In this document: positions 1 through 64,000 of the stretch, one piece after another
How the letters are laid out: every line of letters starts with the position of its first letter
Position numbering within the stretch: the first letter of the stretch is position 1
DNA from: Candidatus Microgenomates bacterium
Lineage (GTDB): Bacteria > Patescibacteriota > Microgenomatia > Daviesbacterales > UBA10151
Direction of reading: 5' to 3'
DNA: 64,000 nt
Assembly (NCBI GenBank): GCA_016182045.1
Contig: JACOYE010000007.1
Location: forward strand, 34,121-98,120
Program-made: the position numbers and the translations under genes
Notes under the pieces: generated by a model
Told to the model about the DNA's origin: nothing
The model's database searches: none
What the model saw: the letters and a program-made list of their open reading frames with translations, nothing else

Positions 1-72
1 ACAGAGCAGACAGTAAACTTAATCAGGCTAAAGGAAAAAGGAATCAAATAATTTTTGAAGAATATCCTTTAA

Positions 73-1149
73 CTATTTCAGAACATAAATAGCTTTTTTG
101 GTGCCGCCACTCTTTTTGACCAAACCTTTTTGTCTTAAGAATTTAAGCTCCCGCAACACGGTATCATCTGAATAATCCGGAAAAATCTTTCTAAAATCTT
201 TATTAGATAAACCTTTATGTCTGTGTATATACTCCATGATTATCATCTGACGCTCATTTAACATAACCTGTTCTCCCAACTTATCCTTGATTTTGGCATC
301 AACAGAAATTCTTTGCACTTTTTCCTTGACTCTGTTCAGTTCTATGGCCACGCCTTCAGTAAAATACTCCAACCAGGGAGTCAAATCACGCTCATGAGTA
401 TCCAAAACCAGCTGATTAGAAACAGCTTGCAAAGTTAAGTAATACTGCATGGGATTTTCATCAAAATATTCCTCAAATGAGAAAAATTTCCTAATATCAT
501 AGTTATCCAAAAACATCACCAAGGTGGCTACAGCTCTGGCCACTCTGCCGTTGCCGTCTGAAAAAGGATGAATTCGGGCTATTTCGTAGTGGATGATGCC
601 TGCTTTAATAATAGGATGAGTTGCTCTTGCCTCATCAGAGTTGATCCAATTAACCAAATCTTCTATCAAATACGGCACTTCTACTGCAGGTGGAGGTGTA
701 TAAGAAATTTGTCCAGTTTTGGTATTTTTGATAACCACCTGGCGGATTCTAAACTTGCCGGAGGATTCAGGAGGTAAAATTTGCTCAGTTGTAAGTTTGT
801 GAATTTCCAAAATGGTCTCAATGGTAAAATTATATGCTCCTGATGAACCAATTTGTATTGCAATCCCGTCTATAAATTTTAAGACATTTCTATAATTTAA
901 AATCTCCTGAATATCTCGATCACGAGCAATTACCTCCTCACCTTCCAAAACATCACGTACTTCTTCAGCATTTAAAGGATTACCTTCCAAATGAGTTCCA
1001 TGGTGAACAGTTCTCTCCATGGCCTCTTTTCTAAACTTGGCCTCCCATGCAGGCACTAAGGGAGCATTCATGATCACTTCTCTAGAAGCTTCCACAATCC
1101 CAATATCTCTTAAGATCCGGTTGGTGATGGAATATTTGGGAATAAACAT
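73..1149 (-). CDS. Fic/Doc family protein (AMPylase-type) with C-terminal winged-helix
   Basis: Fic core motif HPFSDGNGRVARA in translated ORF; 358 aa. Confidence 0.85.
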   Translation of the reverse strand: MFIPKYSITNRILRDIGIVEASREVIMNAPLVPAWEAKFRKEAMERTVHHGTHLEGNPLNAEEVRDVLEGEEVIARDRDIQEILNYRNVLKFIDGIAIQIGSSGAYNFTIETILEIHKLTTEQILPPESSGKFRIRQVVIKNTKTGQISYTPPPAVEVPYLIEDLVNWINSDEARATHPIIKAGIIHYEIARIHPFSDGNGRVARAVATLVMFLDNYDIRKFFSFEEYFDENPMQYYLTLQAVSNQLVLDTHERDLTPWLEYFTEGVAIELNRVKEKVQRISVDAKIKDKLGEQVMLNERQMIIMEYIHRHKGLSNKDFRKIFPDYSDDTVLRELKFLRQKGLVKKSGGTKKAIYVLK

Positions 1150-1167
1150 GTTTTTAGCTAACAGCTA

Positions 1168-1533
1168 TCAGCTAGCAGCTTTCAGCTTTTTAATAAGCCC
1201 TCCTATCATAGCACTTAATTCATCTACTTCTAGAAGAGCATTCTGTAAACTAGTCACAGAGGTCATTTTAAGACTAATTGCTATTTCTAGAGCAGCCAAT
1301 ACCTCATAAGCAGATCTCTGAGCCATCTTTAAAAATCTTATAAATTCTGCATCAGAACCTGCTCCTGATCCCTCGGCAATATTTAAAACAATACTTACAG
1401 TTGCTCTTCTTATTTGATCTACTAAACCAAATCGCTCAGTGTGGGGAAATTTTGAAGTTAATTCATATATAAAAGTTACAAACTTAATGGACCTTTGCCA
1501 AACAGTTAGTTTTCTAAATTTCTGAACATACAT
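1168..1533 (-). CDS. four-helix-bundle protein (23S rRNA intervening-sequence protein family)
   Basis: MYVQKFRKLTVWQ...LNIAEGSG pattern typical of TIGR02436-like proteins. Confidence 0.65.
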   Translation of the reverse strand: MYVQKFRKLTVWQRSIKFVTFIYELTSKFPHTERFGLVDQIRRATVSIVLNIAEGSGAGSDAEFIRFLKMAQRSAYEVLAALEIAISLKMTSVTSLQNALLEVDELSAMIGGLIKKLKAAS

Positions 1534-1669
1534 AGTCTGTCGACTGTAGACTGCAAGCTGTCAGCTATTTTAATTATTTCACATTTCCCGCAAAAAGGCT
1601 AATCTGATTTAAGAGGTTTATCTTGTAGATACCCAAGGCTAAAGCCTTTGAAACGAGTTTATATGCTTC

Positions 1670-2023
1670 CTATCCTGACAGGTTTGATGAAAGATATGAA
1701 TCTAGTTTATTCTTCTGGTCTTGAGATAAACTTGGAATAATTGCTTTTAGATAATCGGAAAAGACCGACTCGCTGGCGTTAGAGACTGCTTCTCCAAATT
1801 CCTTATCGCTCAAAAAATCGTTTAATATGTCTTTGGGATCTTTACCTACCTCTGATGCATCTTTTAATTCAGTCTGTTTTGCTTCTGGTAAAGTTTGAAT
1901 GTAGTTAATTAAAGCCTCTTTAGAACAAAGCTCTAAAAATTCCCTCGTGAACTTCTCTCTATCACCATCGTAATCGATAACATTTAATAAATCAGCAATA
2001 ATGATCTTAGGACTTTTATTCAT
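1670..2023 (-). CDS. hypothetical protein
   Basis: ORF 117 aa, acidic, no motif recognised. Confidence 0.4.
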   Translation of the reverse strand: MNKSPKIIIADLLNVIDYDGDREKFTREFLELCSKEALINYIQTLPEAKQTELKDASEVGKDPKDILNDFLSDKEFGEAVSNASESVFSDYLKAIIPSLSQDQKNKLDSYLSSNLSG

Positions 2024-2026
2024 AGC

Positions 2027-2425
2027 CTATTTTTTGTATGCTAAAATTGCTGCTCTTCCTGCACGGTAAGCTCCGTTCAGAAGAGCAGCTGCGATAGCAA
2101 CTTCGGCTCCTGCTGCTATGCCAGCTCCAACATTAATATTGATAACATTTTCCGATTTAGAGACAATCTCTGATACTGTATTTACTGCTACTAAACCAGC
2201 ACCTGTTCCAAGGAGTCCGCCTATTAAGGTAACTACCGGAGCCACCACTTTCCCCATTACAGTTTGCTCAACAGTTGATTGCCGACTCTGCCTGTCTTTT
2301 ACAAAGTTATCACTAACAGATGTAGGGGACTCTTCCGGAGTTGACGGTTGTACTTGTGGCTCTTCTCCTCCTGTTTCTGACATAAGTATAAGGAATAGAA
2401 TACTACATTTGTCGTAGATTGTCAA
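2027..2425 (-). CDS. hypothetical Gly/Ala-rich membrane protein
   Basis: ORF 132 aa, G/A-rich hydrophobic C-terminal half. Confidence 0.4.
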   Translation of the reverse strand: MTIYDKCSILFLILMSETGGEEPQVQPSTPEESPTSVSDNFVKDRQSRQSTVEQTVMGKVVAPVVTLIGGLLGTGAGLVAVNTVSEIVSKSENVININVGAGIAAGAEVAIAAALLNGAYRAGRAAILAYKK

Positions 2426-2473
2426 AGATAGTTTTACAATTTTTACAAGAGGCTACAAGATCTTAAATGTTAA

Positions 2474-2512
2474 TACCATTTTCTTGTACGATCGCACATC
2501 AAATTGTCAACT
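2474..2512. repeat. 37-bp repeat with 14-bp perfect palindrome TGTACGATCG(C/T)ACA, copy A
   Basis: ACCATTTTCTTGTACGATCGCACATCAAATTGTCAAC; near-identical copies at 3019 and 10471. Confidence 0.8.
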
Positions 2513-3016
2513 TCAGAAAGAAAGTTTTCCAGAAAGACGTTCAACCTCCATTACCATCACCCATTTATCTATTCCCACATCCTTTATATAGGAATCCAAT
2601 TTATCGAAGACGTCTTTTTTAGAAATCCAAACACTCTTCTGTAGATGTTTAAATCCCCACTTTTTTAAATTCCTTCTAAAAAGATTTCTGATAATTCTTC
2701 TCTGTTCCGGGATATCAAAAATGACAATTCGCCATTTTCCGTCCCATTTACTCTCATCAAATCCATCACTAATTAATCCTCTTCCCTCATCTGTCAACTT
2801 GATTACAATATCTTTTTTAAGTTTAACTTGCTCAATTAATCCACCTTCTCTTAATCTTTTAAGAGCTTGAGATAAAGAAGATTTTTTAAGTTCAGGAGCA
2901 CCATAGTGGTAACGATAGTGATGATAAGCGAAATCCTCCACTCTAACATACCCATCAATTGTTTTTTCCAAGATTAACAGTATTGCCCTAGTCAAACTAT
3001 TTTTGTAGACTTTCAT
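2513..3016 (-). CDS. PaaX-like transcriptional regulator domain protein
   Basis: WDGKWRIVIFDIPE...LQKSVW C-terminal PaaX-like pattern; 167 aa. Confidence 0.5.
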   Translation of the reverse strand: MKVYKNSLTRAILLILEKTIDGYVRVEDFAYHHYRYHYGAPELKKSSLSQALKRLREGGLIEQVKLKKDIVIKLTDEGRGLISDGFDESKWDGKWRIVIFDIPEQRRIIRNLFRRNLKKWGFKHLQKSVWISKKDVFDKLDSYIKDVGIDKWVMVMEVERLSGKLSF

Positions 3017-3018
3017 AC

Positions 3019-3057
3019 CAATTCATTGTACGATCGTACACCAAAATGTCAACTATA
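3019..3057. repeat. 37-bp palindrome-containing repeat, copy B
   Basis: ACCAATTCATTGTACGATCGTACACCAAAATGTCAAC, direct orientation relative to copy A. Confidence 0.8.
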
Positions 3058-3062
3058 AGGTC

Positions 3063-6000
3063 TTATTTATCTAAACCTAAATATTCATCCCAACTTTTGA
3101 TTTCTAAATCTTCCATTTTCTTAGAAACTAGGCTTGAAATTAACAGTTCTGCTGCTTGTAAGTTAGTCACTAAAGGTATACCTAAGTCTATACAATTTCT
3201 TCTGATAATATATCCATCAGTTTCTACTCTCTCAGATTTCGGCTCACTAATATTTATAGCCAGATCAATCTGACCTTTCTGTAAAAAGTCTAACACAGAA
3301 GGGTGTTTACCCTCAGATATTTTATACAGTCTGGTGTTGTTAACCTTCACATCTTTTAAGAATTTTGAGGTATGTTCTGTTGCATATATCTTAAAACCTA
3401 ATATTGCAAGCTGATTGGCAGACTCAAGTAAAGCTACTTTATTTATTTGCCCCCCAATTGACAAAAATACACTATTTTTAGGTATCTTAAATCCTGTGGC
3501 AAGCAAAGATTTAAGATAAGCTTCCCTTAGATCATCACCAAAACATGCCACTTCCCCAGTTGAGGACATCTCAACTCTAAGTCTTGGGTCAGCCCCTTTA
3601 ATTCTGTTAAAAGAAAACTGGGGAGCTTTCACTCCCACGTAATCTAAATCTATGGTCTTAAAATCACCAGTTATATTCTCTCCCAACATTACTCTTACTG
3701 CCATATCAACAAAATTATAACCTGTTACTTTTGACACAAACGGAAAGGAACGGGATGCACGAAGGTTTAACTCAATCACCAAAATCTTTAAATCTTTGGC
3801 TAAAAACTGAATATTAAATGGACCATTAATATTTAATTCGCGAAGTACTTTTTGGGTAGCATCCTTGATTTTTCTGACAGTTTTCAAATAGAGCTTTTGC
3901 GGAGGTAGGACAATGGTGGCATCACCAGAGTGGACTCCGGCATTTTCTATATGTTCCGTGATGGCATAAATGAGAAGCTGACCTTTTTTAGCGACTCCGT
4001 CAATTTCAATCTCTTTTGCGCCTTCTACAAACTTTGAGATTACCACTGGGTATTCTGAGGATACATTTGATGCTTGTTTCAGATATTTTTTTAGATCCGA
4101 TCCAGAATATGCTACATTCATGGCAGAACCTGACAAAACATAAGAGGGTCTTATTAAAACAGGATATCCTATTTTTTTGGCAAAAGTTAAAGCATCATCT
4201 ATTGTCTTTAAACTTTGCCATACAGGTTGTTCTATCCCCAACTTATCCAAAAGCTTGGAAAATTTGTTTCTATCTTCTGCCTTGTCAATACTTTCAGGTG
4301 AAGTACCTAATATCCGATATCTTGCTCTAAAACAATCCATGGCCAAATTATTTGAAACTTGGCCCCCAAAACCTAAAACCAGACTTGTATTTTGTTCCAT
4401 ATCATAGATATCACTTACTCGTTCAAATGTCAGTTCCTCAAAATACAACTTATCCGCAATATCATAATCTGTGGAGACTGTTTCCGGATTACAGTTAATC
4501 ATGATCGTCTGAAGACCCTTAGCCTTTAAAGTTTGAGCCGCAGTCACAGCACACCAGTCAAACTCCACAGATGATCCAATCCGATATGGCCCTGATCCTA
4601 AAACAATAGCTTTCTTACTATCCACTGTACCCTGTCCCCTGTCACCTATTTCAGATTCTTCTCCATGATATGTCAGATAAAGATAGTTAGTCTTGGCAGG
4701 AAACTCCCCTGCCAAAGTATCAATGTGTTTGACTTTGGGAACTATTCCATTCTTTTTTCTAAATTTTCTTAATTCCTCTTCAGTCATCTTGAATGTTTTA
4801 GCCAATAACTGATCTGAAAACCCCAATTTCTTAGCATCCATCACTAACTTGCTTGCCCCACGAAACTTTAGTGAAGTGGGGTTACTTGTTACTTGTCTCT
4901 TGTCACTTGGTAGATTTTTCTCAAAATCTACTATCTCTTTTATCTGATACAAAAACCAAGGATCAATTCCTGTTGCTTGATAGATACTATCTACAGATTC
5001 TCCTTTAACAAACCTTTGAGCAATGACAAAAAGCCGCTGGGTGGTGGGTAAAAGCTTGGTATCATCTATCCCATTTCCCAGTAACCCGTCTTGACCAGTC
5101 TCTAACATTCTGATTGCTTTTTGTAAACTTTCCGGAAAACTTCTACCAATTGCCATGACCTCCCCCACGCTTTTCATCTCAGAACCTATTTGCTCATAAG
5201 CTCCCACAAATTTTTGCAAGTCCCATCTGGGGATTTTAACCACAATATAGTCTAGGGAAGGTTCAAAAAAGGCAGAGGTAGATAAGGTGACACTATTTTT
5301 TAGATTTGGCAAACTATATCCTAAACCAATTTTGGCGGCAATATAGGCTAAGGGATAACCTGTGGCTTTGGAAGCTAAGGCTGATGAGCGAGAAAGTCTG
5401 GCATTAACCTCAATCACCCGGCAGTCGTTATTCTGGGGATTTAGGGCAAACTGGATATTACACTCCCCCACAATCCCCAAATGCTCAATAACTTTTAAAG
5501 ATAGCTTTCGCAAAAAATGATATTGATAATTGTTTAAGGTTTGAGATGGAGCAACCACAATACTTTCACCTGTATGTATACCAAGCGGATCCATATTTTC
5601 CATGTTACAAACAGTGATTTTGTTACCAGCTTTATCTCTGACCACTTCATATTCCACTTCTTTCCAATGTTTCAAATATTCCTCCACAGCAATTTGGGGG
5701 ACATGGGCTAATGCATTGGTAGCCATCCTGATCAATTCTTCTTTATTGTCAACCACCCCTGAACCCAAACCGCCCAGGGAAAAACCTGATCTAATTAGTA
5801 AGGGGTATCCTATTCTTTTTGAAATTTTTACAGATTCTTCGATAGTAGAAGCAAATCCCCCTTTCGGCACTTTAATATTAATCTTGGCAAGTTCTTTTGC
5901 AAAAAGCTCTCTGTCTTCTGTGATTTCGATTGATCTTACGGGGGTTCCTAAAACTTTTACACCATACTTCTTAAAGACTCCAGCTTTTTCGAGACTTAGC

Positions 6001-6278
6001 CCACAATTTAAGGCAGTTTGGCCCCCAAATGAAAGCATTACCCCATCCGGTTTCTCTTTTTCGATGATTTTTTCCACAAAATATGGGGTGACTGGCAAAA
6101 AGTAAATTTTCCCTGCCAATTCTTTTGAGGTCTGAATAGTGGCTATATTGGGATTTATTAAAACTGTCTCTAAGCCTTCTTCTTTCAAAGCTTTTAAGGC
6201 TTGAGATCCGGAATAGTCAAATTCCCCAGCCTCGCCTATTTTTAAAGCTCCTGAACCAAGAACTAAAACTTTTTTCAT
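3063..6278 (-). CDS. carB: carbamoyl-phosphate synthase large subunit
   Basis: 1071 aa, duplicated ATP-grasp halves, N-term MKKVLVLGSGALKIGEAGEFDYSGSQA. Confidence 0.95.
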   Translation of the reverse strand: MKKVLVLGSGALKIGEAGEFDYSGSQALKALKEEGLETVLINPNIATIQTSKELAGKIYFLPVTPYFVEKIIEKEKPDGVMLSFGGQTALNCGLSLEKAGVFKKYGVKVLGTPVRSIEITEDRELFAKELAKINIKVPKGGFASTIEESVKISKRIGYPLLIRSGFSLGGLGSGVVDNKEELIRMATNALAHVPQIAVEEYLKHWKEVEYEVVRDKAGNKITVCNMENMDPLGIHTGESIVVAPSQTLNNYQYHFLRKLSLKVIEHLGIVGECNIQFALNPQNNDCRVIEVNARLSRSSALASKATGYPLAYIAAKIGLGYSLPNLKNSVTLSTSAFFEPSLDYIVVKIPRWDLQKFVGAYEQIGSEMKSVGEVMAIGRSFPESLQKAIRMLETGQDGLLGNGIDDTKLLPTTQRLFVIAQRFVKGESVDSIYQATGIDPWFLYQIKEIVDFEKNLPSDKRQVTSNPTSLKFRGASKLVMDAKKLGFSDQLLAKTFKMTEEELRKFRKKNGIVPKVKHIDTLAGEFPAKTNYLYLTYHGEESEIGDRGQGTVDSKKAIVLGSGPYRIGSSVEFDWCAVTAAQTLKAKGLQTIMINCNPETVSTDYDIADKLYFEELTFERVSDIYDMEQNTSLVLGFGGQVSNNLAMDCFRARYRILGTSPESIDKAEDRNKFSKLLDKLGIEQPVWQSLKTIDDALTFAKKIGYPVLIRPSYVLSGSAMNVAYSGSDLKKYLKQASNVSSEYPVVISKFVEGAKEIEIDGVAKKGQLLIYAITEHIENAGVHSGDATIVLPPQKLYLKTVRKIKDATQKVLRELNINGPFNIQFLAKDLKILVIELNLRASRSFPFVSKVTGYNFVDMAVRVMLGENITGDFKTIDLDYVGVKAPQFSFNRIKGADPRLRVEMSSTGEVACFGDDLREAYLKSLLATGFKIPKNSVFLSIGGQINKVALLESANQLAILGFKIYATEHTSKFLKDVKVNNTRLYKISEGKHPSVLDFLQKGQIDLAINISEPKSERVETDGYIIRRNCIDLGIPLVTNLQAAELLISSLVSKKMEDLEIKSWDEYLGLDK

Positions 6279-6289
6279 AACCCTCCTTT

Positions 6290-6366
6290 GTCATTGCGAG
6301 GAGCGAAGCGACGTGGCAATCTTTACTAATCAAGATCCTTCGGTCACTTCGTTCCCTCAGGATGAC
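6290..6366. repeat. ~77-bp palindromic hairpin element (GTCATT...GATGAC) in carA-carB intergenic spacer
   Basis: gtcattgcgaggagcgaagcgacg...cggtcacttcgttccctcaggatgac inverted arms. Confidence 0.7.
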
Positions 6367-6400
6367 AAAATGCGTTTAGAAATTTTACGCATTTTGTCAA

Positions 6401-7468
6401 CTACAAATATGAGACAAATTCATCAAACAAATATCCTGCATCAACTGGACCTGGATTTGCTTCAGGATGAAACTGAACTGCCAAGAATGGCTTTTTTTTG
6501 TGTCTTATTCCTTCATTAGTGCCGTCATTTAAGTTGACAAACCACTCCACCCATTCTGATTCCAAAGATTTCATATCCACTGCAAAACCATGATTTTGAG
6601 AAGTGATTATGGCTTTTTTATTGGTCACATCTTGAACCGGCTGATTTTGACCTCGGTGGCCAAATTTTAATTTATAGGTGTTGCCTCCTACTGCCAAAGC
6701 CAATATTTGACTTCCTAAACAAATACCAAAAGTTGGAACGCCTTCCCTGAGTAGTTGTTCCACAACCTTAATGGTTTTTTTGGCCTGTTTTGGATCTCCC
6801 GGACCATTGGAAACTACCACTCCATCAAATTTAAGTTTTAAAGTTTTCGGATTGAAGTCCCAAGGCACACGAGTAACCCTAACATCTCTTTTTAAGAGTG
6901 AACGAACTATATTTTCTTTGGCTCCACAATCAATTAGCACAATATTTCTCTTTCCAGATCCATAGGTTTCTACCTCATCCACACTCACATATGGCAAAAC
7001 ATTCTCAGCATTGGGATCATACTGTCTGATAGCTGAAGACTGTTGACTGACGATTATCCTACCCAGCATCACCCCATGCTCCCTTAATTTGATAGTCAAA
7101 GCCCTAGTGTCTATCCCCTGTAGCGCTGGTATCCCTTCATCTTTTAACCACTCAGCCAAAGTTTTCTGGCTTTCAAAATGTGACGGGTGATCAATGTAAT
7201 TTTGAACAATTAATCCTTTAACTTGAATTTTTCCAGATTCCCAAAAATCTTTTTTTGGCACTCCATAATTTCCCACCAAAGGGTAAGTTAGAACCAAAAT
7301 CTGGCCAAAATATGATGGGTCTGTTAAAGATTCCGGATATCCCACCATGCCAGTATTAAAAACCACCTCTCCTGACCCCGATTCAATCGGGGCTGAGGTG
7401 GAATGTTGGAAGCCAAAGGACTCTCCGATAAATTCTGTCCCATCTGATAAAATCAGCTTGCCTGTCAT
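6401..7468 (-). CDS. carA: carbamoyl-phosphate synthase small subunit (glutamine amidotransferase)
   Basis: 355 aa, GICLGSQ amidotransferase Cys motif, CarA N-domain. Confidence 0.95.
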   Translation of the reverse strand: MTGKLILSDGTEFIGESFGFQHSTSAPIESGSGEVVFNTGMVGYPESLTDPSYFGQILVLTYPLVGNYGVPKKDFWESGKIQVKGLIVQNYIDHPSHFESQKTLAEWLKDEGIPALQGIDTRALTIKLREHGVMLGRIIVSQQSSAIRQYDPNAENVLPYVSVDEVETYGSGKRNIVLIDCGAKENIVRSLLKRDVRVTRVPWDFNPKTLKLKFDGVVVSNGPGDPKQAKKTIKVVEQLLREGVPTFGICLGSQILALAVGGNTYKLKFGHRGQNQPVQDVTNKKAIITSQNHGFAVDMKSLESEWVEWFVNLNDGTNEGIRHKKKPFLAVQFHPEANPGPVDAGYLFDEFVSYL

Positions 7469-8400
7469 GTCAGTCTACCTAGGATTAATCCTAATAATGC
7501 TTCTCTTACATATAACCCGTTTCGCGCCTGAGCAAAGTAAATCGCATTCGGATGTGTATCTAATTGTGGGGTAATTTCATTAACTCTGGGCAGTGGATGC
7601 ATAAGTTTTATTCCCCTATCCAAAAATTTTTTAAAAGTTGCATCTAAAATAAATTTATCCTTTACTTTTTTATACTCATTTAAATCCTGAAATCTTTCCT
7701 TTTGCACTCTGGTTTGATATAGAAAATCAGCTTGCAGATTATCAGGTAATTTATCAAACTGTTCATATTCCACCCCTCTTTGAACTAAGATTTTTAAAAA
7801 TTCCTCAGGCATAGCAAGAGTTGGATGGGCGATAAAGATTTGTTTAATTTTAAAAAGAGAAAGTGCCAAAGATAAAGCATGCACTGTTCTGCCATATTTT
7901 AAGTCCCCCATCAAAGCTACAGTTATCCCATCCAGTTTACCTGCTTCCTTAAGCATGGTATAAAGATCCAGCATGGTTTGAGTTGGATGCTGGTTGGGGC
8001 CATCTCCTGCATTAATCACTGGTATTAAAGCTATCTCTGCTGCCTCTTTGGCAGCCCCAGCTTTGGGGTGTCTAATGATTAAACAATCAGCATAAGAATC
8101 CATAATCCTGATGGTGTCTGAGAAACTTTCGCCTTTATGGATAGAGGTTGACTGAGGGTCATTAAAACCAATGATACCCATGCCTATTTTTTGAGCTGCT
8201 GATCTAAATGATTGCTCTGTACGGGTGGATTGTTCAAAAAATAGTAATCCTGCAATTTTACCTTGAGCAATAGTGTAGTTAGATCTGTCACTTTTTACAA
8301 ATTGAGGATCAAATTTTTTGGCAGTTTTTAAAATAAAAAGTAACTCCTCTTTGGAGAAATCATTTATATCTATAATATCTCGTCCCTTAAAATTTTGCAT
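7465..8400 (-). CDS. pyrB: aspartate carbamoyltransferase catalytic subunit
   Basis: 311 aa, STRT..SF and HPLPR motifs; 4-bp overlap with carA. Confidence 0.9.
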   Translation of the reverse strand: MQNFKGRDIIDINDFSKEELLFILKTAKKFDPQFVKSDRSNYTIAQGKIAGLLFFEQSTRTEQSFRSAAQKIGMGIIGFNDPQSTSIHKGESFSDTIRIMDSYADCLIIRHPKAGAAKEAAEIALIPVINAGDGPNQHPTQTMLDLYTMLKEAGKLDGITVALMGDLKYGRTVHALSLALSLFKIKQIFIAHPTLAMPEEFLKILVQRGVEYEQFDKLPDNLQADFLYQTRVQKERFQDLNEYKKVKDKFILDATFKKFLDRGIKLMHPLPRVNEITPQLDTHPNAIYFAQARNGLYVREALLGLILGRLT

Positions 8401-8408
8401 TTTTTTTC

Positions 8409-8433
8409 AAAAAAAATCCGCCCCTAGGCGGAT
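8409..8433 (-). terminator. Rho-independent terminator between pyrC and pyrB
   Basis: perfect palindrome ATCCGCCCCTAGGCGGAT followed on minus strand by T8. Confidence 0.7.
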
Positions 8434-8522
8434 AAAACTACCTTTTACAACTAACTTAAAAATGTATTTTTTAAGCATAAACCTTGGGATAGTTTAATGT
8501 TAAAAAAACCTTTTGTCAACCT

Positions 8523-9590
8523 TCAATTTGCGGGGAACATGATTTTTCCAAAAAGTCCGGAAATTTTTCCATTCTCAAAAACCACTTTTCCTCTTAAAGC
8601 TACCTTTTTAATTTTCCCTTTTACCTCTACTCCCTCAAATGGAGTCCAGCCGCATTTGGTGTATAAATTATTAGAATCGATGCGATATTTTTCTTCCATA
8701 TCAATTTCTACAAAGGTATCTTCCTGTTGAGGAATATTAAAAATTTTTCTGGGATTTGTATTTGTTAATTCAATTAATTTTTCTATTGTTAATCTGTCTT
8801 CTTTCACAGCTGTCAAAAGTAAAGGTAGGGCAGTTTCAAGTCCCGGTACCCCATGTGGGGGTTTTTCAGATTTCTTTTCTGCGATTGTATGTGGAGCATG
8901 ATCTTGAGCAATAATATCCATTGTGCCATCTGAAATTGCCTTCCATAAGGCATTCTGGTCTTGCTTCATACCAAGATCTGGTTTCATCTGACCGAATGGC
9001 CCTAATCTTTTGGTATCTGCATTTGTTAAAAAGAGATGGTGGCAAGTAACTTCACAAGTTATCGGTAAACCTTCTGTCTTAGCCTTTCTGATACGATTAA
9101 TGTCTTCTGCCAAAGCCACATGAGCCACATGTAGTCTGTTTCCGTTACGTTTAGCAAGCTTTATGGCCAGAGCCAATTTGTCTTTCTCTGCATGAACTAT
9201 TAAAACTCTCTGCTTTGGCCACCTTTCAAAAATGGTCTGCAGGGCATGCGGATCTTCTTGAAGTAATGTCCCTGTGGTATGATTCATATAAACTTTAAGT
9301 GCCATAACCTTAGTTTTAATTTGGTCAAAATATTTGGAAGATTCTAAAGTCCCTCCAAAATTAAATCCTACATCACAATAAATTCTACCATTAGCAAGTG
9401 AGATCTTTTTATCCACAGCCTCTGGAGTAATAGTGGGCTCAGGATTATTGGGCATATCTAAAATAGCTGTATATCCTCCAGCAATAGCAGCCTTAGTTCC
9501 AGTCTCAAAATCCTCTTTTTGGGTGGCTCCAGGTTCTCTAAGATGTGTATGTACGTCAATTAAGCCCGGTAAGCTAATTATTTTTGACAT
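8523..9590 (-). CDS. pyrC: dihydroorotase
   Basis: 355 aa, N-term GLIDVHTHLREPG metal-binding HxH motif. Confidence 0.85.
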   Translation of the reverse strand: MSKIISLPGLIDVHTHLREPGATQKEDFETGTKAAIAGGYTAILDMPNNPEPTITPEAVDKKISLANGRIYCDVGFNFGGTLESSKYFDQIKTKVMALKVYMNHTTGTLLQEDPHALQTIFERWPKQRVLIVHAEKDKLALAIKLAKRNGNRLHVAHVALAEDINRIRKAKTEGLPITCEVTCHHLFLTNADTKRLGPFGQMKPDLGMKQDQNALWKAISDGTMDIIAQDHAPHTIAEKKSEKPPHGVPGLETALPLLLTAVKEDRLTIEKLIELTNTNPRKIFNIPQQEDTFVEIDMEEKYRIDSNNLYTKCGWTPFEGVEVKGKIKKVALRGKVVFENGKISGLFGKIMFPAN

Positions 9591-9630
9591 TAGATCTATA
9601 TATTATACATTGTATGCTAATATAAATATT

Positions 9631-9900
9631 GTGGCCAAAAAAGGACTCAATAAGTTTATATTTCATAAAGAGCTTATACGACAACTTGTGACCCTTTCCA
9701 CCTCAGCTTTTGGTTTGGCAGCAGCTTTAGCCTGGAATGAAGCCATTCAAACTTTTGTCAAACAGTATATTGAAAGATATTTTCCAGAACAATCCGGAGT
9801 CATATCAAAATTTATTTATGCAATAATAATTACTGTTTTAGGAGTCTTTATTACATATCAGCTCTCCCGTTTAGCTTCCAGATGGGGAGTTAAAAAATGA
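9631..9900 (+). CDS. small membrane protein (start uncertain, possibly GTG)
   Basis: C-terminal part of ORF 9433..9900 lying outside pyrC; two predicted TM helices. Confidence 0.3.
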   Translation: MAKKGLNKFIFHKELIRQLVTLSTSAFGLAAALAWNEAIQTFVKQYIERYFPEQSGVISKFIYAIIITVLGVFITYQLSRLASRWGVKK

Positions 9901-10208
9901 TGATATTCCAATCAATAATTGGAGAGGTTGAGCTTACAAATGAAAGAAAATCCCACATAATCCTTAAGCACCCAGAATTAAAAACCCACATCAAAAAAAT
10001 TTCTCAAGTTTTATCTTCTCCAGATACCATTAGGCGAAGTAAACTAGATGAGGAATCATTGTTATTCTACAAGTATTTTGATACAATCAAGAAGGGTAAA
10101 TACATCAGTGTAACGGTCAAAAAGGGCAAGAGAAATTTCATTTTGACTGCTTATATTACTGATAAAATAAGAGCAGGGGAAATATATGAAAGCGAAAAAG
10201 AAGCTTAA
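9897..10208 (+). CDS. DUF4258-like small protein, putative toxin
   Basis: 103 aa; overlaps start of downstream DUF2283 gene; family assignment tentative. Confidence 0.4.
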   Translation: MMIFQSIIGEVELTNERKSHIILKHPELKTHIKKISQVLSSPDTIRRSKLDEESLLFYKYFDTIKKGKYISVTVKKGKRNFILTAYITDKIRAGEIYESEKEA

Positions 10209-10419
10209 TTTTTATTATGATAAAGGTGCGGATGTGCTTTATGTTTCTAATGGTAAACCATCTGCCAAAGATGAAACATTTGAAACAGAGGATGAGGTTG
10301 TAGTGAGAAAAAATCCCAAGACTGGAGAGGTTAAAGGCTTTACTATCTTACATTTCTTAAAGCGTGGAGCTAAAGGGCCAACCGTTACACTTCCTTTTCA
10401 GTTTTCTTTCCAGCAATGA
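10186..10419 (+). CDS. DUF2283 domain protein, putative antitoxin
   Basis: YYDKGADVLYVSNGKP motif characteristic of DUF2283. Confidence 0.6.
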   Translation: MKAKKKLNFYYDKGADVLYVSNGKPSAKDETFETEDEVVVRKNPKTGEVKGFTILHFLKRGAKGPTVTLPFQFSFQQ

Positions 10420-10470
10420 CCCAAAAAGGCTTAGCTCCAATATTAATAGTCTTAATCATTGCTGCCTTAA

Positions 10471-10509
10471 ATACCATTTCCTTGTACGATCGCACACCAA
10501 AATGGTATA
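10471..10509. repeat. 37-bp palindrome-containing repeat, copy C
   Basis: ACCATTTCCTTGTACGATCGCACACCAAAATGGTATAAA in convergent intergenic spacer. Confidence 0.8.
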
Positions 10510-10549
10510 AATTTTGGAAGCTACAAACGCAAGGTGTCACCTTGTGAGG

Positions 10550-11623
10550 CTAAGTAATCTTCCCATTCTCTACCCTTAAAATCCTGGCTGAATCTAAAAA
10601 GGATTTGGGGATATTTTCTAATTCCACTGTGGCTATTATGGTTTGCTGTTTTCCTACTATTTCCACCACATGAGCACGATGTTTACTATCCAGTTCTGAG
10701 AAAATATCATCCAGTAAAAGTATTGGCCTTTTACCCAAAATTTTGGCCATATATTCCAACTGAGAGAGTTTAAAAGCCAAAGTGGCTGTTCTTTGCTCAC
10801 CCCTAGAACCATAATGGGCCAAGTTTCTACCATCCAGCAAAATTGCGAAATCATCCCGATGAGGTCCAATTAATGTTTGAGCTGCAGCCACCTCCCTACC
10901 ATTTGTTTCCATAAGTTTCTCCATACTAACTATGCTTGGTTTATACTCAAATGTAAACTCCCCCAAAGGTTTTTCCAATCCATCAATGAACTCAAAAAAT
11001 ACTTGTCTCTTATCACTAATCACTTTTCCCTTATCCACCAACTCTTTTGTCCAGTAATCCAGTTCATCCACCCTACTTTTTCCTTCCCTGATTCTTTTTA
11101 AAACCCTATTTCTGGCTACTAAAAACTGTTCATATGCTGTCAGAGCTTTCTTATAATCACTATCCACCTGGGCCAAGGCCAAATCCAGATGCCATCTTCT
11201 TAAAGATGGCGGTCCTGTCACCATATTTATATCCGAGGGATAAAAAATTACCGCCGGCAAATTACCTATAAAATCCAAAACCCTTCTTGAGATACCATTA
11301 ACTAAAACCTTCTTTCTAAAATTAACTTCCCCACTTCTGTTAAGAATAACTAAAAGTTCTGTGTCTCCGCCAGCTGGCGGATCAGTTAAGAATGCTTCTG
11401 CTCTACAAAACTTCTCTCCCTCCTTAATTAACTCATCCTCATTCTCAACTCTTAATGATTTAGTAATTGATAAAAGGTAGATTGCCTCCAAAAGATTGGA
11501 TTTGCCGGCAGCATTATTACCAACTAAAATGGTGGGGCGTTGGTCAAAATCCAAAGACAGGTTAGGATAATTACGAAAGTTTGTTAAATTAAGGCTCTTC
11601 AGAAACATAACCAAAATTTTCAA
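10550..11623 (-). CDS. recF: DNA replication and repair protein RecF
   Basis: Walker A GNNAAGKSNLLEA, LLLDDIFSELD signature. Confidence 0.9.
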   Translation of the reverse strand: MKILVMFLKSLNLTNFRNYPNLSLDFDQRPTILVGNNAAGKSNLLEAIYLLSITKSLRVENEDELIKEGEKFCRAEAFLTDPPAGGDTELLVILNRSGEVNFRKKVLVNGISRRVLDFIGNLPAVIFYPSDINMVTGPPSLRRWHLDLALAQVDSDYKKALTAYEQFLVARNRVLKRIREGKSRVDELDYWTKELVDKGKVISDKRQVFFEFIDGLEKPLGEFTFEYKPSIVSMEKLMETNGREVAAAQTLIGPHRDDFAILLDGRNLAHYGSRGEQRTATLAFKLSQLEYMAKILGKRPILLLDDIFSELDSKHRAHVVEIVGKQQTIIATVELENIPKSFLDSARILRVENGKIT

Positions 11624-11720
11624 TTACCAATAACCAATTTTCAATGAATTTACAATGTTTAAATGTTTGAAAATTTTAAAATTGGAATTTGATTGTAAAT
11701 TGAAAATTGTAAATTGTAAA

Positions 11721-13094
11721 TTACTTCCCTTCCCAGTGTCCCAACCCCAAAAATTCTCTGACATGGTACGGCAATTGTTCTTCCCTAAAAAATAGGCTTG
11801 GTTTAAGTCCAAATAACCCAATCAACATGATGATCGCCCCCAGTGCCATCAAAATCGGTGTGGTACCAAAAATATCTGCCAGCAGTCCCGCAAGAAGAAT
11901 CGGTAAAAGAGACAGTCCCGACATGGCTACTCCAAGAGTGGCAAAAACTTTGCCTCTGTCTTGCTGGGGAGTATTTTCCTGTAAGACTGTTTGAGATGGA
12001 ACCAAGATTGATACCATCACTATCCCCAACAAAAATGACACTACAACCAATACGGCAGATAGAGGGGGTTGATAAAAAAATGGTAATGGTTTGGGGCGAG
12101 GAAGATGCTGAATAGCTGGAACGATAATCGGGGCAATCCCCACCAAGAAAAACAGTAATCCCCCAAAAAGAATTGATCTTGCCACAACTATTCTTTTGAT
12201 TAATCTTTGACCGATTCTACCTAAAACTAATCCACCGATGACTATTCCTAAACCTAAAGGTATCACTAAAACGTATGAGGCATCTGTGGCAGTAATTTGT
12301 AAAGTTTTCTCAAAAAATGAGGGCATTAAAACTGCCAAAACCCCAATCAAAAGCTGAACCAAAGCCAAGATTACTACCGAGGTTAGTACCGACAACTTAC
12401 CTCGTATCAAGTGAATGGTCTCCAAAATTTCAAATAACCCTACCTCCTTTATGGTTGACAGATGTCTTTTTCTGATGGCCCAAATTAATTTTTTCCCCTG
12501 CATATCTGGTGCTGTCACAATGGAGGGAAAAATCAAGGAAAGTAAGAAGGCAAGGGATACAAGTGTCCCACCTAATCCAAAAACAAAATTAATGCCTAAA
12601 TGATTTATCAAAGGCCCTGCCAAAGCAAAACCTACCAAAAAACAGGAGAAAACTGTGCTGGAAAATATCGCATTGGCTGTTATTAGTTGATCCTTTTTGA
12701 CAATAATTGGAACTGCTGAGGCTTCAGCTGGAGTATAAAATTGCCCCAAAGCATTAACGAAAAAGGCAACAACAAGAATTGCCGGATAACTTTCTTTAAA
12801 AAATATCAGACTAAAGAAAGCCAAACTTAGCAAAAAATCAATCATCATGATAATTTTTTTTCGATCAGTGATATCAACTAAAACTCCTGAAAAAAGACCC
12901 AAAAGTAAGGCAGGAAGGTAGATGGCAAAAATAAGGGCTGAAACAGCGACTGATGAACCTGTTAATTGAAATACCCAGATAATTAAAGCAAAGTTTAATA
13001 AGTTATAGGAAAGCTGAACCAAAATTTGATTAATCCAAAGGTTTAAAAACCCCCGGTTTTTTATTACCGAGGTAAAACTGACTCTTGCGGTCAT
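11721..13094 (-). CDS. MFS transporter
   Basis: 457 aa, ~12 predicted TM segments. Confidence 0.7.
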   Translation of the reverse strand: MTARVSFTSVIKNRGFLNLWINQILVQLSYNLLNFALIIWVFQLTGSSVAVSALIFAIYLPALLLGLFSGVLVDITDRKKIIMMIDFLLSLAFFSLIFFKESYPAILVVAFFVNALGQFYTPAEASAVPIIVKKDQLITANAIFSSTVFSCFLVGFALAGPLINHLGINFVFGLGGTLVSLAFLLSLIFPSIVTAPDMQGKKLIWAIRKRHLSTIKEVGLFEILETIHLIRGKLSVLTSVVILALVQLLIGVLAVLMPSFFEKTLQITATDASYVLVIPLGLGIVIGGLVLGRIGQRLIKRIVVARSILFGGLLFFLVGIAPIIVPAIQHLPRPKPLPFFYQPPLSAVLVVVSFLLGIVMVSILVPSQTVLQENTPQQDRGKVFATLGVAMSGLSLLPILLAGLLADIFGTTPILMALGAIIMLIGLFGLKPSLFFREEQLPYHVREFLGLGHWEGK

Positions 13095-13099
13095 AACTG

Positions 13100-14032
13100 T
13101 CAGCTATTATACCCTTTTTGACAATTAGGGCAAAGGTATGTGCCTCGACCTCCTAATTGAATCTTCTTAATTTTCGTGCCACAAATTTTGCATGGATGTT
13201 TATCACGTCCATAGACATAAGCATAATCTAGAAAATAACCTTTATGGCCTTCAGCATCTACAAAATGAGCTCTGGTGGAACCTCCATATTTAATCCCATC
13301 TTTTAAAGATTTAATAATCCCTTTGTAAAGTTTTTTAAATTGTTCATCATTCAAATCTCTTACTCTTACTCGTGGGTCTAAACCTGCACTAAAACAAGCC
13401 TCATTAGAGTAAATATTCCCCACTCCAGAGACTACTGTTTGATCCATAGTAGCCACTTTTACAGGCATGGATTTATGTCTTAATAGGTTTTGTTTAAGAA
13501 TTTGCCAAGTAAATCCTCTTTCTAATGGCTCTGGTCCCAGATTTTTCAATGAACTGTCCACTGTAACCTGTCCCCTGTCCACTGCTTTAACCCATCCGAA
13601 CTTTCTTTGGTCATTAAAATACAAATGCGAACCATCTGAAAAACTGAATATAATCCTAGTATGCGCATTTGGCATTTTCCCCACCATATCTGGAGTAGGA
13701 TGCCCACCTACTAACCTTTGACCATCCTCATAAATTAATTGTCCAGTCATTTTTAAATGGAATAGTAGGGTAACAAAATTGTCATTCCCGCGTAGGCGGG
13801 AATCCAATTCCGAACGAGACTTTTTTAATTGGATCCCTGCATTCGCAGGGACGACGTCCACACCTAAATACTTAGCTTTTCTCCATATATTGAGTACTTT
13901 TTTACCCTCCACCAAATTTGGATTTCCAATGAAAGATTTAGCAGAATTTATTTGGATTTTGGTAATTTTTAACCCAACAATTTTCTTTTGTAACCCCAGT
14001 TTAATTGTTTCAACTTCAGGTAACTCCGGCAC
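13100..14032 (-). CDS. mutM: formamidopyrimidine-DNA glycosylase with in-frame palindromic-element insertion
   Basis: MPELPEVE N-terminus, C-terminal zinc finger CKICG...CPNCQ; ~30-aa insert between RKAKYL and LLFHLKMTG. Confidence 0.85.
   Translation of the reverse strand: MPELPEVETIKLGLQKKIVGLKITKIQINSAKSFIGNPNLVEGKKVLNIWRKAKYLGVDVVPANAGIQLKKSRSELDSRLRGNDNFVTLLFHLKMTGQLIYEDGQRLVGGHPTPDMVGKMPNAHTRIIFSFSDGSHLYFNDQRKFGWVKAVDRGQVTVDSSLKNLGPEPLERGFTWQILKQNLLRHKSMPVKVATMDQTVVSGVGNIYSNEACFSAGLDPRVRVRDLNDEQFKKLYKGIIKSLKDGIKYGGSTRAHFVDAEGHKGYFLDYAYVYGRDKHPCKICGTKIKKIQLGGRGTYLCPNCQKGYNS
13781..13855. repeat. ~75-bp palindromic element (family GTCATTCCCGC...GCGGGAATGAC), in-frame within mutM
   Basis: gtcattcccgcgtaggcgggaatccaatt...aattggatccctgcattcgcagggacgac; encodes VVPANAGIQLKKSRSELDSRLRGNDN. 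Confidence 0.8.
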
Positions 14033-14128
14033 TTGAAATCACTGAATCACAGAATTGTCCACTGAAAACACAGAAACTTTCAGTGTTTCTGTGAACTTCT
14101 CAGTGCTCTCTGTGATTGCAAGCCTCCT

Positions 14129-14506
14129 TTATACAATTACTCTTTTTATTTCTAATTTGCTTTTTCCAAAATTTAAAATCAGTCCTAGCTGTAACTTAGC
14201 AGCCTTTAGATAACCTACTAATTGTTTAGCATGTAAATCCATTATCTCTCGGACTGCTTTTAACTCTACCACTATCTTCTTATATACTCGAAAATCCATT
14301 ACCTCATATCCAATATCTTTACCTTCATAAATTACCCTAAAAGTTTCTTCTCTGGTAAACGGAATGCTCCTTCTTCTGAATTCTTCTGCTAGTGCTCGTT
14401 GATAAATCTTTTCAGGATAACCAGGACCGAGCTTTTTATGCACTTCAATAGCAGAACCAATTATTTTATCTGTTAAATCGCTATCTGGATAATATCCCTG
14501 AACCAC
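14129..14506 (-). CDS. GxxExxY family protein (PD-(D/E)XK-like)
   Basis: IGSAIEVHKKLGPGYPEKIY pattern. Confidence 0.65.
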   Translation of the reverse strand: MVQGYYPDSDLTDKIIGSAIEVHKKLGPGYPEKIYQRALAEEFRRRSIPFTREETFRVIYEGKDIGYEVMDFRVYKKIVVELKAVREIMDLHAKQLVGYLKAAKLQLGLILNFGKSKLEIKRVIV

Positions 14507-14549
14507 TCTTACTGTTATACACTAAACACAGAAAGCAGCACAATACCTG

Positions 14550-15134
14550 TTAAAAGTGCAGTTTCTTCCCCAGTTTGAATTTAATAAGTAAAACAAATAT
14601 AGAACAAATAGAAAATATATATATAGGAAATGCAATATTAGCAAAATTATAATCTTTGAGCGTAAGAATAGTTATTATTGCAGCTATTCCAGCAAATAAA
14701 AAAGCCTGATAATTTTCAGTCTCAGGAAATTTATAAGATTTTATTAAAGTAGGAACTGCTGCTAATCCGTCAGCCAAAATGGCAAATAAAATTGCTATAT
14801 TCCCTATTTGTGTAATAGCCCAAAGCATAAGAGCCAGTAAAGATAATACCCCACAACCCAAATCAAAGTTTGTTATTTTCCACTCGGACTTTTTGTTTAA
14901 AAAGGAAGCACCAAAAATAACCAAAGGACTAAGACCAACTGTCAGAGTCATCAGAGAAGAAAGACCTACCCCCTGGGTAATTTGAGCAGCAAAAGCAATG
15001 ATTGGTGCCAATCCCCACAAAAACCAGGTAACTTTATTTGGTTTCGTCTTACCTTTTAACGTATCTATCAAATAACTTAAACTACCAAATAAATTCAGTG
15101 CAACTGCTAAAAATACAAACTTTTCATCTATCAT
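14550..15134 (-). CDS. hypothetical membrane protein
   Basis: 194 aa, multiple TM helices. Confidence 0.4.
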   Translation of the reverse strand: MIDEKFVFLAVALNLFGSLSYLIDTLKGKTKPNKVTWFLWGLAPIIAFAAQITQGVGLSSLMTLTVGLSPLVIFGASFLNKKSEWKITNFDLGCGVLSLLALMLWAITQIGNIAILFAILADGLAAVPTLIKSYKFPETENYQAFLFAGIAAIITILTLKDYNFANIAFPIYIFSICSIFVLLIKFKLGKKLHF

Positions 15135-15137
15135 AAT

Positions 15138-15950
15138 TTAGATTACCTTAACAAGTTTTCCACTATTTAGGATACTTTTTAGGATAAAGGCAAAAAAGAG
15201 GACCGAAGCGGTAAAGTAGAAAATATTTAAAATAAAGGCTAGCCAGAAAGATTGAATATCAAATTGCCCCCCTTTTATGATCTGTCTCATCCCTTCAAAT
15301 ACATGAGAAATTGGAATAAAGTAGGCAATCTTTTGAAAAACTTCCGGTAAAATATTGATGGGATAAAATACCGCTGCAAAAGGCTGCAGTAAAAAAGGCA
15401 TGATCCAGGTTAGCGGCCCGATTGAATGGCCGTATCTTAATACCAGTGAGATATTAAAAATGCCAAAAGAGGTGGCGAAAATAAACAAATTCAGAGCAAA
15501 AAGGGACAGTCCCAAGCCTAAAGAAGTAATCTGAAAGTTATAAAAAATTGCAGCCATAATCCACATAGACAAAAAAGTAATGGTAATTTTTATTAAACTG
15601 ACTAAAATAAGTCCGCTGATATATTCCAAGAAGGTAATGGGAGTGGATAAAACATTAATTAGATTTCTGTCCCAAATATCAAACATAAAATTGACCCCGA
15701 TATCAGTTGAGACTTTCTCAAAAATCACCCAAAGCATGATCCCACCCAGTAAAAAAGCTGCCAAAGTTGGGGTATTAAGTCCTTGAATATATGATGATAA
15801 AAATCCCCAAAGCACTATCATTAAAACCGGTGAGATTAACACATCAAAAAACCGCTCCAGCTGGTGAATGGCTGTGAAATAATGTCTTATTACTATGGCA
15901 AAAACCCGGTTAAAATTCATCTTGATGTCTTGATAAGTGTATAAACACAT
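15138..15950 (-). CDS. ABC-2 type transporter permease
   Basis: 270 aa, 6 TM; overlaps upstream ABC ATPase gene. Confidence 0.6.
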   Translation of the reverse strand: MCLYTYQDIKMNFNRVFAIVIRHYFTAIHQLERFFDVLISPVLMIVLWGFLSSYIQGLNTPTLAAFLLGGIMLWVIFEKVSTDIGVNFMFDIWDRNLINVLSTPITFLEYISGLILVSLIKITITFLSMWIMAAIFYNFQITSLGLGLSLFALNLFIFATSFGIFNISLVLRYGHSIGPLTWIMPFLLQPFAAVFYPINILPEVFQKIAYFIPISHVFEGMRQIIKGGQFDIQSFWLAFILNIFYFTASVLFFAFILKSILNSGKLVKVI

Positions 15951-16665
15951 CTCTTAAATTAGGTTCATCTGCTCCCCCCTTTAACACTTTCTGTGTTAGC
16001 TCCAAAGGTGAACCCTGGGCAATAATCTTTCCATGATTTAAAAAAATCACATTTGAGGCAACCTCCTCTATTTCCCACATATTGTGGGAGGTATAAAGTA
16101 TGGTAATCTTTTCCTCCTTCTGAATTTGTTTTATCATGGTAATCCCTTTATCCACAATATCCGGATCCATGGAAGCCATGGGTTCATCAAGTAGCAGTAG
16201 TTTTGGATTATTAAGGAATGCTTTACACAAATTCCCCCTGGCTCTTTGACCAAAAGAAAGCTCCCTGATATGTTTATTCTTTAAGTGAGATATTTCAAAA
16301 ATCTCCAGTAGCTCATCAATTCTTTTGTTAATATTTTTTAACTCATAAATCTTTCCGAAAACTACTAAACACTCCCAAAGTTTTAAGTTCCAAGGCAGTG
16401 AGAATTCTGCTGAAGCATAACTTACCTGCTTTAAAATCTCACTTCTTGCCTTTTTAATATCTTTGCCGAAAATCTTAATTTGTCCAAAATCAGGATCAAT
16501 CAAACCTAATAAACAATAAATAGTGGTGGATTTTCCGGCTCCATTTGGGCCTAAAAATCCCAAAATCTGACTTTCTTCCAAAGAAAAAGAGATATCATCA
16601 ATTGCTACAAATCCGCCAAAGGACTTCCTTAAATTTTTAACCTCTAAAATAATATTTTTACTCAT
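15910..16665 (-). CDS. ABC transporter ATP-binding protein
   Basis: Walker A GPNGAGKST, LSFGQ signature, LLLDEP Walker B. Confidence 0.9.
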   Translation of the reverse strand: MSKNIILEVKNLRKSFGGFVAIDDISFSLEESQILGFLGPNGAGKSTTIYCLLGLIDPDFGQIKIFGKDIKKARSEILKQVSYASAEFSLPWNLKLWECLVVFGKIYELKNINKRIDELLEIFEISHLKNKHIRELSFGQRARGNLCKAFLNNPKLLLLDEPMASMDPDIVDKGITMIKQIQKEEKITILYTSHNMWEIEEVASNVIFLNHGKIIAQGSPLELTQKVLKGGADEPNLRDVFIHLSRHQDEF

Positions 16666-16677
16666 ATCTTCCTTCTG

Positions 16678-16757
16678 TGATCCCGACGAATGTCGGGATC
16701 CAATTAAAAACCTACCTCAAATGGTTAATTGGATTCCCGCCTATGCGGGAATGACGA
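16678..16757. repeat. palindromic element (same family as 13781 and 29044), intergenic copy
   Basis: gatcccgacgaatgtcgggatccaatt...aattggattcccgcctatgcgggaatgac. Confidence 0.8.
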
Positions 16758-16810
16758 TGTTATTTATTGTAGATCAATTGAAGCTGAATTCCAATCAGGA
16801 GAGTTCATAT

Positions 16811-17770
16811 TTACTGTCTTTTCATTGTCTTTACACTAAATTTACCAAACTTTACTTCTGAACCTTTTCCTTTAAATCTATAATCATTAATTCCAATTCT
16901 AAACTTTTGAGCTTGGTTGAAGCTGTCCTCTAAATTAATAGCTAACGGTTTAAATAAAATATCTTTATATTCTACCCATCTATAATTTACTTCTCCTTCA
17001 GGCAAATAATTCATTTTAAATACCAAATATATAAACCCTGCTTTATAAGTCGCTTCTAGCGTTACAGTTATCTGTTTATCAAGAGTTACGTTCGCATCAC
17101 CCAACTTTCTTCTAGTAACTTCTGCCCACTTCTCCTTTCTTCCTGAATCATTTTTTTCTACCTTCCATGTTAATCTATCACCATCACCTATTAGAATTCT
17201 AAAAACTTCCTCAAATTCTAAAAAAATTCCAATTGATTGATTCTTCCTAGGAATTGCTGAAAAGGTAGCAATCCAAGGTAATGAACAGTCAAATTGATAT
17301 CTTTTTGCTGCCTGAAAAGTATCTGATTCAGGAGCAGCTACAACCGAAAGGTCATGCGGATCTGGATAAACGAACTTCTCTTTCCCTTCAACATCATTAA
17401 ACTCCAGTATTATCTCAACTGGAATACCTTCACATGGACGAGCTACAATACCTTTCACTCTTTCTTCATCAAGGGGAGTTTGTGAAGCCATAGAACTTGG
17501 AGAAATTTCGGGCTCATTTATAGGCAAAGGCGTTTGATTGCTTATTCCCATGCTTACCAAACTCTTTACACTATTTACCCCATCAATGAGATCTCCTGCT
17601 TTAATAAAAAAGATGATTAAACAGGCTATAAGTATTATTAGGAAAACAAAAATGAATGCTACTTTCCTTCCAGTCTTTCTTTCAATCCATGTAGAAATTG
17701 TCCTAGGAAAATTACCAATAAAATCCCATGACTTTGACCACACATCATCATGTTGTTGTTTAATGCTCAT
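16811..17770 (-). CDS. hypothetical membrane-anchored protein
   Basis: 319 aa, one N-terminal TM then soluble domain. Confidence 0.4.
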   Translation of the reverse strand: MSIKQQHDDVWSKSWDFIGNFPRTISTWIERKTGRKVAFIFVFLIILIACLIIFFIKAGDLIDGVNSVKSLVSMGISNQTPLPINEPEISPSSMASQTPLDEERVKGIVARPCEGIPVEIILEFNDVEGKEKFVYPDPHDLSVVAAPESDTFQAAKRYQFDCSLPWIATFSAIPRKNQSIGIFLEFEEVFRILIGDGDRLTWKVEKNDSGRKEKWAEVTRRKLGDANVTLDKQITVTLEATYKAGFIYLVFKMNYLPEGEVNYRWVEYKDILFKPLAINLEDSFNQAQKFRIGINDYRFKGKGSEVKFGKFSVKTMKRQ

Positions 17771-17772
17771 AC

Positions 17773-17800
17773 AAAAAAAGCAAGCCGTACGGCTTGCTTT
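17773..17800 (-). terminator. Rho-independent terminator downstream of DUF3467 gene
   Basis: perfect palindrome AGCAAGCCGTACGGCTTGCT followed on minus strand by T7. Confidence 0.7.
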
Positions 17801-17904
17801 TACAAGACCGCTGCCCTTATACCCTGCACAGAGGCAGGATCGGTCATATTTCCATATTAGGCACCTTTAATAGAGAAAAGCAAGTTAACAGGCGAAAAGC
17901 TTCT

Positions 17905-18189
17905 TTAACTTACAATTTTCTTTTTAGATGGACTAAATGTAACTTGCTTTTGGTTAAGCTCATCTTTCTCAAGCAACTCTTTAAGAGCAGCAATAAGCAC
18001 CTTAGCATGTTCCTTACTCATACCTAGGCGCGAAACAACAGTCTGCTGATTAGTAGTACCTACCCTTTGGGCAAAGTCCAAAACTACACCATATTGATTA
18101 ATTGTAAGAAAAGTTGAATCGGAATATAGTATTGTTACATTATTGGGTAAATTGACTTGAATTCCCTGACCGCTTCTATCACTTTCCAT
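17905..18189 (-). CDS. DUF3467 domain protein
   Basis: IQVNLPNNV...FLTINQYGVVLDF...EHAKVLIAALKELL matches DUF3467 pattern. Confidence 0.55.
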   Translation of the reverse strand: MESDRSGQGIQVNLPNNVTILYSDSTFLTINQYGVVLDFAQRVGTTNQQTVVSRLGMSKEHAKVLIAALKELLEKDELNQKQVTFSPSKKKIVS

Positions 18190-18446
18190 TGAATGTCACC
18201 ACCTCCTTTCCTATTTACACTGGATGAACTTTCACTTTTATTTCTTATTTGAATCAATTCTTGAAATTCTCTGTCATTCATATCCAAAACGCCTTGTATT
18301 TTTTGTAAGATAACGAGCGTGGGGATCCTGCTCCCCTTTTCAAATTTGCTTACGAGAGAATAAGATATCCCTGCTTCTTTACCTACTTGTCTCACGGTCA
18401 TACCCAATGATTCTCTTTTATGTTTTAAAAGACTTCCTAAACTCAT
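18135..18446 (-). CDS. XRE-family helix-turn-helix transcriptional regulator
   Basis: LGMTVRQVGKEAGISYSLVSKFEKG HTH; start moved to internal Met of ORF 18135..18515. Confidence 0.7.
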   Translation of the reverse strand: MSLGSLLKHKRESLGMTVRQVGKEAGISYSLVSKFEKGSRIPTLVILQKIQGVLDMNDREFQELIQIRNKSESSSSVNRKGGGDIQWKVIEAVREFKSIYPIM

Positions 18447-18528
18447 CTCAATAACTTTGTACCATATTTGTGTACATACTGTCAACAGGGAATAAAATAC
18501 CCCTTTCACGATCATTATTTGCTAATTA

Positions 18529-19521
18529 TCAGGAGAGTTTGCCTGAGCGGGCCAAAGATGCAGCTTTGCATCTTTTATAAAACTCTTCTTGAGCAGCTTT
18601 AATATTTTCTGCTTTCCCTGCCCAAATCTTCATGGGAGCATTTTGTAATCCTCTGGAATAGGAAAAAGTCAATGGCCAGGGGCCGCCTATTTTGTTAATC
18701 TCTAAAAGATTAGCAACAGCAGATTCATCGGATTGTCCACCTGATAAAAATGCAATTCCACCAACCTCTGGCGGAACAGATTGCTTTAAAGCATCCACGC
18801 TCATTTGTGCAACCTTTTTAGAATCAGCCTGAGTAGGACAATCTTTTCCGGACAAAACCATGCTGGGTTTTAAAACCATCCCTTCTAAAGCTACCTTATG
18901 AGCTTTTATCCTTTCAAAAACCATTTTTAAAGTTCTAACTTGAGCTTCAAAACACTGCTCTATGGTGTGATCCCCATCCAATAAAACTTCCGGTTCCACC
19001 ACCGGCACTATATCCTGTTCCTGACATAAAGCTGCATAGCGGGCCAAAACCTCGCTGTTTGCCTCAATGCAGGTATCTGTGGGAATCCCTTCTCCTATTT
19101 GAATAGTGGCCCTGAATTTGGCAAATTTGGCCCCCATCCCTTTATACTCTGTCAATCTGTCTCTTAGTCCATCCAGACCTTCTGCCACCTTTTCATTGGG
19201 AAAGTTTGCTAAATCATGCACCCCCTTATCCACTTTTATCCCCGGGATAATTCCTTTGCTTTCCAAGTATTGGCAGACAGATTTTCCATCAATAGATTGT
19301 CTGATTGTCTCATCAAATAAAATTATTCCCGATAAAAATTCTTCAACTCCAGGGGTAGTAAAAAGCATCTGTCTGTAGGCAAGTATTGACTCCGCTGTAC
19401 ATTCAATCCCTAAAGCATCAAATCTTTTTGTAATGGTTTTAGTTGACTCATCTGCAGCCAAAAGCCCTTTGGGGGGGACCATCATTGCTTGAGCTGTCTG
19501 TTTAAGTGTAGTTATATCCAT
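18529..19521 (-). CDS. fructose-bisphosphate aldolase, class I
   Basis: LLAADES motif and Schiff-base region LEGMVLKPSMV. Confidence 0.85.
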   Translation of the reverse strand: MDITTLKQTAQAMMVPPKGLLAADESTKTITKRFDALGIECTAESILAYRQMLFTTPGVEEFLSGIILFDETIRQSIDGKSVCQYLESKGIIPGIKVDKGVHDLANFPNEKVAEGLDGLRDRLTEYKGMGAKFAKFRATIQIGEGIPTDTCIEANSEVLARYAALCQEQDIVPVVEPEVLLDGDHTIEQCFEAQVRTLKMVFERIKAHKVALEGMVLKPSMVLSGKDCPTQADSKKVAQMSVDALKQSVPPEVGGIAFLSGGQSDESAVANLLEINKIGGPWPLTFSYSRGLQNAPMKIWAGKAENIKAAQEEFYKRCKAASLARSGKLS

Positions 19522-20513
19522 CAGTGATGAACCCGTTTCTCTATCTTCACACCATCATTATCAACTGTCAAGGTTGTTACTTCACTTCCCCCTTCACCCT
19601 TTACCCTTACACCATCCAAATCAAACCACTTATCATCTCCTGTGATAGAAGAGACAGACACCAAACAATTCTCCAATTTACCAGTCACCAAATCATCAAC
19701 ACTCCATATTTTGGTATACCTTTTTTGAATTTGAGCATCTCCTGACCAACCCCTTGCTTCACAAAACCCTCCTATTGCTTTTGCTGCCACCGCTGCTAAA
19801 ATCCCTTCCTCAAATCCCCCACTGCCTATAATAAGATATACACCCTTTTTGTGGGTTGTAGGATCCATGAAAGATAAAATAGATGGCAAAAAATCTCCGG
19901 CTTTAATTAAAATTAAATTCACTCCAAATTTCTCACAAGCATTAATGTAGTGTGCATTTCTATCCCTGTCCATTACTACTACATTAATCTGGTGAGATTG
20001 AATCTTAAATGTGTCCACAACTTCAGCCAAATTTTCCTCAGGAGTTTTACTCATAGACAACTTTCCTTTAAGTTGGGGCGGGCCAAATAATTTATCCATA
20101 TAATCTGTATCATCAGGTGTTCTCATCAAACCTTTATGGGAAGAAACAGCTACAACAGATACAGCTCCGGGAGTGTTTAACTTAGCAGCTTTTGATCCTT
20201 CCACTACATCATTAACCATGTCCAGTTTTTTACTTCCTGATCCAAATGTACCCATCAAGGTAGGTAAAGCTTCACCATATTGGTGAACATGTTTTCTGCC
20301 CTCAGAACCCACTATTTCCAGGGTGAATGGGATATCAGTCAGAGAGGCTGCCATAGCATCTACACCAGCCTGATCTATTAATTTTTCTCTTTTAATAGAT
20401 TCTTCTTCAGTTAAAAGATCATCTGCAGTAAATCCTTGCTGCTGAATTAATCTCCAAACAGATAAAGCAGTCAACTCTGTGGCGCGGGTAATATGGTGTT
20501 TAACAGAATCCAT
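19521..20513 (-). CDS. glpX: fructose-1,6-bisphosphatase class II
   Basis: C-terminal LIKAGD...IIGSGGFEEGILAAVAAKAIGGFCEAR matches GlpX family. Confidence 0.75.
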   Translation of the reverse strand: MDSVKHHITRATELTALSVWRLIQQQGFTADDLLTEEESIKREKLIDQAGVDAMAASLTDIPFTLEIVGSEGRKHVHQYGEALPTLMGTFGSGSKKLDMVNDVVEGSKAAKLNTPGAVSVVAVSSHKGLMRTPDDTDYMDKLFGPPQLKGKLSMSKTPEENLAEVVDTFKIQSHQINVVVMDRDRNAHYINACEKFGVNLILIKAGDFLPSILSFMDPTTHKKGVYLIIGSGGFEEGILAAVAAKAIGGFCEARGWSGDAQIQKRYTKIWSVDDLVTGKLENCLVSVSSITGDDKWFDLDGVRVKGEGGSEVTTLTVDNDGVKIEKRVHH

Positions 20514-20528
20514 GAAGCGAAAATTACA

Positions 20529-21674
20529 CTACCCTACTGGTAAATTTTTGTCAACTAACTCCAAGATCTCTTTTTTAAATCTTTCTTTAGAAAAATTTTG
20601 GGCATTTTTTCGCAAAATTTCTGGATCAAATTTAGATGGATCAAATTTCTGTAAAGCATCCATTAAACTTTCCACAGTCACCATTCCTGAACCACCATAT
20701 AGAATGCCGGTCCTACCATCCACCACTGTTTCCAAAAATCCACCAGCTTTTGGGGCAATCACCAGGGTACCAGCGGCCATTGATTCCACAGGCACAATGC
20801 CAAAGTCTTCATCTTCTGAAGCCACAACGGTAGCTATAGCACCCGAATACAGCTTTGGTAATTCCTCATCACTTACCTGTCCTAAGAGTTCTATATGATT
20901 AAATTTGATATTTGATATTTGATGTTTGATATTGCTAAACTCTGGTCCTGCTCCCACCACTTTAAGTGGCAATCCCAACTTCCCACAGGCCTCAACTATC
21001 ACGCCTATCCCCTTTCCCCTAACTAATCTTCCTACTGAAAGATAGTAACCATCCTTTTTAGTCTTGAGATTTCTCTCCGCCTGACGGCGGATCGGAATGA
21101 CAGGGAGATTAACTGGAGGATAAATTACCACAGAATCTCTTCTATAAAACTTTTTAATTCTTGCCTGCACTTCTTTGGAATTTGCCACCAAAATATCGGG
21201 CCGCTGTGATGTTTCAAAATCATAAACTCGCAAAATTTGATTAGCTATTTCTCCTAAAATTTTGGTAATAGGATTTTTCTTATAACTAAAGGAGGTGGTG
21301 TAACCATATAAATATCTGGGAGGAGTATGTATATAGCTTATATGCAAGCTTTCAGGCTTGGTAATGACAGCTTTGGCAAAATAAATGCTACACGATGAGA
21401 TAACTAAGTCATATTCAGAAAGATCAAAACTTTCAAAGATTAAAGGAGCAAAAATTCTGAATGGGGAGATAAGTTTTGAAGCCAGTGGAATCTTTTGTAG
21501 CCAAGATGTTCTAATATCCCATTGTTTGATTCTTTCTGCATTGGGACCCAACTGATCGGGGTTGTAATAGGCAGTATACAAAGGAGCATTAGGAAAAATC
21601 TCATGGAGCACTTCTAATACACGTTCTGCCCCACCATATTCCCTTAAATAATCATGGACTAAAGCTACTCTCAC
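20529..21674 (-). CDS. glycosyltransferase family 4, carrying in-frame heptamer tandem repeat
   Basis: EDEDFGIVPVESMAAG GT4 motif; ISNIKHQISNIKFNHI encoded by repeat. Confidence 0.8.
   Translation of the reverse strand: MRVALVHDYLREYGGAERVLEVLHEIFPNAPLYTAYYNPDQLGPNAERIKQWDIRTSWLQKIPLASKLISPFRIFAPLIFESFDLSEYDLVISSCSIYFAKAVITKPESLHISYIHTPPRYLYGYTTSFSYKKNPITKILGEIANQILRVYDFETSQRPDILVANSKEVQARIKKFYRRDSVVIYPPVNLPVIPIRRQAERNLKTKKDGYYLSVGRLVRGKGIGVIVEACGKLGLPLKVVGAGPEFSNIKHQISNIKFNHIELLGQVSDEELPKLYSGAIATVVASEDEDFGIVPVESMAAGTLVIAPKAGGFLETVVDGRTGILYGGSGMVTVESLMDALQKFDPSKFDPEILRKNAQNFSKERFKKEILELVDKNLPVG
20893..20925. repeat. tandem heptanucleotide repeat (ATTTGAT)n inside glycosyltransferase gene
   Basis: atttgatatttgatatttgatgtttgatatt. 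Confidence 0.8.
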
Positions 21675-21692
21675 TAGCCCATTGTAGCAGAA

Positions 21693-21896
21693 TTAATCAC
21701 TCTTTTTCCCCATTTGTTTTTGAAGCATCTCCAGAGCGTTTTTCTTGGCATCCTCCTCAGTCATACCTTGAGATTCAGCCGCAGCTTTAAAGGTCTTATT
21801 GGTAATGGATTTGCCGTTTGGATCAACTCCGGCATTTCCTTGTCCCATATCATCATCCGGCATACCACAACCACAGTTATAACACATCGCTGTCAC
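21693..21896 (-). CDS. small Cys-rich hypothetical protein
   Basis: 67 aa, N-terminal CYNCGCGMPDDDMG cluster. Confidence 0.35.
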   Translation of the reverse strand: MTAMCYNCGCGMPDDDMGQGNAGVDPNGKSITNKTFKAAAESQGMTEEDAKKNALEMLQKQMGKKSD

Positions 21897-21919
21897 CTCC
21901 TTACTTTAATATAACAGAT

Positions 21920-22900
21920 TTAGGGGGATAAAAGATCTATTATTCTTGCAAGAAGCGATTGGGTCTCTTCCAACAAGATCCCTGTTTCTGCTGAGACATA
22001 TCCTGTTAGATTGGTACTGACCGGGATAAAACCTAACAACTTAAGGTGTTTTTTGGCTGGGATTTTATAGACTATCTGATCATTTCTTTCTTCCAGACTA
22101 ATTTCACTTTCCAGAATAGTCAACTCAGCTGACTCAGTTGCCTCTGGTTCTTCAGTAGGTGAGGCAGAAGGAGAAGCAGAAGCTGTTCCTTCAGGTGTGG
22201 GTGAGGCTGAAGGGCTACTCTCAGGAGTGGCAGAAGGTGTAGCATCCTGGAAAAACTTAGGCCCCAAGCCTTTTTTAAGATGAGCTCTTAACATATTCTG
22301 CACAGCATGGGCAGGCAAAACTGTTAATACTCTCTCTACTCCACCCTTAGTCATGATCAACTGATTGGTGGAAAGATCAATTCTTAAGGGAAATTTGGAA
22401 ATAGCTCTCAGTTCCTGCACCAGTTCAGGTTCTTCTGCAGATTCCGTGGCCTCATCTTCTACTTCATCTTCTTCGACTTCATCCTCTTCCTCTATTTCAG
22501 TTTTAATGATAAACTCATTCCCTTTTTGCTCAAATCTGGTTTTGGTATTACCTTGATAAACATCTATTCTTGTTCTATCTTCCCTAATTTCAGTCTTGAT
22601 CCGCTCGTCGGAAGTCCTGACTTCATGCCTGATTCTGTTCTCCTGAGAGCTACCCCTATTGGAATTATCATCCCTTTTCTCTTCTCTGTCTTTAGAAGAT
22701 CCTGATTTACCTGAATTTTCTGAATCACCTTTGGAAATTAAAATACCTGCCACCGCTCCTTCATCATACCTGACGCTAGTCTGGACATTACCCACTACCA
22801 CCAACCCCACAGCCACTAAGACAACTATGATAATGGGGATATGAACAATTCCCTTCTGACCCATAACTTTATGATAGTGATATAAAATGAATTTTGTCAA
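21920..22900 (-). CDS. hypothetical secreted protein with acidic (E/D) and PT/S-rich repeats
   Basis: N-terminal TM/signal, EEEDEVEEDEVEDE and SPSASPTPEG low-complexity. Confidence 0.4.
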   Translation of the reverse strand: MTKFILYHYHKVMGQKGIVHIPIIIVVLVAVGLVVVGNVQTSVRYDEGAVAGILISKGDSENSGKSGSSKDREEKRDDNSNRGSSQENRIRHEVRTSDERIKTEIREDRTRIDVYQGNTKTRFEQKGNEFIIKTEIEEEDEVEEDEVEDEATESAEEPELVQELRAISKFPLRIDLSTNQLIMTKGGVERVLTVLPAHAVQNMLRAHLKKGLGPKFFQDATPSATPESSPSASPTPEGTASASPSASPTEEPEATESAELTILESEISLEERNDQIVYKIPAKKHLKLLGFIPVSTNLTGYVSAETGILLEETQSLLARIIDLLSP

Positions 22901-23956
22901 CTAGAGGAAATTGAGAGTCTTATATAAAAAACCATATAATTTAAAAAGCTCCTTAATGTTTTGCCAGCTCAAGGGTCTCTTTGGTTGAACATGTTCGAAA
23001 AGATTGGTTAGGATAAATGCTCCAATTTGTTGTTTTGGCAAGGCCTGAGATAATTTGACAGATTCAACATAAGGCACATAATTATCTGACATATCATGCA
23101 GGATAAATAATTTGCCTTTAAAATCTGGTAAATGCTTTTGGGGATTATATCTTTGCAAAGCCTCTTTTTCTATTGATGGTAGATTGCTAAAAATATCTTT
23201 TATTTTGTTTTCATCATCAATCTCAAATATTTGCGAAGCCTGAGTGGCATGTTTTACTTCCAATAGTGTCTTGGTATGATTTCTGGCATCATCTGCCACC
23301 TTCCACTCTATCCTCTTACCATCCCTCTGATAAGTTTTGGTAGTCAAAGATAGAAGATAATCAAAAATATTAAACTGTCCCCCAAAAAAGACCAGAGCAT
23401 GTACTTTATCAGAAATTTCAGGCTGTGATGCAGCTACCAAAGCTGTGGATGAACCTACAGAAAATCCCACAAACGTTATTCTTTCAGAATCCGTTTGTGG
23501 TAAACCGGCAACATACTTAAAGCTTTCTAAAAAAGTCTCAGGTTCTTCAGGGAGAGATTGTCCTTTATCTAAAACCTCAAGACGTGGCCATAAAACCACA
23601 TAGCCTAATCTGGCCATAGTCTCACCAAAATGCCAAATGAGTGGTTTGTCATCTTCAGAAGTTTTAACTCCCATGGCCAGGATTACTGCTGGTTGGGGTT
23701 GTTGGGGCTTTTGGGGAATATACAGATCAGCCACCACCTTACCTCCGCCAGCTGGCGGATCAAATTCCACCCACTCATGTTGCGGGGACTGAGTGATAAG
23801 CCCTAATGGTTTAACAGGAATCTGAGGGAACTCCTCTGTAATAAAAAGAATGATTTTAAGATGAGTTAAGAGTTGTTTTTGAAAAATTACCACCAAAGCA
23901 AGTATTACCAAAAAAATAATAAGCAGTTTTTTCCTATTAGTTAAACTTTTCGCCAT
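22901..23956 (-). CDS. alpha/beta hydrolase (dienelactone-hydrolase-like), membrane anchored
   Basis: GFSVGSS nucleophile elbow. Confidence 0.55.
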   Translation of the reverse strand: MAKSLTNRKKLLIIFLVILALVVIFQKQLLTHLKIILFITEEFPQIPVKPLGLITQSPQHEWVEFDPPAGGGKVVADLYIPQKPQQPQPAVILAMGVKTSEDDKPLIWHFGETMARLGYVVLWPRLEVLDKGQSLPEEPETFLESFKYVAGLPQTDSERITFVGFSVGSSTALVAASQPEISDKVHALVFFGGQFNIFDYLLSLTTKTYQRDGKRIEWKVADDARNHTKTLLEVKHATQASQIFEIDDENKIKDIFSNLPSIEKEALQRYNPQKHLPDFKGKLFILHDMSDNYVPYVESVKLSQALPKQQIGAFILTNLFEHVQPKRPLSWQNIKELFKLYGFLYKTLNFL

Positions 23957-24486
23957 CTTTTAAAGTAAAGATAAATTAGACCATAAATCACAGTTCCCAA
24001 AAGCCCCACCATTAAATCATTAACAGTATCAAAAAGCCCCCGGACATTATGAGTTCCCAAAAACACATCCGTATAATATTCCTGAGCTTCCAAAAGCATA
24101 TGGATGATGTTGGCAAGACCCACTCCACCCCAAAAGCTCATGCTAAAAGCTCCCAAAAATACTGAAGCTATGGCTGCTGTACCGTGAAAGTGAGGAATTA
24201 AATCAAAATAAAAATATGGATCATATAAATTAAAGGAGTTTCCTGCCATATCAAGCCAGAAAATGGAAAGGTAAAGATTATCCATCCAAAAGGGGTAATG
24301 TTTCCACTTCTTGCGGATAAAATAATAAAATGGAAAAAGCAAACTTAAGGAAATTACAATAACTATATTTCTGATGGGAATGGCTTTACCGGCAAATCTT
24401 GGATCATCCGGAAAAAGCAAGACCTCACCTAAAAAATAAAAGATAGAAAGCCTGATAAGAATATTTAAAATCAATCCCCAATTCAT
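23941..24486 (-). CDS. hypothetical membrane protein
   Basis: 181 aa, multi-TM. Confidence 0.4.
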   Translation of the reverse strand: MNWGLILNILIRLSIFYFLGEVLLFPDDPRFAGKAIPIRNIVIVISLSLLFPFYYFIRKKWKHYPFWMDNLYLSIFWLDMAGNSFNLYDPYFYFDLIPHFHGTAAIASVFLGAFSMSFWGGVGLANIIHMLLEAQEYYTDVFLGTHNVRGLFDTVNDLMVGLLGTVIYGLIYLYFKRWRKV

Positions 24487-24498
24487 GAATTAAGTATA

Positions 24499-24720
24499 CT
24501 ACTTCACTGCTTTGATGAAATCTTCTAAAGAAATACTGGCCTTTTTAATCTGAGATCTTAGTAGAAACGGAGCTACTTCTTTATGAAGTGGAATAGATAA
24601 GGAAGGAGAATTTGGTTTCTGTAAGATAGCATGGTCACCAGAGGTATGGACATGTTGGTAGCCAAATTTCAAAAATGCTTTAACAGCTTTTCTGCCGGAA
24701 ATATTAGTTAATTTAGGCAT
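24499..24720 (-). CDS. hicA: HicA family toxin
   Basis: 73 aa, KAVKAFLKFGYQHVHTSGDHAIL HicA pattern. Confidence 0.8.
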   Translation of the reverse strand: MPKLTNISGRKAVKAFLKFGYQHVHTSGDHAILQKPNSPSLSIPLHKEVAPFLLRSQIKKASISLEDFIKAVK

Positions 24721-24955
24721 TTAATACCGGGATTGGGGTATCAACAGACCTTCTGGTAAATTCAGCATTCTTGTCTTTGTTTATGTTTATAGCCTCCATA
24801 TAAGCCTTAATAGCTTTTTCAGCATTTTCTAAAGCCTCTTTCTTAGTCTTGCCTTGAGACATACAACCATATAAATTCACTACATCAGCCACATAGCCTT
24901 TGTAGGCTTTATCATAGGTTAATTTGATAATGTAATCTAATTTCTTTTGTATCAT
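24713..24955 (-). CDS. hicB: HicB family antitoxin
   Basis: 80 aa, overlaps hicA, UPF0150-like. Confidence 0.7.
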   Translation of the reverse strand: MIQKKLDYIIKLTYDKAYKGYVADVVNLYGCMSQGKTKKEALENAEKAIKAYMEAININKDKNAEFTRRSVDTPIPVLNA

Positions 24956-25000
24956 ACAAAAATTTTATCATTACCTGGTTAAAAATGCTATACTTTATTA

Positions 25001-25612
25001 ATGAATCAAAGAGGTCAAACACAGGTTTTAATTTTAGCTGGAATAGTTATACTAGTTGCAATAGCTGGTGGGATATTTTGGCTGGGTAGAGAAACCCTTC
25101 CTCGTCAAGACTCGTCAGGGCAAGCTGTACCTGAGTCCCAAGCTCCAGTGACCACTCCCCAACCATCTCCTACAGATGAAACTGCCAACCCCGATTCAAT
25201 CGGGGCCAACTGGAAAACATATACAAATAATGAATTTAGCTTCGTTATTAAACATCCTTCAGTTTTAGTGATGGAAGAAAAGGATCAATCAAATATTTCT
25301 TTAGTGGATAAATCGAAAGACCTAGCAGCAGAGGGTGCAAGTCCAATCTACCCTTCTATTTTTATCAATATTGAGAGTAGTAGTTTAGCAGTTGATGAAT
25401 TTATAAAAAGTGAGTCTTTAATTGTGGGAGAAAAAAAGTTATTTGGTCAAAATGAATTTACTACAGCATATAGTGAAATAGGAGGTAGGCCACATGCTTA
25501 CTTCATAAAAAAAGATCCAACAATAATTTCTATTACTGATCAACTGGGCCATTTTGATACAGAACAATACCAATTTAACCAAATCCTTTCCACCTTTAAA
25601 TTCATTGATTAA
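25001..25612 (+). CDS. hypothetical secreted protein
   Basis: N-terminal TM then P/S/T-rich linker. Confidence 0.4.
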   Translation: MNQRGQTQVLILAGIVILVAIAGGIFWLGRETLPRQDSSGQAVPESQAPVTTPQPSPTDETANPDSIGANWKTYTNNEFSFVIKHPSVLVMEEKDQSNISLVDKSKDLAAEGASPIYPSIFINIESSSLAVDEFIKSESLIVGEKKLFGQNEFTTAYSEIGGRPHAYFIKKDPTIISITDQLGHFDTEQYQFNQILSTFKFID

Positions 25613-25676
25613 GTTTTCCAAGTACCAAATTACAAGTATTCCAAATAATAATCAATCACCAAATTCTAATTGGTAC

Positions 25677-26519
25677 TTATATACTCTTTGCGACTTCTAT
25701 TAACTGTTCAAATGTCAGTCTGGTGAGTTTTGCGTCCGGGGCAGAAGAGGATCCACATAACACCATATGATGGGACTGATGCAAAAACCAGTCAGCCTGA
25801 GGATCCAATTCCTTGACTTTGTCATAAATAGGACTCAAATCCAGAGTTTGGGAGGGGGTAAAGTATTGCACCCCATGATATTTTGGACTTACTAATATAA
25901 ACAGATCCCCACCCATTCTTTTGCAAAAAGGTCTATCAATGGTATTTGATTTTACAGCCACTGTTTTTCCAAACCCGGTTTCAAATTCCACTCTCCCCTG
26001 CCAGTCTAATAAAGATTGCTGTTTCCTTTTTAAAACTGCTAAAATCCTGTTTAAAATCCGATCTCCCAGCTCAAGACAGCTTTTGGAGCTTTCTTTGGAA
26101 CTGTCTTTACATCTGATAAAGGCCGGCACAGAAAACTCATCATAAGCCTCAATGGAAATAGTACCCATGTCAATTTTTTTATTCCAATCAACCATTTCTT
26201 CCAAAGCTTTGACAGATATTTCATCTTTTGGCAGCAACTTTTCTTTCTTCAAATAATCAAAAACCAAAGACCCTGCACAGGTTGCCAAACCCTCTTTATG
26301 CTCATCAAACTTTCCTCCCCCAGTGCCCACAAATACCCGTTCTTCACTCTCCTGATCAGCCATTTCATGATTGGCTGAGATAAAATCTATCTTTGCATCT
26401 TTGTATTTAGGGTCAAATTTTTTAAGTAACCAGATGGCAAAAATATCATCTAAATGTGGGTTAATGTGTGTAACCAATGTCTTTGTCGTATGGTTTACCA
26501 TAGGCAATAAGTATACCAT
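25677..26519 (-). CDS. MYG1/UPF0160-like metal-dependent hydrolase
   Basis: N-terminal H..D and GTGGGKFDEHK motif. Confidence 0.45.
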   Translation of the reverse strand: MVYLLPMVNHTTKTLVTHINPHLDDIFAIWLLKKFDPKYKDAKIDFISANHEMADQESEERVFVGTGGGKFDEHKEGLATCAGSLVFDYLKKEKLLPKDEISVKALEEMVDWNKKIDMGTISIEAYDEFSVPAFIRCKDSSKESSKSCLELGDRILNRILAVLKRKQQSLLDWQGRVEFETGFGKTVAVKSNTIDRPFCKRMGGDLFILVSPKYHGVQYFTPSQTLDLSPIYDKVKELDPQADWFLHQSHHMVLCGSSSAPDAKLTRLTFEQLIEVAKSI

Positions 26520-26617
26520 CGGTAGCTTGAATCCACAAATTTATTCCAAACATTGGACGATCGTTTAAGTTATGGCATGTTGGGTTTGGTTTGGGTGGGG
26601 TATGATAAGATGGTATC

Positions 26618-27559
26618 ATGACCGTTGTAAAAAAACTGATCTTTGCCCCCCTTTTTATTATTTCTTTTGCCATTCTAATCTGGCAATTGCCCAGTTTTCT
26701 CAACTCCTATGACTTACTCTTATCATTTTCACTAAATACCCTCTTACAGCTTCTCACCTTATCTTCTCTGATTTTATTAACAGCCATGTTATTTGTTCTT
26801 TTTGCCTCCTTGGCCTTTGACTGGAAATTTGTCATACCGGTGGGACTGATAACATCTCCCATCCCCATGCTTTTCCTACCACCAGATTTGGCTATTATTT
26901 TGGGAGTGGCAATGCTTGCCTCCCTACTGATTATTTATGTCTCATTGGAAAATACCCTAAATTCCTATGTTAATTTTGAACCAAGCGCCCTTTTTGGACC
27001 CTCCATCAGGCATTTATCTACCTTATTAATATTAATTCTCTGCCTTATCTACTTTTTATCAGTTAACCAGAAGGTCCAAAAAGAAGGTTTTCAGATCCCC
27101 GATGCCTTAATAGATGAGGCCTTAAAATTTGTCCCCCAGAAGGAGCTGCAGACTCCCCAAACCCAGCAAACTTCCACCACCGAAGCCTCCATTACACCAG
27201 AGCAACTGGAGCTTCTTAAGAAGAATCCAGATCTTTTAAGACAATACGGATTGGATCCTAAGATTTTAGATACCATTAACCTACCCCAATCTACTCAGGA
27301 AAATACCCAACCACAACCAGTTTTAAATGAAACCATTAAACAAGCGGTTAAAGATCAACTACAAACCATCATTGATCCCTATATAAACTTTATTCCGGCA
27401 GTCTTGGCCGTATTACTATTTTTTGTACTAATATCTATTACTTCCTTTTTAACCATTTTTATCTATCCACTGCTTTGGATATTATTTAAAATTCTGGAAA
27501 GAACAGGATTTATCAAGTTCACAACTGAAATGAGGTCGGTTAAAAAAATGGTATTTTAA
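26618..27559 (+). CDS. hypothetical membrane protein with T/Q-rich segment
   Basis: 313 aa, multiple TM helices. Confidence 0.45.
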   Translation: MTVVKKLIFAPLFIISFAILIWQLPSFLNSYDLLLSFSLNTLLQLLTLSSLILLTAMLFVLFASLAFDWKFVIPVGLITSPIPMLFLPPDLAIILGVAMLASLLIIYVSLENTLNSYVNFEPSALFGPSIRHLSTLLILILCLIYFLSVNQKVQKEGFQIPDALIDEALKFVPQKELQTPQTQQTSTTEASITPEQLELLKKNPDLLRQYGLDPKILDTINLPQSTQENTQPQPVLNETIKQAVKDQLQTIIDPYINFIPAVLAVLLFFVLISITSFLTIFIYPLLWILFKILERTGFIKFTTEMRSVKKMVF

Positions 27560-27936
27560 ATCAATTTTAAACCTTTTATTCCTTTAAAATCTTTTTTATT
27601 TAAGGTAAAAATAGAGGCTTTATTTAAAATAGCTGTGGCAGCAATAGCTGCATCTGGAAATCCTAATGATCGACCTAAATCTCTGATTATCTTTCCTGCC
27701 AATTGAGCTATCTCATAAGTATAAGGTAAAATCTCCATTCCGCTAATAAGCTCTAAGAATAATTGTTCTTTGGTAAGTTCTCTGCTACTTTTTCCTGAGT
27801 ATAATTCTTGAATTGTGAGTATTGAAATTGCTAATGTCTTCTGAGGATATAATTTGATAAATTCTGCCAATGGTGAGTTAGTCTGTTCTGGTCTTCTTAA
27901 GAAGTCAATTAATATACTCGTATCTAAAATTACCAT
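27556..27936 (-). CDS. vapC: PIN-domain toxin VapC
   Basis: MVILDTSILIDF N-terminus. Confidence 0.8.
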   Translation of the reverse strand: MVILDTSILIDFLRRPEQTNSPLAEFIKLYPQKTLAISILTIQELYSGKSSRELTKEQLFLELISGMEILPYTYEIAQLAGKIIRDLGRSLGFPDAAIAATAILNKASIFTLNKKDFKGIKGLKLI

Positions 27937-28193
27937 GCTTTTCTCATCTTTTTAGCAGCTGCAATCTCTAATTTTCTCCTTTTTTGATAATCCTCCCAAT
28001 CCGTACCGCCAGCCCAGGCACCTCTGGTTTCTTCTAAAATTTCAAGCAATGTTTTCTTTTTTTCTAATTTTAAAGTGGCACCATTTTTTGATTTTTTAAC
28101 CTCCAGTTTTTGTCCAGGTTTAAACCCCAGCTTTTTAGGCAGGGTTACTACAGTAGAAGAACCGAGTTGAAAGACAGAAACAATATTACTCAT
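27930..28193 (-). CDS. vapB: AbrB/MazE-type antitoxin VapB
   Basis: swapped-hairpin VSVFQLGSSTVVTLPKKLG. Confidence 0.7.
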   Translation of the reverse strand: MSNIVSVFQLGSSTVVTLPKKLGFKPGQKLEVKKSKNGATLKLEKKKTLLEILEETRGAWAGGTDWEDYQKRRKLEIAAAKKMRKAW

Positions 28194-28275
28194 ATATATA
28201 ATTTTCTCATTTCATATATATGATGTCAAGTGATTAGCTTGATTTCTCCCCAATTGGGGCCGACTTTTAGATCAA

Positions 28276-28506
28276 CTATTGCCAGTTAAAAACAGGCACT
28301 TCAAGGGTATTGAGAGGATTTTTGGCTTTATTTTTAACTAAATCATCAAGTTTTTTAGAAACTTCAGCTGAATAATATCTTTCTCCACACTGAATACAAA
28401 TCTCTACAGGAACATCTTGGATCACAAAAAGCTTGTTGCCCCACCTGAAGTCAACATCCACATTTTTTATTTCAGTTTTACCTTGACAAAAATAGCATTT
28501 AAACAC
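28276..28506 (-). CDS. YgiT-type zinc-finger protein (putative antitoxin)
   Basis: CxxC...CxxCGERYY pattern. Confidence 0.6.
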   Translation of the reverse strand: MFKCYFCQGKTEIKNVDVDFRWGNKLFVIQDVPVEICIQCGERYYSAEVSKKLDDLVKNKAKNPLNTLEVPVFNWQ

Positions 28507-28807
28507 GGCTTTTTATCTCCTTTGCTCTTGTTTTCCAATTTATCCAAGTTGGCTTCTTTGGTCTATAATTGGTGACAATTAATAACCTTTTATTTCTAAA
28601 TCCACAGACCACATGCAATTTTTTGCTTCCTACTAGACAACTTCCACCTCTTAGATCTTCCGGATACTTTTCAATTATAGCACCTTTTAAAAGTGTTTTC
28701 TCTATCTCATCAGTTGTAGTTTGTTCTTCTTGTCTTTCCTTGTGAGTATGCTCAGAAAGGTCATATTCCCCGGCTCTAACTTTCTTTCTAATAGTTTTAA
28801 TATCCAT
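28499..28807 (-). CDS. DUF4258 domain protein (putative toxin)
   Basis: EKYPEDLRGGSCLVGSKKLHVVCGF pattern. Confidence 0.6.
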   Translation of the reverse strand: MDIKTIRKKVRAGEYDLSEHTHKERQEEQTTTDEIEKTLLKGAIIEKYPEDLRGGSCLVGSKKLHVVCGFRNKRLLIVTNYRPKKPTWINWKTRAKEIKSRV

Positions 28808-28856
28808 CTACCTTAGTTTAGCATGAACAAAATATTTCCGATTGGAAACTTTTTGT

Positions 28857-31115
28857 CTAAATTTTAAGTGGTTTCATTTCTCCCCAATTGGGGCCTACTT
28901 TTAAATCCACCACCACAGGACCAGATAATTTTAAGGCTTTTTCCATTTTATCTTTAACCATTTTAGCCGCTTCTTTTACCATCCTTGGGTCGCATTCAAA
29001 TAGCAGCTCATCATGAACCTGGAGAATCATTTGGCAAGAATCTGTCATCCCGTACTTGATACGGGATCCATGTGATTTATTTGTATAGATTCCCGCTTTC
29101 GCGGGAATGACGTTGGAAATCTCCACCATGGCTTTTTTGATCATGTCAGCTGCGCTGCCTTGGACCGGATGATTTATGGCAGCTCTTTCTCCTGCAGACC
29201 GAATCATTCTATTATCAGCCTTAAGCTCCGGAATATAACGTCTTCTACCCCATAAAGTTTCCACATATCCTTTTTCATACCCGAAAGCAAGAGTCTCCTG
29301 CATCCATTCCCTAACCAGAGGAAATTGCTCAAAATACTCCATAATATATTGCTGGGCTATTCCGTATTCCACTCCCAGCTGACGAGACAGCGCATGCGGC
29401 CCTTGACCATAAAGGGTGGCAAAATTCATGGTTTTGCCCACCATCCTTTGCTGCTTTGTCACTTTATCTTGAGGCACCTTAAATATTTTTGAGGCAGTCA
29501 AAGCATGAATATCCAAACCTTCTTCAAAAGCCCGTTTTAAACCCGGATCTTTGGAAAGATGAGCCATGATCCTAAGTTCTATCTGAGAATAGTCTGCACC
29601 CAGTAAAACCTTCCCTTTGGGAGAGATAAAAGCCTTTCTGATTTCCCCACCTATTTCCCCTTTTATGGGGATATTTTGAAGATTGGGATTTTGGGAACTG
29701 ATCCTACCAGTGGCAGCGCCTTCCACATTAAAAGTGGAGTGGATTCGTCCATCAGATCCTACTGATTTAGGCAAAGCATCAATATATGTTGAAACCAGCT
29801 TGAATGATTGGCGGTACTCTAAAAGCAACGGTACAACTGGATGAGCTGCAGATAATTCATGAAGTGTTGCCTCATCTGTTGATCTACCTGTTTTGGTTTT
29901 TCTGACAACCGGTAATTTTAATTCATCAAATAACACTTCTGATAGTTGCTTTGGGCTGTTTAGATTAAACTGATGTCCTACTATTGAGTAAATCTCATTC
30001 TCAATCTTTATTAATTTAGCTTTTAGATCTTTCCCAAGTCTATTTAAAAACTTAAGATCTATTAATATTCCCACCTCTGACATTTTCTGAAGAACAGGGA
30101 TAACCTGAGCATCCAGATCTGATGTTGTTTTTGATTGTCGGAATGACTCAGAAGGACTCGGAGTACCAGACAAATCAGATTTCCGGTTTGTCTGACTATC
30201 AGATTTACTGACACGCTGGTTATCTGAGTTTTCCGAGTGTTCTGAAACACCAGGAATTCTTCCCATCAAGCTCTTAAACTCCAACTCCTCAAATAATCCC
30301 ACCACTTTATCCTTATCAAAATCTTGTACCTGACACTTTTTCAGATCCAGCTTAATGGGAGCTTTAGTATCCAAGGTGGCCAGTTTTTTGCTCATCACAG
30401 CAGATTCAGCTCCCTCAGACAAAAGGGTCTGCATTCTCTCTGGTAAAGTTTTCAAGTTTTGAGGCTGATAGATGTTTTCTATTTCACCAAACTGGTGAAT
30501 CAGCTTGGTGGCTGTCACGTCCCCTATCCCAGCTACCCCTGGAATATTATCCGAGGCATCACCTGCCAAGGCTTTATAATCCACCAAAAGTTTTGGCTCA
30601 AATCCGTAACGGAGAACAAATTCTTCCTTCCCATAAAGCCCCACATCGGCAAGGGTTTTTTTGGGCATAAAAACTTTTACTTTTCCATTAATTAGCTGCA
30701 TGATATCCCGATCTCCTGTCACCACGATTAATTCCATACCATGATCCAGTTTTTGAGCTTGCAAAGCCAGTGTGCCGATTAAATCATCCGCCTCATATCC
30801 AGCCAGAGAAAATTCCGGGATATTAAATGCCTCTACCGTCTGATGGACTCTTTTGTATTGGTTATCCAAAGCCTGATCCATTTCAGCTCTGGTGGCTTTA
30901 TACTGAGTATAAGTCTGATGCCTAAAGGTGGGTCCCCTTTCGTCCCAACAAACAGCCAGATAATCGGGCTTAAGTTCAGAAATAACCTTCAGAACCATCG
31001 AGGAAAAACCATAGACAGCATTCACTAACTCCCCTTTGGAGGTGGTAAAAGGAGGGGTGGCATGATAGGCACGGTGAAGCAAAGCATTCCCATCTACAAG
31101 TACCAGTCGCTTCAT
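28857..31115 (-). CDS. polA: DNA polymerase I lacking 3'-5' exonuclease domain, with in-frame palindromic-element insertion
   Basis: 752 aa; 5' nuclease N-domain, S-rich low-complexity linker, polymerase motifs incl. QVHDELLFE. Confidence 0.9.
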   Translation of the reverse strand: MKRLVLVDGNALLHRAYHATPPFTTSKGELVNAVYGFSSMVLKVISELKPDYLAVCWDERGPTFRHQTYTQYKATRAEMDQALDNQYKRVHQTVEAFNIPEFSLAGYEADDLIGTLALQAQKLDHGMELIVVTGDRDIMQLINGKVKVFMPKKTLADVGLYGKEEFVLRYGFEPKLLVDYKALAGDASDNIPGVAGIGDVTATKLIHQFGEIENIYQPQNLKTLPERMQTLLSEGAESAVMSKKLATLDTKAPIKLDLKKCQVQDFDKDKVVGLFEELEFKSLMGRIPGVSEHSENSDNQRVSKSDSQTNRKSDLSGTPSPSESFRQSKTTSDLDAQVIPVLQKMSEVGILIDLKFLNRLGKDLKAKLIKIENEIYSIVGHQFNLNSPKQLSEVLFDELKLPVVRKTKTGRSTDEATLHELSAAHPVVPLLLEYRQSFKLVSTYIDALPKSVGSDGRIHSTFNVEGAATGRISSQNPNLQNIPIKGEIGGEIRKAFISPKGKVLLGADYSQIELRIMAHLSKDPGLKRAFEEGLDIHALTASKIFKVPQDKVTKQQRMVGKTMNFATLYGQGPHALSRQLGVEYGIAQQYIMEYFEQFPLVREWMQETLAFGYEKGYVETLWGRRRYIPELKADNRMIRSAGERAAINHPVQGSAADMIKKAMVEISNVIPAKAGIYTNKSHGSRIKYGMTDSCQMILQVHDELLFECDPRMVKEAAKMVKDKMEKALKLSGPVVVDLKVGPNWGEMKPLKI
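29044..29110. repeat. palindromic element (GTCATCCCG...GCGGGAATGAC) in-frame inside polA
   Basis: gtcatcccgtacttgatacgggatcc...gattcccgctttcgcgggaatgac; encodes VIPAKAGIYTNKSHGSRIKYGMTD between conserved Pol motifs. Confidence 0.8.
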
Positions 31116-31131
31116 GCCTCAAATTGTAGCA

Positions 31132-31581
31132 TTATTTAGTTTCTATTTCTCTTAGGAATTGGTCCGGAGTGACAATGGGTATGTCTTTGAATGCCTTAAG
31201 AGGCAAAAGGTGCTTTCTATCTCCTGTGATAACATAATCCACTTTACCTGCTAATCCAGCTTCTAGAATTTTATTATCTGGTAAATATTTAATTAACCTA
31301 ACCTTAAGCTTAGGAACAACAATTTTACTAATAGAAGTGACACTTCTTAATAGTTTTTTTGCCACATATTCCGGCTGTTTAAATTTGGTAGTCAAAACAC
31401 AATATATTTCTTCCGAAATAGCAGGCGTTAAAATAATTCGTATATCTCCTCTGGAGGCTGTAAAAAGAATTTGTTCTGGTTTACCATCAAAAAGTAAAGC
31501 TGAAACGACTACATTACTGTCTAATACAACTTTAGTCACCGTGGATATACTCGTATAAATCGTCTTCTGTCTTAAAGCCAA
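31132..31581 (-). CDS. PIN-family toxin
   Basis: VVLDSNVVVSALLF PIN N-terminus. Confidence 0.7.
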   Translation of the reverse strand: MALRQKTIYTSISTVTKVVLDSNVVVSALLFDGKPEQILFTASRGDIRIILTPAISEEIYCVLTTKFKQPEYVAKKLLRSVTSISKIVVPKLKVRLIKYLPDNKILEAGLAGKVDYVITGDRKHLLPLKAFKDIPIVTPDQFLREIETK

Positions 31582-31774
31582 ACTTCTTTCTGATCTTTTC
31601 TCCTTCTTTTCTAAGTTCAGCCCAATCCCTTCTGAATTTCCATTGACGATACCAACCTAAAGCTTCCCTCACCAGCTCGGTTTTACTTTTTCTCTCCAGT
31701 TTGGCCCACTGATTGAGTTGAGCTAGGACGTCTTGAGGTAAAGATATGGAAACAACAGCTGTATTTCTGGCCAT
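31532..31774 (-). CDS. ribbon-helix-helix (CopG-like) antitoxin
   Basis: VVSISLPQDVLAQLNQWAKLERKSKTELVREAL. Confidence 0.65.
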   Translation of the reverse strand: MARNTAVVSISLPQDVLAQLNQWAKLERKSKTELVREALGWYRQWKFRRDWAELRKEGEKIRKKFGFKTEDDLYEYIHGD

Positions 31775-31862
31775 AGTATTACCAGTATTACACTAATAAT
31801 CTATTTCGTCAAGTGGCATGATAATAAGGCGTTACCATCAACTAAAACTAGACGTTTCATGC

Positions 31863-32288
31863 TTACATTGTAACATGAAATAAATCAGATAAAAGTTTCA
31901 CAAATGGCAAATTGATTCTTTCCACCAATCTGGCATCTGCGGTAATTAAACTACACTGTTTCTCTTGTGCCAAAACTACATATGAGGCATCGTAAACTGA
32001 AATATGATAATTGCTTGCAAACTCAATCGCCTTTTCTGCTCTGGTAAAAGTAACATTCTCTAATTGGATGGCAGCTTTCTCTAGTTTCTTTAGATTTGCC
32101 TTGATATTTTTTAAAGTAATTTTAGTCTTTGTTACCCAGGCATTGGTCAACTCATAAATTAATAACTGGGGAGCTGAAATTAAAGACTTGTTCAGTCTAT
32201 GATCTTGAAGTATTTGCAAGGCCTCCTCAAAATTTGATTCATCTTCTGCAAACCATTTAAAAACTACAGAGGCGTCAATGACTACCAT
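31863..32288 (-). CDS. vapC: PIN-domain toxin VapC
   Basis: MVVIDASVVFKWF N-terminus. Confidence 0.8.
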   Translation of the reverse strand: MVVIDASVVFKWFAEDESNFEEALQILQDHRLNKSLISAPQLLIYELTNAWVTKTKITLKNIKANLKKLEKAAIQLENVTFTRAEKAIEFASNYHISVYDASYVVLAQEKQCSLITADARLVERINLPFVKLLSDLFHVTM

Positions 32289-32551
32289 TTGGCATTATCC
32301 CTCATATTTCTAATGATCTTCACTCCGTCAACGCCTTTTAAATATTTGGCATTTTCTCTGGCTAACTTTCTTATATCCTGCATGAATTTTTCTACATCGG
32401 CTTTAGAATGACCATTTTTTTTGGTACCAACTTTTTCCCTGATTACAGCAGACAGGCTTTTACGTCTTTTAGCAGCCTCTTCTTTAAGACGAAAGTAGTC
32501 TTCTTCAGATAATCTGATGTTGGTGGTAATGTAATTACTCATATAATACAA
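32282..32551 (-). CDS. ribbon-helix-helix antitoxin
   Basis: NIRLSEEDYFRLKEEAAKRRKSLSAVIRE. Confidence 0.6.
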   Translation of the reverse strand: MYYMSNYITTNIRLSEEDYFRLKEEAAKRRKSLSAVIREKVGTKKNGHSKADVEKFMQDIRKLARENAKYLKGVDGVKIIRNMRDNAKW

Positions 32552-32639
32552 TTATACCATTGTATTAATATCTGTCAAATTAGTATGAGTCACTATTTTC
32601 TGATTTGTAATTTGTAAGCTAATATCCTATAATAATATT

Positions 32640-33362
32640 ATGGAAAGAAAGGATGTGCCAATCCATCTAGTATTTCGGCGTAATACTACAGAAGGCTTGG
32701 CAAATTTAAACCTAATAGAAAGAATTGCTAGAGAAAGTCTGGAGTCAAATTCTACTGGCTCTGTAGGAATATTTATAGAGACTGCAAATATTACCACTAT
32801 AGAAGCTGATTTCTTTCAAAGCCAAATTCAAAAAGGTATCCCTCCGTCTGATTCACTTATATCAACAGTTGTCAGAAGGTACCCTAAATTACTTCATTGG
32901 ATGCTCTTTGGGATGTACAAATTGGACTACTTATTATATCCAGTTATATCCAGATTATATCCAGATAATTTCAGGTGGAAAGAACTCAAATTACTTGATA
33001 CTCTCTCTCAAGACTACCCAAAACGGGTTCATACAATATTGGAACATGGCACAAAAGAGGAAGTTAGAATGAATTGGTTCGCAGGATTGCTCCAAAAAGA
33101 TATACTTTTTCATCCAGATCGCTTTGACCCAGATAACCCGAATCTTTATCCAGCTGCTTCTAGTTTGGTGGACGATATTAGGAGAAAAAGACAAGATAGA
33201 ATAGCTGAAGTGATTCAAAAAACAATCTTTGAGACAAATATTGTCTGCTTGGTGGGTCATCTGTTTATAACAAACCAGAGAGTCGGTATTTCTCTTGAAA
33301 GCACAGGTTTCTCAGTAAACAGATATTTTCCTGAGCAATCAGACAGTCAATATTCAACCTGA
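32640..33362 (+). CDS. hypothetical protein
   Basis: 240 aa, no motif. Confidence 0.4.
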   Translation: MERKDVPIHLVFRRNTTEGLANLNLIERIARESLESNSTGSVGIFIETANITTIEADFFQSQIQKGIPPSDSLISTVVRRYPKLLHWMLFGMYKLDYLLYPVISRLYPDNFRWKELKLLDTLSQDYPKRVHTILEHGTKEEVRMNWFAGLLQKDILFHPDRFDPDNPNLYPAASSLVDDIRRKRQDRIAEVIQKTIFETNIVCLVGHLFITNQRVGISLESTGFSVNRYFPEQSDSQYST

Positions 33363-33410
33363 GATAAAGATTTGTAATACATATCTAGTATTATCTGATA
33401 CACTATCTCC

Positions 33411-34238
33411 ATGAGTGGGAAATACTTTACCAGTTTTGACGGGGCTAAAATCTATTATCATAAAACTGAGAAAGATAAAGATCGATGGTTAATATTTTTG
33501 CATGGCTTTGGAGGGGATTTGACAGCTTGGCAAAAGGAAAGAGCATATTTTACAAAACTTGGGATTTCCACTATTGCCATGGACCTAAGAGGACATGGCT
33601 TGTCAGAGCGAAGTAATAAAAAAGAATTCTATAACTTGGAAAATTTTGCCAGGGATGTAAAAGCTTTAATTGAGAAAGAGAGCATCAAAAATGCAGTGAT
33701 GATTGGTCATTGTTTTGGTGGGATGGTTACCATCTATTTCCAAGCACAATATCCTAATTATACTCACGGTCTGGTTTTGGTTGATACCAGTTTCAAGCCG
33801 CCATTTATTGGTGATAATAGAGTGGCCCAAGTCCTAGTGGATCATATCATTAGCCTGATGTTAAAAGTTGTGCCGAATATAAAAGTTGAAGGACATATAG
33901 ATTTTAATAAATTTATAGGCACATCTGATTTAGATTTTAAAAGAATATTATCTGATATTTTGCATACCTCTTTACAAAGCTATCTAGTGCTTAGTAAAAA
34001 TTTAGTTAATCTTGATGCAAAAGAGCTTCTTGATAAAATCTCTGTACCTACACTGGTGGTGGAGGGTAAAAATGATACTATTTTTCCACCTGAGGTAGCC
34101 AAATACCTACATTCCAGAATTAAAAATTCTGAGCTGGATTTAATTGAAGGAGCAAATCATATTCTGGTTTTAAATAATCCTAAAGATTTAGAAAAATCAA
34201 TATCAAATTTCTTGACAAAAATTAATTTTATCCCTTAA
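33411..34238 (+). CDS. alpha/beta hydrolase with Cys in nucleophile elbow (GHCFGG)
   Basis: LIFLHGFGG oxyanion region; GHCFGG in place of GxSxG. Confidence 0.65.
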   Translation: MSGKYFTSFDGAKIYYHKTEKDKDRWLIFLHGFGGDLTAWQKERAYFTKLGISTIAMDLRGHGLSERSNKKEFYNLENFARDVKALIEKESIKNAVMIGHCFGGMVTIYFQAQYPNYTHGLVLVDTSFKPPFIGDNRVAQVLVDHIISLMLKVVPNIKVEGHIDFNKFIGTSDLDFKRILSDILHTSLQSYLVLSKNLVNLDAKELLDKISVPTLVVEGKNDTIFPPEVAKYLHSRIKNSELDLIEGANHILVLNNPKDLEKSISNFLTKINFIP

Positions 34239-35379
34239 AAAATCTTGAAGCTACACGGGCAGTTGTTCCTGCCCTATCAGTCACAAGCCCTACATGACCT
34301 GCATGCTTTGAGGAAAGTAAGGTTCGGACTAGTATTGATTTCGGAGTTAATTGTTTTGCAAGATAACCTTGTCTAGCCTTATATCTGGCTATTTTTTCTT
34401 GGGTGATTTTATATTTTCTTAGATAATCCTCAATGAAAGCTTGTTTGCTTTCATAAAATATATCCCTTACCTCTTCTGGCATTTTTTCCCATTTGTGGGA
34501 ACTTACAATATATTCTATTATCTCATCATCACTTTGTTGTCTGGGCATATACTTTGCCAAATCAGATTCAGGAAAAATTTTGTTGGGATTTGATACCACA
34601 TCTTTTTCTGAGGTGATAAATAAAATAGGAACTTCTATTTTGGCAAAAGCAGGATTTACATCTGACATCCCCCAAAAAGGATCTGCCATCCTATCAAATT
34701 CTCCCTTAACAATATAGTAGCCGAGTTCTTTAGTAAGAGAAGTTAAAAATTGCAGTTGAATATACTCAACTTGGGGTCCTTTTGGATCTTTCTCTTTGGG
34801 AGTAACTTGGAAAGTATCTCTAATAAAGTTTCTGGCCACATCTCCCGCATCTTCTTTATAAACCCCTTTAGGATTTATCAATACTATGCCATTAACTTTT
34901 ATTTCTGGATTATTTGCTTTCAAGCTAACTGCTAAATTTGCTGCTCTGATGGCACCTTCTGAATCACCGGCAATAGTCACTTCCTTTATCCCCTGACTGA
35001 TTAAAAACTGCCTTATTGCATCTGCCTGCTTTTCATATAAGCTATTTGGATCTTCGCCTATTGCTCTGGCTGTGACATCAAAAGTTATCCAGCCAAATTT
35101 ATTGGCCAGTTGTCTTGGAAATAGCCTTGTCGCTTCATATGGTTCCCAGGGATAACCAGGTAGATAAAAAACTGCCTTATCAGCATTATTCCCCCCGGCC
35201 TCAGGTATTAATTTTACATAAGAAACTTCTACGTCTCCTGTTGTAAAAGTCTCAATTTGCTTGCCTCCAAAATTCTCCTTGGCTCTTTCTGCCCCAGCAT
35301 AAGTAATTACTCCTGCCACAATTCCTACTCCCATAGCCTTTAAAAATTTTCTTCTAGTGAATCTCGGTGCTTCAACCAT
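34228..35379 (-). CDS. predicted Tat-secreted alpha/beta hydrolase-like protein
   Basis: twin-arginine N-terminus TRRKFLKAMGVGIVAG...A; GDSEG elbow. Confidence 0.5.
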   Translation of the reverse strand: MVEAPRFTRRKFLKAMGVGIVAGVITYAGAERAKENFGGKQIETFTTGDVEVSYVKLIPEAGGNNADKAVFYLPGYPWEPYEATRLFPRQLANKFGWITFDVTARAIGEDPNSLYEKQADAIRQFLISQGIKEVTIAGDSEGAIRAANLAVSLKANNPEIKVNGIVLINPKGVYKEDAGDVARNFIRDTFQVTPKEKDPKGPQVEYIQLQFLTSLTKELGYYIVKGEFDRMADPFWGMSDVNPAFAKIEVPILFITSEKDVVSNPNKIFPESDLAKYMPRQQSDDEIIEYIVSSHKWEKMPEEVRDIFYESKQAFIEDYLRKYKITQEKIARYKARQGYLAKQLTPKSILVRTLLSSKHAGHVGLVTDRAGTTARVASRFFKG

Positions 35380-35428
35380 ATCCTCTATTGTGTAACAATA
35401 TCCTATATTATATCATATACGGCCGGAT

Positions 35429-36154
35429 TTATCTTGGATTATCCAAGTGGACATTTTTCTTTTTTAGAATAAAGGCTTCCGAAAAACTTCTAAAATAATC
35501 ATATAATCCTACCACCAATCCATCCTTGAACCTTCTTCCGGAAAAGATCACCGGTTTATTTATAAACCTAATCTTACCCAATCTGGCCACTCTAAATGAT
35601 AAATCCGTATCCTCTTGAGCCTGCATACTAGGATCAAAACCTCCTGATTTTTCATAAACAGACTTTAAGATGCCAAAACTAAAACCTGATAGCCAATAGT
35701 AGCCAAAAATCAATCTATAAAAAACCATCAACTTGGGCTGGATAAAATTGAAGACAGCATTAGTCAAAGCTGAGCAGTCAACTATCTTGCAGGAGGTTGT
35801 TACTGCCACCACCTGCCCACCTATTCCATTGACCAATATTTCTACCCAGTCCGGATAAAAAATTGTATCGCTATCTGCGGAAAGGATAATCTCCCCCCTG
35901 GCTTCCTTAAATCCTCTGGCTCTGGCTGCTCCCCTGCCCTGTTTTTTCTCATGTATTATTCTAAGATTGATTCCATCTTTAAACTTGAGGGCACGCTCTT
36001 GAGTCTTATCAGTGGAGTTGTTATCAACCAAAATCACCTCATAATTAATCTTTGTTCTCTGTTCAGACTTCAAAAGAGAAAAAAGACAATTCTCTATATA
36101 TTTTTCCTCATTAAAAGCAGGTATGACTACTGAGACTGTCGGGTCCTTACTCAT
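35429..36154 (-). CDS. glycosyltransferase family 2
   Basis: VSVVIPAFNEEKYIENCL, DxD-type motif. Confidence 0.8.
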   Translation of the reverse strand: MSKDPTVSVVIPAFNEEKYIENCLFSLLKSEQRTKINYEVILVDNNSTDKTQERALKFKDGINLRIIHEKKQGRGAARARGFKEARGEIILSADSDTIFYPDWVEILVNGIGGQVVAVTTSCKIVDCSALTNAVFNFIQPKLMVFYRLIFGYYWLSGFSFGILKSVYEKSGGFDPSMQAQEDTDLSFRVARLGKIRFINKPVIFSGRRFKDGLVVGLYDYFRSFSEAFILKKKNVHLDNPR

Positions 36155-36630
36155 TTACTTTTACTTGACTTAAGGTATGCAAAAACCAATATTACATATA
36201 TAAAAGCCAGCAGTGCTTCAAATAAAAGATACTGGTTATAGAAGGGAATCCAAACAGATAGGGAAGACAAAGACCAAAAACTCAGGGTAAAGTTTTGGCT
36301 GGAGGTTAAATATATCAGCAGGAATCCGTGCATTAAAGCCCAAATGCTGGAGGCAAAAAGTAAATTTGTATATTTTTTTAGATCTTTTTGAGCTGTAAAT
36401 ATCAGTACGGCCGCCAGAAAAACAAATGAGGCATATATGGTATCCAAAAGAGTGGCATAGGATAAAGCCGAGTTAGGCCAAATACCTGCCACCGACAATA
36501 ATCTGATATTAAATAAGTGGATTGCTCCGTCAAAAATTAAATAGCATCCCAAAATATTTAAAAAATACCGTAATATTTTTTCAATATTCTGACCCATCAG
36601 TATCATTTTAACAGACTTTTGACAAAGCAA
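36151..36630 (-). CDS. hypothetical membrane protein
   Basis: 159 aa, 4 TM. Confidence 0.4.
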   Translation of the reverse strand: MLCQKSVKMILMGQNIEKILRYFLNILGCYLIFDGAIHLFNIRLLSVAGIWPNSALSYATLLDTIYASFVFLAAVLIFTAQKDLKKYTNLLFASSIWALMHGFLLIYLTSSQNFTLSFWSLSSLSVWIPFYNQYLLFEALLAFIYVILVFAYLKSSKSK

Positions 36631-37401
36631 GGGCAGATCTTATATATTCTATGCATGTACGCCAAAAAGCTTACAATTGCTTCACTCATCATCACTTATA
36701 ATCGTACCAGTGAAGCCAAGGCCCAGATGGATATAATTCGGGAGCTTTGGCAACCTCTGTTTGATACTTTAGATATCTACCATGAATTTAATGGGGAAGC
36801 AGATTGGTATCCCAAAAAATATAGAGAAGATTTCTTACACAGACACAAATTTATGCCTCATTTCTTAGGAGCAGGCCATATGTTTAATATGGGAATGAAA
36901 CATATTTTTCAATCAGGCAAAAAATATGACTATATTATTGCTTCATCTTCCGATGCCTGGTTTTATGATCCGAAAAAATTAAAAAAAATAATTTTGACAA
37001 TTGCTAAAAAGAAATATCATCTAGCAACATCTCTTTTGGGAGTGATGGCTTTGGGAACTGAATTTTTTATCATCTCTTCTGATTTGGCAAAAAAGGTTTT
37101 CCCTATCAAATTTAACCATATAGTTGGTAAACATAAACTCTTAAGATGGACTCATACCAAAATCGCTATTTTTGAGAGTATATTCACATTCAAAATCATG
37201 AAGGTGTTAAAAAATCCCAACAGGATCTATTTAATACCGGGTAGAAGGACTGTTTGGCCTACCAATAGATTCCATTCACCAAATTTTTATGCCTCGCATC
37301 ATGACAGCAGACAGCGCAAAAAAGATCTTTTGCCAAAAATGCGTCTTAGTTTGGGACCAAGAATTGCAAATATGCCCAGCCTGAATAAGTTTCTATCTTA
37401 A
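36619..37401 (+). CDS. hypothetical protein
   Basis: 260 aa. Confidence 0.4.
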   Translation: MTKQGQILYILCMYAKKLTIASLIITYNRTSEAKAQMDIIRELWQPLFDTLDIYHEFNGEADWYPKKYREDFLHRHKFMPHFLGAGHMFNMGMKHIFQSGKKYDYIIASSSDAWFYDPKKLKKIILTIAKKKYHLATSLLGVMALGTEFFIISSDLAKKVFPIKFNHIVGKHKLLRWTHTKIAIFESIFTFKIMKVLKNPNRIYLIPGRRTVWPTNRFHSPNFYASHHDSRQRKKDLLPKMRLSLGPRIANMPSLNKFLS

Positions 37402-38064
37402 GGTGGCAGCACAATTTTGAGCCCGTTCCTTTAAAACCACCTTCTCCACATCATTTAAAGCTGACTCAGATGCCTGCCTGGTTAATAAATTACAAGTTAA
37501 AATTTGATTCAGATAAATTTTTTCAGCAACATAATATGAGGAAGGTTTGATGGTTTCTTTTATACCTTTGTTAATCTTGACAAAAAGTATCACATTCTCC
37601 GAAGAGACTCTGTTGATGGTCAATCTGATGGCCATTTTGGCTCTTTTGTCATCTGTTTGATCATAAATACTCTCCAGGGTTCTGATATGCTGGGTTATGC
37701 TATCGGTGATTTGTCTCATTGTTGATGGGTCGTTTATATTGACCAAACTATTCAACTTATTTAAATGCGCCCAATATTTTTCCAATGTTTGAGGTATTAA
37801 ATCTCCCCTTTTGTTTTTAAAAAGAGCATTAACTTCTCTGATCCGTCTGGTTGAGAACTCTAAATATCTTAATACCTTAATATTGTTGTTGGGGGAAGAT
37901 TTTAATTCCAAAATCTCCCTGATGGTTTTTAGAAAATAAAAAGGGTGAGCGGGATGAATTTGAGAATAACCAATATCATCTGATTGTGCTAAAGCCAACC
38001 CACAAGAACTAAGGAGAATTCCCATCAGTAAAAAAGCTGTCACCAAAATAACACAAATGCGCAT
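37393..38064 (-). CDS. hypothetical secreted protein
   Basis: N-terminal signal peptide. Confidence 0.4.
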   Translation of the reverse strand: MRICVILVTAFLLMGILLSSCGLALAQSDDIGYSQIHPAHPFYFLKTIREILELKSSPNNNIKVLRYLEFSTRRIREVNALFKNKRGDLIPQTLEKYWAHLNKLNSLVNINDPSTMRQITDSITQHIRTLESIYDQTDDKRAKMAIRLTINRVSSENVILFVKINKGIKETIKPSSYYVAEKIYLNQILTCNLLTRQASESALNDVEKVVLKERAQNCAATLR

Positions 38065-38075
38065 GTAAGTAAAAG

Positions 38076-39944
38076 TTAACTTAATACTTTTTTCTTCCCC
38101 ACCAGTTTTTCAAATTCATCTGATTCCAGGGTTTCTTTTTCCAGTAAAGTATTGGCAACTTTGTCCAATTTGATTTTATTTTTCAAAAGAATTTGCTGGG
38201 ATTGTTTATAAGAACTGTCAATAATCTTTTTTACCTCAGTATCAATTTTGGCTTGCATAGCCTGAGACACCCCCCCACCTTCATCTGTCATCCTGGACCA
38301 CAGTCCAAACATCGGTCTGGGTTTAATATTAATAGGCCCCAAATCAGACATGCCATATTCTGTGACCATATCTCTGGCAATTGTAGATGCCACTTCCAAA
38401 TCATTGGCAGCCCCTGTTGAGATATCCTTAAATACCATCTCCTCGGCAGCTCTACCACCCAAGGCAGTAGTGATTTGCTCAACTAATCTGGACTTAGTCT
38501 CATTGGATCTGTCCTCAGTTGGCGGAAACATGGTGTGTCCTCCAGACAATCCTCTTGCCACAATTGAGATTCGATGAACCGGGTCTACATTTGATAAATT
38601 ATGACCCACTATGGCATGCCCTGCCTCATGATAGGCAGCCAGTTTTCTGTCTTTTTCTGTCTGCATTCTCTTTCTTTGTGGCCCAAGTTTGACTTTGGTG
38701 GCTGCCTCTTCCAAAACAATATGATCAATGGCTTTTTTACCTTCCCTGGCTGCTAAAATAGCTGCCTCATTTAACATATTGGCTAAATCTGCACCGGAAA
38801 ACCCCACAGTTCTTCTGGCCAGCTTTTCCACATCAACATCATCAGTAAATGGTTTACCCTTCATATGAAGTTTGATGATGGCTTTTCTCTCTTCCAAATC
38901 AGGCATATTTAAAATCACTCTTCTGTCAAAACGGCCGGGACGAATCAAGGCCGGATCCAATAAATCTGGGCGGTTGGACGCTCCCAAAACAATCACATGA
39001 TCATTGGGTGTAAATCCATCCATCTCCACCAAAATCTGATTTAAGGTCTGTTCTCTTTCATCATGACCTCCTGTAAACCCCATTCCTCTCATCCTGCCAA
39101 TTGATTCAATCTCATCAATAAAAATAATGCCCGGGGCATTTTTCTTGGCTTGGGCAAACATGTCTCTAACCCGAGCTGCTCCCACTCCCACCAGCATTTC
39201 CATAAATTCAGATCCGGCAATGGAGAAAAATGGCACATTAGCTTCTCCGGCTACGGCGCGTGAAATCAGGGTTTTGCCACATCCAGGTGGACCCACCAAA
39301 AGTACTCCTTTGGGGATTTTTGCTCCCATCTCTTTATATTTTTGCGGACTTTTTAAAAAATCCACCACTTCCTCGAGCTCTTTTTTGGCCTCATCTGCCC
39401 CAGCCACATCAGAAAATTTAATCTGTGGCTGATCTTTGGTAAAAAGCCTGGCACGAGATTGAGCAAAAGAAAAAATGCCCTGTGCCCCTTCTCTGGCGTT
39501 TCTAAAAAGCAAAAACATTAAACCCACTAAGATTATGACTGGCAAAATAGCAGAAATAAGCCCAATCCAAGCTTGTTGAATGGAAGTATCTTTAACTTCA
39601 ATAGTGATGAGTTTAGGATCAACACCAGAGGCCTCAAGAATTTTGTATAAAGATTCTCCTGCCTCTTTGTGAGAAGTAAGCTTTTGATCAGAATTTTTAA
39701 CATCTGCGGTAAGTTTATCTCCTTCCAAAAGAATCTTTTGGATTTTCCCCTCTTTTACATCAGTTATAATTTGAGAAATAGGTACTTCATTACCAGTTTG
39801 TGGAGGTCCAGAGACTTGGTAAAAAAAGATTAAGGCTGCTAAGGCAATTAAAATATAAACTGCCAATCCCTTTAGAATAGATAGCATTCTTTTGTCTAAT
39901 TTCAATTTTTTTCTTCCATTGGCCATAATGAAAAATTTTAGCAC
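38076..39944 (-). CDS. ftsH: ATP-dependent zinc metalloprotease FtsH
   Basis: Walker A GPPGCGKT, SRH region, HEAGH zinc motif. Confidence 0.95.
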   Translation of the reverse strand: MLKFFIMANGRKKLKLDKRMLSILKGLAVYILIALAALIFFYQVSGPPQTGNEVPISQIITDVKEGKIQKILLEGDKLTADVKNSDQKLTSHKEAGESLYKILEASGVDPKLITIEVKDTSIQQAWIGLISAILPVIILVGLMFLLFRNAREGAQGIFSFAQSRARLFTKDQPQIKFSDVAGADEAKKELEEVVDFLKSPQKYKEMGAKIPKGVLLVGPPGCGKTLISRAVAGEANVPFFSIAGSEFMEMLVGVGAARVRDMFAQAKKNAPGIIFIDEIESIGRMRGMGFTGGHDEREQTLNQILVEMDGFTPNDHVIVLGASNRPDLLDPALIRPGRFDRRVILNMPDLEERKAIIKLHMKGKPFTDDVDVEKLARRTVGFSGADLANMLNEAAILAAREGKKAIDHIVLEEAATKVKLGPQRKRMQTEKDRKLAAYHEAGHAIVGHNLSNVDPVHRISIVARGLSGGHTMFPPTEDRSNETKSRLVEQITTALGGRAAEEMVFKDISTGAANDLEVASTIARDMVTEYGMSDLGPINIKPRPMFGLWSRMTDEGGGVSQAMQAKIDTEVKKIIDSSYKQSQQILLKNKIKLDKVANTLLEKETLESDEFEKLVGKKKVLS

Positions 39945-39967
39945 AAATAGGTTGGGAATGCTAGAAT

Positions 39968-40291
39968 CTAGCGGATTTTCGTGCCTGGAGGAACTTTTTT
40001 GGGAACTGTCAAAAAGATCGGACCATCAGTTGTGTCTGCCGCTAGCATCATACCTTGGGATTCTAACCCCATCATCTTTCTAGATTCTAAATTAGCAACC
40101 ACTACCACTTGTTTACCTATAAAATCTTCAGGCTTATACCACTGTTTCACTCCAGCAAGAATCTGCCTAGGTTCTTCTTCACCTAGATCTACCTTCAACT
40201 CTATTAGTTTTTCACTTCCCTCCACCTCTTCTGCCTTCAAAACAGTCCCCACTTTTAGTTCTACTTTTGCAAAATCATCAAAATTTATCAT
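39968..40291 (-). CDS. tRNA-binding domain protein (CsaA/Trbp111-like)
   Basis: FAKVELKVGTVLKAE...QVVVVANL OB-fold pattern. Confidence 0.75.
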   Translation of the reverse strand: MINFDDFAKVELKVGTVLKAEEVEGSEKLIELKVDLGEEEPRQILAGVKQWYKPEDFIGKQVVVVANLESRKMMGLESQGMMLAADTTDGPIFLTVPKKVPPGTKIR

Positions 40292-41694
40292 GGTCTATTT
40301 GAATAATGTGCTCTTAGTTTAGAATAAGCAAGAAAAAGTTTAGAGTAAGGGATTGTTTTTCCAGTTTGTTCAGATACTTGTCTTATTGTATCGTGTATTG
40401 TTTTATTTTGTGCCATTAGCTCCAAAAACAATAATAACGATACACCATCAATATATTGAGGCAGACCTCTCAAATTATCACTTGAACTTTCAAGATCTCT
40501 TTTAAATCTTTGGTAAATATCAATTCTTTCTCTCAATTTTGCTTCGTAACCTTTTCTCACATCAGAATAACCTGCTAGTGTATCTGCAATCAGTCCCATG
40601 TAGACCTTGTTTACTTTAAATCCTGAAGCCAACATTCGATCTTGTGCACCATGGGCCATGGTCTCCAATATTCTTCTTTCTCGAACCGAAGCCCTTTTGG
40701 TTGTAGTTTCACCAGAAGACATAACTTCCTCCCCGATGCGCACTCTATATGCTCTATACGGTCCAATCAAAAATCGGGACACTTTGTTAACCGTATAAGG
40801 TCCCATCTTATCAAGCTGGGATCTGCTGATTCCTTCCTGCTCTAAAGCTTCCATAAATTCCTGCCAGCCTAAGCCATCTTCCTTAAGTTCTATAAAAACC
40901 TCATTAACCAATCCATTGTACAAATTTTTGCTTATACCGAGCTCTTCGAAAATTGCGTGTCTTGAATAACCCAAGTTTAAAAGATATAAAACACTCTCTG
41001 TCAATTGTGCTTTTCTATTAACCCAATGATTATTGTCAATCTCATCCAATGTTTGCTTCGCCTTCAAAGCCCTTTCTCTTAATCTACCCGGCTGTAAATA
41101 ATCAACTCTCTGGCTTGCTTTATCAAAAATCTTATTCACATTATAAACGTTTAGAGGAGGATCTACTTCAAGCTCCTGGCTAACCACCTTAGCAACTTTC
41201 TCTGTTTGCTCACCAGTTAAAAGTAATTCTAGAACTCTTTTCTCGATGCCATGCTTAGCTGTCTCCATGTAATGTCTAGCTCTTTGGGCACGCTCTGCTA
41301 TTTTTTGAATTCTCCTTGCTTCATAATCAGTCCCCTGACCTTTAGCAAAAGGTAAATTAATGGCTGTTTCCTGCGCAACTAATTTCACTGTTGCCTCTGT
41401 AAGTATATTTAACCCTCCAGAAGACAAACCCAGCTGTCTTGCTTCTGCAAAAGTGACTCTTGGAGGTGTTCTATGAACCATCTGATCAACAAGATCTATA
41501 AGTGTTACTTTTTTCCTCTCCTCTAAGGCTTCCTGATCATACTTCCTTTTTACAACAATAGCTAATGGGATAGAATACTTAACAATCACTTCAGGGAATT
41601 GCCTCCTCACTTCTTCCCATACTTGAGGCGGAATTACTTCAACACGGGCAAATCTGTTATCGATCCTAGGAGTACTACCTTCCCGTTCGGCCAT
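40288..41694 (-). CDS. hypothetical protein, 468 aa, no recognisable domain
   Basis: long ORF; 4-bp overlap with downstream gene. Confidence 0.45.
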   Translation of the reverse strand: MAEREGSTPRIDNRFARVEVIPPQVWEEVRRQFPEVIVKYSIPLAIVVKRKYDQEALEERKKVTLIDLVDQMVHRTPPRVTFAEARQLGLSSGGLNILTEATVKLVAQETAINLPFAKGQGTDYEARRIQKIAERAQRARHYMETAKHGIEKRVLELLLTGEQTEKVAKVVSQELEVDPPLNVYNVNKIFDKASQRVDYLQPGRLRERALKAKQTLDEIDNNHWVNRKAQLTESVLYLLNLGYSRHAIFEELGISKNLYNGLVNEVFIELKEDGLGWQEFMEALEQEGISRSQLDKMGPYTVNKVSRFLIGPYRAYRVRIGEEVMSSGETTTKRASVRERRILETMAHGAQDRMLASGFKVNKVYMGLIADTLAGYSDVRKGYEAKLRERIDIYQRFKRDLESSSDNLRGLPQYIDGVSLLLFLELMAQNKTIHDTIRQVSEQTGKTIPYSKLFLAYSKLRAHYSNRP

Positions 41695-41714
41695 ATTCTA
41701 AAAATAATCCATTT

Positions 41715-42077
41715 TCATGGCTTTTTTAACTTCTTCCAAAATTTTTTAGGCTTTTTCACTTGATGTAGTATTGCCTGGGATGAAGTTTCTGATTGTTTAG
41801 ATTTCCTTAACAGTAATTTTAGTTTTTCCATAATCCACATTCTGACCAAAGTTGATGGACCAATTCCCATTTCACTGCCTAATTTAGTCAGCTGAGTCAG
41901 GGTTTTGCCATCCATTCTCACTCCTAAAATATGCTCCAAGGGTTTTGCAAATTCAAGCTTAACTTCCTTCCAGGTTCCATAATCCAGCGGGCTATGTGTA
42001 TCCCAAAAATCAGCCTCCTCTTCATAGGATTTAAACTTTGGTATTTTCTTACCTTTTAAAGTTATCTTTTTATCCAT
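41715..42077 (-). CDS. brnA: BrnA-like antitoxin
   Basis: FKSYEEEADFWDTH...IGPSTLVRMWIMEKL. Confidence 0.6.
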   Translation of the reverse strand: MDKKITLKGKKIPKFKSYEEEADFWDTHSPLDYGTWKEVKLEFAKPLEHILGVRMDGKTLTQLTKLGSEMGIGPSTLVRMWIMEKLKLLLRKSKQSETSSQAILHQVKKPKKFWKKLKKP

Positions 42078-42334
42078 TTTCTAAAATTTCTTTTTTCTCT
42101 ATCATCCATCTCCCTAGCAGAAACAGGATAATAATCATAAAATCCTCTAACACCTACTATGACTAGTAAGTAACGACCGCCTTCAGTTCGTCCCCAGACT
42201 GCCATCTTAGTCTTCCCGCTTTTTATAGCAAAGTGCTTGGAAGAACAAACCTCCTCTACTTCATCTTGACTGACTCCATGCTTTCCAACATGCTCTATAT
42301 TCCACTCATCCCATATTAAATTTCTGATTTTCAT
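42062..42334 (-). CDS. brnT: BrnT-like (DUF497) toxin
   Basis: WDEWNIEHVGKHGVSQDEVEEV pattern. Confidence 0.65.
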   Translation of the reverse strand: MKIRNLIWDEWNIEHVGKHGVSQDEVEEVCSSKHFAIKSGKTKMAVWGRTEGGRYLLVIVGVRGFYDYYPVSAREMDDREKRNFRKWIKR

Positions 42335-42357
42335 TGTATAACATTGTTAAACAAAAA

Positions 42358-43422
42358 TCAATCCATAAAATAATCCAACTTCATAGCCTTTTTAACTTCT
42401 TCTAATGTTTTTTGGGCTTCTGATCGGGCTTTTTCAGTACCTTCTTTGAGGATCCGTTCGACAAGCTCAGGATCTCGCTCGAATCGAGCTCGACTTTTTC
42501 TTATTGGATCCAGGAAATTATTTAAAACTTTAACCAGAAACTTTTTTACCTCAATATCCCCCACCTGGCCTTTTGTATAGCGAGATTTGAGATTTGAGAT
42601 TTGAGATTTGAGATTTTCAGGACCAAAGGCATCTAAATAGATAAAAACGGGGTTGCCTTCAACTCTACCTGGATCAGTAGCATGTATTCTTTTAGGATCT
42701 GTATACATATTCATCACCTTTTTCTCCACTTCTCCAGCAGTATCTGAAAGATTAATCACATTCCCAGCAGACTTACTCATTTTGGCTTTGCCATCTGTTC
42801 CAGGTAAAATGCCTAAATCTTCTGGTACCAAAGCTTCCGGTACTGGAAAAACCTGACCAGACACCTCCGAGGTGGGCTTTGACTCCTCGGAGGTGGATTG
42901 AGAAGATTTACCATAAACTCTATTAAATTCCCTGGCAATTTCTCTGGTAATCTCGATATGCGAAACTTGATCCTTACCCACCGGTACTAAGTGGCTTCTC
43001 ACCATTAAAATATCTGCTGCCTGAAGCACCGGGTAACCTAAAAGCCCATAGGAGGGAATGGTGATATGTGCATCTCTCATCACATCTTTTAAGGTGGGCA
43101 TCCGTTCAAGTCTGGGGACGGTGGTTAAATTGCCAAAAATGATGGCCAGTTCTGCCACTTCAGCTATTTGAGATTGAACATAAATGGTGGCTTTCTCAGG
43201 ATCAATTCCGACGGAAAGATAATCCAATACCATCTGGTAAATATTTTCCTTAAGCTCTTGGGTATCTTTAAGCTCAGGTTTAGTAGTTAAGGTATGCAAA
43301 TCCGCAACAATAAAAAAGCACTCATATTCATCTTGCAACCTGACCCTATTTTTCAAAGACCCCACATAATGGCCTAAATGTAATTTTCCAGTTGGTCTGT
43401 CCCCTGTTAATATTCTTTTCAT
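42358..43422 (-). CDS. trpS: tryptophan--tRNA ligase with in-frame heptamer-repeat insertion
   Basis: GDRPTGKLHLGHYVG and KMSKS motifs; NLKSQISNLKSQISNLKS repeat. Confidence 0.9.
   Translation of the reverse strand: MKRILTGDRPTGKLHLGHYVGSLKNRVRLQDEYECFFIVADLHTLTTKPELKDTQELKENIYQMVLDYLSVGIDPEKATIYVQSQIAEVAELAIIFGNLTTVPRLERMPTLKDVMRDAHITIPSYGLLGYPVLQAADILMVRSHLVPVGKDQVSHIEITREIAREFNRVYGKSSQSTSEESKPTSEVSGQVFPVPEALVPEDLGILPGTDGKAKMSKSAGNVINLSDTAGEVEKKVMNMYTDPKRIHATDPGRVEGNPVFIYLDAFGPENLKSQISNLKSRYTKGQVGDIEVKKFLVKVLNNFLDPIRKSRARFERDPELVERILKEGTEKARSEAQKTLEEVKKAMKLDYFMD
42583..42617. repeat. tandem heptanucleotide repeat (GATTTGA)n inside trpS
   Basis: gatttgagatttgagatttgagatttga... Confidence 0.8.
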
Positions 43423-43676
43423 AAGTTTTTACTTTTATCAGTATCCTTTTTTAATTTCTCAATAATCCACATCCTTGCTAAAGTGGTGGGACCAATACCC
43501 AGATGATCTGCTTTCTGCCGCAGCTTTTGAATATCGTCAGATTCAAACCTAATGGTTAATGTATCAGTTTTATTTGCACGGTGTAAACCAACTTTTATAT
43601 CCTTACCGAAAACATCTATGGCATCATGTTTATCCCAAAAATCAGCCTCCTCTTCTAAGGTTTTAAACGGCTTCAT
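43419..43676 (-). CDS. brnA: BrnA-like antitoxin (second copy)
   Basis: LEEEADFWDKHD...IGPTTLARMWIIEKL, paralogous to 41715..42077. Confidence 0.6.
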   Translation of the reverse strand: MKPFKTLEEEADFWDKHDAIDVFGKDIKVGLHRANKTDTLTIRFESDDIQKLRQKADHLGIGPTTLARMWIIEKLKKDTDKSKNL

Positions 43677-43705
43677 TGGTTTGATAGATCCCTTTTTAAC
43701 AAATC

Positions 43706-44002
43706 TTATCTTAATTTTTCGCCTCCCTTAAAATTTTCCATATATAATAATTGTTCTTTTTTCTTGGTGTACCTTGCAGTCACAAGTCCGTATCTATTTT
43801 TCCCACTTCTTGGTCCAACTACCACAGTAATTAACCTGCCTTTATTCGTTTTTCCCACTAACAAACTTTTATCAGATCTCCCCTTTAAAATTAAATAATC
43901 CCCAGCTATAACCTCAAAAACTTCATCTATTGTTATGCTGTGCCTAGCTATATGCTCTGGTCTATCTTCCTCAATAATCAGCTCATCAACAGTAACATCC
44001 AT
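43706..44002 (-). CDS. brnT: BrnT-like (DUF497) toxin (second copy)
   Basis: EEDRPEHIARHSITIDEVFEV...RLITVV pattern. Confidence 0.55.
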   Translation of the reverse strand: MDVTVDELIIEEDRPEHIARHSITIDEVFEVIAGDYLILKGRSDKSLLVGKTNKGRLITVVVGPRSGKNRYGLVTARYTKKKEQLLYMENFKGGEKLR

Positions 44003-44065
44003 ATTGTACTACATTGTCTTACAAATATCAAGGGTTAAAATTCGTTTCGTAATTTTGATTATACT

Positions 44066-44389
44066 TTAAAATAATCCCTGATGTTTTAAAGAAATCCTTT
44101 CTCTACCCCTTCTTTCCTTTTCCAAGTTAAATAGTATCTCTGCTTGACGTACACTATATCTTGATCCATCAAAGATTGGTTCGCCTTCTTCTATCGCTGG
44201 AAGTAGAATAGGCTTTCCATAAAATTTATGTAACTCCATTCCCTCTGGGACTTCTGGAATATATGTTCCAGGAACAAACCGAGGTGCCGGCATTTTAGGC
44301 CGCGTTCTCCCTCTCTCCTGTCTTTCAAGCTTACGTTGTTCATGAATTTGCTGATTACGTTCAGATTTTTGAAATTCCATATTTATCAC
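44066..44389 (-). CDS. hypothetical protein
   Basis: 107 aa, basic. Confidence 0.35.
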   Translation of the reverse strand: MINMEFQKSERNQQIHEQRKLERQERGRTRPKMPAPRFVPGTYIPEVPEGMELHKFYGKPILLPAIEEGEPIFDGSRYSVRQAEILFNLEKERRGRERISLKHQGLF

Positions 44390-44691
44390 CTCCTCCTCAT
44401 TTTTTCTCTAATTAAAATCTCTGTTCCCATATTTTCTTCAAGCCTAATCGAAGCAAAAGCTTCAATTCTTCTTAGTAATCCGACATTGTGTTTTTCTAAA
44501 ATCCTCTTTACTCTACCTACTTCCCTAGAACTTAAAGATTCAGGATAAACAATACTGCCACTTCCTTTTCTGATTCTTTCCATCCCATCCATAATCGCTC
44601 TCACTACCCCACTAACTAAACTCTCATCCTCAAAAGGAAGATTATTACTTTCTCTTTTTGCTAATTCCTGTTGATATCTTTCTTTACTCAT
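44386..44691 (-). CDS. hypothetical protein
   Basis: 101 aa; ATGA overlap with downstream gene. Confidence 0.35.
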   Translation of the reverse strand: MSKERYQQELAKRESNNLPFEDESLVSGVVRAIMDGMERIRKGSGSIVYPESLSSREVGRVKRILEKHNVGLLRRIEAFASIRLEENMGTEILIREKMRRR

Positions 44692-44850
44692 AAGTTACAT
44701 CCTTTAAAATCTTTTAAGAAAATGCCTATGAGTAATTTATGAAGATCTAGAAGTTGTTTATAGCCAAACTAGCCCCTGTCCCGCCTCGGCGGAACCAGAG
44801 GTTCCTTTATTTATATTATTTCTATCTAGTCTTTCCATATTTTCCTTTAT

Positions 44851-45105
44851 TTAAACTACTTTAAACCTTCCTAGCTGTAACTCTTTTGATCCACGGGTTA
44901 CTGTGGCAATACCTACTTTTAATTCTTCAGCAATTTTGTGCTGAGGTATTCCAGCTTTCAATCTTTTTACTATCTGAAGCCTGGTAGGTATTTCTTGAAG
45001 TTCCTTTGGAGTTAAAATCCCCAAAAGAAAATCTTCCATCTCTTCCCTATTTTTAATGCTTAGTAACAAATCAATTAGTTCGTTTAATTGCTTATTCCTA
45101 ATCAT
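44851..45105 (-). CDS. TrpR-like YerC/YecD family DNA-binding protein
   Basis: IAEELKVGIATVTRGSKEL C-terminal HTH. Confidence 0.65.
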   Translation of the reverse strand: MIRNKQLNELIDLLLSIKNREEMEDFLLGILTPKELQEIPTRLQIVKRLKAGIPQHKIAEELKVGIATVTRGSKELQLGRFKVV

Positions 45106-45742
45106 TACGTATACTATTATACTAGTATGCTAGTAATTTGTCAAGTGTCGAATTTACCATTAAAAAATCCGCTTTCGCGGATCATGTCGCGGATCATGTC
45201 GTTGACCTCCTCCCCAGTTCCAACCATCTGGATCAAAGGATTTTCTCTACTCTAGGACTTGTCAACCTTACCTTTCTTCTCTACTTTTCCGAAGATTATC
45301 AAAAAAATTCCAAAAGCCATTATAATCAGTAATCCCGTCATCAAACCGATAAAGCGGTCATTAAAATCAATCATTTCTCCCCCTTATTTTGAAGTATAGC
45401 ACCAATCACCAGGATGATCAATCCGCTCAGTAACAAAGGAATATAACGTGTTAGTAGAATAGGTTCTCGAAGCTGAAATGTTTCAGGTAAGAAGAACGCT
45501 CCAGATGATCCTAAAATTACCCCCCTCAGCTATTGTTTTGAAAGCAGATGCGAAAAATAACCATTGACCTTTAGATAATTTTAGACTAGCTATCATATAC
45601 CGGCCTCTCCTCTCCTGCAACTTCCTTTCACTACTTCTAGTCTAACACAAATTCTTTCTCCCCAAAGAGGCTCACAACCATCAAAAAAGCCCCTGCTTAA
45701 ATAAGGGCTTAAGTCCCCCCAACCATACCAGGTCAAAGCTTT

Positions 45743-47113
45743 TTAATTAATATAATTATCAGAAAACCATCGCAATGCAGCTTGGAGGTTTTTCGTTTCT
45801 TTCGTGCCTAATCTCAAGGCATATTGAAAAGATGCCTCTCTTTTAGCCTCAGCAAGATCTATATCATAAATTTCAACAGGCCATAAGTACTCTGCTATAT
45901 TACCCACCACTTTTAGCTTATAAAGATCATAAGCAGGACCATTATGTATTCCTGACTCTGGATCAAATTCCCCCACTTCATACTGGGAAGCTATGTAATC
46001 CTCAAGTGCGAATATCATTACTTCTAAAGGACTCTCTAACCCTTCTACAGAGATTAATCTTCTTCTAAATTGCACTCTATCTGATCTGCCATGACTGGTC
46101 TTAACAGAATCTTTTTTCTTAATTTCACCATTACCAGTAAATTCACTAAATAAATTTTCCACTTCTTGGGTAACTTTATCTCGTAGTGGGCGTCCTCCCT
46201 CCATAATCACTAGTCTAAAGCCAACATGATCTTCAACATGATGTAGGGTTTCTATAACACCACCATTAGTTTCAGAGCCATTAAGTCCGGCTCCATTGGC
46301 CAACCAAGATCTCTCCTTTGCCTTAATAACTGCTGATGGAAGATCCTTTTCTCTTGGATCATACAATACTAGTACATCCCCTCCCTGTTCATCCTTAAGT
46401 CCTAATTTTCTAACAGGAAAATCTAAGGACTTCACCCATAAATCATCTCTAAATTTCGGATCAGGATACTTAGAACTTAATCCAACTAATCTGTTCGTAC
46501 CTGGTTCATGATATGAGAAAGTATGATATTTTTTGGGATCTCCACTTTTACCTGTAAATAACCGTCTCTCTAAAAAAGTATTAATTCCTGCTAGAACTTC
46601 TCTGGCCTGACCATTTTCATCTCTAGACATCAATTCAGCACAAAGCAAAGCTAAACCTAATTGACTACCTTGCTCATACCTATACTGCTGACCTATTAGT
46701 CCTGAAGGCATAGTCAGTACTCTCAAGGCATCTGAAGGTTTTCCCCGGGCCCATGCAATATTATTTGTTAAGGTTGCTTGTCTTTCTTGATCAGCAAAGA
46801 GTATGCCATGGGCGTAATTCACCGTATCGGTTGCTCGTCTCACTGCTGTTTTCCAAAATCTCTCTCTTTCATCCTGATTATCTTTGATGCCGAACATAGC
46901 TCCAACTTTATCGTATTGTGCCCTATCTACTCCTAAACAGAGTTCTTCAGAAATATCCTCGCCCCTTTTCCATGCCTGTCTAAATTTATCATAAGTTTCC
47001 TCACCAAAAAAGCTTTTTACTTCCCTCACCATTAACTTTCCACCCCTAATACCTTGTTTAAACATATCAAACACTAATCCTGGTCTTCCTTCAGCTAATT
47101 CTGTAATTGCCAT
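45743..47113 (-). CDS. hypothetical protein, 456 aa, unknown function, preceded by attenuator leader
   Basis: AAGGAGA RBS 8 nt upstream of ATG; no recognisable domain. Confidence 0.55.
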   Translation of the reverse strand: MAITELAEGRPGLVFDMFKQGIRGGKLMVREVKSFFGEETYDKFRQAWKRGEDISEELCLGVDRAQYDKVGAMFGIKDNQDERERFWKTAVRRATDTVNYAHGILFADQERQATLTNNIAWARGKPSDALRVLTMPSGLIGQQYRYEQGSQLGLALLCAELMSRDENGQAREVLAGINTFLERRLFTGKSGDPKKYHTFSYHEPGTNRLVGLSSKYPDPKFRDDLWVKSLDFPVRKLGLKDEQGGDVLVLYDPREKDLPSAVIKAKERSWLANGAGLNGSETNGGVIETLHHVEDHVGFRLVIMEGGRPLRDKVTQEVENLFSEFTGNGEIKKKDSVKTSHGRSDRVQFRRRLISVEGLESPLEVMIFALEDYIASQYEVGEFDPESGIHNGPAYDLYKLKVVGNIAEYLWPVEIYDIDLAEAKREASFQYALRLGTKETKNLQAALRWFSDNYIN

Positions 47114-47133
47114 AATTTTCTCCTTTCTAAACT

Positions 47134-47300
47134 AAAAACCGCTCCTTTTTTTGGGAGCGGTTCATTTAGGTTTTTATTCCCCTTTATTTGGGAATTACCC
47201 TTAGAACCGCTGCCCTGTAATAAGGGAGCGTTTCATAAAATTAAACATTCTGACCATATACATAATTTTCATATTCATAAATTTTCTAAAAAAGAAAAGA
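47134..47300 (-). promoter_or_regulatory. putative ribosome-mediated transcription attenuator (leader ORF + alternative hairpins + terminator)
   Basis: segments AACGCTCCC / GGGCAGCGGTT / AACCGCTCCC / GGAGCGGTTTTT allow 1:2 + 3:4(terminator) or 2:3 pairing. Confidence 0.55.
47201..47278 (-). CDS. leader peptide MNMKIMYMVRMFNFMKRSLITGQRF (6 in-frame AUG codons)
   Basis: all six ATG in one frame; stop codon lies inside hairpin segment 2. Confidence 0.4.
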   Translation of the reverse strand: MNMKIMYMVRMFNFMKRSLITGQRF

Positions 47301-47325
47301 ATCCTTCTGACAGGATTCTGCTCTT
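47296..47325 (-). terminator. Rho-independent terminator after citryl-CoA lyase-like gene
   Basis: AGAATCCT-tctgac-AGGATTCT stem followed on minus strand by TTTCTTTTTT. Confidence 0.55.
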
Positions 47326-47419
47326 ATTTTTAGAATAAACACAAATGAGCATTTTGTCAAGATCTATTTTACTATAAGTTAAGCAAAAAGTCAACCACAA
47401 TCAGTTTACATGATTGTGG

Positions 47420-48211
47420 TCAAGTTTTCTTAAGAGATCTTGGAGGAGCACCATCATATTCAATCTCCTCATCAGCAATTCTTCTGAATGGCTTTTCTCT
47501 GACCCATTCCTCAAAAATATGGGCCACCAGCCCTACCACCCTGCCTATTATGAAAAATCCTTTACCTAACCTATAATCAAAACCCATATCAGAAATAACC
47601 GCTGCTATTGCCCCATCCACATTAATGGGGATCTTTTTACCCTTTTTCTCCTGTAGCACACCCTCTACATTTTGAGCCAGTTCACAATGTTCCCCATAAA
47701 AACCTAACTTTTTGGCTTTTTCAAAAATCTGGGTAGCTCTGGGATCTTCATCTTTATAGACTTTATGCCCGAAACCAGGGATTCTATCACCTGAACCCAA
47801 AACTTTTTCCACCAGCTTTTCTGCAGTTAATCCCATCTGAAGTAACCTGGCACACTCTTCAATTGCTCCTCCATGGGCATCCCCTATTCCCAAAACTCCG
47901 GCAGCCACTGCTGCTTGCATGGGATTACCAGCTGAGGCTGAATTCCTGGCATTAGTCACAGATGGTGGACCTAAACCATTATCTATTGTGGAAATAAGGA
48001 TAGCATCCAGCATAGCTCTTTCTTTATCAGAGGGAAGTTCACTTTTTAATTCCAGCCAGATAGCATCTGTAAAATTAACTTTATCTATCAATTCTGTGAC
48101 TTTATAACCATGAATATGAGCCTCCCCATCAATTATCCCTGAAATAGCTGTTTTCCACTTTTTATCCATATTTGAATAAGTTCTCCAAGTTACAAGATAC
48201 AAGTTTTCCAA
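47420..48211 (-). CDS. citryl-CoA lyase-like protein (citrate-synthase-fold, ACL C-terminal domain homolog)
   Basis: citrate synthase signature GFGHKVYK.EDPR. Confidence 0.7.
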   Translation of the reverse strand: MENLYLVTWRTYSNMDKKWKTAISGIIDGEAHIHGYKVTELIDKVNFTDAIWLELKSELPSDKERAMLDAILISTIDNGLGPPSVTNARNSASAGNPMQAAVAAGVLGIGDAHGGAIEECARLLQMGLTAEKLVEKVLGSGDRIPGFGHKVYKDEDPRATQIFEKAKKLGFYGEHCELAQNVEGVLQEKKGKKIPINVDGAIAAVISDMGFDYRLGKGFFIIGRVVGLVAHIFEEWVREKPFRRIADEEIEYDGAPPRSLKKT

Positions 48212-48275
48212 AAAATAATCAAATTCAAAAGTTTAAATTCTAAAATTTGGGTTTTTGAATTTGTTTGTAACTTGT

Positions 48276-49172
48276 TTACTTGGACACTTGATTGTTTAAT
48301 AAACCAGGTATTTCATCTGGAGTTTTGGCTATTTTGACACCGGCTTCCTCAAACGCCTTAATTTTTGATTTATAACTGCCTTTCTCTCCATAAATTATTG
48401 CTCCTGCATGGCCTAATTTTGTACCCTGAGGTAAAGTTTCTGCAAATAAACCAGATATAAAGGCAACTACTGGTTTTGTGAAACCACCAGATTTGATCAG
48501 TTCTGCAGCTTCTTCCTCATATGTTCCACCTATTTCCCCAAATAACACCACAGCCTCAGTTTGAGGGTCTTTTTCAAATTCTTCCATCAAATCTGCAAAA
48601 GTTGAGCCCACCAATATATCTCCACCAATACCCACCACAGTTGATTGCCCAATTCCATTTTTGGTAAGAATCCATGAAACTTCCGAGGCCATTCCTCCTG
48701 ATTTTGAGATTACACCTACTGATCCTTTGGAAAAAACTCCTCTGGGATCATCTCCTCCAATTGAACCAACCTTTCCTATTCCTGGTGAGATTATCCCAAT
48801 TGATGAAGGACCGACAATTCTGACAGTCTGTTTGGCTAAAGCTATTGCCTTGGCAGTATCTTGGATGGGAATATGTTCTGTTAAAACATTTATAAGAGGA
48901 ATTTTGGCCTTAATTGCTTCCTCTATTGCCCCAAATGCAGCAAAGTTAGGCACAGCGACAAATGAAGTATTTATCCCTGGATGATTCTCTAAAGCCTCAG
49001 CTATTGTATTATAAACCGGCACTCCATGAACTTCCTGACCGCCTTTACCAGGAGTTACTCCAGCCAAAACGCGAGTGCCATAATTTTTCATCTGCAAGGC
49101 CACTTTGGACCCTTCTTTACCGGTGATACCTTGAACTAAAACTTTGGTTTGTTGGGTTATTAGAATAGCCAT
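48276..49172 (-). CDS. succinyl-CoA synthetase alpha-like subunit (CcsB/AclA N-domain-like)
   Basis: CoA-binding VLVQGITGKEG; phosphohistidine loop GHAGAII. Confidence 0.85.
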   Translation of the reverse strand: MAILITQQTKVLVQGITGKEGSKVALQMKNYGTRVLAGVTPGKGGQEVHGVPVYNTIAEALENHPGINTSFVAVPNFAAFGAIEEAIKAKIPLINVLTEHIPIQDTAKAIALAKQTVRIVGPSSIGIISPGIGKVGSIGGDDPRGVFSKGSVGVISKSGGMASEVSWILTKNGIGQSTVVGIGGDILVGSTFADLMEEFEKDPQTEAVVLFGEIGGTYEEEAAELIKSGGFTKPVVAFISGLFAETLPQGTKLGHAGAIIYGEKGSYKSKIKAFEEAGVKIAKTPDEIPGLLNNQVSK

Positions 49173-49334
49173 TAAATTTCTCCTTTAAAAGCAGCGCAGT
49201 CATGAGCATAAAAGCAATTAGAAAGTTTTGTGTGTAGATACCCGTCACAAAACTTTCCCATAGCGAGACTAGAGATATATCTCAATGTTTCAGTATCCAC
49301 TAGTCGAGCGGTGCTTTTTGCCATGACAAGCTGA

Positions 49335-50549
49335 TTATTTTCCATAAGCCAGATCTACCATAATCTTTGCTGTACTTGTCATCGGTGTCTCCCTCCCATA
49401 TATATGAAAATCAAAACCCTCTTTCTTACCCACTTCTTTTAACATCTCAAAAGCTTCTTTATCCCTTGGTCCACCACGCCGGATCACAATTGGGTATATA
49501 GGCTTAGGCTTGATCTCTCGCAACCCTTCCACAAAGCCCATTAAAGTTTCATAAATATCAGTAAAATTGGCTGTTCCGCCCACAAACCAACAGCCTTTTA
49601 ACCCAGGTTTTGATAAAACTATCTTGGTTAGTTTTTTTAATTTCTCACGCGGAGGATTACCTGAGTGCTCAGTATAATTGGCAGGTCTTCCACCATATGC
49701 CAAAAGCGCATCCATATTGACAATAGACCCTCCACCTCCGGCTGCAATAACTGCAATATCTCCATCTAAATCCCAATAAACAGAACCTGCTGTACCTCTG
49801 TGATCCCCTTCATCAATTTTGCGGGCCTCAATTTCAGCCTCAGTTGGAGGCCTGCCAAAAAGATTTCTTTCCGGGAATTTTACCTCACGTCTAAAATCAG
49901 CATCATCATCCAAAATCACTTTGGCATCTAAGGCATATACTTTTGCATCACTTCGACTCGAAGACTCGCTCAGTGAATATTGGCTGAGCGAAGTCGAAGC
50001 CTTACCTATAACTAATGGATTTATTTCCGCTAACTCACAATCATATTTAGTAAATACTTGCCATAATTTATTAGCCACATCCACTAGCTCTTTTGGAAAA
50101 TCCTGTGGAGTTTCAAATCCTTTTAAAATATCAACAGGATAACTTTGTGCCCTCTTTTCCTCTACCCCAGTTCCTCCCTCCCCAAAAGTCATGATGGGGC
50201 CACGGGTTGAAGTATCATAGGAAAATGATAAATAATACTCTTTTTCATATTCCACTATCTCCTCTACCAAAACCTTTTCCACCTTTTCCCCATTAATCGT
50301 TTTTCCAAATAATTCTTTTAGGCTGGTGCTTACTGCCTGTTGACTGTCCACTTTTATGATTCCACCAGATTGCGCTCTTTTGCCAGATAAAGTTTGTGCT
50401 TTTAAAACCACCCCATCTGTCATTCTGACCCTGAGCGCAGTCGAAGGGGAAGAATCTAATTCCTCATGAGCTGTGATAAACTGTGACTCTGGCACATTTA
50501 TCCCACAATTTTTAAAAAGAATTTTGCCTTCAAATTCATAAAGAAGCAT
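49335..50549 (-). CDS. succinyl-CoA synthetase beta-like ATP-grasp subunit (CcsA/AclB-like) with two in-frame hairpin-element insertions
   Basis: ATP-grasp N-domain; low-complexity inserts SLSQYSLSESSSRSDAKV and SSPSTALRVRMTDG. Confidence 0.8.
   Translation of the reverse strand: MLLYEFEGKILFKNCGINVPESQFITAHEELDSSPSTALRVRMTDGVVLKAQTLSGKRAQSGGIIKVDSQQAVSTSLKELFGKTINGEKVEKVLVEEIVEYEKEYYLSFSYDTSTRGPIMTFGEGGTGVEEKRAQSYPVDILKGFETPQDFPKELVDVANKLWQVFTKYDCELAEINPLVIGKASTSLSQYSLSESSSRSDAKVYALDAKVILDDDADFRREVKFPERNLFGRPPTEAEIEARKIDEGDHRGTAGSVYWDLDGDIAVIAAGGGGSIVNMDALLAYGGRPANYTEHSGNPPREKLKKLTKIVLSKPGLKGCWFVGGTANFTDIYETLMGFVEGLREIKPKPIYPIVIRRGGPRDKEAFEMLKEVGKKEGFDFHIYGRETPMTSTAKIMVDLAYGK
49949..50001. 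repeat. hairpin element (CTGAGCGAAGTCGAAG family) inside SCS-beta-like gene
   Basis: cacttcgactcgaagactcgctcag...ctgagcgaagtcgaag inverted arms. Confidence 0.7.
50419..50456. repeat. hairpin element (GTCATTCTGACCCTGAGCGCAGTCGAAGG) inside SCS-beta-like gene
   Basis: shares CCTGAGCG(A/C)AGTCGAAGG core with 51417 copy. Confidence 0.7.
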
Positions 50550-50550
50550 A

Positions 50551-51864
50551 TTACTTTAATTTATCTCTAAAATGATCATAACTGGTTAAAGCAGGAGTAT
50601 GTTCAGTTACTTCTAATTCTTGTTTTACAAGTACTTTTTTATTTTCTTTTACATCTCCATATAAAACCACCCCTGGCCCAACCAAAGAGTTAGATCCCAC
50701 CCTTGCCCCAGGCATGGTGGAGGCATTTACCCCAACTCTTGATCCCTTTCCAGCTATCAACCCCAGCTTATGTCTTCCAGAGTCCACCTTTTCCTCCTCA
50801 CCCACCCTAATTGTATGGTCATCCAGCCTTAAATTTGCCAATACTGCCCCGGATCCCATTCCAAAATCTCCCTCTATTACACTATCCCCAACATAATTAG
50901 TATGGAACCAGGAATTTACTCCAATATATGATCTGGTGATATCTGAGTTAAATCCAGTCACACATCCCTCTTCTAAGTCAGATTCCCTTACCATTGTGTT
51001 GTTACCCACAATACAATTTTTTCCAATGTAAACCGGACCCTTAATAACTGCTCCTTCAAAAACTCTTACTCCTTCCTCAATCACCACTGGACCTGTAATA
51101 ATTGCCTTATCAGACACATTTGCTCCCGGGGAAATTTGTTGTTCAATCTTACATAAAAGGTGAGTTGTAATATCTAAAATCTGCCATGGGTATTTTAAGG
51201 GAATCCAATTGCCTTGATATTTTGAAAACCTTACATCCAATCCGTCAGCAATCATCTTATCCAAAGCTATCTCATATAGATCATCTTTATCGCTTTTTGC
51301 ATTCTGCAGATATTCCACCAGTTTTTTACCATCTTTAAAGTAATCAACCACAAGTTTTACCAAATCAGATGGCTCATTCCCTTCCCCTGGTTTTTCCACT
51401 ATACCCTGTACCCTACCTGTCCTGAGCGAAGTCGAAGGATTCCCTGTACCCTTTTTTATATACCCTCCTGGAAAATATTTCTCTACCTTTAATCCAGCTA
51501 CCACCACATCTGCTCCTCCCTGGGATACTTGTACATAGATTGATCCATCCACCACATCTTCAGCATTAACTACCAAAACTTCACCCTCTAAATATTCCTT
51601 GGCGGAAAGTAGGGCATCTGCCATACCTTTGGGTTGTTTTTGTACAACAACTTGGAACTTAAGATTTAAAGCTTGAGCAATTTTAGTCACCTCAGCTTTG
51701 CTTTGTGGAGTGGAAACAATCACAAATTCGCCATTCACATTCTCCTTAATTTTTTTGAGATTGTGATACAAAAGTGGCTTTCCCAAAAAAGGGATCAGAC
51801 ATTTATCGGTATTTATCGGCCACATTCTTTTGCCTTCCCCACCAGCTAAAACAATTATTTTCAT
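50551..51864 (-). CDS. sugar-1-phosphate nucleotidyltransferase with C-terminal hexapeptide-repeat domain (GlmU-like)
   Basis: N-terminal LAGGEGKRM nucleotidyltransferase motif, C-terminal LbH repeats; insert NPSTSLRTGRVQG. Confidence 0.8.
   Translation of the reverse strand: MKIIVLAGGEGKRMWPINTDKCLIPFLGKPLLYHNLKKIKENVNGEFVIVSTPQSKAEVTKIAQALNLKFQVVVQKQPKGMADALLSAKEYLEGEVLVVNAEDVVDGSIYVQVSQGGADVVVAGLKVEKYFPGGYIKKGTGNPSTSLRTGRVQGIVEKPGEGNEPSDLVKLVVDYFKDGKKLVEYLQNAKSDKDDLYEIALDKMIADGLDVRFSKYQGNWIPLKYPWQILDITTHLLCKIEQQISPGANVSDKAIITGPVVIEEGVRVFEGAVIKGPVYIGKNCIVGNNTMVRESDLEEGCVTGFNSDITRSYIGVNSWFHTNYVGDSVIEGDFGMGSGAVLANLRLDDHTIRVGEEEKVDSGRHKLGLIAGKGSRVGVNASTMPGARVGSNSLVGPGVVLYGDVKENKKVLVKQELEVTEHTPALTSYDHFRDKLK
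51417..51445. repeat. hairpin element copy inside GlmU-like gene
   Basis: cctgtcctgagcgaagtcgaaggattccc. Confidence 0.7.
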
Positions 51865-51873
51865 ATGATATAT

Positions 51874-51903
51874 CCTTCGAAGTCGAAATTTCGACCGAGA
51901 AGT
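51874..51903. repeat. palindromic CGAAGTCGAAATTTCGAC element in intergenic spacer
   Basis: ccttcgaagtcgaaatttcgaccgagaag. Confidence 0.55.
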
Positions 51904-51964
51904 TACCTTAAAAACTATTATAGTTTATCAGGACTGTTCTCGCTAATCGCTCGAACAATAATAA

Positions 51965-52037
51965 GTACCAGGGGTGGGGATCGAACCCACAACCGCCACG
52001 TTATGAATGTGGTGCTCCGCCATTGAGCTACCCTGGC
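51965..52037 (-). tRNA. tRNA with CAT anticodon (elongator Met or lysidine-type Ile)
   Basis: cloverleaf readable: acceptor GCCAGGG, D arm GCTC/GAGC, anticodon loop TTCATAA, T arm GTGGG-TTCGATC-CCCAC. Confidence 0.75.
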
Positions 52038-52069
52038 TTGAGATAAAAATTGTACCAAAAAGGAGTTAA

Positions 52070-53437
52070 TTAAACAAAAAAGAAGTAGATTGTGGTAACT
52101 GCTGCCAGCCCCATAATCAGTGCAATCATCCATCCTAAAATAGTGGTGATTGGACCATTTGTCTTATCCCCCATCACTTTTTTGCTGCCACTAAGTAAAA
52201 TAATCAAAACCAAAATTACAGGTGCAATTAAACCATTAAATAAAGCTGTATAAATAAGTACTTTAATGGTATCTAAGTTTAAAAAATTGATAGATAAACC
52301 AATCAAAGTGGAAATAATAATCACCCCATAAAAGGCGTTTGCCTCCTTAAGTTTTCTGTAAAGTCCATATTTCCAGCCAAAACTTTCTGAGATTGCATAA
52401 GAGGCAGAACCTGCTAAAACCGGTATTGCCAAAAGTCCTGTTCCAATAATGCCTGCCGTAAATAAAAGATATGTAAACTCACCGGCTATTGGCCTTAGGG
52501 CCTCTGCAGCATCAGCTGCTGTTTGTATATTTGTTACTCCATTGGCATATAAAGTGGCAGCTGAGGCTGCGATAATAAAAAACATCACCAAATTGGAAAG
52601 AAACATACCTGACCAAACATCCATTCTCATATCTTTGATATCCTTATCTGTAGTACCTTTTCTTAAAGCTATAGTGGTTTTCCCTTGCATAATTTCCTCT
52701 TCAATCTCTTGTGAAGTTTGCCAGAAGAAAAGGTAGGGAGAGATGGTGGTGCCTAAAACTGCTGTTACTAAAAATATCCACTCTTTAGACACATCAAATA
52801 CAGGAGTAATCGTATGGGTAAGAAGTTTCTCAAAATCTAAATTGGTACTTAGAGCAGAGAAAACATATGCCAAAAGAATCAAAGCCAGCCATTTTAAGTA
52901 CTTAGCATATCTGTCATAGGTGGTGAATATCTGCAAAGCCAAGGAGAAAATGGCAAAGCCTAAAATTAATGTATCAAAGCTAAGGTGGGGCGAAATAAGC
53001 TGAGTGGCTTTAGCCATAGCTCCTAAATCTGCACCAATATTTAAAGAATTGGCAGCAAAAAGTAAGCCTGCGCAAATATAAAGTACCCATTTGGGATAAT
53101 AGGCTCTAATGTTTGCAGCCAAGCCCTTACCTGTCACCAACCCTATTCTTGCACACATCTCTTGCACTACTGCCATCAAGGGAAAGGTAAATGGTGCCAG
53201 CCAAAGAAATTGAAAACCATATTGGGCACCTGCTTGAGAGTAAGTGGCAATGCCTGAGGGGTCATCATCGGCAGCACCTGTTGTTAAACCAGGGCCTAAA
53301 GTATGCCAATATTCCCTGGCTCTTTTCATATCTTTATGATTCGTAACGTCTTTTACAAGTTGTTTCGAGGTATCTAACGTCCTGCCTAAAGCCACAGCTG
53401 GAGCCTCAGCAACTTGCTTTAAGAATTTTTCATCCAT
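52070..53437 (-). CDS. mntH: Nramp-family divalent metal (Mn2+/Fe2+) transporter
   Basis: GPG..DDDPSGIATYSQAGAQYGF...LW consensus. Confidence 0.85.
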   Translation of the reverse strand: MDEKFLKQVAEAPAVALGRTLDTSKQLVKDVTNHKDMKRAREYWHTLGPGLTTGAADDDPSGIATYSQAGAQYGFQFLWLAPFTFPLMAVVQEMCARIGLVTGKGLAANIRAYYPKWVLYICAGLLFAANSLNIGADLGAMAKATQLISPHLSFDTLILGFAIFSLALQIFTTYDRYAKYLKWLALILLAYVFSALSTNLDFEKLLTHTITPVFDVSKEWIFLVTAVLGTTISPYLFFWQTSQEIEEEIMQGKTTIALRKGTTDKDIKDMRMDVWSGMFLSNLVMFFIIAASAATLYANGVTNIQTAADAAEALRPIAGEFTYLLFTAGIIGTGLLAIPVLAGSASYAISESFGWKYGLYRKLKEANAFYGVIIISTLIGLSINFLNLDTIKVLIYTALFNGLIAPVILVLIILLSGSKKVMGDKTNGPITTILGWMIALIMGLAAVTTIYFFFV

Positions 53438-53478
53438 AACTTAAGGGTAGAATAAACAAACAGATGCGTCAACCCCGA

Positions 53479-53733
53479 TTAAATCGGGGTTAATTTTAAT
53501 CCTAAAATTCTGATTTTTTGTTCTCTGCTCCAGCCTTTTATTTGTCTTTCTCTTTTTAAAGCTTCTGATTGATTTGGTAATTTCTCAGAATAAATCATCT
53601 TAAGAGGTTGATGGGATCTGGTGTAATGCCCGCCTTTGCCATTTTTATGATCAGAAAATCTTTTTTCTAAATTATTAGAAACCCCAGTATAAAGACTGCC
53701 ATCTTTACATAAAAGTACATAAACAAACCACAT
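53479..53733 (-). CDS. GIY-YIG nuclease family protein
   Basis: FVYVLLCKDGSLYTGVSNNLEKRFSDH pattern. Confidence 0.8.
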   Translation of the reverse strand: MWFVYVLLCKDGSLYTGVSNNLEKRFSDHKNGKGGHYTRSHQPLKMIYSEKLPNQSEALKRERQIKGWSREQKIRILGLKLTPI

Positions 53734-53760
53734 AATGTATATTTTATGCTACAATATGCA

Positions 53761-53832
53761 CGCGGGGAAGTGTAACGGCTGCACACAAGGCTCATAATCT
53801 TGAGGCAGTGGGTTCGACTCCCGCCCCCGCAA
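53761..53832 (+). tRNA. initiator-type tRNA-Met (CAT)
   Basis: 5' CGCGGGG and 3' CCCCCGCAA acceptor identical to E. coli tRNA-fMet (C1xA72 mismatch), anticodon loop CTCATAA. Confidence 0.8.
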
Positions 53833-53882
53833 CACTTCGACTCCACTTCGGTAAACTCAGTGTCGCTCAGTGCAGGCACAAA

Positions 53883-54242
53883 TTATCTAAAAAACAACCT
53901 CCACCAGCCTAGCCAATTGGGAAGCCTAATTTGGGCAGATTCAGAAGTGCCCAGAACCTCTTTTAGCTTTTCTTCAGGAATAATCACCACTGTCTCGCCT
54001 GCTTTGGCCAAACCCAGCTTATTTCTGGCTTGCTCTTCAATAAACTCCTCTGATTGTATCTGGGAAAGTTTCTCCTTTAGCTGCCTGTTTTGAGCCTGAA
54101 GCTGAGCTAAATTGTCTGCCTCTTGAGAAAGCCTCTCGGAAGATTTGAGGGCATCTGAGATTTGATTGATCAGATTATAGCCAATTAAAAACATTATCAA
54201 AATGGCAATTCCCAAACTGATCCTTTTAATCATACTTGACAA
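53883..54242 (-). CDS. ftsB: septum formation initiator FtsB/DivIC-like protein
   Basis: N-terminal TM followed by coiled coil. Confidence 0.6.
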   Translation of the reverse strand: MSSMIKRISLGIAILIMFLIGYNLINQISDALKSSERLSQEADNLAQLQAQNRQLKEKLSQIQSEEFIEEQARNKLGLAKAGETVVIIPEEKLKEVLGTSESAQIRLPNWLGWWRLFFR

Positions 54243-55135
54243 AATTATCCTATAAACTTAAAATATGTGCCATGGCATCTCTAAAAGACGCTCATCAGCA
54301 ATTTATAGATCATCTTAAGAGTAAATCCCGTGCTTCAGCTACTATTTTAGCTTATGGTAAAGATACAGAGCAACTGGTGCAATATCTTAATACTTTAGGC
54401 AAAACTGAGACAGCTGATGTGAAGTTGGAGGATCTCCAGGCCTTTATGGCCAATTTGGCCAAAGAAAATTATACCCCCAAATCAATTTCCAGAAAAACCA
54501 ATTCCACCAAAACTTTCTTTAAATTCTTAAAATCAACTGGAGCAATTTCTGATGATCCTGCATCTGCTCTTGAACATCCCAAATTTGAGAATAAACCACC
54601 CAGGATTTTGACTAAGCTGGAATACAGGGCCTTAAGAGATGCAGCCAGATTAGATATCAGAATTTATGCCATCATCGAACTTCTGCTGCAAACAGGCATT
54701 AGAATTGGTGAACTGGCTAAAGTTAGGGTGGAGGATGTCGATGTTGGAAATTTAACACTTCATGTTCCCCCTTTTGAAGGAGCCAATGAAAGAATTATCC
54801 CTTTAAATAAACCAGCTGCAGAGGCTGTGGAAAATTATCTTAAAATCAGGCCTAAAACCCCTTCTCATGCCCTGTTTGTAACCAAAACAGGCAGGCCCCT
54901 GCTTATTAGAAATATTAGAACAGCCATAGATAGATATTTTAGAATTGCGGGTATTAAAGGGGCCAAGGTCAATGATTTACGCCACACCTGGGTGGCTCAC
55001 CAGCTCCAATCAGGAGTACCATTAACCATGATTTCCAAGTTAGCAGGTCACAAGAGACTTTCCACCACAGAAAGATATCTGCAATTTATTACTGGCCAAA
55101 ATGCCGAAGGAAAAGTTAAGCTGGAAGAGCTCTAA
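54236..55135 (+). CDS. tyrosine site-specific recombinase (XerC/XerD or integrase)
   Basis: C-terminal R...HxxR...Y catalytic region LRHTWVAHQL...GHKRLSTTERYL. Confidence 0.85.
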   Translation: MTKLSYKLKICAMASLKDAHQQFIDHLKSKSRASATILAYGKDTEQLVQYLNTLGKTETADVKLEDLQAFMANLAKENYTPKSISRKTNSTKTFFKFLKSTGAISDDPASALEHPKFENKPPRILTKLEYRALRDAARLDIRIYAIIELLLQTGIRIGELAKVRVEDVDVGNLTLHVPPFEGANERIIPLNKPAAEAVENYLKIRPKTPSHALFVTKTGRPLLIRNIRTAIDRYFRIAGIKGAKVNDLRHTWVAHQLQSGVPLTMISKLAGHKRLSTTERYLQFITGQNAEGKVKLEEL

Positions 55136-55158
55136 ATGTGGGCGGACCAGGATTCGGG

Positions 55159-55183
55159 TAGGCCCGGAAGGAATCGAACCTCC
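55159..55183 (-). other. orphan tRNA 3'-end-like fragment (T arm + acceptor 3' strand), possible att remnant
   Basis: GGAGGTTCGATTCCTTC-CGGGCCT-A on minus strand; no matching 5' half found. Confidence 0.3.
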
Positions 55184-55275
55184 ATCAGGTTTGTATAATT
55201 AAAGCTTTCCTTTTGACTTCGTCAAAACGTAAGACACCCGCTATACTAGTGGGCATGCTTGGATGAGTATTTAAT

Positions 55276-55554
55276 TCATTTCCTTTTGTAAACTTTTCTA
55301 TGACCACCTATGCCTAAAAACCTAACTGTGGTTTTACCCAACCACTCATATACAATCCTTATATCATCGGTTATTGAAAAAGCCCACTTACCTTTCATTC
55401 TGCCAGTTAAAGGATGATTATCCAAACGGGTATCTTGAGAATTTTTCCGAAACCAGCGGATTCTTTTATCAATTTCTGCTTTTAATGCCGAATCTTCATA
55501 ATGTATCTCATCCAGCAGCTGATTGAATTTGCCAGTCCGTTCGATCTTTACCAT
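55276..55554 (-). CDS. relE: RelE/StbE-family toxin
   Basis: 92 aa, DIRIVYEW...GHRKVY C-terminus. Confidence 0.7.
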   Translation of the reverse strand: MVKIERTGKFNQLLDEIHYEDSALKAEIDKRIRWFRKNSQDTRLDNHPLTGRMKGKWAFSITDDIRIVYEWLGKTTVRFLGIGGHRKVYKRK

Positions 55555-55846
55555 GTTCCTTTTGTTTTCTCTTCTCTATTCTTTTATGAAGTTTTTTGAA
55601 ATACTTGTCAATATCTTCTTCGGTTTTCCATACGGGAGATTTTTTTATAGGTTCATCCGCTGCTTCTAAAACCTGGTCTTCAAACCATCCTGGAAAACCA
55701 TTCTCTGTAATTTTATCTGCATCATAAAAAACCCTACGCAAACCGGCTCTCATTACTTCACTGATAGAGCTATATTTTCCTTCAGCTACTAGTTTTTTTG
55801 CGGTTTTGTACAATTGTTCTGGTAAAGAAATATTAACTGTTGTCAT
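55508..55846 (-). CDS. ribbon-helix-helix (ParD-like) antitoxin
   Basis: NISLPEQLYKTAKKLVAEGKYSSISEVMRAGLRRV. Confidence 0.6.
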   Translation of the reverse strand: MTTVNISLPEQLYKTAKKLVAEGKYSSISEVMRAGLRRVFYDADKITENGFPGWFEDQVLEAADEPIKKSPVWKTEEDIDKYFKKLHKRIEKRKQKEHGKDRTDWQIQSAAG

Positions 55847-55899
55847 ATAACAAAAATTGTATGATATTCATACATAAATGTCAATTAGCAAAATGCCGG

Positions 55900-55972
55900 T
55901 GGGCGGACCAGGACTTGAACCTGGAACCAATTCTGTATAAGAGAACCGCTCTACCAATTGAGCTATCCGCCC
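55900..55972 (-). tRNA. tRNA-Ile with TAT (UAU) anticodon
   Basis: acceptor GGGCGGA/TCCGCCC, D arm GCTC-AATTGGTA-GAGC, anticodon loop CTTATAC, T arm CCAGG-TTCAAGT-CCTGG. Confidence 0.65.
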
Positions 55973-55987
55973 GTGGAGAGAATTATA

Positions 55988-58330
55988 CTACAGCCTGGCC
56001 CTCTGGACAATCTCAGCTTCCACCTGAGCCGCATCACGGCCAAACTTCAGCCTGGACAGCTCCCTGATCGCCTGACCGATTTGAGGATTGAGCATGGTTC
56101 TCCATTTCTTCATATCTTTGGTGGTATCCAAAGAAAACGGTACCACCGGTTCACCATTAACAATGGTTTTGATGTAGGCGTGAGGAGACTCAATATTGAC
56201 CAGATCATTTTCAGTGAAAGTGGGAGAAAATTCATGCTGCAGGTAATTGGCATCAGTTACCCCAACCCTAAAAGCTATCACTGTACCCACGTTGCCAAAA
56301 ACCGCATTTTTCAAATCCTCCCCAATTTGTCCAATAAACTGATTGGCCACAATCAAGTTTAGTCTGTATTTTCTGGCCTCGGACAAAATATCGGCAAAGG
56401 TGTCGGTGGCAAAATTTTGGAACTCATCCACATAAAGGTAAAAATCTTTCCTCGCCTCCATGGGCATATCAGCCCGGGACATGGCAGCAGCCAAAATCTT
56501 GGGTACTAAAATAAGCCCCAAAAAGTTGGAGTTTTCCTCCCCTATCCTTCCTTTGGACACATTCATGATTAAGATTTTACCCTCATCCATCACCTGTCTG
56601 AGATTAAATGAAGATTGAGTCTGACCAATGATATTTCTCATCATCTTATTGGTGACAAAGCGGCCGAATTTGGACACTGTATAATCCAACACCTCTGATT
56701 TGTGAAAGTCAGAGGTCTGGGCAATCTGATCTGTCCAATAACGTCTCACCACCGGGTCTGTTACCGACGGCAACAGTTCTCTGACAAAGGCGGGGTCCTG
56801 CAGAACCCTCATCACCTCCACAAAGGTGGAACCGGGTTTACTCATCACAGTTAACATGGCATTTCTCACTCCATGCTCAAATCTGGGTCCGATAATACCG
56901 GTTTTATTGGGATCAAACAGCTTATACATCAGACCTATGATTGAGGAGACCACAAAATGTTTCTGTTCCTCGGTATAGGCCTCAAGCATGTTTAAACCAA
57001 AAGGCCTGGTCACATCTGAAGGATCAAAATAGATCACCTCTTCTGCCCTTTCAGGAGGAATCAGCTGAAGCATCTCCTCAGCCGCATCACCGTGAGGATC
57101 AATAAAACATAAACCCTTGCCAGACATAATATCTTGGATCATTAAAGATTTTAAGAACTCAGTTTTACCAGTGCCGGTTCTGCCAATCACATACATGTGT
57201 CTTCTTCTGTCATCCTCCGATAAATAAACAGGCCGGGTAATGCCTCTAAAAACAGACCTGCCTAAATAAAGTCCGGAAACCGGGATCTTCTCAGGAGCAG
57301 GAGCTCTTTTGGCGCTCATCCAGGAAATATAGGGGGTTTCCACTGATTTGGACGGGAAATGATAAATGGAGGCCAACTCATCCGGTGTTAAAACAGAAAC
57401 TTTGGTATACATGGGCAGATAACGGTAAATGAAATCAGTCATAAAACCTTTTTCTGAGTAGACCTTGGCCCCGGATAATCCATTATATGGACCTGAGAAT
57501 TGTTCAAAAGCAGCTTTGATATTAGTTAGATGAGCCTTAGCCCCTTCCGGGGAAGTTGACGAGGTGACAATTCTTATGGCTGTATAAAAACCCGGCTTGG
57601 ATATTTTTCCTTCCGCTGCCTCCAGTTGTTTGGCATCGGGTGGAGGTTTTGGTTCCTCGGCTTTGCCAGGATCCTTTTCTTTTTTTAGCCATTTTTTGCC
57701 CAAATCTTTCCATTTATCATCTGAGGGAGAAATAACAAGCTGTACTGCCGCTCCCTCCCCCGGTTGCATCTTGGCCAGGGCGGAAGTAAGAGCGGAGAGT
57801 GGATCTGTGGGTAAATCCTTAAAAGTTTTAAAGAGGAAGTAATCTGCATTCTTAAGCTTTAAGGCAGAATAGGCAGTGTGTCCCTTTTCGGAAAAGATAT
57901 TATATTCAGACACTTCCTTAATCTCCGCATCCGAATAGGCCCCATGAATTTGTTTTTCCACCAGATCCTGGTGAGTCTTATGGCAAGATATATAAAAGTT
58001 AATTGATTCATGCAAAGCCACAATTTCAAAAGACAGCTTTGATTGTGATTGAAAAGCTGACAACATCCCGCCGGATTTTCTTAAAGAGGCAAAGGTGGAA
58101 AAAAGCTGCTCTGTGGCATCAATTTTAACCTCATTTCCCCTGGCAACCTTTATTTGTAAAAGGACAAACTGTAACGATTCTTTCTCTCTGTCTTTATACT
58201 TAATCCAACCCACAAAAAATTTTCTAAAATAAAAAATTATACCCACCAAAACCATCAGCGCCGATAAAGCGCCGATGACCAAAATTACTAAACCAACAAA
58301 ATCTATTCCCCCAGTTTGCGTGACTTCCAT
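55988..58330 (-). CDS. membrane-anchored TraD/VirD4-like coupling ATPase (FtsK/HerA superfamily)
   Basis: N-terminal TM; Walker A VIGRTGTGKT, Walker B YLYVDEFQNF. Confidence 0.6.
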   Translation of the reverse strand: MEVTQTGGIDFVGLVILVIGALSALMVLVGIIFYFRKFFVGWIKYKDREKESLQFVLLQIKVARGNEVKIDATEQLFSTFASLRKSGGMLSAFQSQSKLSFEIVALHESINFYISCHKTHQDLVEKQIHGAYSDAEIKEVSEYNIFSEKGHTAYSALKLKNADYFLFKTFKDLPTDPLSALTSALAKMQPGEGAAVQLVISPSDDKWKDLGKKWLKKEKDPGKAEEPKPPPDAKQLEAAEGKISKPGFYTAIRIVTSSTSPEGAKAHLTNIKAAFEQFSGPYNGLSGAKVYSEKGFMTDFIYRYLPMYTKVSVLTPDELASIYHFPSKSVETPYISWMSAKRAPAPEKIPVSGLYLGRSVFRGITRPVYLSEDDRRRHMYVIGRTGTGKTEFLKSLMIQDIMSGKGLCFIDPHGDAAEEMLQLIPPERAEEVIYFDPSDVTRPFGLNMLEAYTEEQKHFVVSSIIGLMYKLFDPNKTGIIGPRFEHGVRNAMLTVMSKPGSTFVEVMRVLQDPAFVRELLPSVTDPVVRRYWTDQIAQTSDFHKSEVLDYTVSKFGRFVTNKMMRNIIGQTQSSFNLRQVMDEGKILIMNVSKGRIGEENSNFLGLILVPKILAAAMSRADMPMEARKDFYLYVDEFQNFATDTFADILSEARKYRLNLIVANQFIGQIGEDLKNAVFGNVGTVIAFRVGVTDANYLQHEFSPTFTENDLVNIESPHAYIKTIVNGEPVVPFSLDTTKDMKKWRTMLNPQIGQAIRELSRLKFGRDAAQVEAEIVQRARL

Positions 58331-58334
58331 AATT

Positions 58335-58715
58335 TTAGGCTGCTTTTTTCAACTTTAATCTGTTCACAGCTCTACCTATTACTAACCTCAATGGATTTGA
58401 GCTTTTACCTTGACCCGCTCTATGCATTGCTTCAGTGCTACCACCCAATTCCTCTCCAATTGATCTGATTACATCCCCCACTGAAATTTCCGAACCGGCC
58501 GGCTTAAGTCCCAGGCTTTCCATTTCAGGAGTGATTGTTAAAACTTTACCGCCTTTAACCGCCTCTGTACTAGTAGGATGACCAGCTTCAGTTAAATGAT
58601 GAGCTACATTTTGAGCAGCCTGATCATGAATTTCCTCCTCAGAGGTTGGCTCAGTAATTCCTGATTCTTTAATAGCAGATCCTCTAACCTGCTCTTTTTC
58701 TTGGGCAGCATCCAT
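58335..58715 (-). CDS. hypothetical protein
   Basis: 126 aa, 4-bp spacing from upstream ATPase gene. Confidence 0.35.
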   Translation of the reverse strand: MDAAQEKEQVRGSAIKESGITEPTSEEEIHDQAAQNVAHHLTEAGHPTSTEAVKGGKVLTITPEMESLGLKPAGSEISVGDVIRSIGEELGGSTEAMHRAGQGKSSNPLRLVIGRAVNRLKLKKAA

Positions 58716-58750
58716 GAATGTATTATCTCACAAGAGCGTTTGGATGACTA

Positions 58751-59119
58751 CTAATACCAGATGACCTTGCCTATTATTTGTTCCTTGTTAATCGATCCAA
58801 ATTTTCTGCTATCTAGGCTATCTGTTTTATTATCTCCTCGGACATAAATTGTACGATCGTCCAAACTATGGATACGTTTAACTACCTCTTTGCCGTCAAC
58901 CTTAATCACCACAATATCACCCGCTTTTAAACCGACCAGTTTCCACCAATTAAGCACTAATACATCCTGATCTGGTTTTAATGTGGGCAGCATACTATTT
59001 CCGGAAACAGTAAATCTAAGAATGGGAAACAATTTCACCTTCAGTTGGGTAACCTGACGGAATCCTGGCTGGTTCCATGCCTTTTGTTTTCCAGAAAATC
59101 TCGGCAATTTCCTGGACAT
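58751..59119 (-). CDS. sodX: nickel-SOD maturation peptidase (signal peptidase I-like S26), true start probably internal
   Basis: S26 serine motif GNSMLPTL; directly downstream of sodN. Confidence 0.65.
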   Translation of the reverse strand: MSRKLPRFSGKQKAWNQPGFRQVTQLKVKLFPILRFTVSGNSMLPTLKPDQDVLVLNWWKLVGLKAGDIVVIKVDGKEVVKRIHSLDDRTIYVRGDNKTDSLDSRKFGSINKEQIIGKVIWY

Positions 59120-59516
59120 TTTTTAGAAGTTCCTGAGCTGCTTCCAAATTTACTTCCTGTCTGACTTTTCCAGTCAGTTTAAGTGTTTTCCAAACTAAAT
59201 CATGCAAATTTGGGTAATCTTTTAAATGCTCTTCCTTAAAATAATCTGCCCATAAAGTAACTACCTCATGCTCCACTTTCTGTGCATGTTCCTCTTTAAC
59301 TTTTATACATCTTGTAACCTTATGTGGATCATCTTTTGCTTCATTTATTAAATTAACCATCCTTAAAATAGTATGAGCAGCCATCTGCATCTCATGTGGA
59401 TCATATATCCCACAAGGAATATCACAATGGGCAAAAATAGGTTTTGTAGGAAGAATTTTGATGAGTCTATCAATCAACATCAAGTTTATATTATACCCAC
59501 TACTATAAAAATTCAA
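59016..59516 (-). CDS. sodN: nickel-containing superoxide dismutase precursor
   Basis: Ni-hook HCDIPCGIYDP after propeptide, LWADYF and IFWKTK conserved blocks. Confidence 0.85.
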   Translation of the reverse strand: MNFYSSGYNINLMLIDRLIKILPTKPIFAHCDIPCGIYDPHEMQMAAHTILRMVNLINEAKDDPHKVTRCIKVKEEHAQKVEHEVVTLWADYFKEEHLKDYPNLHDLVWKTLKLTGKVRQEVNLEAAQELLKNVQEIAEIFWKTKGMEPARIPSGYPTEGEIVSHS

Positions 59517-59563
59517 TCAGGAAAAAGTAAGTCCTATTTAAGATCTTTAAGTTAGAAGGGGGC

Positions 59564-59854
59564 TTGAAAAATATTATTGGCCTAGGTGCCCTTTATATTG
59601 TCGGCCTTTTAGCTGCCCCGTATATGCAGCCTGTAAATGTGAATATTCGAGAGCAATTACCTGGAGTAGCGATTGGTATACTGATTATGACATTCTTCAA
59701 AATACCAAATTGGTATTCAAGATTTTCTGAATTCGAATTGCCAGATAAAGCGATTAATGCTATTTTAGATTCAGAAGAAAAATCTTTTAAACAAAAATAT
59801 CCCCATGAACCATTTCTGCCAAAGTTAGTAGAAAATATACTAAGAATTAGATAA
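59564..59854 (+). CDS. hypothetical small membrane protein
   Basis: 96 aa, 2 TM. Confidence 0.35.
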   Translation: MKNIIGLGALYIVGLLAAPYMQPVNVNIREQLPGVAIGILIMTFFKIPNWYSRFSEFELPDKAINAILDSEEKSFKQKYPHEPFLPKLVENILRIR

Positions 59855-59917
59855 ATTTTCCAAATACTCTTCTGCTCGCCTCGCTTGTGCTTGGCGGAGC
59901 AGGCATCAAAGGTGGCT

Positions 59918-60313
59918 TTATACTGCTTCTATTGGATAAAATTTAATATCTGACATTGGATAATCCTTTTTATTTCTTGTTACTAACTGGCATTTTTCTA
60001 AAATAGCAGTTGACGCAATTAAAGTATCTACTACAGGAAGTAAAATTCCTTTTGTTTTTTTATATTCCTGTCTATATTGGCCAGCTAATTCTACGGTTTT
60101 CTTGTTTAAATTCAATACTTTTACAAGGTCGTACAACTGAGGCAAAAGCTGTTCTGCCTGCTCGCTTGTCCAGCCGGACCTTAACTCTGTTACAGAAAGA
60201 GTTGAGATTACAAGGGTGCCTTGAATCAAAAGTTTATCCAAACAATCAACCGCATACTCCTTTTTCTTAAAAAAATCCATCAAAATATCGCTATCAAGAA
60301 GATATTTTGTCAT
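59918..60313 (-). CDS. vapC: PIN-domain toxin VapC
   Basis: YLLDSDILMDFF N-terminus. Confidence 0.8.
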   Translation of the reverse strand: MTKYLLDSDILMDFFKKKEYAVDCLDKLLIQGTLVISTLSVTELRSGWTSEQAEQLLPQLYDLVKVLNLNKKTVELAGQYRQEYKKTKGILLPVVDTLIASTAILEKCQLVTRNKKDYPMSDIKFYPIEAV

Positions 60314-60567
60314 ATTCCCAGCCGCTTAAATCTTTTTTCATCAAGCCGCCTGCTCTTTCTAACCCAAGCCACAGAATCTTTAATATCAGAAAATGCCGGA
60401 GGACCTGCTAAAATTTCTTCAAAAGCTTTTCTGGCACGAATAGATCTGGCTTTTTCTTCTGCAGCTTCAGCCAAAAACCTACTTACACCTCTTTTAGGAG
60501 CTAGCTTTTTAATCATTCTGTAAGTTTCTTCGGGAAGCGAGATATTAACTCTAGTAATCATACACAA
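60310..60567 (-). CDS. ribbon-helix-helix antitoxin
   Basis: ITRVNISLPEETYRMIKKLA. Confidence 0.6.
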   Translation of the reverse strand: MCMITRVNISLPEETYRMIKKLAPKRGVSRFLAEAAEEKARSIRARKAFEEILAGPPAFSDIKDSVAWVRKSRRLDEKRFKRLGI

Positions 60568-60655
60568 TTATTATACACAATATAGGTGTGTAATACAAGT
60601 CTCAAGACTTCAAGTTTTCTAAATACTCTTCTGCATCAAAGGCTGCTTTGGAGTT

Positions 60656-61081
60656 TCAATAATCTTTAAGATCTTTTATCCATTTACTTTGTGCTTTTTT
60701 GATTAATTTCTCATCTGCTGTATACAAGGGAACCTCAAGATATTCAGCCAAAACGATATAACTGGCATCATATGAAGAAATATCCAACTCAAGAGCCTTC
60801 TCTAAAGTGGTTTTTAATAAATCTTTTGATGAATAAACTTTAAAATCTAAATTTAAGAATCCTTCATATGCCTCTATAGACTTCTTGGGATTAATTCTCC
60901 GCCCTTTGGTAGCAGATTTTAGTAAATTATTAATTTCGTAAAAGATAAAGACGGGAACTGCTACTCCTAAAGTTTTGCTTATAAATTCTTCTTTTATTCT
61001 GCTTGCAGCTGGATGATCTTTTTCATCAGGAAGTAACCATTTAGCAACAACCGATGCATCAATAACAATAGATTTAATCAC
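60656..61081 (-). CDS. vapC: PIN-domain toxin VapC
   Basis: SIVIDASVVAKWLL N-terminus. Confidence 0.8.
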   Translation of the reverse strand: MIKSIVIDASVVAKWLLPDEKDHPAASRIKEEFISKTLGVAVPVFIFYEINNLLKSATKGRRINPKKSIEAYEGFLNLDFKVYSSKDLLKTTLEKALELDISSYDASYIVLAEYLEVPLYTADEKLIKKAQSKWIKDLKDY

Positions 61082-61365
61082 TTAAAATTCTTTAATAACT
61101 TATTGGTACGCTCTTCAAGCTCCCTTTTATTTTCTTCCACCAATCTTTTGGTATTAATCTTTGCACCATGTAAGCTTTTCCTGAAATTATCTATTTTAGC
61201 CATGGCTTCCCGTTGTATATCCAGGTCTGAGATATGACCAAATCCCAATGACAAAGCTTCATTGATCACATCCTGCAAAGATACACCCCGTTGAAAAGCC
61301 AATAATCTGGATTGATCAAATAAATCTTTCCTAATTCTTACAGTAGTTCTAATTGTTGTTTGCAT
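61078..61365 (-). CDS. antitoxin (RHH/VapB-like)
   Basis: TTVRIRKDLFDQSRLLAFQRGVSLQDVINEAL. Confidence 0.55.
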   Translation of the reverse strand: MQTTIRTTVRIRKDLFDQSRLLAFQRGVSLQDVINEALSLGFGHISDLDIQREAMAKIDNFRKSLHGAKINTKRLVEENKRELEERTNKLLKNFK

Positions 61366-61389
61366 ATTGACTATAATAGCTTCTTGTCA

Positions 61390-62322
61390 TCAAGATGTCA
61401 AATTTCCCAAATATTCCTCTGCATCCATGGTGGCTTTACAGCCCATCCCTGCTGCTGTAACAGCTTGTCTGTAATGAAAATCTGCCACATCTCCTGCCAC
61501 AAACACTCCTTCTACCTCAGTATGGGTTTCATTTACAACCTTCACATACCCTTTCTCATCTAATGGCAATTGTCCCTTTAAAAAGTCAGTATTGGGTTTA
61601 TGGCCTATGGCAATGAATACTCCATCCACATCCATAGTGTTAATCTTCCCAGTTTGAGTATTTTTTATTCTCACTCCTGTCACTTTATCTTGTCCTAAAA
61701 CTTCATCTACCACGCAGTTAAAGATAAATTTCACATTGGGTTTGGATTTTACCAACTCTATTAGTGCAGATTGGGCCCTAAGTTGATCTCTCCTGTGAAT
61801 AACAGTGACACTCTTACATAACCTGGAAAGAAACTGTGCCTCCCTCATGGCAGTATCCCCTCCCCCAACCACAATTACATTTTTATCTTTAAAAAAGAAT
61901 CCATCACAAACAGCACAGGCAGATACTCCCCGACCACGTAAGCGTTGTTCAGACTCCAAGCCTAACCACATAGCTGAGGCTCCTGTTGCCAGAATCAAGG
62001 TTATAGTTTGTAGGTTGTAGGTTTCAGTTTGAATCACAAAAGGGCGTTTTTTTAAATCTACAGATAAAACATCTTCATTAATAAATCTGGTATTAAATCT
62101 TTCAGCTTGCTTTCGCATCTTGTCCATAAGATCTGGACCTTGGATTCCTTCAGGAAAACCGGGAAAATCATCAACATCTGTTGTCAAAATCAGCTGCCCA
62201 CCCGCTTCTCTACCTGCTACTACCAAAGGATTTAAATTTCCTCTAGCAGCATAAATGGCTGCAGTTAAGCCTGCAGGACCTGAACCAATGATGATTAGTT
62301 TCTCAACTTGGGAATTTGTCAT
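61390..62322 (-). CDS. trxB: thioredoxin-disulfide reductase
   Basis: FAD GSGPAG, redox-active CAVCDG. Confidence 0.9.
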   Translation of the reverse strand: MTNSQVEKLIIIGSGPAGLTAAIYAARGNLNPLVVAGREAGGQLILTTDVDDFPGFPEGIQGPDLMDKMRKQAERFNTRFINEDVLSVDLKKRPFVIQTETYNLQTITLILATGASAMWLGLESEQRLRGRGVSACAVCDGFFFKDKNVIVVGGGDTAMREAQFLSRLCKSVTVIHRRDQLRAQSALIELVKSKPNVKFIFNCVVDEVLGQDKVTGVRIKNTQTGKINTMDVDGVFIAIGHKPNTDFLKGQLPLDEKGYVKVVNETHTEVEGVFVAGDVADFHYRQAVTAAGMGCKATMDAEEYLGNLTS

Positions 62323-62442
62323 ACATTGTATTTTAACAAGAAAGTAGCGAAGTCAGTAGCTACCAAAAAATGTGGTGCAGCTTTAAGCGCACTGGAGACG
62401 CGAGCGTTTTTTTGTGCACTGACGAGCTATACCATCTACATC

Positions 62443-62697
62443 CTACCTTCCAGTTGATGAAGATGTTGAGGTTTTTTGTCTTACCGAACCAGTAGCTTCT
62501 TTTCCTCCCGGGGTAGCAGATGGACTGGCTATCTGAGTGGGAGTACTTATTGGTGTAGGTGTAACTTCCTGAACTTGTTCCACTTGAGGTGAAACAGGAC
62601 CTTGATAGCGACTCCTTAACCACACCAAATACCCTGCTATCACAACTAGCACCAAAATAATTACCACTATGGTAACGTTTCTGTTCAAAAGATTCAC
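62443..62697 (-). CDS. small membrane-anchored P/T/S-rich protein (alternative overlapping frame 62360..62812 not excluded)
   Basis: 84 aa, N-terminal TM. Confidence 0.3.
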   Translation of the reverse strand: MNLLNRNVTIVVIILVLVVIAGYLVWLRSRYQGPVSPQVEQVQEVTPTPISTPTQIASPSATPGGKEATGSVRQKTSTSSSTGR

Positions 62698-62715
62698 CTC
62701 CCCCGGGCAAGACCT

Positions 62716-63366
62716 TTATGTTATAACTTTTTTGGTGGGTAAAATCAATCCCGATGCAAAAAACCCCATTGCCATCCCCAACAAACTCCCTCCCAAAACA
62801 TCGGATAACCAATGTTCACCCAAAGACACTCTCGTTAACCCCATCAAAAATATCAAACCCAAAATCCCCAACAATATGGTGTATTTAAGAAGGAGATTTA
62901 TTCTGGAAAAAAAGAATGATAAAAAAACAACGGTTGCTATAAAAACAATTCTGGTCATATGTCCTGATGGATAAGAAAATTCTGTGGTGATATAAAATGA
63001 TGGTAGATGGGTAGCCAGAGTGGTTCTATGAAAAAATAGCGGCGGTCCCGGATGATAAAGAATAAGCTTGCCAAAAACCTCCGCAGCCGATGCCGGAATA
63101 ATTATCAGCCACCCCACCACAGCCAACCACCTCAGCCGAATTAGCGCTAAAGCCACCATGATTAGACAAAAACCCACTGTCACCTCCACACTACCCAGTA
63201 AACTAAGCAGGGAAAAATTATCATCAAATTTTTTGGGAATGTGATCTTGTACCTTAACAGTTGTATCAAAATCTATTCTTTGCCAATTTTCTTTGGCAAC
63301 TGTATATGAAAAGTGGGTGAATAAAACAATAAAAAATGCGGACAGTAGAAATAATTTAAGCTTCAC
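62716..63366 (-). CDS. PAP2-family membrane phosphatase
   Basis: PSGH and SR-type ...GEHWLSDV motifs. Confidence 0.6.
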   Translation of the reverse strand: MKLKLFLLSAFFIVLFTHFSYTVAKENWQRIDFDTTVKVQDHIPKKFDDNFSLLSLLGSVEVTVGFCLIMVALALIRLRWLAVVGWLIIIPASAAEVFGKLILYHPGPPLFFHRTTLATHLPSFYITTEFSYPSGHMTRIVFIATVVFLSFFFSRINLLLKYTILLGILGLIFLMGLTRVSLGEHWLSDVLGGSLLGMAMGFFASGLILPTKKVIT

Positions 63367-63372
63367 AAAGAA

Positions 63373-63822
63373 TTATTCTACAGTAACCGTGCCAGTTAGT
63401 GAAGGATTGAGATGATCATGATATTTATAAGTACCAGCTTTGGGAAAGCTTAAAGATTTCTTCTCTCCTGATTTTAGAAGTCCTACAGTATTGAGAGGGG
63501 GATAAACTTGGTGAGTTGGATGAACTGCCGACTGTACTTGATGATCTTGAGTATCTTCATTTACCCATGTTACAGACTCACCTTTGGAAATTGTAATATT
63601 TTGAGGAGAAAAACCTGAAGCGGAAATTTTAACAACATTTTTTTCAACCTCTGGAGTAGAGGATGCTGTTTCGGTAGCAGAAGGAGTTTCTGGTTGTATA
63701 ACTTGTGGAGTAGGACTTGGGGCTGGGTATAAACCTCCACCTTTTTGAGATTGAATAAAATACCAGCCAGCAAGTATTACTAGAACTACAGCTACCAAAC
63801 CAATGGTTGTATTTCTTGACAT
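63373..63822 (-). CDS. membrane-anchored cupredoxin-like domain protein lacking the copper-ligand Cys
   Basis: plastocyanin-like C-terminus YKYHDHLNPSLTGTVTV, no Cys present. Confidence 0.4.
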   Translation of the reverse strand: MSRNTTIGLVAVVLVILAGWYFIQSQKGGGLYPAPSPTPQVIQPETPSATETASSTPEVEKNVVKISASGFSPQNITISKGESVTWVNEDTQDHQVQSAVHPTHQVYPPLNTVGLLKSGEKKSLSFPKAGTYKYHDHLNPSLTGTVTVE

Positions 63823-63825
63823 GTT

Positions 63826-64000
63826 AAATATTACTATACCTTGCTAAAATTCTCTGTGTCAAGTTACCAATTAAAAGTGAAGATACAAACGGGTCAAATT
63901 GGAAAAATCTGCCAATAATAAGATAGCCTACTGATACAACCAAGCCATAAACCAATCCAAGTTTGACTGTTGCAGGAGATGTTTTAGGTTCAATAAGCAT
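63826..64000 (-). CDS. partial CDS running off window end (membrane protein fragment)
   Basis: open frame ...LIEPKTSPATVKLGLVYGLVVSVGYLIIGRFFQFDP... ending TAA at ~63826. Confidence 0.3.

Follow-up and report, generated by a model that had tools for sequence, protein, structure and literature searches.

In heterocystous cyanobacteria, the STRR family is made up of specific heptamer units that are mostly intergenic, and the heptanucleotide repeat of the neuO gene is translated as an RLKTQDS heptad. Heptanucleotide repeats more generally are the commonest class of long SSR (LSSR) in many prokaryotes, an abundance attributed to slippage of the polymerase (Mrazek, Guo & Shah 2007, as relayed in passages of PMC4679880 and PMC4692102). 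The neuO repeat, (AAGACTC)n, lies in the 5′ coding region of an O-acetyltransferase gene of E. coli K1, where its register sets full-length translation; it has 3 to 53 copies, is hypervariable between strains, acts as an ON/OFF switch and is prophage cargo (PMC13001214). Cyanobacterial STRR, TAACTGA in Beggiatoaceae and GGGAATC in Xanthomonas and Nostoc are lineage-wide 7-nt tandem repeats whose inverted pairs can form hairpins (PMC4692102). Coding sequence, and that of essential genes most of all, is expected to be cleared of microsatellites with units other than multiples of three, and those found within genes are read as phase-variation switches. Our literature search found no published report of heptanucleotide repeats in CPR or Patescibacteria, and we found no mention of "heptanucleotide" or "heptamer" in Lin & Kussell 2012.

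We analyzed a 64,000-nucleotide stretch (the window) of a Candidatus Microgenomates bacterium genome (GCA_016182045.1, contig JACOYE010000007.1, positions 34,121 to 98,120), which carries a heptanucleotide array in the tryptophanyl-tRNA synthetase gene, trpS. Like the LSSRs in those passages of PMC4679880 and PMC4692102 that relay Mrazek 2007, the trpS array is a head-to-tail 7-nt repeat beyond chance length, seven being favored among longer units. According to the same passages, LSSRs with non-triplet units lie mostly outside coding sequence, whereas 46 of the 64 heptanucleotide arrays that we counted in Microgenomates (72%) lie wholly within ORFs; the latter also differ in recurring at orthologous sites with different units and in having a CPR host. 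The trpS array resembles neuO in its coding, A-rich 7-nt unit (AAATCTC vs AAGACTC), its translation in three frames and the resulting 7-residue repeat (PMC13001214), but it differs in its fixed five copies, its housekeeping host enzyme, its replacement of an existing helix and its conservation across species. Units related to that of neuO occur in relatives, as AAAGACT (L088, 14819) and GACTAAA (L003, 5056). With STRR, TAACTGA and GGGAATC, the Microgenomates arrays share lineage-wide 7-nt abundance and hairpin-forming inverted pairs (compare L082 below); unlike them, they draw on a wide variety of units and mostly lie in frame inside genes. They fall outside the STRR family in host, in unit diversity and in their predominance within ORFs. 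Finally, TrpS shares a 7-residue periodic, helix-compatible peptide with in-frame repeats such as the heptads of H. pylori fucosyltransferases (compare PMC2583950), but there the DNA period is a multiple of three (e.g., 21 nt) and copy number is free, whereas the period in trpS is 7. The Microgenomates arrays belong to a known repeat class, which they extend in an unusual way; they are not a mobile element.

The trpS array and the helix it encodes

The array consists of five perfect copies, (GAGATTT)x5 on the plus strand and (AAATCTC)x5 on the coding strand, beginning in codon 269 (nucleotide 807 of trpS; Table 1). Its exact run at lag 7 covers 28 bases; across 100 dinucleotide shuffles no such run exceeded 12, and none of the shuffled windows held a comparable array. 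When we listed all exact repeats in the window with at least three copies and a period of 4 to 15, only the arrays in trpS and in a glycosyltransferase gene (see below) remained, both with period 7. As a short unit (1–11 nt) repeated head to tail in a longer-than-chance tract, the trpS array is a microsatellite of the heptanucleotide LSSR class. The tandem repeat that a sequence-only reading had reported inside trpS is real, being called by TRF as one array with 100% matches, although the coordinates given there (42583-42617) are rotated by one base relative to those of TRF. The 18-residue peptide assigned to it in that reading, NLKSQISNLKSQISNLKS, would need about eight copies and was incorrect; the five-copy array gives 11 repeat-derived residues (E-NLKSQISNLKS-R). 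AAATCTC contains no stop codon in any of the three frames; with a period of 7, the frame survives a change in copy number only if units are gained or lost in threes. In silico versions of trpS with 3, 4, 6 or 7 copies terminate at residues 285–296. The copy number was five in all four assemblies that carry (AAATCTC)n at this site (the window and L089–L091, representing two lineages).

The host gene encodes a class I tryptophanyl-tRNA synthetase by domain, motifs and full-length structural homology. PF00579 (class-I Trp/Tyr tRNA synthetase, tRNA-synt_1b) spans residues 3–304, the KMSKS motif is intact, a HIGH-type motif is present as TGKLHLGHY, and the best solved-structure matches are 6ncr (1.5e-104, residues 2–346) and D. 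radiodurans TrpRS II (2a4m/1yi8). The protein is 100% identical to one named tryptophan--tRNA ligase from Candidatus Microgenomates bacterium. trpS is presumably a single-copy, essential housekeeping gene.

In an AlphaFold2 model, the array forms the core of one predicted α helix (H269-283); pLDDT was 78–92 in the block of residues 261–290, in a model whose mean pLDDT was a mediocre 62. The hydrophobic residues of the helix (L271, I275, L278 and Y282) are spaced 4-3-4, and the array segment aligns with KEEVEEFKTRY of 6ncr. K279 and Y282 are conserved in our TrpS alignment (A1), the array-encoded residues match the site-conserved K272, Q274, V/I275, Y/L/F278 and K279, and the array stops right before the invariant Y282. 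An interval of 17 residues separates YLDAF from KGQVGD in the window, as it does in 76 of 107 orthologues; this is the modal length in a range of 15 to 23 residues, and trpS genes with the same 17-residue segment and no array exist (e.g., L087, L004, L005 and L019). Because the segment has the modal orthologue length, the array is not an insertion; it replaces a segment of equal length, which argues against a mobile insertion.

The same site is a hot spot for different arrays. We found the signature of a translated heptamer (at least 8 of 12 residues) at the helix site in 31% of 119 orthologues; among the remaining segments of these proteins the rate was 0.03%. No fewer than three units occur at the helix site: AAATCTC in the window, AAACTAC in L081, L085 and L001, and AAGTCAC/AAGTTAT in L084, L088 and L086; L087 has no period-7 array at this site. 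All orthologues examined at the site are in frame. In L212, three of the five units read AAATCTT, and G stands at the one position where T would make TAA. Different units at one site also occur in the GT4 glycosyltransferase gene, in fpg and in a 5′-3′ exonuclease gene, where L003 has ATTTAAA and L084 and L088 have ATTTGAA, with the stop-frame unit rescued at the same place in both forms (GAA vs GGA). Such concerted changes, as read from the aligned arrays, would imply that units within an array interact.

Period-7 arrays beyond trpS

A second array of the same unit class lies in the GT4 gene. On the plus strand it reads (ATTTGAT)x4.4, which corresponds to (ATCAAAT)x4.4 on the coding strand; it contains one mismatch, and its peptide is SNIKHQISNIKF. 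Its unit differs from that of trpS by one base, and the pattern ATTTGAKATTTGAK has seven matches in the window against 0.47 expected, so the kinship between the two arrays that had been noted from the sequence was borne out. In alignments of their flanks, identity was confined to the repeat. In an AlphaFold2 model of the GT4 protein (medb73aae9861, mean pLDDT 85), array residues F246–I256 form a helix between two strands; the predicted helix was thus found in both arrays that we modeled. Among GT4 orthologues, the same site holds many different heptamer-derived peptides, and array forms exceed the short form by about four residues, a difference that does not correspond to a whole number of units. 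We considered whether the GT4 array classes are simple clades and rejected this, as identity was 0.758 within and 0.726 between classes and the nearest neighbor was of the same class in only 17 of 66 cases.

Table 1. Heptanucleotide arrays in the window, with their host genes and the predicted TrpS helix
Feature	Position	Strand	Basis
trpS, tryptophanyl-tRNA synthetase, 354 aa, array host	42358..43422	-	ORF listing; PF00579 E=4.6e-75
Perfect heptanucleotide array in trpS	42582..42616	-	TRF: period 7, 5.0 copies, 100% matches, score 70
Single predicted alpha helix, codons E269-T283, core array-encoded	42574..42618	-	AlphaFold2 model m9999bfa74d4a
GT4 glycosyltransferase gene, second-array host	20529..21674	-	PF00534 + PF13692
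Second array, same unit class as trpS array	20903..20933	-	TRF score 55
Imperfect period-7 array, CAGGGGA on coding strand, in carB (carbamoyl-phosphate synthase large chain)	4621..4647	-	TRF, ORF context, Pfam
Imperfect period-7 array, GACAAGT, in carB	4884..4909	-	TRF, ORF context, Pfam
Imperfect period-7 array, GGACAGT, in fpg, directly after RKFGWVK motif	13553..13584	-	TRF, ORF context, Pfam
Imperfect period-7 array, GGTGAAG, in glpX-type fructose-1,6-bisphosphatase gene	19585..19613	-	TRF, ORF context, Pfam
Imperfect period-7 array, ACAACCT, in pyridine-nucleotide disulphide oxidoreductase gene	61998..62023	-	TRF, ORF context, Pfam
Intergenic period-7 cluster (CAATTAC, ATTGTAA), between RecF/SMC-like and MFS transporter genes	11621..11722	.	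TRF, ORF context, Pfam
Period-7 array AGCTATC x4.6, 3′ end of 23S-rRNA-IVP/bAvd-like protein gene	1156..1187	.	TRF, ORF context, Pfam
Short intergenic period-7 array ATTTGTA x2.1	32603..32617	.	TRF, ORF context

TRF found 11 period-7 arrays in the window compared with 2.6 in shuffles. Orthologues of fpg carry other units at the same site (alignment A2; arrays at L084 16667 and L019 13298). The larger intergenic cluster has only a weak hairpin (z=-1.7). The bAvd-like gene led us to consider a diversity-generating retroelement, which we rejected, as the arrays are tandem repeats and not template/variable-region pairs.

The bias toward period 7 extends across the lineage. Close relatives have 31.8 period-7 arrays per 100 kb, other CPR loci 12.8 and non-CPR loci (1.1 Mb) 5.8, the last being a control drawn from the matches listed in our contig search for TrpS relatives, most of which were non-CPR bacteria; Microgenomates DNA overall has 17–32 heptanucleotide arrays per 100 kb, and other bacteria have about 6. 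Period 7 alone is enriched: in close relatives, exact lag runs numbered 18 at lag 7 and 10 at lag 14, with 0–1 at each other lag from 4 to 15. The earlier suggestion of a wider array population was therefore upheld, both by this excess in the window and its relatives and by the large share of arrays within ORFs. The lineage uses a great variety of array units; among 33 coding arrays, 15 have a consensus unit with a stop in one frame that is rescued by a point change. This combination of diverse units and rescued stops is consistent with mutation that is blind to sequence and on which selection acts as a filter. A few unit families turn up in unrelated genes and taxa more frequently than codon usage by itself would predict. 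As the sole determinant of the units, codon usage was rejected and is a partial explanation at best, since the observed stop-free units ranked only 333 of 1608 at the median. Among the matches listed, (AAATCTC)n encodes NLKSQISNLK in frame in many unrelated metagenome genes, and it does so in GT4 orthologues; the flanks of 80 metagenomic (AAATCTC)n contexts, again among the matches listed, are unrelated.

Origin of the arrays

We consider it probable that the trpS array is a slippage-born, homogenizing heptanucleotide microsatellite that lies in frame and is neither a transposable element nor a switch. The Microgenomates lineage makes and keeps exact 7-nt tandem arrays, mostly within genes. 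Judging from sequence patterns, replication slippage or transient misalignment between adjoining units would create the arrays and keep them uniform; one unit would be overwritten by its neighbor, amounting to intra-array conversion in which the sequence changes and the net length stays constant. Because 7 and 3 share no factor, such an array is read in all three frames in turn, giving a peptide with a 7-residue period, and stop-containing units survive only with a rescuing point change. In TrpS, the product is predicted to be one α helix (E269–T283) in the C-terminal helical domain. Seven residues make about two helical turns, and NLKSQIS would set L and I on one face; the array may thus be retained because a 7-nt repeat gives a heptad peptide that fits an amphipathic helix. 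Gain or loss of one or two units would truncate TrpS at residues 285–296 and be selected away, which may be why the copy number stays at five. In a homogenizing array, each base would occupy codon positions 1, 2 and 3 across the copies, so that no site would be synonymous and the array would decay slowly. The identity of array and flanks between copies of trpS that are 73–75% identical elsewhere counts against this slippage explanation, as does the recurrence of a few unit families noted above, and recombination or DNA-level selection could explain the distribution of array types equally well.

It is quite possible, though we do not think it probable, that a related Microgenomates lineage was instead the source of the array tract in trpS, through short-patch homologous recombination (gene conversion). 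Arrays would then pass from genome to genome as allelic cassettes with fixed positions, which is compatible with a slippage origin elsewhere. The window and L089 share an exact run of 60 nt, or 83 nt with one mismatch, centered on the array, whereas the rest of trpS is 73% identical (75% for the gene overall) and identical residues share a codon in only 52% of cases. Array types are either 100% conserved or 41–59% identical and do not track gene-wide identity. The nearest TrpS relatives of the window (P0002–P0004) share its 18-residue hairpin insert and carry other arrays or none, while P0027 and P0033 carry the type-A array without the insert. Similarly, the GT4 array class is nearly uncorrelated with GT4 similarity by the nearest-neighbor count given above. 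Informative sites alternate in runs along the whole of trpS (134 vs 107); the array itself supplies much of the L089-like signal, however, and a star-like phylogeny yields similar alternating runs. The scan hints at mosaicism and does not settle it. In all pairs, moreover, the array flanks rank among the better-conserved parts of trpS (0.87 in L086, compared with 0.77 gene-wide), and homogenization with selection could also freeze the array.

More broadly, and tentatively, since we regard it as somewhat unlikely, an active process in 7-nt register in Microgenomates and other heptamer-rich metagenome lineages may create and homogenize genic arrays, recurrently rewriting surface amphipathic helices of housekeeping proteins, with discrete cassette alleles long-lived and frozen at fixed hot spots and exchanged between species by short-tract recombination. 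The alleles would be frozen because a homogenizing heptamer has no synonymous sites. Such a process would amount to a mode of protein sequence evolution not described before, and it would suggest that some property of replication or repair sets the 7-nt period. As it stands, an ultra-small CPR lineage bears in-frame arrays in TrpS, CarB, Fpg, GlpX, a Pol I-type exonuclease and glycosyltransferases. If the phenomenon is genome-wide, it would provide a testable case of mutation bias shaping protein segments (from 7-nt repeat to heptad to amphipathic helix), a handle on the preference of prokaryotic slippage for 7-nt units, and a warning to annotators and phylogeneticists that array segments do not evolve site by site.

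Selection at the DNA or RNA level, for instance on an array of sites for a single-strand-binding or cold-shock-type protein or on a translational pause site, is very unlikely to be the explanation. Such a motif would account for the perfect conservation of the trpS array where synonymous sites elsewhere are near saturation, and CspB can bind heptamer direct repeats with one protein per heptamer (PMC4679880); at the end of a gene in L082, heptamer arrays in inverted orientation fold into a significant hairpin (z=-4.6). At the trpS array, however, we found no promoter-like or terminator-like site, no significant RNA structure (folding z=-1.1) and no Rfam match, and orthologues have quite different units or none, which means that no single sequence is required at this site.

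The sequence-only reading had proposed a propagating in-frame microsatellite-like element. An in-frame microsatellite in a housekeeping gene and its kinship with the GT4 array are both as that reading described, and an identical or almost identical array, with its peptide, does occur in trpS and GT4 of the window, in GT4 orthologues and in many unrelated metagenome ORFs. Mobile insertion of a self-propagating element, on the other hand, is highly improbable. Similarity outside the repeat is absent, both between the two window copies and among the 80 metagenomic contexts listed; the filled trpS site is no longer than the empty one; units are highly diverse and stops frequent; and trpS has toxin-antitoxin pairs, not a transposase or integrase, as its neighbors. 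A possible route of spread is short-tract homologous recombination between related lineages.

We see scarcely any chance that the array is a neuO-type phase-variation (contingency) switch in which slippage turns trpS on and off. The coding unit is not a multiple of three, as in neuO (PMC13001214), and a change of one unit truncates TrpS. Against this, the host is a presumably essential, single-copy housekeeping gene and not a dispensable, environment-facing one; there are only five copies, and five in every assembly of both lineages; no OFF states appeared in this small sample; similar arrays lie in carB, fpg, glpX and the oxidoreductase gene, which are not surface or contingency genes; and arrays are conserved between species rather than hypervariable.

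An assembly or sequencing artefact is next to inconceivable, as the array (35 nt) is below read length, leaves the reading frame intact, is present in identical form in three other assemblies from a different lineage (L089–L091) and has related arrays at the same site in many independent assemblies. The trpS repeat is real and stable, and most likely harmless.

Heptamer repeats in trpS and the predicted helix they encode

The heptanucleotide repeat that a sequence-only reading had placed inside trpS, the tryptophanyl-tRNA synthetase gene, was confirmed by TRF as a perfect period-7 array (score 70, 100% matches, 5.0 copies) and is by definition a heptanucleotide SSR. The host ORF has a match to the class-I Trp/Tyr synthetase domain (PF00579, E=4.6e-75). 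Its product shares 100% identity with a Candidatus Microgenomates tryptophan--tRNA ligase encoded on a 184-kb contig and can be aligned over its whole length with solved TrpRS structures (6ncr, 1.5e-104, and D. radiodurans TrpRS II). We excluded chance because the exact lag-7 run at the array spans 28 bases and the maximum in 100 dinucleotide-preserving shuffles was 12. Within the 64-kb window, exact repeats of period 4-15 with at least three copies were limited to this array and a second in the GT4 glycosyltransferase gene, both of period 7. The kinship proposed between the two was right, their units being one base apart, and the GT4 array encodes SNIKHQISNIKF. The 18-residue peptide assigned to the trpS array was wrong; 18 residues correspond to 8 copies, and the actual 5 copies give 11 repeat-derived residues (E-NLKSQISNLKS-R).

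Coordinates of the arrays and other elements (in the window unless another locus is named)
Feature	Position	Strand	Description
trpS array	42582-42616	plus GAGATTT, minus (AAATCTC)x5	perfect tandem array, 5 x 7 nt; sequence + TRF
Host ORF of trpS array	42358..43422	minus	354 aa; ORF listing
GT4 array	20903-20933		(ATTTGAT)x4.4, one mismatch; within GT4 gene, PF00534
trpS palindrome	42844-42913	minus	in frame, imperfect, codons about 171-193; 29-nt arms, 72% complementary, 12-nt loop
fpg palindrome	13781-13855	minus	in frame, imperfect, codons about 60-84; 29-nt arms, 76% complementary
BrnT-toxin / CopG-antitoxin pairs	41715-42334 and 43419-44002		either side of trpS
Intergenic repeats	11610-11730		between RecF/SMC-like and MFS transporter genes
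bAvd-like gene	1156-1533		PF05635, weak PF22296
5'-3' exonuclease gene	L084 13691-14725; L088 13127-14101; L003 4677-5681		four separate period-7 arrays
(AATNTCA)n array	L082 4150-4252		3' end of ATP-grasp/citrate-lyase-type gene

As 7 and 3 are coprime, successive units of such an array fall in each of the three frames, and the translated peptide repeats every 7 residues. We built an AlphaFold2 model of TrpS on A1, an alignment of 38 TrpS orthologues at 67-85% identity, all from Microgenomates, Daviesbacteria or Curtissbacteria. The model was mediocre overall (mean pLDDT 62) but confident at residues 261-290 (block pLDDT 78-92), and a single predicted helix, H269-283, coincided exactly with the repeat-encoded segment, which aligned to KEEVEEFKTRY of 6ncr. 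The 4-3-4 spacing in NLKSQIS (L271, I275, L278, then Y282) would place these residues on one helix face, and the same peptide reproduces the conserved residues of the site in A1 (K272, Q274, V/I275, Y/L/F278 and K279), with the array ending one codon short of the invariant Y282. The GT4 array encodes predicted helix 246-256, with a beta strand on either side, in a good model (mean pLDDT 85). Our reading of these two modeled arrays is that heptanucleotide arrays may survive where a heptad-periodic peptide can replace a surface amphipathic helix. Slippage by one or two units in trpS is predicted to cut the protein short at residues 285-296; besides 5 copies, only 2 or 8 would keep the frame, and all four assemblies carrying the AAATCTC array in trpS have 5.

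Judged from the aligned orthologues, the trpS array is not an insertion. It fills the same residue count as the orthologous xxExDKxQVxxYKxxY, flanked by conserved FIYLDAF and KGQVGD, and 76 of the 107 scorable orthologues share the window's segment length of 17 residues; L087, L004, L005 and L019, loci from other genomes with no period-7 DNA at the site, have the same length. Orthologue trpS DNA, retrieved per locus and compared at the array codons, carried other heptamer units. A perfect-heptamer translation was matched at ≥8/12 residues by 31% of 119 TrpS orthologues at this site, compared with 0.03% for all other 12-residue segments of these proteins, which makes the site a strong and specific hot spot.

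Heptamer units at the trpS array codons
Locus	Units
window	(AAATCTC)x5
L081	CAACTAC AAACTAC CAACTAT AAACTAC
L085 and L001	(AAACTAC)x4, one mismatch
L084 and L088	AGTCACA AGTCACA AGTTATA AGTTATA
L086	AAGTCAC (AAGTTAT)x3

Period-7 arrays across the lineage and in metagenomes

Taken singly, the trpS locus is most likely benign; the interest lies in the lineage-wide pattern and the 7-nt specificity. The window holds 11 period-7 TRF arrays, compared with a mean of 2.6 and a maximum of 7 in 40 shuffles; at about 4 per 100 kb in these shuffles, a minority of score-30 arrays could be chance. Density per 100 kb was 17.2 in the window, 31.8 in close relatives (126 kb), 12.8 in other candidate phyla radiation (CPR) loci and 5.8 in non-CPR loci (1.1 Mb), the CPR sample being ~0.3 Mb around a few genes. 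In close relatives and other CPR loci the remaining periods between 4 and 15 stayed at or below 9 per 100 kb; in the window, period 9 reached 14.1 and period 8 reached 9.4. Exact lag runs of ≥10 bases in close relatives were found 18 times at lag 7 and 10 times at lag 14, its harmonic, with no more than one at any other lag. Of the 64 period-7 arrays detected across 291 kb of CPR DNA, 46 lay wholly in ORFs, 8 crossed an ORF end and 10 were intergenic, gene calls being longest-ORF proxies; because a fraction of 0.918 of this DNA is coding, array density is about four times higher outside genes than within them, and still most arrays are genic. In the window, carB hosts two arrays, and the remaining host genes are fpg, glpX, trpS, the GT4 gene and one for an oxidoreductase. 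Heptamer arrays characterize this lineage and are mainly located inside genes.

An exact search of metagenome contigs for (AAATCTC)x4 found at least 120 contigs, and we analyzed 80 loci among the matches listed, with GC contents of 0.31 to 0.66. ORF-internal AAATCTC arrays among these matches typically had 4.3-5.1 copies and encoded (S)NLKSQISNLK(S) in many unrelated proteins, including two GT4 proteins at the same structural site; flanking peptides of some other hosts resemble local motifs of TsaD, GuaA, DnaG and TatD. The listed contigs carried 21-25 other period-7 arrays per 100 kb, so heptamer-rich genomes are widespread, in agreement with Mrazek 2007 as far as it is summarized in PMC4679880 and PMC4692102, where heptanucleotide units form the most frequent class of long SSR among prokaryotes. 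The lineage-wide heptamer repeats of cyanobacteria (STRR), Beggiatoa (TAACTGA) and Xanthomonas (GGGAATC) (PMC4679880, PMC4692102) are unit-specific and mainly intergenic, whereas the Microgenomates arrays have diverse units and are mostly genic. We found no description in the searchable literature of a CPR lineage that combines all of these traits: most heptamer arrays in frame in housekeeping genes, orthologous hot spots, unit turnover, stop-avoiding concerted evolution and helix-coding positions.

Unit turnover, sharing between lineages and rival explanations

Other sites also change units. In fpg, the linker that follows RKFGWVK has GGACAGT, AATGGAA or TAAAAGC across three orthologues, and the GT4 site flanked by GxGPE and IEFLG has at least seven peptide families translating heptamer arrays (NIKYQISNIK, NLKSQMSNLK, NFKFQISNFKF, SLKFKVQSAKS, TNYQLPTTN, VTCNLKP and NLESRIKNLG). 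One array site of the 5'-3' exonuclease gene has three different units in its three orthologues (L084, L088 and L003); at another, L084 and L088 share ATTTGAA and L003 has ATTTAAA, a concerted G-to-A change, and the unit that would read an in-frame TGA or TAA is rescued at the same place by GGA/GAA. In the L212 trpS, AAATCTT occupies three of five units, the last unit keeps C, and G stands at the single position where T gives an in-frame TAA. These two arrays are clear cases of concerted change at constant length, for which we propose that transient misalignment lets one unit be overwritten by its neighbor with net length unchanged. The consensus unit contains a stop in one frame in 15 of 33 coding arrays, which survive only as interrupted arrays; this is what sequence-blind making and homogenizing of 7-nt arrays, followed by open-frame selection, would leave.

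Between orthologues, array segments are far more or far less conserved than the surrounding gene: 100% identical in window/L089 and L084/L088 (gene identity 75% and 76%) and 41-59% in pairs with different array types (gene identity 67-81%). The trpS array with its flanks is common to the window and to L089, L090 and L091, all assembled from a single groundwater lineage (TrpS protein P0027). The match is exact over 60 nt and extends to 83 nt if one mismatch is allowed; the remaining trpS is 73% identical, with the same codon at 52% of identical residues. Two explanations remain. The array may have been shared via recombination, with short tracts passing between lineages: informative sites along trpS form alternating runs, the window's closest relatives (P0002-P0004) have its 18-residue palindrome insert with other arrays or none, and the AAATCTC-type carriers P0027 and P0033 lack that insert. 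Alternatively, the array may be old and frozen; a homogenizing heptamer has no synonymous sites, because every base falls in all three codon positions.

Of the propagating in-frame microsatellite-like element originally proposed, the in-frame microsatellite stands and its mobility is not supported, since flanks are not shared among the window's trpS and GT4 arrays and the 80 metagenomic loci, net insertion is absent at trpS, and units are diverse. The nearest specific precedent, the neuO poly-psi repeat (PMC13001214), also has a 7-nt unit translated within a gene, but it is a hypervariable switch; we consider a phase switch of this kind very unlikely because copy number at trpS is fixed at 5 in the four assemblies with this array, arrays are conserved between species, and hosts are housekeeping genes, trpS being by assumption essential and single-copy. 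A functional DNA or RNA motif is likewise unlikely, as orthologues have different units and, at the trpS array, a scan gave no promoter or terminator, the RNA fold was not significant (z=-1.1) and no Rfam family matched. An assembly artefact is rejected, the 35-nt array being shorter than one read and reproduced in independent assemblies.

Palindromes, hairpins and neighboring genes

The trpS palindrome, with core CCACCTCCGAGG / CCTCGGAGGTG, encodes the insert SSQSTSEESKPTSEVSGQ, is patchy among orthologues (P0002-P0004, P0037, P0082) and resembles a small hairpin element that was inserted in frame. The fpg palindrome has nested hairpins (TCCCGCCTACGCGGGA) and encodes ...AGIQLKKSRSELDSRLRGNDN; this insert is missing from three Fpg orthologues, and the L088 fpg has a different insert elsewhere. 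In L082 the (AATNTCA)n array (protein tail ...GNIKTQMSNVKSTT) is followed immediately by an inverted copy, forming a bulged hairpin of ~45 bp (RNA MFE -31.4 kcal/mol, z=-4.6) that is possibly a terminator made of heptamer arrays. The window's intergenic repeats, of period 7 to period 11 (CAATTAC, ATTGTAA, AATTTACAATG), are partly inverted with a weak hairpin (z=-1.7). The gene for a 23S-rRNA-intervening-sequence / bAvd-like four-helix-bundle protein ends 3' in an AGCTATC x4.6 array.

The start of trpS overlaps with the antitoxin gene upstream, and the neighborhood looks like a toxin-antitoxin landing zone because orthologous loci carry other families there (PemK, PhdYeFM, PIN/MazE, CopG). Extended TrpS N termini such as MKRILTLRQTQGENTKKRILTG (P0005, P0006, P0011, P0022, P0039, P0050, P0071; A1 columns 1-30) repeat the true start MKRIL and continue with low-complexity peptides of the kind that translated repeat elements give; the starts were probably mis-called across an upstream repeat. 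TrpS is fused to tRNA_edit (PF04073) or tRNA_bind (PF01588) in P0023, P0024, P0028 and P0047, and these domains occur as separate genes adjoining trpS in L084 and L088 and in L081, L082, L085 and L086.

Follow-up and report, generated by a model that had tools for sequence, protein, structure and literature searches.

A divergent RSH-like protein encoded behind a putative ribosome-mediated attenuator in a Microgenomates bacterium

What is the function of a 456-residue protein that resembles no annotated family, and why is its gene preceded by a leader that contains a short Met-rich reading frame? In the window (the whole 64-kb stretch of DNA that was analysed), the first-pass annotation had described an open reading frame at 45743-47113 without identifiable motif, placed it under a Met-codon attenuator and proposed that it serves methionine acquisition, salvage or stress. 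The reading frame, called gene X hereafter, is confirmed on the minus strand (no strand had been given), with an ATG start codon at 47113, and so is its ribosome-binding site, which reads AAAGGAG at 47126..47120. The gene and its immediate signals are:

45743..47113, minus strand: gene X (HYT18_00895), 456 codons and a stop, encoding a 456-aa protein of pI 5.9
47120..47126, minus strand: Shine-Dalgarno sequence AAAGGAG of gene X, with a 6-nt spacing to the ATG
45687..45710, minus strand: terminator 3' of gene X (terminator scan)

The protein has an identical database entry, hypothetical protein HYT18_00895 of Candidatus Microgenomates bacterium, and metagenomes, including groundwater samples, contain 46 further 90%-identity clusters of full-length relatives at 40-58% identity; thus, gene X is real and belongs to a small family. 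When the X profile was searched against 1.84 billion representatives, 261 clusters (50%-clusters) were recovered at E<=1e-3; 57 of them reached E<=1e-30. Among GTDB species representatives, two scans found a single relative, in a Candidatus Daviesbacteria MAG, whose leader is identical to that of a metagenome locus (L014), and searches of phage and plasmid collections gave none. A further word-search with the profile, aimed at distant members, yielded hardly anything outside the close family.

The statement that X has no identifiable motif holds for profile libraries, but not for its fold and active site. Pfam, NCBIfam, PADLOC and PDB sequences gave no match to X, whether the single sequence or profiles of the close (A1) and distant (A2) family were used, and PDB profile searches found no RSH. 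The 56 distant members likewise matched no recurrent Pfam family even at E<=10, and none of them (0/56) matched PF04607 (RelA_SpoT) at this permissive cut-off. The AlphaFold2 model of X, built on a 47-sequence alignment, is nevertheless confident (pLDDT 86.6, pTM 0.86) and contains two domains:

46550..47113, minus strand: N-terminal all-helical domain, residues 1-188 (AlphaFold2 model)
45794..46546, minus strand: C-terminal alpha/beta domain, residues ~190-440, with an RSH-synthetase-like fold (Pol-beta nucleotidyltransferase superfamily)

In Foldseek, the best match to X was FaRel2 (probability 0.99, E 0.094), followed by RelSeq, T. thermophilus Rel and SaSAS, with every E-value above 0.09 and none below 1e-3. 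The predicted structure of X has the SYNTH-domain fold of RSH synthetases. Long RSH proteins (Rel/RelA/SpoT) are among the closest known systems, but the N-terminal HD (pseudo)hydrolase and C-terminal TGS/ACT domains that they carry were searched for in X and are missing. No convincing structural relative of the N-terminal domain was found, and the idea that it is a degenerate HD hydrolase was rejected.

RSH synthetases are recognized by the motifs RxKxxxSxxxK, DxxGxR, ExQxRT and GxAAHxxYK, and by a G-loop, GYxSxH, whose Tyr stacks on the acceptor guanine. The following counterparts were located in X:

46322..46354, minus strand: R254-E-K256-DLP-S260-AVI-K264, the RxKxxxSxxxK motif; K256 and K264 are invariant in the A1 and A2 alignments
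46214..46231, minus strand: D295-HV-G298-F-R300, the DxxGxR motif; D295 is invariant
46022..46024, minus strand: E364, within strand PLEVMIF, corresponding to the catalytic Glu in EIQIRT and present in 55/56 members
45917..45940, minus strand: G392-P-A-Y-D-L-Y-K399, family consensus GxAHxLYK, resembling the C-terminal GxAAHxxYK of RSH proteins

In the model, RxKxxxSxxxK sits at a strand-helix junction, where strand 246-255 gives way to helix 258-275, and D295 and E364 are assigned to the adjacent strands 297-303 and 363-369. K256, K264, D295, R235 and G381 are invariant across the 56 members, which share only ~20-25% identity, and E364, R351 and G392 are nearly so. The order, spacing and secondary-structure setting of these conserved motifs (RxKxxxSxxxK, DxxGxR, E, GxAHxxYK) fit an RSH enzyme. 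Only the close family retains the G and R of DxxGxR, and the Q, R and T of EIQIRT are not kept among the 56 members. The G-loop GYxSxH was not found: the corresponding region, set by motif order only and not by structural alignment, reads G342-(R/Q)343-S344 followed by F349-x-R351, with no conserved Tyr or His.

Two other readings of this active site have to be weighed. X could be another nucleotidyltransferase of the Pol-beta fold (an adenylyl or uridylyl transferase, CD-NTase-like or MenT-like) rather than a pyrophosphokinase; this we consider rather unlikely, and the classical GS...DxD triad of the nucleotidyl-transferring members of the fold is absent from X, while its conserved residues single out the RSH branch. 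X could also be an RSH-like pseudo-enzyme without catalytic activity, which would bind nucleotides and serve as a regulator, as the altered G-loop and EIQIRT motif might suggest, but the Mg- and phosphate-binding residues K256, K264, D295 and E364 (the last in 55/56 members) are kept across ~20% identity, which is typical of a maintained active site and makes this reading very improbable.

The sequence relationship to known RSH enzymes was also addressed by profile-profile alignment. The reference set for hhalign consisted of verified PF04607 proteins of the RelQ/SAS1 family, for which a B. subtilis YjbM sequence was used, this being a 100% match to a database entry. A single local alignment between the X and RelQ families was obtained, with weak statistics (P 0.017, probability 2.6%), in which RxKxxxSxxxK and the Asp fall in exactly the expected register, the X motif pairing with GRVKPVASILEK. 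Since X shows neither the sequence-profile match nor the G-loop of PF04607, we regard it as representing a divergent family of RSH-like proteins that stands outside PF04607. Altogether, X is most likely an RSH-type protein, an assignment based on the predicted fold and the motifs, the sequence-profile statistics not being significant.

X also departs in several ways from the small alarmone synthetases (RelQ/SAS1, RelP/SAS2 and SaSAS; PF04607), to which it has no detectable sequence-profile similarity. It adds the 188-residue N-terminal helical domain and extra beta-strands (194-238) with the invariant residues S200, H202, N207, K228 and R235, it lacks the G-loop Tyr, and it would be controlled by a leader-peptide attenuator. 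X would thus be a two-domain enzyme, with a new helical N-terminal domain and an RSH-like synthetase domain in which R254/K256/S260/K264 and D295/E364 most likely bind ATP-Mg; it would transfer the beta-gamma pyrophosphate of ATP to a 3'-OH acceptor. Chemistry of this RSH type is probable. As X lacks the Tyr with which the RSH G-loop stacks on guanine, the acceptor itself is uncertain; a purine nucleotide would be the most probable one, in which case X would synthesize an alarmone, and we rate a (p)ppGpp- or (p)ppApp-type product as plausible, if somewhat short of an even chance. Given the unusual acceptor site, a nucleotide product of a new kind is also conceivable.

How X might be regulated is suggested by the DNA that precedes it. 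The upstream citrate-synthase-like gene ends in a terminator of its own, which makes X a separate transcription unit here, and the region between this terminator and the Shine-Dalgarno sequence of X has the organization of an attenuator:

47391..47423, minus strand: terminator of the upstream citrate-synthase-like gene (terminator scan)
47332..47360, minus strand: dedicated promoter TTGACA-17-TATTCT; a TTGACA -35 is present here in every leader-bearing locus
47288..47319, minus strand: 5'-terminal hairpin AGAATCCT-gtcag-AAGGATTCT with a U run, kept in all orthologous loci, those without uORF included
47201..47278, minus strand: uORF of 25 codons without Shine-Dalgarno sequence, encoding the leader peptide MNMKIMYMVRMFNFMKRSLITGQRF and a stop
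47224..47230, minus strand: segment 1, CGCTCCC, uORF codons 17-19
47204..47215, minus strand: segment 2, GGGCAGCGGTTC, partner of segment 1 or (antiterminator) of segment 3
47176..47196, minus strand: middle hairpin AATTCCC-aaataaa-GGGGAAT, inside the antiterminator, kept with compensatory changes
47136..47163, minus strand: predicted attenuator terminator, segments 3:4, GAACCGCTCC-CAAAAAAA-GGAGCGGTTT then a U tract, directly before the Shine-Dalgarno sequence

The Met-codon attenuator of the first-pass annotation is present as far as the leader, the uORF with its five internal Met codons (P = 1.4e-4 in composition-preserving shuffles) and the terminator are concerned, but Met is not conserved, relatives having Trp or Leu. 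When masking by a ribosome was simulated in the window, the terminator was lost only with the A site at M15, K16 or R17 (codons 15-17). None of the Rfam families (T-box, SAM, ppGpp and PRPP riboswitches, leaders) reached its gathering threshold in the leader, only tRNAs passing in the window, and the best sub-threshold match was Phe_leader, at 22.3 bits vs a gathering threshold of 55. X would then be transcribed from its own promoter through a ribosome-mediated attenuator leader. If the uORF is untranslated, or translated to its stop, the 1:2 and 3:4 hairpins would form and transcription would end at 47136, whereas a ribosome stalled with its A site at about codons 15-17 would mask segment 1, let the 2:3 antiterminator form and allow X to be made.

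Conservation of the arrangement was examined across orthologous loci. Co-occurrence of X and the leader in other genomes, on which the first-pass annotation had made its reading depend, turns out to be partial: the arrangement recurs before the X orthologue in eight other distinct loci (L001, L012, L014/L020, L016, L019, L024, L025 and L026), but ~8 orthologous loci have no uORF. Among the latter, L003, L005, L007, L011, L017 and L023 have ~70 nt only, with promoter-like sequence and a hairpin with a U run, and in L009/L021 a natural leader deletion has left the 5' hairpin and, of the terminator, just its 3' arm. All nine leaders, that of the window included, have the TTGACA -35, the 5' hairpin, an AUG ~10 nt past the U run and a frame that stays open through segments 1 and 2. 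The uORFs are 21-33 codons long and overlap segment 1, and their frame contains no stop in the nine loci vs 12 and 13 stops in the other two frames; the product of the uORF shuffle probabilities is 2e-6, a value that is optimistic since the sequences are related. No Shine-Dalgarno sequence precedes the uORF in any of the nine loci, where only A/U-rich sequence lies upstream of the AUG, a feature that counts against the attenuator reading.

The competing RNA structures are likewise possible in 9/9 leaders, with -8 to -13 kcal/mol for 1:2 (P1), -16 to -32 kcal/mol for the antiterminator, in each case a long segment 2:segment 3 stem enclosing the middle hairpin, and -10 to -16.5 kcal/mol for the terminator. 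RNAalifold chooses the antiterminator, with compensatory U-A, U-G and C-G exchanges in the 2:3 stem. The motif formed by segments 2, 3 and 4 occurs once per locus, and once in the window, always before X. The equilibrium simulation is ambiguous for seven of the other leaders, which likewise speaks against the model: three always keep the terminator and four favour the antiterminator without ribosome, until a ribosome reaches segment 2. We conclude that the upstream attenuator is real; its alternative hairpins are computed, and we infer that it depends on the ribosome.

What the leader might sense can be read from the predicted peptides of the relatives:

L016 (closest, 58% identical protein): MKPTCCLVRKMFWYQTSLISGSGSGGDGPNKRE
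L024: MINFAKFIIWQKRSIHHGSGSGE
L026: MTFFKHIVIWQRRLFTKGSGSST
L025: MKNISFHQIWKNRYTPPGSSGFSRDSQ
L012: MNKFNLFNFWKRYALFIGGSGSVGLSPDKVQD
L019: MKLFKNNSWKKVLLRSRSGFLGYKPK
L001: MKTTQYNLLLKLHSFTEEWFE
L014/L020: MKSLFVSKLIICYRPLMWGSGGGGDNPGQRE

Six of these eight peptides have a single Trp codon 2-4 codons before segment 1, the place where a stalled ribosome covers segment 1 and not segment 2, and which Met15 takes in the window. At this control position L001 has four Leu codons and L014 nothing obvious, and among the nine leaders only that of the window genome is Met-rich. The 'GSGS' tail of the uORF peptides is translated segment 2 (GGGAGCGGTTCT) and therefore reflects an RNA constraint. In the window uORF, a 1-nt insertion (GGGCAGCGG) shifts the frame to an early TAA, an in-frame remnant '...PNKGE' plus stop of the ancestral tail being left, and the extra in-frame AUGs may be alternative starts for this uORF, which has no Shine-Dalgarno sequence. 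The conserved element is thus a translation-sensing attenuator with a variable sentinel codon. As the control codon is Met here and a single Trp in most relatives, slow decoding or a shortage of aminoacyl-tRNA in general would be sensed, and not methionine specifically.

This variation between loci argues against a Met-specific function of X. A role of X as an enzyme of methionine acquisition, salvage or Met stress, under an attenuator sensing Met-tRNA, would explain the five internal Met codons in a 25-codon uORF and the location of M15 at the structure-switching position; however, Met-richness is peculiar to this genome, the relatives having Trp, Leu or no uORF at all, the fold of X is unrelated to those of MetK, MetY and MtnK, the enzymes that the first-pass annotation had named for comparison (they share no profile with X either), and the conserved neighbourhood of X contains no Met genes. 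The methionine proposal is not supported by these data, and we find it very improbable.

The genomic context bears on two further readings. Upstream of X lie split ATP-citrate-lyase-like genes and an NTP-transferase gene, and downstream a Trp_repressor-family gene (E 2.5e-20), a BrnT/CopG pair and TrpRS. Synteny is conserved, with ACL-like or NTP-transferase genes before X; all longer loci repeat the order X, TrpR-like and/or TA modules or racemase, TrpRS, tRNA_bind and FtsH, and a distant, 604-aa member of the family sits in a housekeeping context, among AspRS, GluRS, RecJ and CCA-enzyme genes. The gene directly after X varies (TrpR-like, 99 aa, 144 aa, PhdYeFM or TrpRS), and in L024 and L026 X abuts trpS with no terminator between. 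Two simple regulatory links to the TrpR-like gene were discarded: it does not exclude the uORF leader, since L012 has both, and a TrpR-like operator controlling X was rejected for the window, where the TACTAG-NN-TACTAG repeat is found only at the trpR-like promoter.

The toxSAS enzymes FaRel2 and CapRel are pyrophosphokinases of the tRNA CCA end (PMC7229694, PMC11559606). X might accordingly be a tRNA-directed pyrophosphokinase that modifies the 3'-CCA end like FaRel2, PhRel2 and CapRel. Unlike these, it would be a housekeeping regulator encoded on the chromosome and linked to tRNA-Trp and TrpRS, with an attenuator based on Trp codons controlling it together with trpS. The recurrent Trp theme (the Trp sentinel codon, the TrpR-like gene and TrpRS) keeps such a role, or co-regulation with trpS, in play, but we judge it unlikely: in the window, a terminator of its own (45710..45687) follows X, trpS is 2.3 kb away, behind other promoters and a TA pair, the leader has no Trp codon and the X promoter no TrpR-type operator; moreover, an acidic protein (pI 5.9) would be unusual as a tRNA binder, and the synteny with TrpRS may be just inherited gene order.

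The reading of X as a toxin or as an effector of defence (toxSAS, or a CapRel-like fused toxin-antitoxin), restrained by its N-terminal domain or by a neighbouring small protein, is in our view improbable. Although toxSAS enzymes belong to the same fold family, small genes often follow X and TA modules are nearby, the downstream neighbour is not conserved, there is no PADLOC match and no phage or plasmid relative, and X holds a single syntenic position across proteins that are only 40-58% identical. In contrast to FaRel2 and CapRel, X therefore has no conserved antitoxin partner, is not on mobile elements and occupies a syntenic housekeeping position. This conserved synteny and the lack of phage and plasmid relatives indicate that X behaves like a core gene passed on by vertical descent and unlike a gene for a toxin or for defence. 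For X as a whole, our preferred reading is a starvation-inducible RSH-like pyrophosphokinase gated by ribosome stalling in a CPR bacterium, a composite that we hold to be about as probable as all else together.

The leader of X can be compared with the classical attenuators of E. coli trpL, pheL, pheM-pheST and hisL, with which it shares a short ORF overlapping segment 1, alternative 1:2, 2:3 and 3:4 hairpins with an intrinsic terminator just before the regulated gene, and a control codon ~1-4 codons upstream of segment 1. It differs from these systems by its uORF without Shine-Dalgarno sequence, by mostly using one control codon (Trp), whose identity varies by lineage (Trp, Met or Leu), and by the nature of the regulated gene, which is not amino-acid biosynthetic: by its fold, X is neither a Met nor a Trp pathway enzyme. 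To our knowledge, regulation in CPR/Patescibacteria is largely unexplored; our literature search found no description of RSH enzymes in Microgenomates and no SAS gene under leader-peptide attenuation. RSH censuses rely on profile HMMs (PMC7229694) and so would miss the X family.

As this family keeps the fold and the catalytic residues and yet is unseen by Pfam and NCBIfam, the extent of alarmone signalling in CPR/Patescibacteria may be underestimated. Speculatively, Daviesbacteria-like Microgenomates might have rewired their stringent response, so that a profile-invisible RSH-like synthetase is induced by leader-peptide stalling, instead of a RelA-type enzyme being activated on the ribosome by uncharged tRNA, the sentinel codon having drifted between the two amino acids encoded by a single codon, Trp in most lineages and Met here. 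If it acts as proposed, the attenuator on X would join the few ribosome-mediated ones known from beyond Proteobacteria, Firmicutes and Actinobacteria, and it would be a new link of tRNA charging to alarmone production, acting via the synthesis of the enzyme rather than its activity.

In loci L009 and L021, which carry orthologues of the RSH-like gene HYT18_00895, the leader is a natural deletion variant, ~100 nt upstream of the gene. Immediately after the promoter and 5' hairpin comes what is left of the terminator, its 3' arm (GGAGCGGTTTTTTT), the uORF and the terminator 5' arm being absent; from this deletion, constitutive expression of the RSH-like gene is predicted in that lineage. Compared with the closest leader (L016, 204-245), segment 2 of the window leader (47201..47215, minus strand) carries a 1-nt insertion (GGGCAGCGG vs GGGAGCGG) that leads to an early end of the uORF, and the ancestral peptide tail survives as in-frame remnants (PNKGE* in the window vs PNKRE* in L016). 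The window leader has thus lost the peptide tail and kept the predicted RNA pairing.

The leader also includes a second terminator-like element:

47288..47319, minus strand: hairpin followed by a U run, beginning ~6 nt past the predicted transcription start

This 5' hairpin and its U run are present at the equivalent position in every orthologous locus, including those that have no uORF, where they immediately precede the SD. The hairpin may stabilise the 5' end, serve the SD-less uORF as an S1/initiation platform, or be an early attenuator. In L019 (1745-1805), the N-terminal extension of the homologue P0012 (MYIPTKPPHKVGAAFLVRRK) is the attenuator terminator read as protein; the annotated start probably precedes the true one, the Met of MLAITERPELTF, by 20 codons.

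Around the RSH-like gene, the window contains the following features:

47420..50549, minus strand: split ATP-citrate-lyase/citryl-CoA-like genes
51966..52037, minus strand: tRNA gene
53761..53832, plus strand: tRNA gene
55900..55972, minus strand: tRNA gene
45183..45166, minus strand: additional terminator
44851..45144, minus strand: trpR-like gene, 84 aa, Trp_repressor family (PF01371, E 2.5e-20)
43419..44002, minus strand: toxin-antitoxin pair

The split genes (ATP-grasp_2 and Citrate_bind; CoA_binding and Ligase_CoA; citrate synthase C-terminal domain), whose host is a CPR genome, are found in most orthologous loci and missing from L001 and L020. The three tRNA genes were the only above-threshold matches in an Rfam scan of the window. 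Between the terminator of the RSH-like gene and the trpR-like promoter (45190..45690, minus strand) there are two or three tiny hydrophobic ORFs, one of 40 aa (MIDFNDRFIGLMTGLLIIMAFGIFLIIFGKVEKKGKVDKS), which may encode small membrane peptides or belong to a gene broken by a frameshift.

Distinct type II toxin-antitoxin pairs (BrnT/CopG, PhdYeFM/ParE, PemK) are inserted, depending on the genome, between the RSH-like gene and trpS/tRNA_bind, with sites that vary among genomes:

L020 5688-6224
L023 3272-3808 and 4801-5350
L025 4865-5224
L026 3408-4016

Toxin-antitoxin modules thus seem to insert preferentially in this interval, an apparent hotspot. In the window, the trpR-like promoter is a perfect TTGACA-17-TATAAT, inside which sit tandem TACTAG-NN-TACTAG-TATAATAGTA repeats that resemble a TrpR operator with its CTAG core. 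Within the 64 kb, the tandem repeat is confined to this promoter. Its conservation in three further loci (L012 4300-4376, L017 2402-2486 and L005 2680-2756) suggests that the trpR-like gene is autoregulated.

Follow-up and report, generated by a model that had tools for sequence, protein, structure and literature searches.

The DNA upstream of HYT18_00895, the gene for a 456-aa protein in a Candidatus Microgenomates bacterium, probably acts as a translation-coupled transcription attenuator that lets polymerase read through into this RelA/SpoT-fold gene when translation of a short leader ORF lags. We observe the anatomy and alternative folds of the element in the window (the whole 64,000-nt stretch of DNA analysed), and we observe its conservation, the covariation of its helices and a coding signature of its ORF among relatives. 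The attenuator family is undescribed, with no match in Rfam, and its mechanism is of a known kind. Literature searches on Met leader-peptide attenuators, alarmone synthetase gene attenuators and CPR attenuators returned nothing relevant. Neither these searches nor Rfam yielded a leader-peptide attenuator from the CPR bacteria (Patescibacteria), in whose reduced genomes this family would show ribosome-coupled control of transcription. An earlier note on this DNA had proposed a ribosome-mediated attenuator built like those of trp, his and leu, and keyed to Met codons. Alternative folds, covariation and coding substitutions support the architecture; the evidence below argues against the keying to methionine.

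Anatomy and alternative folds of the leader

All features described here lie on the minus strand and are given in window coordinates. A citryl-CoA-lyase-like gene upstream (47420-48211) carries a terminator-like hairpin over its stop codon (47391..47423, a 13-bp stem followed by CTTTTTGCTT). A sigma-70-like candidate promoter follows at 47332..47360 (TTGACA-17 nt-TATTCT), with a second candidate at 47394-47366, and TTGACA-type promoters stand at the same position in relatives. The 5′ hairpin P0 with its U-run (47288..47319, AGAATCCT/AGGATTCT) directly precedes the ATG of the leader ORF (47201..47278), which has 25 codons plus a stop, encodes MNMKIMYMVRMFNFMKRSLITGQRF and lacks a Shine-Dalgarno (SD) sequence. 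Segment 1 (47223..47234, GAAACGCTCCCT), the 5′ arm of hairpin P1, spans codons 15-19, and segment 2 (47204..47216, AGGGCAGCGGTTC) serves both as the 3′ arm of P1 and as the 5′ arm of the antiterminator, with the leader stop codon (47203-47201) directly after it. Beyond the middle hairpin Pm (47169..47200), which is present in both conformers and sits inside the antiterminator helix, segment 3 (47153..47163, GAACCGCTCCC) forms either the 3′ arm of the antiterminator or the 5′ arm of an intrinsic terminator, whose 3′ arm is segment 4 with its U-run (47134..47145, GGAGCGGTTTTT). This terminator (47163-47134) has a 10-bp stem with six GC pairs followed by T5, and ends 20 nt upstream of the ATG that opens the 456-aa gene. 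The six-ATG leader ORF, the segments and the terminator thus all lie where the earlier note had put them. The regulated gene with its SD (AAAGGAG) occupies 45743..47126, the GGAG lying at about 47123-47120 and the ATG at 47113; another intrinsic terminator follows it (45687..45710), so that the attenuator controls a single gene in this genome. Three terminator-like hairpins fall within 300 nt at this locus. GGAGCGGTTTTT also occurs exactly at 15847-15858, within a long ORF (15138-15950), a coincidental match that marks no further attenuator.

Both conformers are recovered by structure prediction. The minimum free energy structure of the full leader (-43.1 kcal/mol) combines P1 (segments 1:2), Pm and the terminator, and an RNA that ends before segment 4 folds instead as the 2:3 antiterminator at -33.7 kcal/mol. 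Taken in isolation, P1 reaches -13.5, the terminator -16.3 and the antiterminator, including its enclosed hairpin, -28.4 kcal/mol, and the 241-nt leader folds with a z-score of -5.35 relative to shuffled sequences. We then modelled the ribosome as a masked 28-nt footprint and computed the equilibrium terminator probability for each A-site codon. In this footprint model the probability is about 0.45-0.55 with the A-site at codons 1-11, 0.08-0.25 at codons 12-13 and 15-18 (codon 14 is an outlier at 0.93) and 0.94-0.99 at codons 19-26. The antiterminator-favouring codons 12-18 include Met15, Met11 is borderline, and Met1, 3, 6 and 8 lie too far 5′ to mask segment 1. Among relatives, a ribosome over segment 2 gives a terminator probability of 0.8-1.0 in most leaders and one on or before segment 1 gives a low probability in 10/13, while for two leaders (L137 and L138) the equilibrium model stays in the terminator state throughout.

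From these folds we infer the direction of regulation, a race between ribosome and polymerase, and the physiological signal. Transcription would start at the sigma-70-like promoter and yield an RNA that begins with P0 and its U-run and continues into the 25-codon leader ORF. Segment 2, within the last codons of the ORF, could pair back with segment 1 or forward with segment 3, and segment 3 could alternatively pair with segment 4 to form the terminator. A ribosome positioned at segment 2 or the stop codon when segments 3 and 4 emerge would cover segment 2, leaving the terminator to form and transcription to stop; a ribosome that is late, absent, or stalled before or on segment 1 would leave segments 2 and 3 to pair and polymerase to enter the gene. 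Termination and read-through at the leader are thus predicted outcomes, and the RelA/SpoT-fold protein would be switched on when leader translation lags. The element most likely reports the speed of the ribosome across the leader. Efficient initiation at the ORF is an assumption of this scheme, all copies being devoid of an SD.

Conservation, covariation and coding in relatives

The same layout (P0, SD-less ATG ORF, P1, Pm, antiterminator and terminator) recurs in 13 other Microgenomates leaders, 12 of which precede homologues of the 456-aa gene whose products are 23–59% identical to the 456-aa protein; the thirteenth, on a Daviesbacteria contig (L122), precedes a different gene pair. In 14/14 leaders the ORF is kept, with its ATG 3-15 nt after P0 and its frame open across segments 1 and 2. 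All leader-bearing relatives have the intrinsic terminator, and hairpins equivalent to Pm occur in relatives as well. Hence the leader ORF, alternative pairings and terminator that the earlier note expected to find conserved are indeed conserved, and the AUG richness that it expected alongside them is restricted to the window leader. Within the window a covariance model scored well at the leader site alone (80.6 bits), and it found one non-seed copy, at 4400-4261 of L122 (80.7 bits). Scanning genome contigs for the terminator pattern returned 120 mostly unrelated terminators, with the one in L122 (Candidatus Daviesbacteria) as the sole true relative, and a scan of genome contigs with a protein pattern from the family alignment gave no matches. 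Rfam assigned no family to 46900-47700 at E values up to 10: the best match was Phe_leader (RF01859; E = 0.37), with 22.3 bits where the gathering score is 55, and both it and psRNA14 fell far under threshold. At Rfam gathering scores only tRNAs pass across the window, with no leader, riboswitch or T-box family. The leader is entirely absent from seven relatives and is therefore dispensable.

Compensatory changes maintain the helices across leaders. RNAalifold on a MAFFT alignment recovered only the terminator core, a limit set by an alignment that is not structural, and we therefore evaluated per-sequence duplexes with a cognate versus non-cognate control. Cognate pairs of segments 2 and 3 reach -24.6 kcal/mol versus -20.1 kcal/mol for non-cognate pairs, and the cognate segment 3 ranks 1-3 of 13 in 11/13 rows. 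For example, in the second L122 copy the core GGAGCGG/CCGCTCC has become GAGGCGG/CCGCCTC jointly in segments 2, 3 and 4, and in L137 a G-to-U change in segment 2 is paired with a C-to-A change in segment 3. P0 also shows compensatory changes, and is found in 14/14 leaders and in the seven leaderless relatives.

The leader ORFs of relatives carry a coding signature. Leader peptides are more conserved than the main proteins downstream (88% versus 55% identity between L010 and L144, and 72% versus 47% between L006 and L014), and substitutions are concentrated at third codon positions. Between L006 and L014, 7/8 changed codons among codons 7-27 are synonymous, against an expectation of about 20%. 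Such mostly synonymous substitution argues that the leader ORF is translated, and translation of the window's own copy is presumed from these relatives. This evidence bears on the reading in which the ORF plays no part and the terminator is controlled by a factor or ligand (a riboswitch or protein-binding leader), or is part of a plain terminator stack for the upstream operon. The missing SD, the presence of three terminator-like hairpins within 300 nt and the persistence of P0 in relatives without the ORF would all fit such an arrangement. However, the ORF is kept in every leader with mainly synonymous substitutions, the 2:3 helix covaries, no Rfam riboswitch or T-box matches, and the upstream gene has its own terminator (47423-47391) with promoter-like sites lying between it and the leader. 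We therefore regard an ORF-independent terminator as very improbable.

Translation-coupled attenuation by a simple race would require no conservation of the peptide at the amino-acid level, and the conservation seen hints at an additional function of the nascent peptide. Leader peptides are 21-33 residues long and share in relatives the core W-x-[KR]-x-x-L-[IF]-I-G-G-S-G..., and the family taken as a whole shows no run of a single codon. A single Trp stands near the position of Met15 in 10/13 relatives, one has Arg there and two have neither, and Trp is enriched 6.8-fold before segment 2 in relatives (P ~ 9e-6). With the peptide conserved and codon runs missing from the family as a whole, the leader may respond to the overall pace of translation, to a single rare codon or to the nascent chain itself. 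One possibility is an arrest mechanism like that of TnaC or SpeFL, in which a ligand or state causes the peptide to halt the ribosome that makes it and the position of the stall selects the fold. Conservation of the peptide well above that of the downstream protein, with mostly synonymous changes, and the Trp enrichment are consistent with this. Furthermore, the same type of peptide precedes two different gene sets in L122, which suggests that it travels with the attenuator and not with the regulated protein, and a TrpR-like gene and TrpRS as conserved neighbours hint at Trp as a possible ligand. Other features argue against arrest. N-terminal halves of the peptides differ among subfamilies, and three reading frames relative to segment 2 are in use (those of the window, the L010 type and L011); L143 has Arg in place of Trp and retains the remainder of the peptide; and the Gly-Ser motif is dictated in part by the RNA sequence of segment 2 (GGGAGCGGT). 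Conservation at the amino-acid level holds within subfamilies and is weak for the window's copy, and to our knowledge the peptides resemble none of the arrest motifs of TnaC, SpeFL, SecM or the Erm leaders. Under an arrest mechanism the window copy, which has lost most of the conserved peptide, would be a degenerate or constitutively attenuating version. On balance we consider arrest quite unlikely.

Methionine codons of the window leader

The window's leader ORF has in-frame ATGs at codons 1, 3, 6, 8, 11 and 15 (47278, 47272, 47263, 47257, 47248 and 47236) and no out-of-frame ATG. Counting both strands and every frame, six in-frame ATGs within 15 codons is the highest value in the 64 kb, and it was matched in 2/200 first-order Markov simulations of the window; dinucleotide shuffling of the first 48 nt reproduced it in 0/20,000 trials. 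Met makes up 5/20 residues before segment 2, a 13-fold enrichment over its share of 1.9% in long ORFs of the window (P ~ 3e-5). Part of this excess has a simple origin. According to Tandem Repeats Finder, the start-codon region has been duplicated in tandem as a 15-nt unit (47255..47286; period 15, 2.1 copies, 88% matches, score 50), with copies GAAAATTTATGAATAT and GAAAATT-ATGTATAT, a duplication that generates ATG1/ATG3 and ATG6/ATG8. The start-codon region was copied in frame, so a single event produced two ATGs and the six are not independent. ATG1 and ATG11 look ancestral in an alignment with L010 and L144, and few independent gains of Met are left. The duplication nevertheless accounts for the excess only in part, and the excess is statistically real. 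We also considered selection against out-of-frame ATGs across the family and rejected it, relatives having four internal in-frame and four out-of-frame ATGs.

Does this cluster make the leader a methionine sensor? In such a scheme, low charging of elongator tRNA-Met would slow the ribosome at the five internal AUGs, favour pairing of segments 2 and 3 and raise expression, a family whose decisive position normally holds a single rare Trp codon having been re-keyed from Trp to Met in this Microgenomates lineage. Along with the enrichment, and the excess of in-frame-only ATGs over shuffles, Met15 lies inside the stall-sensitive codons 12-18, at or beside the position of the Trp in 10/13 relatives. 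At equilibrium, a ribosome at codons 1-11 halves the terminator probability relative to one on segment 2, so the early Met codons could contribute in a race model, in which any slow codon before segment 2 would aid read-through. Literature searches yielded no Met leader-peptide attenuator, and this would, if true, be the first to read tRNA-Met charging. It would also switch on a RelA/SpoT-like enzyme, giving a CPR bacterium a cis-encoded starvation sensor for an alarmone-type response. CPR bacteria are generally regarded as lacking most amino-acid biosynthesis.

However, the proposed keying to Met codons is not supported. No relative shares the enrichment, the 13 other leaders, none of them from a close relative of this genome, having 1-2 Met each; two ATGs derive from a single duplication and few gains are independent; and 4/6 ATGs are too far 5′ for masking of segment 1, leaving Met15 well placed and Met11 marginally so. 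Judged by annotation and predicted fold, the target gene has no tie to Met synthesis, transport or charging. The window peptide looks like a diverged copy of a conserved one: it shares 33% identity with the peptide of the nearest relative, a 1-nt insertion in segment 2 has shifted its frame, the Trp and Gly-rich tail are gone, and Met codons have been gained, partly via the 15-nt duplication. Its Met codons may stem from a loosening of constraint on A+T-rich sequence, combined with selection that disfavours out-of-frame starts. We accordingly think it unlikely that this leader senses methionine, and the re-keying of a Trp-type ancestor is equally doubtful; the Met run is probably a lineage-specific feature of the leader and not its defining sensor. 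More generally, a conspicuous run of codons in a single genome says little about the sensed signal unless relatives have it too.

The regulated protein and known attenuation systems

The 456-aa protein is best described, from its predicted fold, as an uncharacterised RelA/SpoT-fold nucleotidyltransferase-like protein. Its predicted fold is closest to the catalytic domains of Rel and small alarmone synthetases. It contains R254-x-K256-x3-S260-x3-K264, D295-x-x-G298-x-R300 and an invariant E364, which resemble the RelA/SpoT homologue (RSH) motifs RxKxxxSxxxK, DxxGxR and ExQxRT. No Pfam or NCBIfam match and no significant PDB sequence hit was obtained for the protein, for the profile of its family (about 260 sequence clusters at 50% identity) or for ten distant members. 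The attenuator offers a hypothesis for this family, namely that the protein is induced when translation falters. TrpRS adjoins the family's gene in many genomes. Control of TrpRS by the attenuator can be rejected in the window, where a terminator and other genes separate the 456-aa gene from TrpRS; in L137 and L141 there is no terminator between the homologue and TrpRS, making co-transcription possible there but unproven.

The element shares its overall logic with the classical attenuators of Proteobacteria and Actinobacteria (trpL, hisL, leuL, pheL, thrL and ilvL). There too, the 5′ leader contains a short ORF whose stop codon lies at the 3′ edge of segment 2, ribosome position decides among mutually exclusive 1:2, 2:3 and 3:4 pairings of four segments, and an intrinsic terminator closely precedes the SD of the gene under control. 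In Streptomyces, trpS and leuS have likewise been reported to be preceded by leader-peptide attenuators (PMC1262725). In contrast, the family described here has no run of codons for a single amino acid, and the window's Met cluster lies mostly 5′ of the sensitive codons. Its peptide sequence is itself conserved, its ORF lacks an SD, and an extra 5′ hairpin and U-run precede the ORF. Moreover, the target is neither a biosynthetic nor an aminoacyl-tRNA synthetase gene, and the host is a CPR bacterium. Whereas the regulatory codons of classical leaders are conserved among orthologues, the window's Met cluster is absent from the 13 other leaders.

Other systems resemble the element in particular respects. 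Attenuators of Firmicutes that respond to translation stress or antibiotics (for example bmrB-bmrCD and vmlR, and also msrD, PMC10314930) likewise have a leader ORF without amino-acid specificity, in which slowed translation leads to read-through of the terminator and ties output to the state of translation. Their targets are an ABC-F protein or an efflux pump as opposed to a RelA/SpoT-fold protein, and their leader peptides are unrelated in sequence to those described here. TnaC (PMC8429421) and SpeFL are also short peptides conserved at the amino-acid level that control downstream transcription termination, and the conserved Trp in most relatives adds to the likeness, though the window copy has no Trp. 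They act on Rho-dependent termination, which they prevent through a stall at the stop codon or close to it, whereas the present leaders have an intrinsic terminator and a competing antiterminator. Finally, in E. coli pyrBI, as predicted here, the outcome is set by the closeness of ribosome and polymerase across a leader ORF that overlaps the terminator region. There, a close ribosome prevents termination and UTP-dependent pausing of polymerase is the signal, while here a ribosome on segment 2 is predicted to promote termination.

Leader anatomy and predicted switching

The element upstream of the 456-aa gene is best supported as a translation-coupled attenuator. On the minus strand, a leader ORF (47278–47201, product MNMKIMYMVRMFNFMKRSLITGQRF*) carries ATG codons at positions 1, 3, 6, 8, 11, and 15, with no out-of-frame ATGs, and covers segment 1 (GAAACGCTCCCT, 47234–47223) and segment 2 (AGGGCAGCGGTTC, 47216–47204), the stop codon (47203–47201) lying directly 3′ of the latter. 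The middle hairpin (47200–47169) is followed by segment 3 (GAACCGCTCCC, 47163–47153) and by segment 4 with its U-run (GGAGCGGTTTTT, 47145–47134). Segments 1 and 2 form hairpin P1, 2 and 3 the antiterminator, and 3 and 4 the intrinsic terminator; the sequence also places the ATG of the 456-aa gene (start 47113, minus strand) and the Shine-Dalgarno (SD) before it where the earlier note had put them. Compared with shuffled sequences, the 241-nt leader is much more stably folded (z = −5.35). At full length it adopts P1, the middle hairpin, and the terminator (−43.1 kcal/mol), and RNA stopping before segment 4 adopts the antiterminator (−33.7 kcal/mol), which has a toehold outside P1 and, by folding energies, is more stable than P1. 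When 28 nt were masked around each A-site codon, the computed terminator probability was ~0.45–0.55 with the A-site at codons 1–11, 0.08–0.25 at codons 12–13 and 15–18 (codon 14 is an outlier), and 0.94–0.99 at codons 19–26. Under the attenuator model, a ribosome at segment 2 or the stop codon in time would hide segment 2 and let the terminator form, and one that lags, stalls on or upstream of segment 1, or is missing would leave segment 2 to pair with segment 3, allowing RNA polymerase to read through. Because of the antiterminator's toehold and stability, and because the free RNA of several relatives prefers it, the default state without translation may be "on".

Upstream, also on the minus strand, are a terminator-like hairpin of the citryl-CoA lyase gene (47423–47391), two sigma-70-like promoter matches (47394–47366 and 47360–47332), and P0, a small, GC-rich hairpin with a U-run (47319–47288) that separates the promoter-like hexamers from the first start codon, its end lying 9 nt short of the leader ATG. 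P0 looks like an intrinsic terminator a few nt past the likely transcription start and could stabilise the 5′ end, provide basal termination, or offer ribosomes a U-rich landing site. An intrinsic terminator follows the 456-aa gene (45710–45687, minus strand), so the attenuator controls one gene in the window. The three-gene cluster upstream of the leader (47420–50549, minus strand) resembles citryl-CoA synthetase and lyase, here in a CPR genome and with synteny kept in relatives; its products are an ATP-grasp plus citrate-binding protein, a CoA-ligase alpha-like (succinyl-CoA-ligase-like) protein, and a citryl-CoA lyase.

Conservation of the leader family

Searches for homologues of the 456-aa protein returned 47 by word indexing and 261 cluster representatives exhaustively, none with a Pfam domain. 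Among 20 distinct loci retrieved (window excluded; a further locus, L009, is 5′-truncated and uninformative), 12 have the full leader (L006, L008, L010, L011, L013, L014, L122, L137, L138, L141, L143, and L144) and in seven the SD is immediately preceded by the promoter and P0 alone (L001, L002, L003, L005, L007, L012, and L136). P0 is present in every relative, leader ORF or not, and its stem shows compensatory changes. In one relative (L003/L139), at ~60 nt before the main gene, P0 is directly followed by 'AAAAGGAGCGGTTTTTTT', a remnant of the terminator's segment 4, segments 1 to 3 being absent. Its leader ORF looks cleanly deleted between A/T runs, which would leave main-gene expression unattenuated.

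A covariance model seeded with 13 leaders had one convincing match in the 64-kb window, the leader site (80.6 bits; runner-up 19 bits), and at gathering score Rfam matched only three tRNA genes there (51966–52037, minus; 53761–53832, plus; 55900–55972, minus). The model also recovered a non-seed copy in L122, a Candidatus Daviesbacteria contig (4400–4261, minus strand, 80.7 bits; leader peptide MKALFTVNFRYVWMHRSLILRGGGSG), 1.2 kb upstream of the other copy, which precedes a 446-aa homologue ~26% identical to the window's protein. The second copy is followed by two paralogous genes without a Pfam match (4247–3654 and 3617–3168, minus strand; 197 and 149 aa), so the attenuator family is not confined to a single target gene.

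All three pairings are kept in every leader: the terminator (−10 to −17 kcal/mol), the segment 1/2 duplex (−8.8 to −22 kcal/mol), and the segment 2/3 duplex (−15.6 to −24.9 kcal/mol), which reaches past the core, with the middle hairpin inside it. The segment 2/3 extensions diverge in sequence among leaders and remain complementary; cognate pairing is stronger than non-cognate (−24.6 vs. −20.1 kcal/mol), with the cognate partner ranked 1–3 of 13 in 11 rows. Direct reading of the sequences shows all three segments changed in the second L122 copy, where the window's core GGAGCGG (segments 2 and 4)/CCGCTCC (segment 3) becomes GAGGCGG/CCGCCTC, and in L137 a G-to-U change in segment 2 is matched by C-to-A in both segment 3 and segment 1. 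Footprint scans gave this behaviour in 10/13 leaders, the window's included, with L137 and L138 remaining in the terminator state and L006 switching only weakly. We regard a factor-controlled element, or no regulation at all, as very improbable.

Translation of the leader ORF is probable, in the relatives at least. In 14/14 leaders an ATG stands 3–15 nt past P0, and the frame stays open through segments 1 and 2, ending just past segment 2 or just past the middle hairpin; the main genes have an SD but no leader ORF does. Leader peptides (for example MKPTCCLVRKMFWYQTSLISGSGSGGDGPNKRE in L010) are much more alike than the downstream proteins: 88% vs. 55% identity for L010/L144, and 69–72% vs. 42–49% among L006, L014, and L143. 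Differences by codon position (2/3/7, 6/5/13, 6/5/11, and 7/4/11) are dominated by the third, and between L006 and L014 7/8 changed codons among codons 7–27 are synonymous, where ~20% is expected.

Methionine codons and the window's leader as an outlier

The earlier note had proposed an attenuator keyed to Met codons. Its architecture stood, with leader and pairings conserved; the Met keying is weakly supported. The leader's six in-frame ATGs within 15 codons are the highest count in the 64-kb window, a number attained in 2/200 Markov simulations of the window and 0/20,000 local dinucleotide shuffles. Clusters of four to five arise by chance in this A+T-rich sequence; five in 15 codons occur elsewhere only at ~49948–49936, inside the ATP-grasp gene, and ~7020 (both minus strand). 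Tandem Repeats Finder showed the start-codon region to be duplicated in tandem as a 15-nt unit (47286–47255, GAAAATTTATGAATAT/GAAAATT-ATGTATAT), so two of the six ATGs come from one in-frame event, before which the peptide would have been MYMVRMFNFMKRSLITGQRF. L010 and L144 have ATGs aligned with ATG11 and with ATG1 (or ATG3), and the duplication gives two more. The stall-sensitive zone holds only Met15, with Met11 marginal. Relatives have 1–2 Met per leader peptide, and their peptides upstream of segment 2, pooled at one member per subfamily, are enriched not in Met but in Trp (9/151, 6.8-fold, p ~9e-6) and Cys (4.5-fold). A single Trp lies 8–9 codons before the segment 2 core in 10/13 relatives, at or adjoining the window's Met15 position; in L143 the position is occupied by Arg, and neither residue is seen in L008 or L011. 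The window's own peptide has no Trp and five internal Met (13-fold, p ~3e-5), and sensing of Met-tRNA in its lineage is, on balance, unlikely.

The window's leader is an outlier: a 1-nt insertion in segment 2 puts it into another frame, with loss of the Gly-rich tail, and identity to the nearest relative is 33% for the peptide vs. 59% for the main protein. The databases contain no genome closely related to this one; the next homologue is 58% identical. Peptide conservation at the amino-acid level exceeds what the translation-coupled model needs, and a nascent-peptide arrest sensor, degenerate in the window's copy, is a reading to which we give little credence.

Regulated gene and comparison with known systems

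The 456-aa protein, identical to HYT18_00895 of Candidatus Microgenomates bacterium, has a confident AlphaFold2 model (pLDDT 86.6, pTM 0.86), family-invariant K256, K264, D295, and E364, and motifs (R254-x-K256-x3-S260-x3-K264 and D295-x-x-G298-x-R300) that we take to resemble RSH synthetase motifs. Because model and motifs point this way and no sequence profile matches in Pfam, NCBIfam, PADLOC, or PDB, we call it putatively RelA/SpoT-fold-like. The attenuator would be a sensor of lagging translation, as we infer the direction of control, a role that suits a RelA/SpoT-like output.

Past its terminator, the 456-aa gene has as downstream neighbors a TrpR-like gene and TrpRS, together with small ORFs and a BrnT-like toxin. 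TrpRS follows the RelA/SpoT-like gene directly or past a few small genes in the window (42358–45105, minus strand), L011, L122, L137, L138, L141, and L143, and the order NTP-transferase, 456-aa gene, TrpRS recurs in all of these except L143, where a TrpR/YerC-like gene is directly 3′ of the RelA/SpoT-like gene (past the terminator in the window). These neighbors and the lone Trp codon in most leaders are suggestive of a Trp theme. The toxin match (43419–44002, minus strand; 98 aa, adjoined by an 85-aa ORF) is weak and below the Pfam cut-off; clearer BrnT/CopG pairs occupy the equivalent place in L136 and L141.

Classical leader-peptide attenuators share this architecture, and examples are reported upstream of trpS and leuS in Streptomyces (PMC1262725). 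Their defining codon cluster is not conserved in this family, and its target is out of keeping with that class; we therefore do not count it as an amino-acid-specific attenuator. Leader-ORF attenuators of translation stress in Firmicutes are closer in logic, and TnaC and SpeFL are closer in peptide conservation, but the terminator of this family is intrinsic. Literature searches turned up neither a Met leader-peptide attenuator nor one from CPR bacteria, and none controlling a gene of the alarmone-synthetase type. The attenuator family is real, conserved, and undescribed, and its mechanism is of a known kind.
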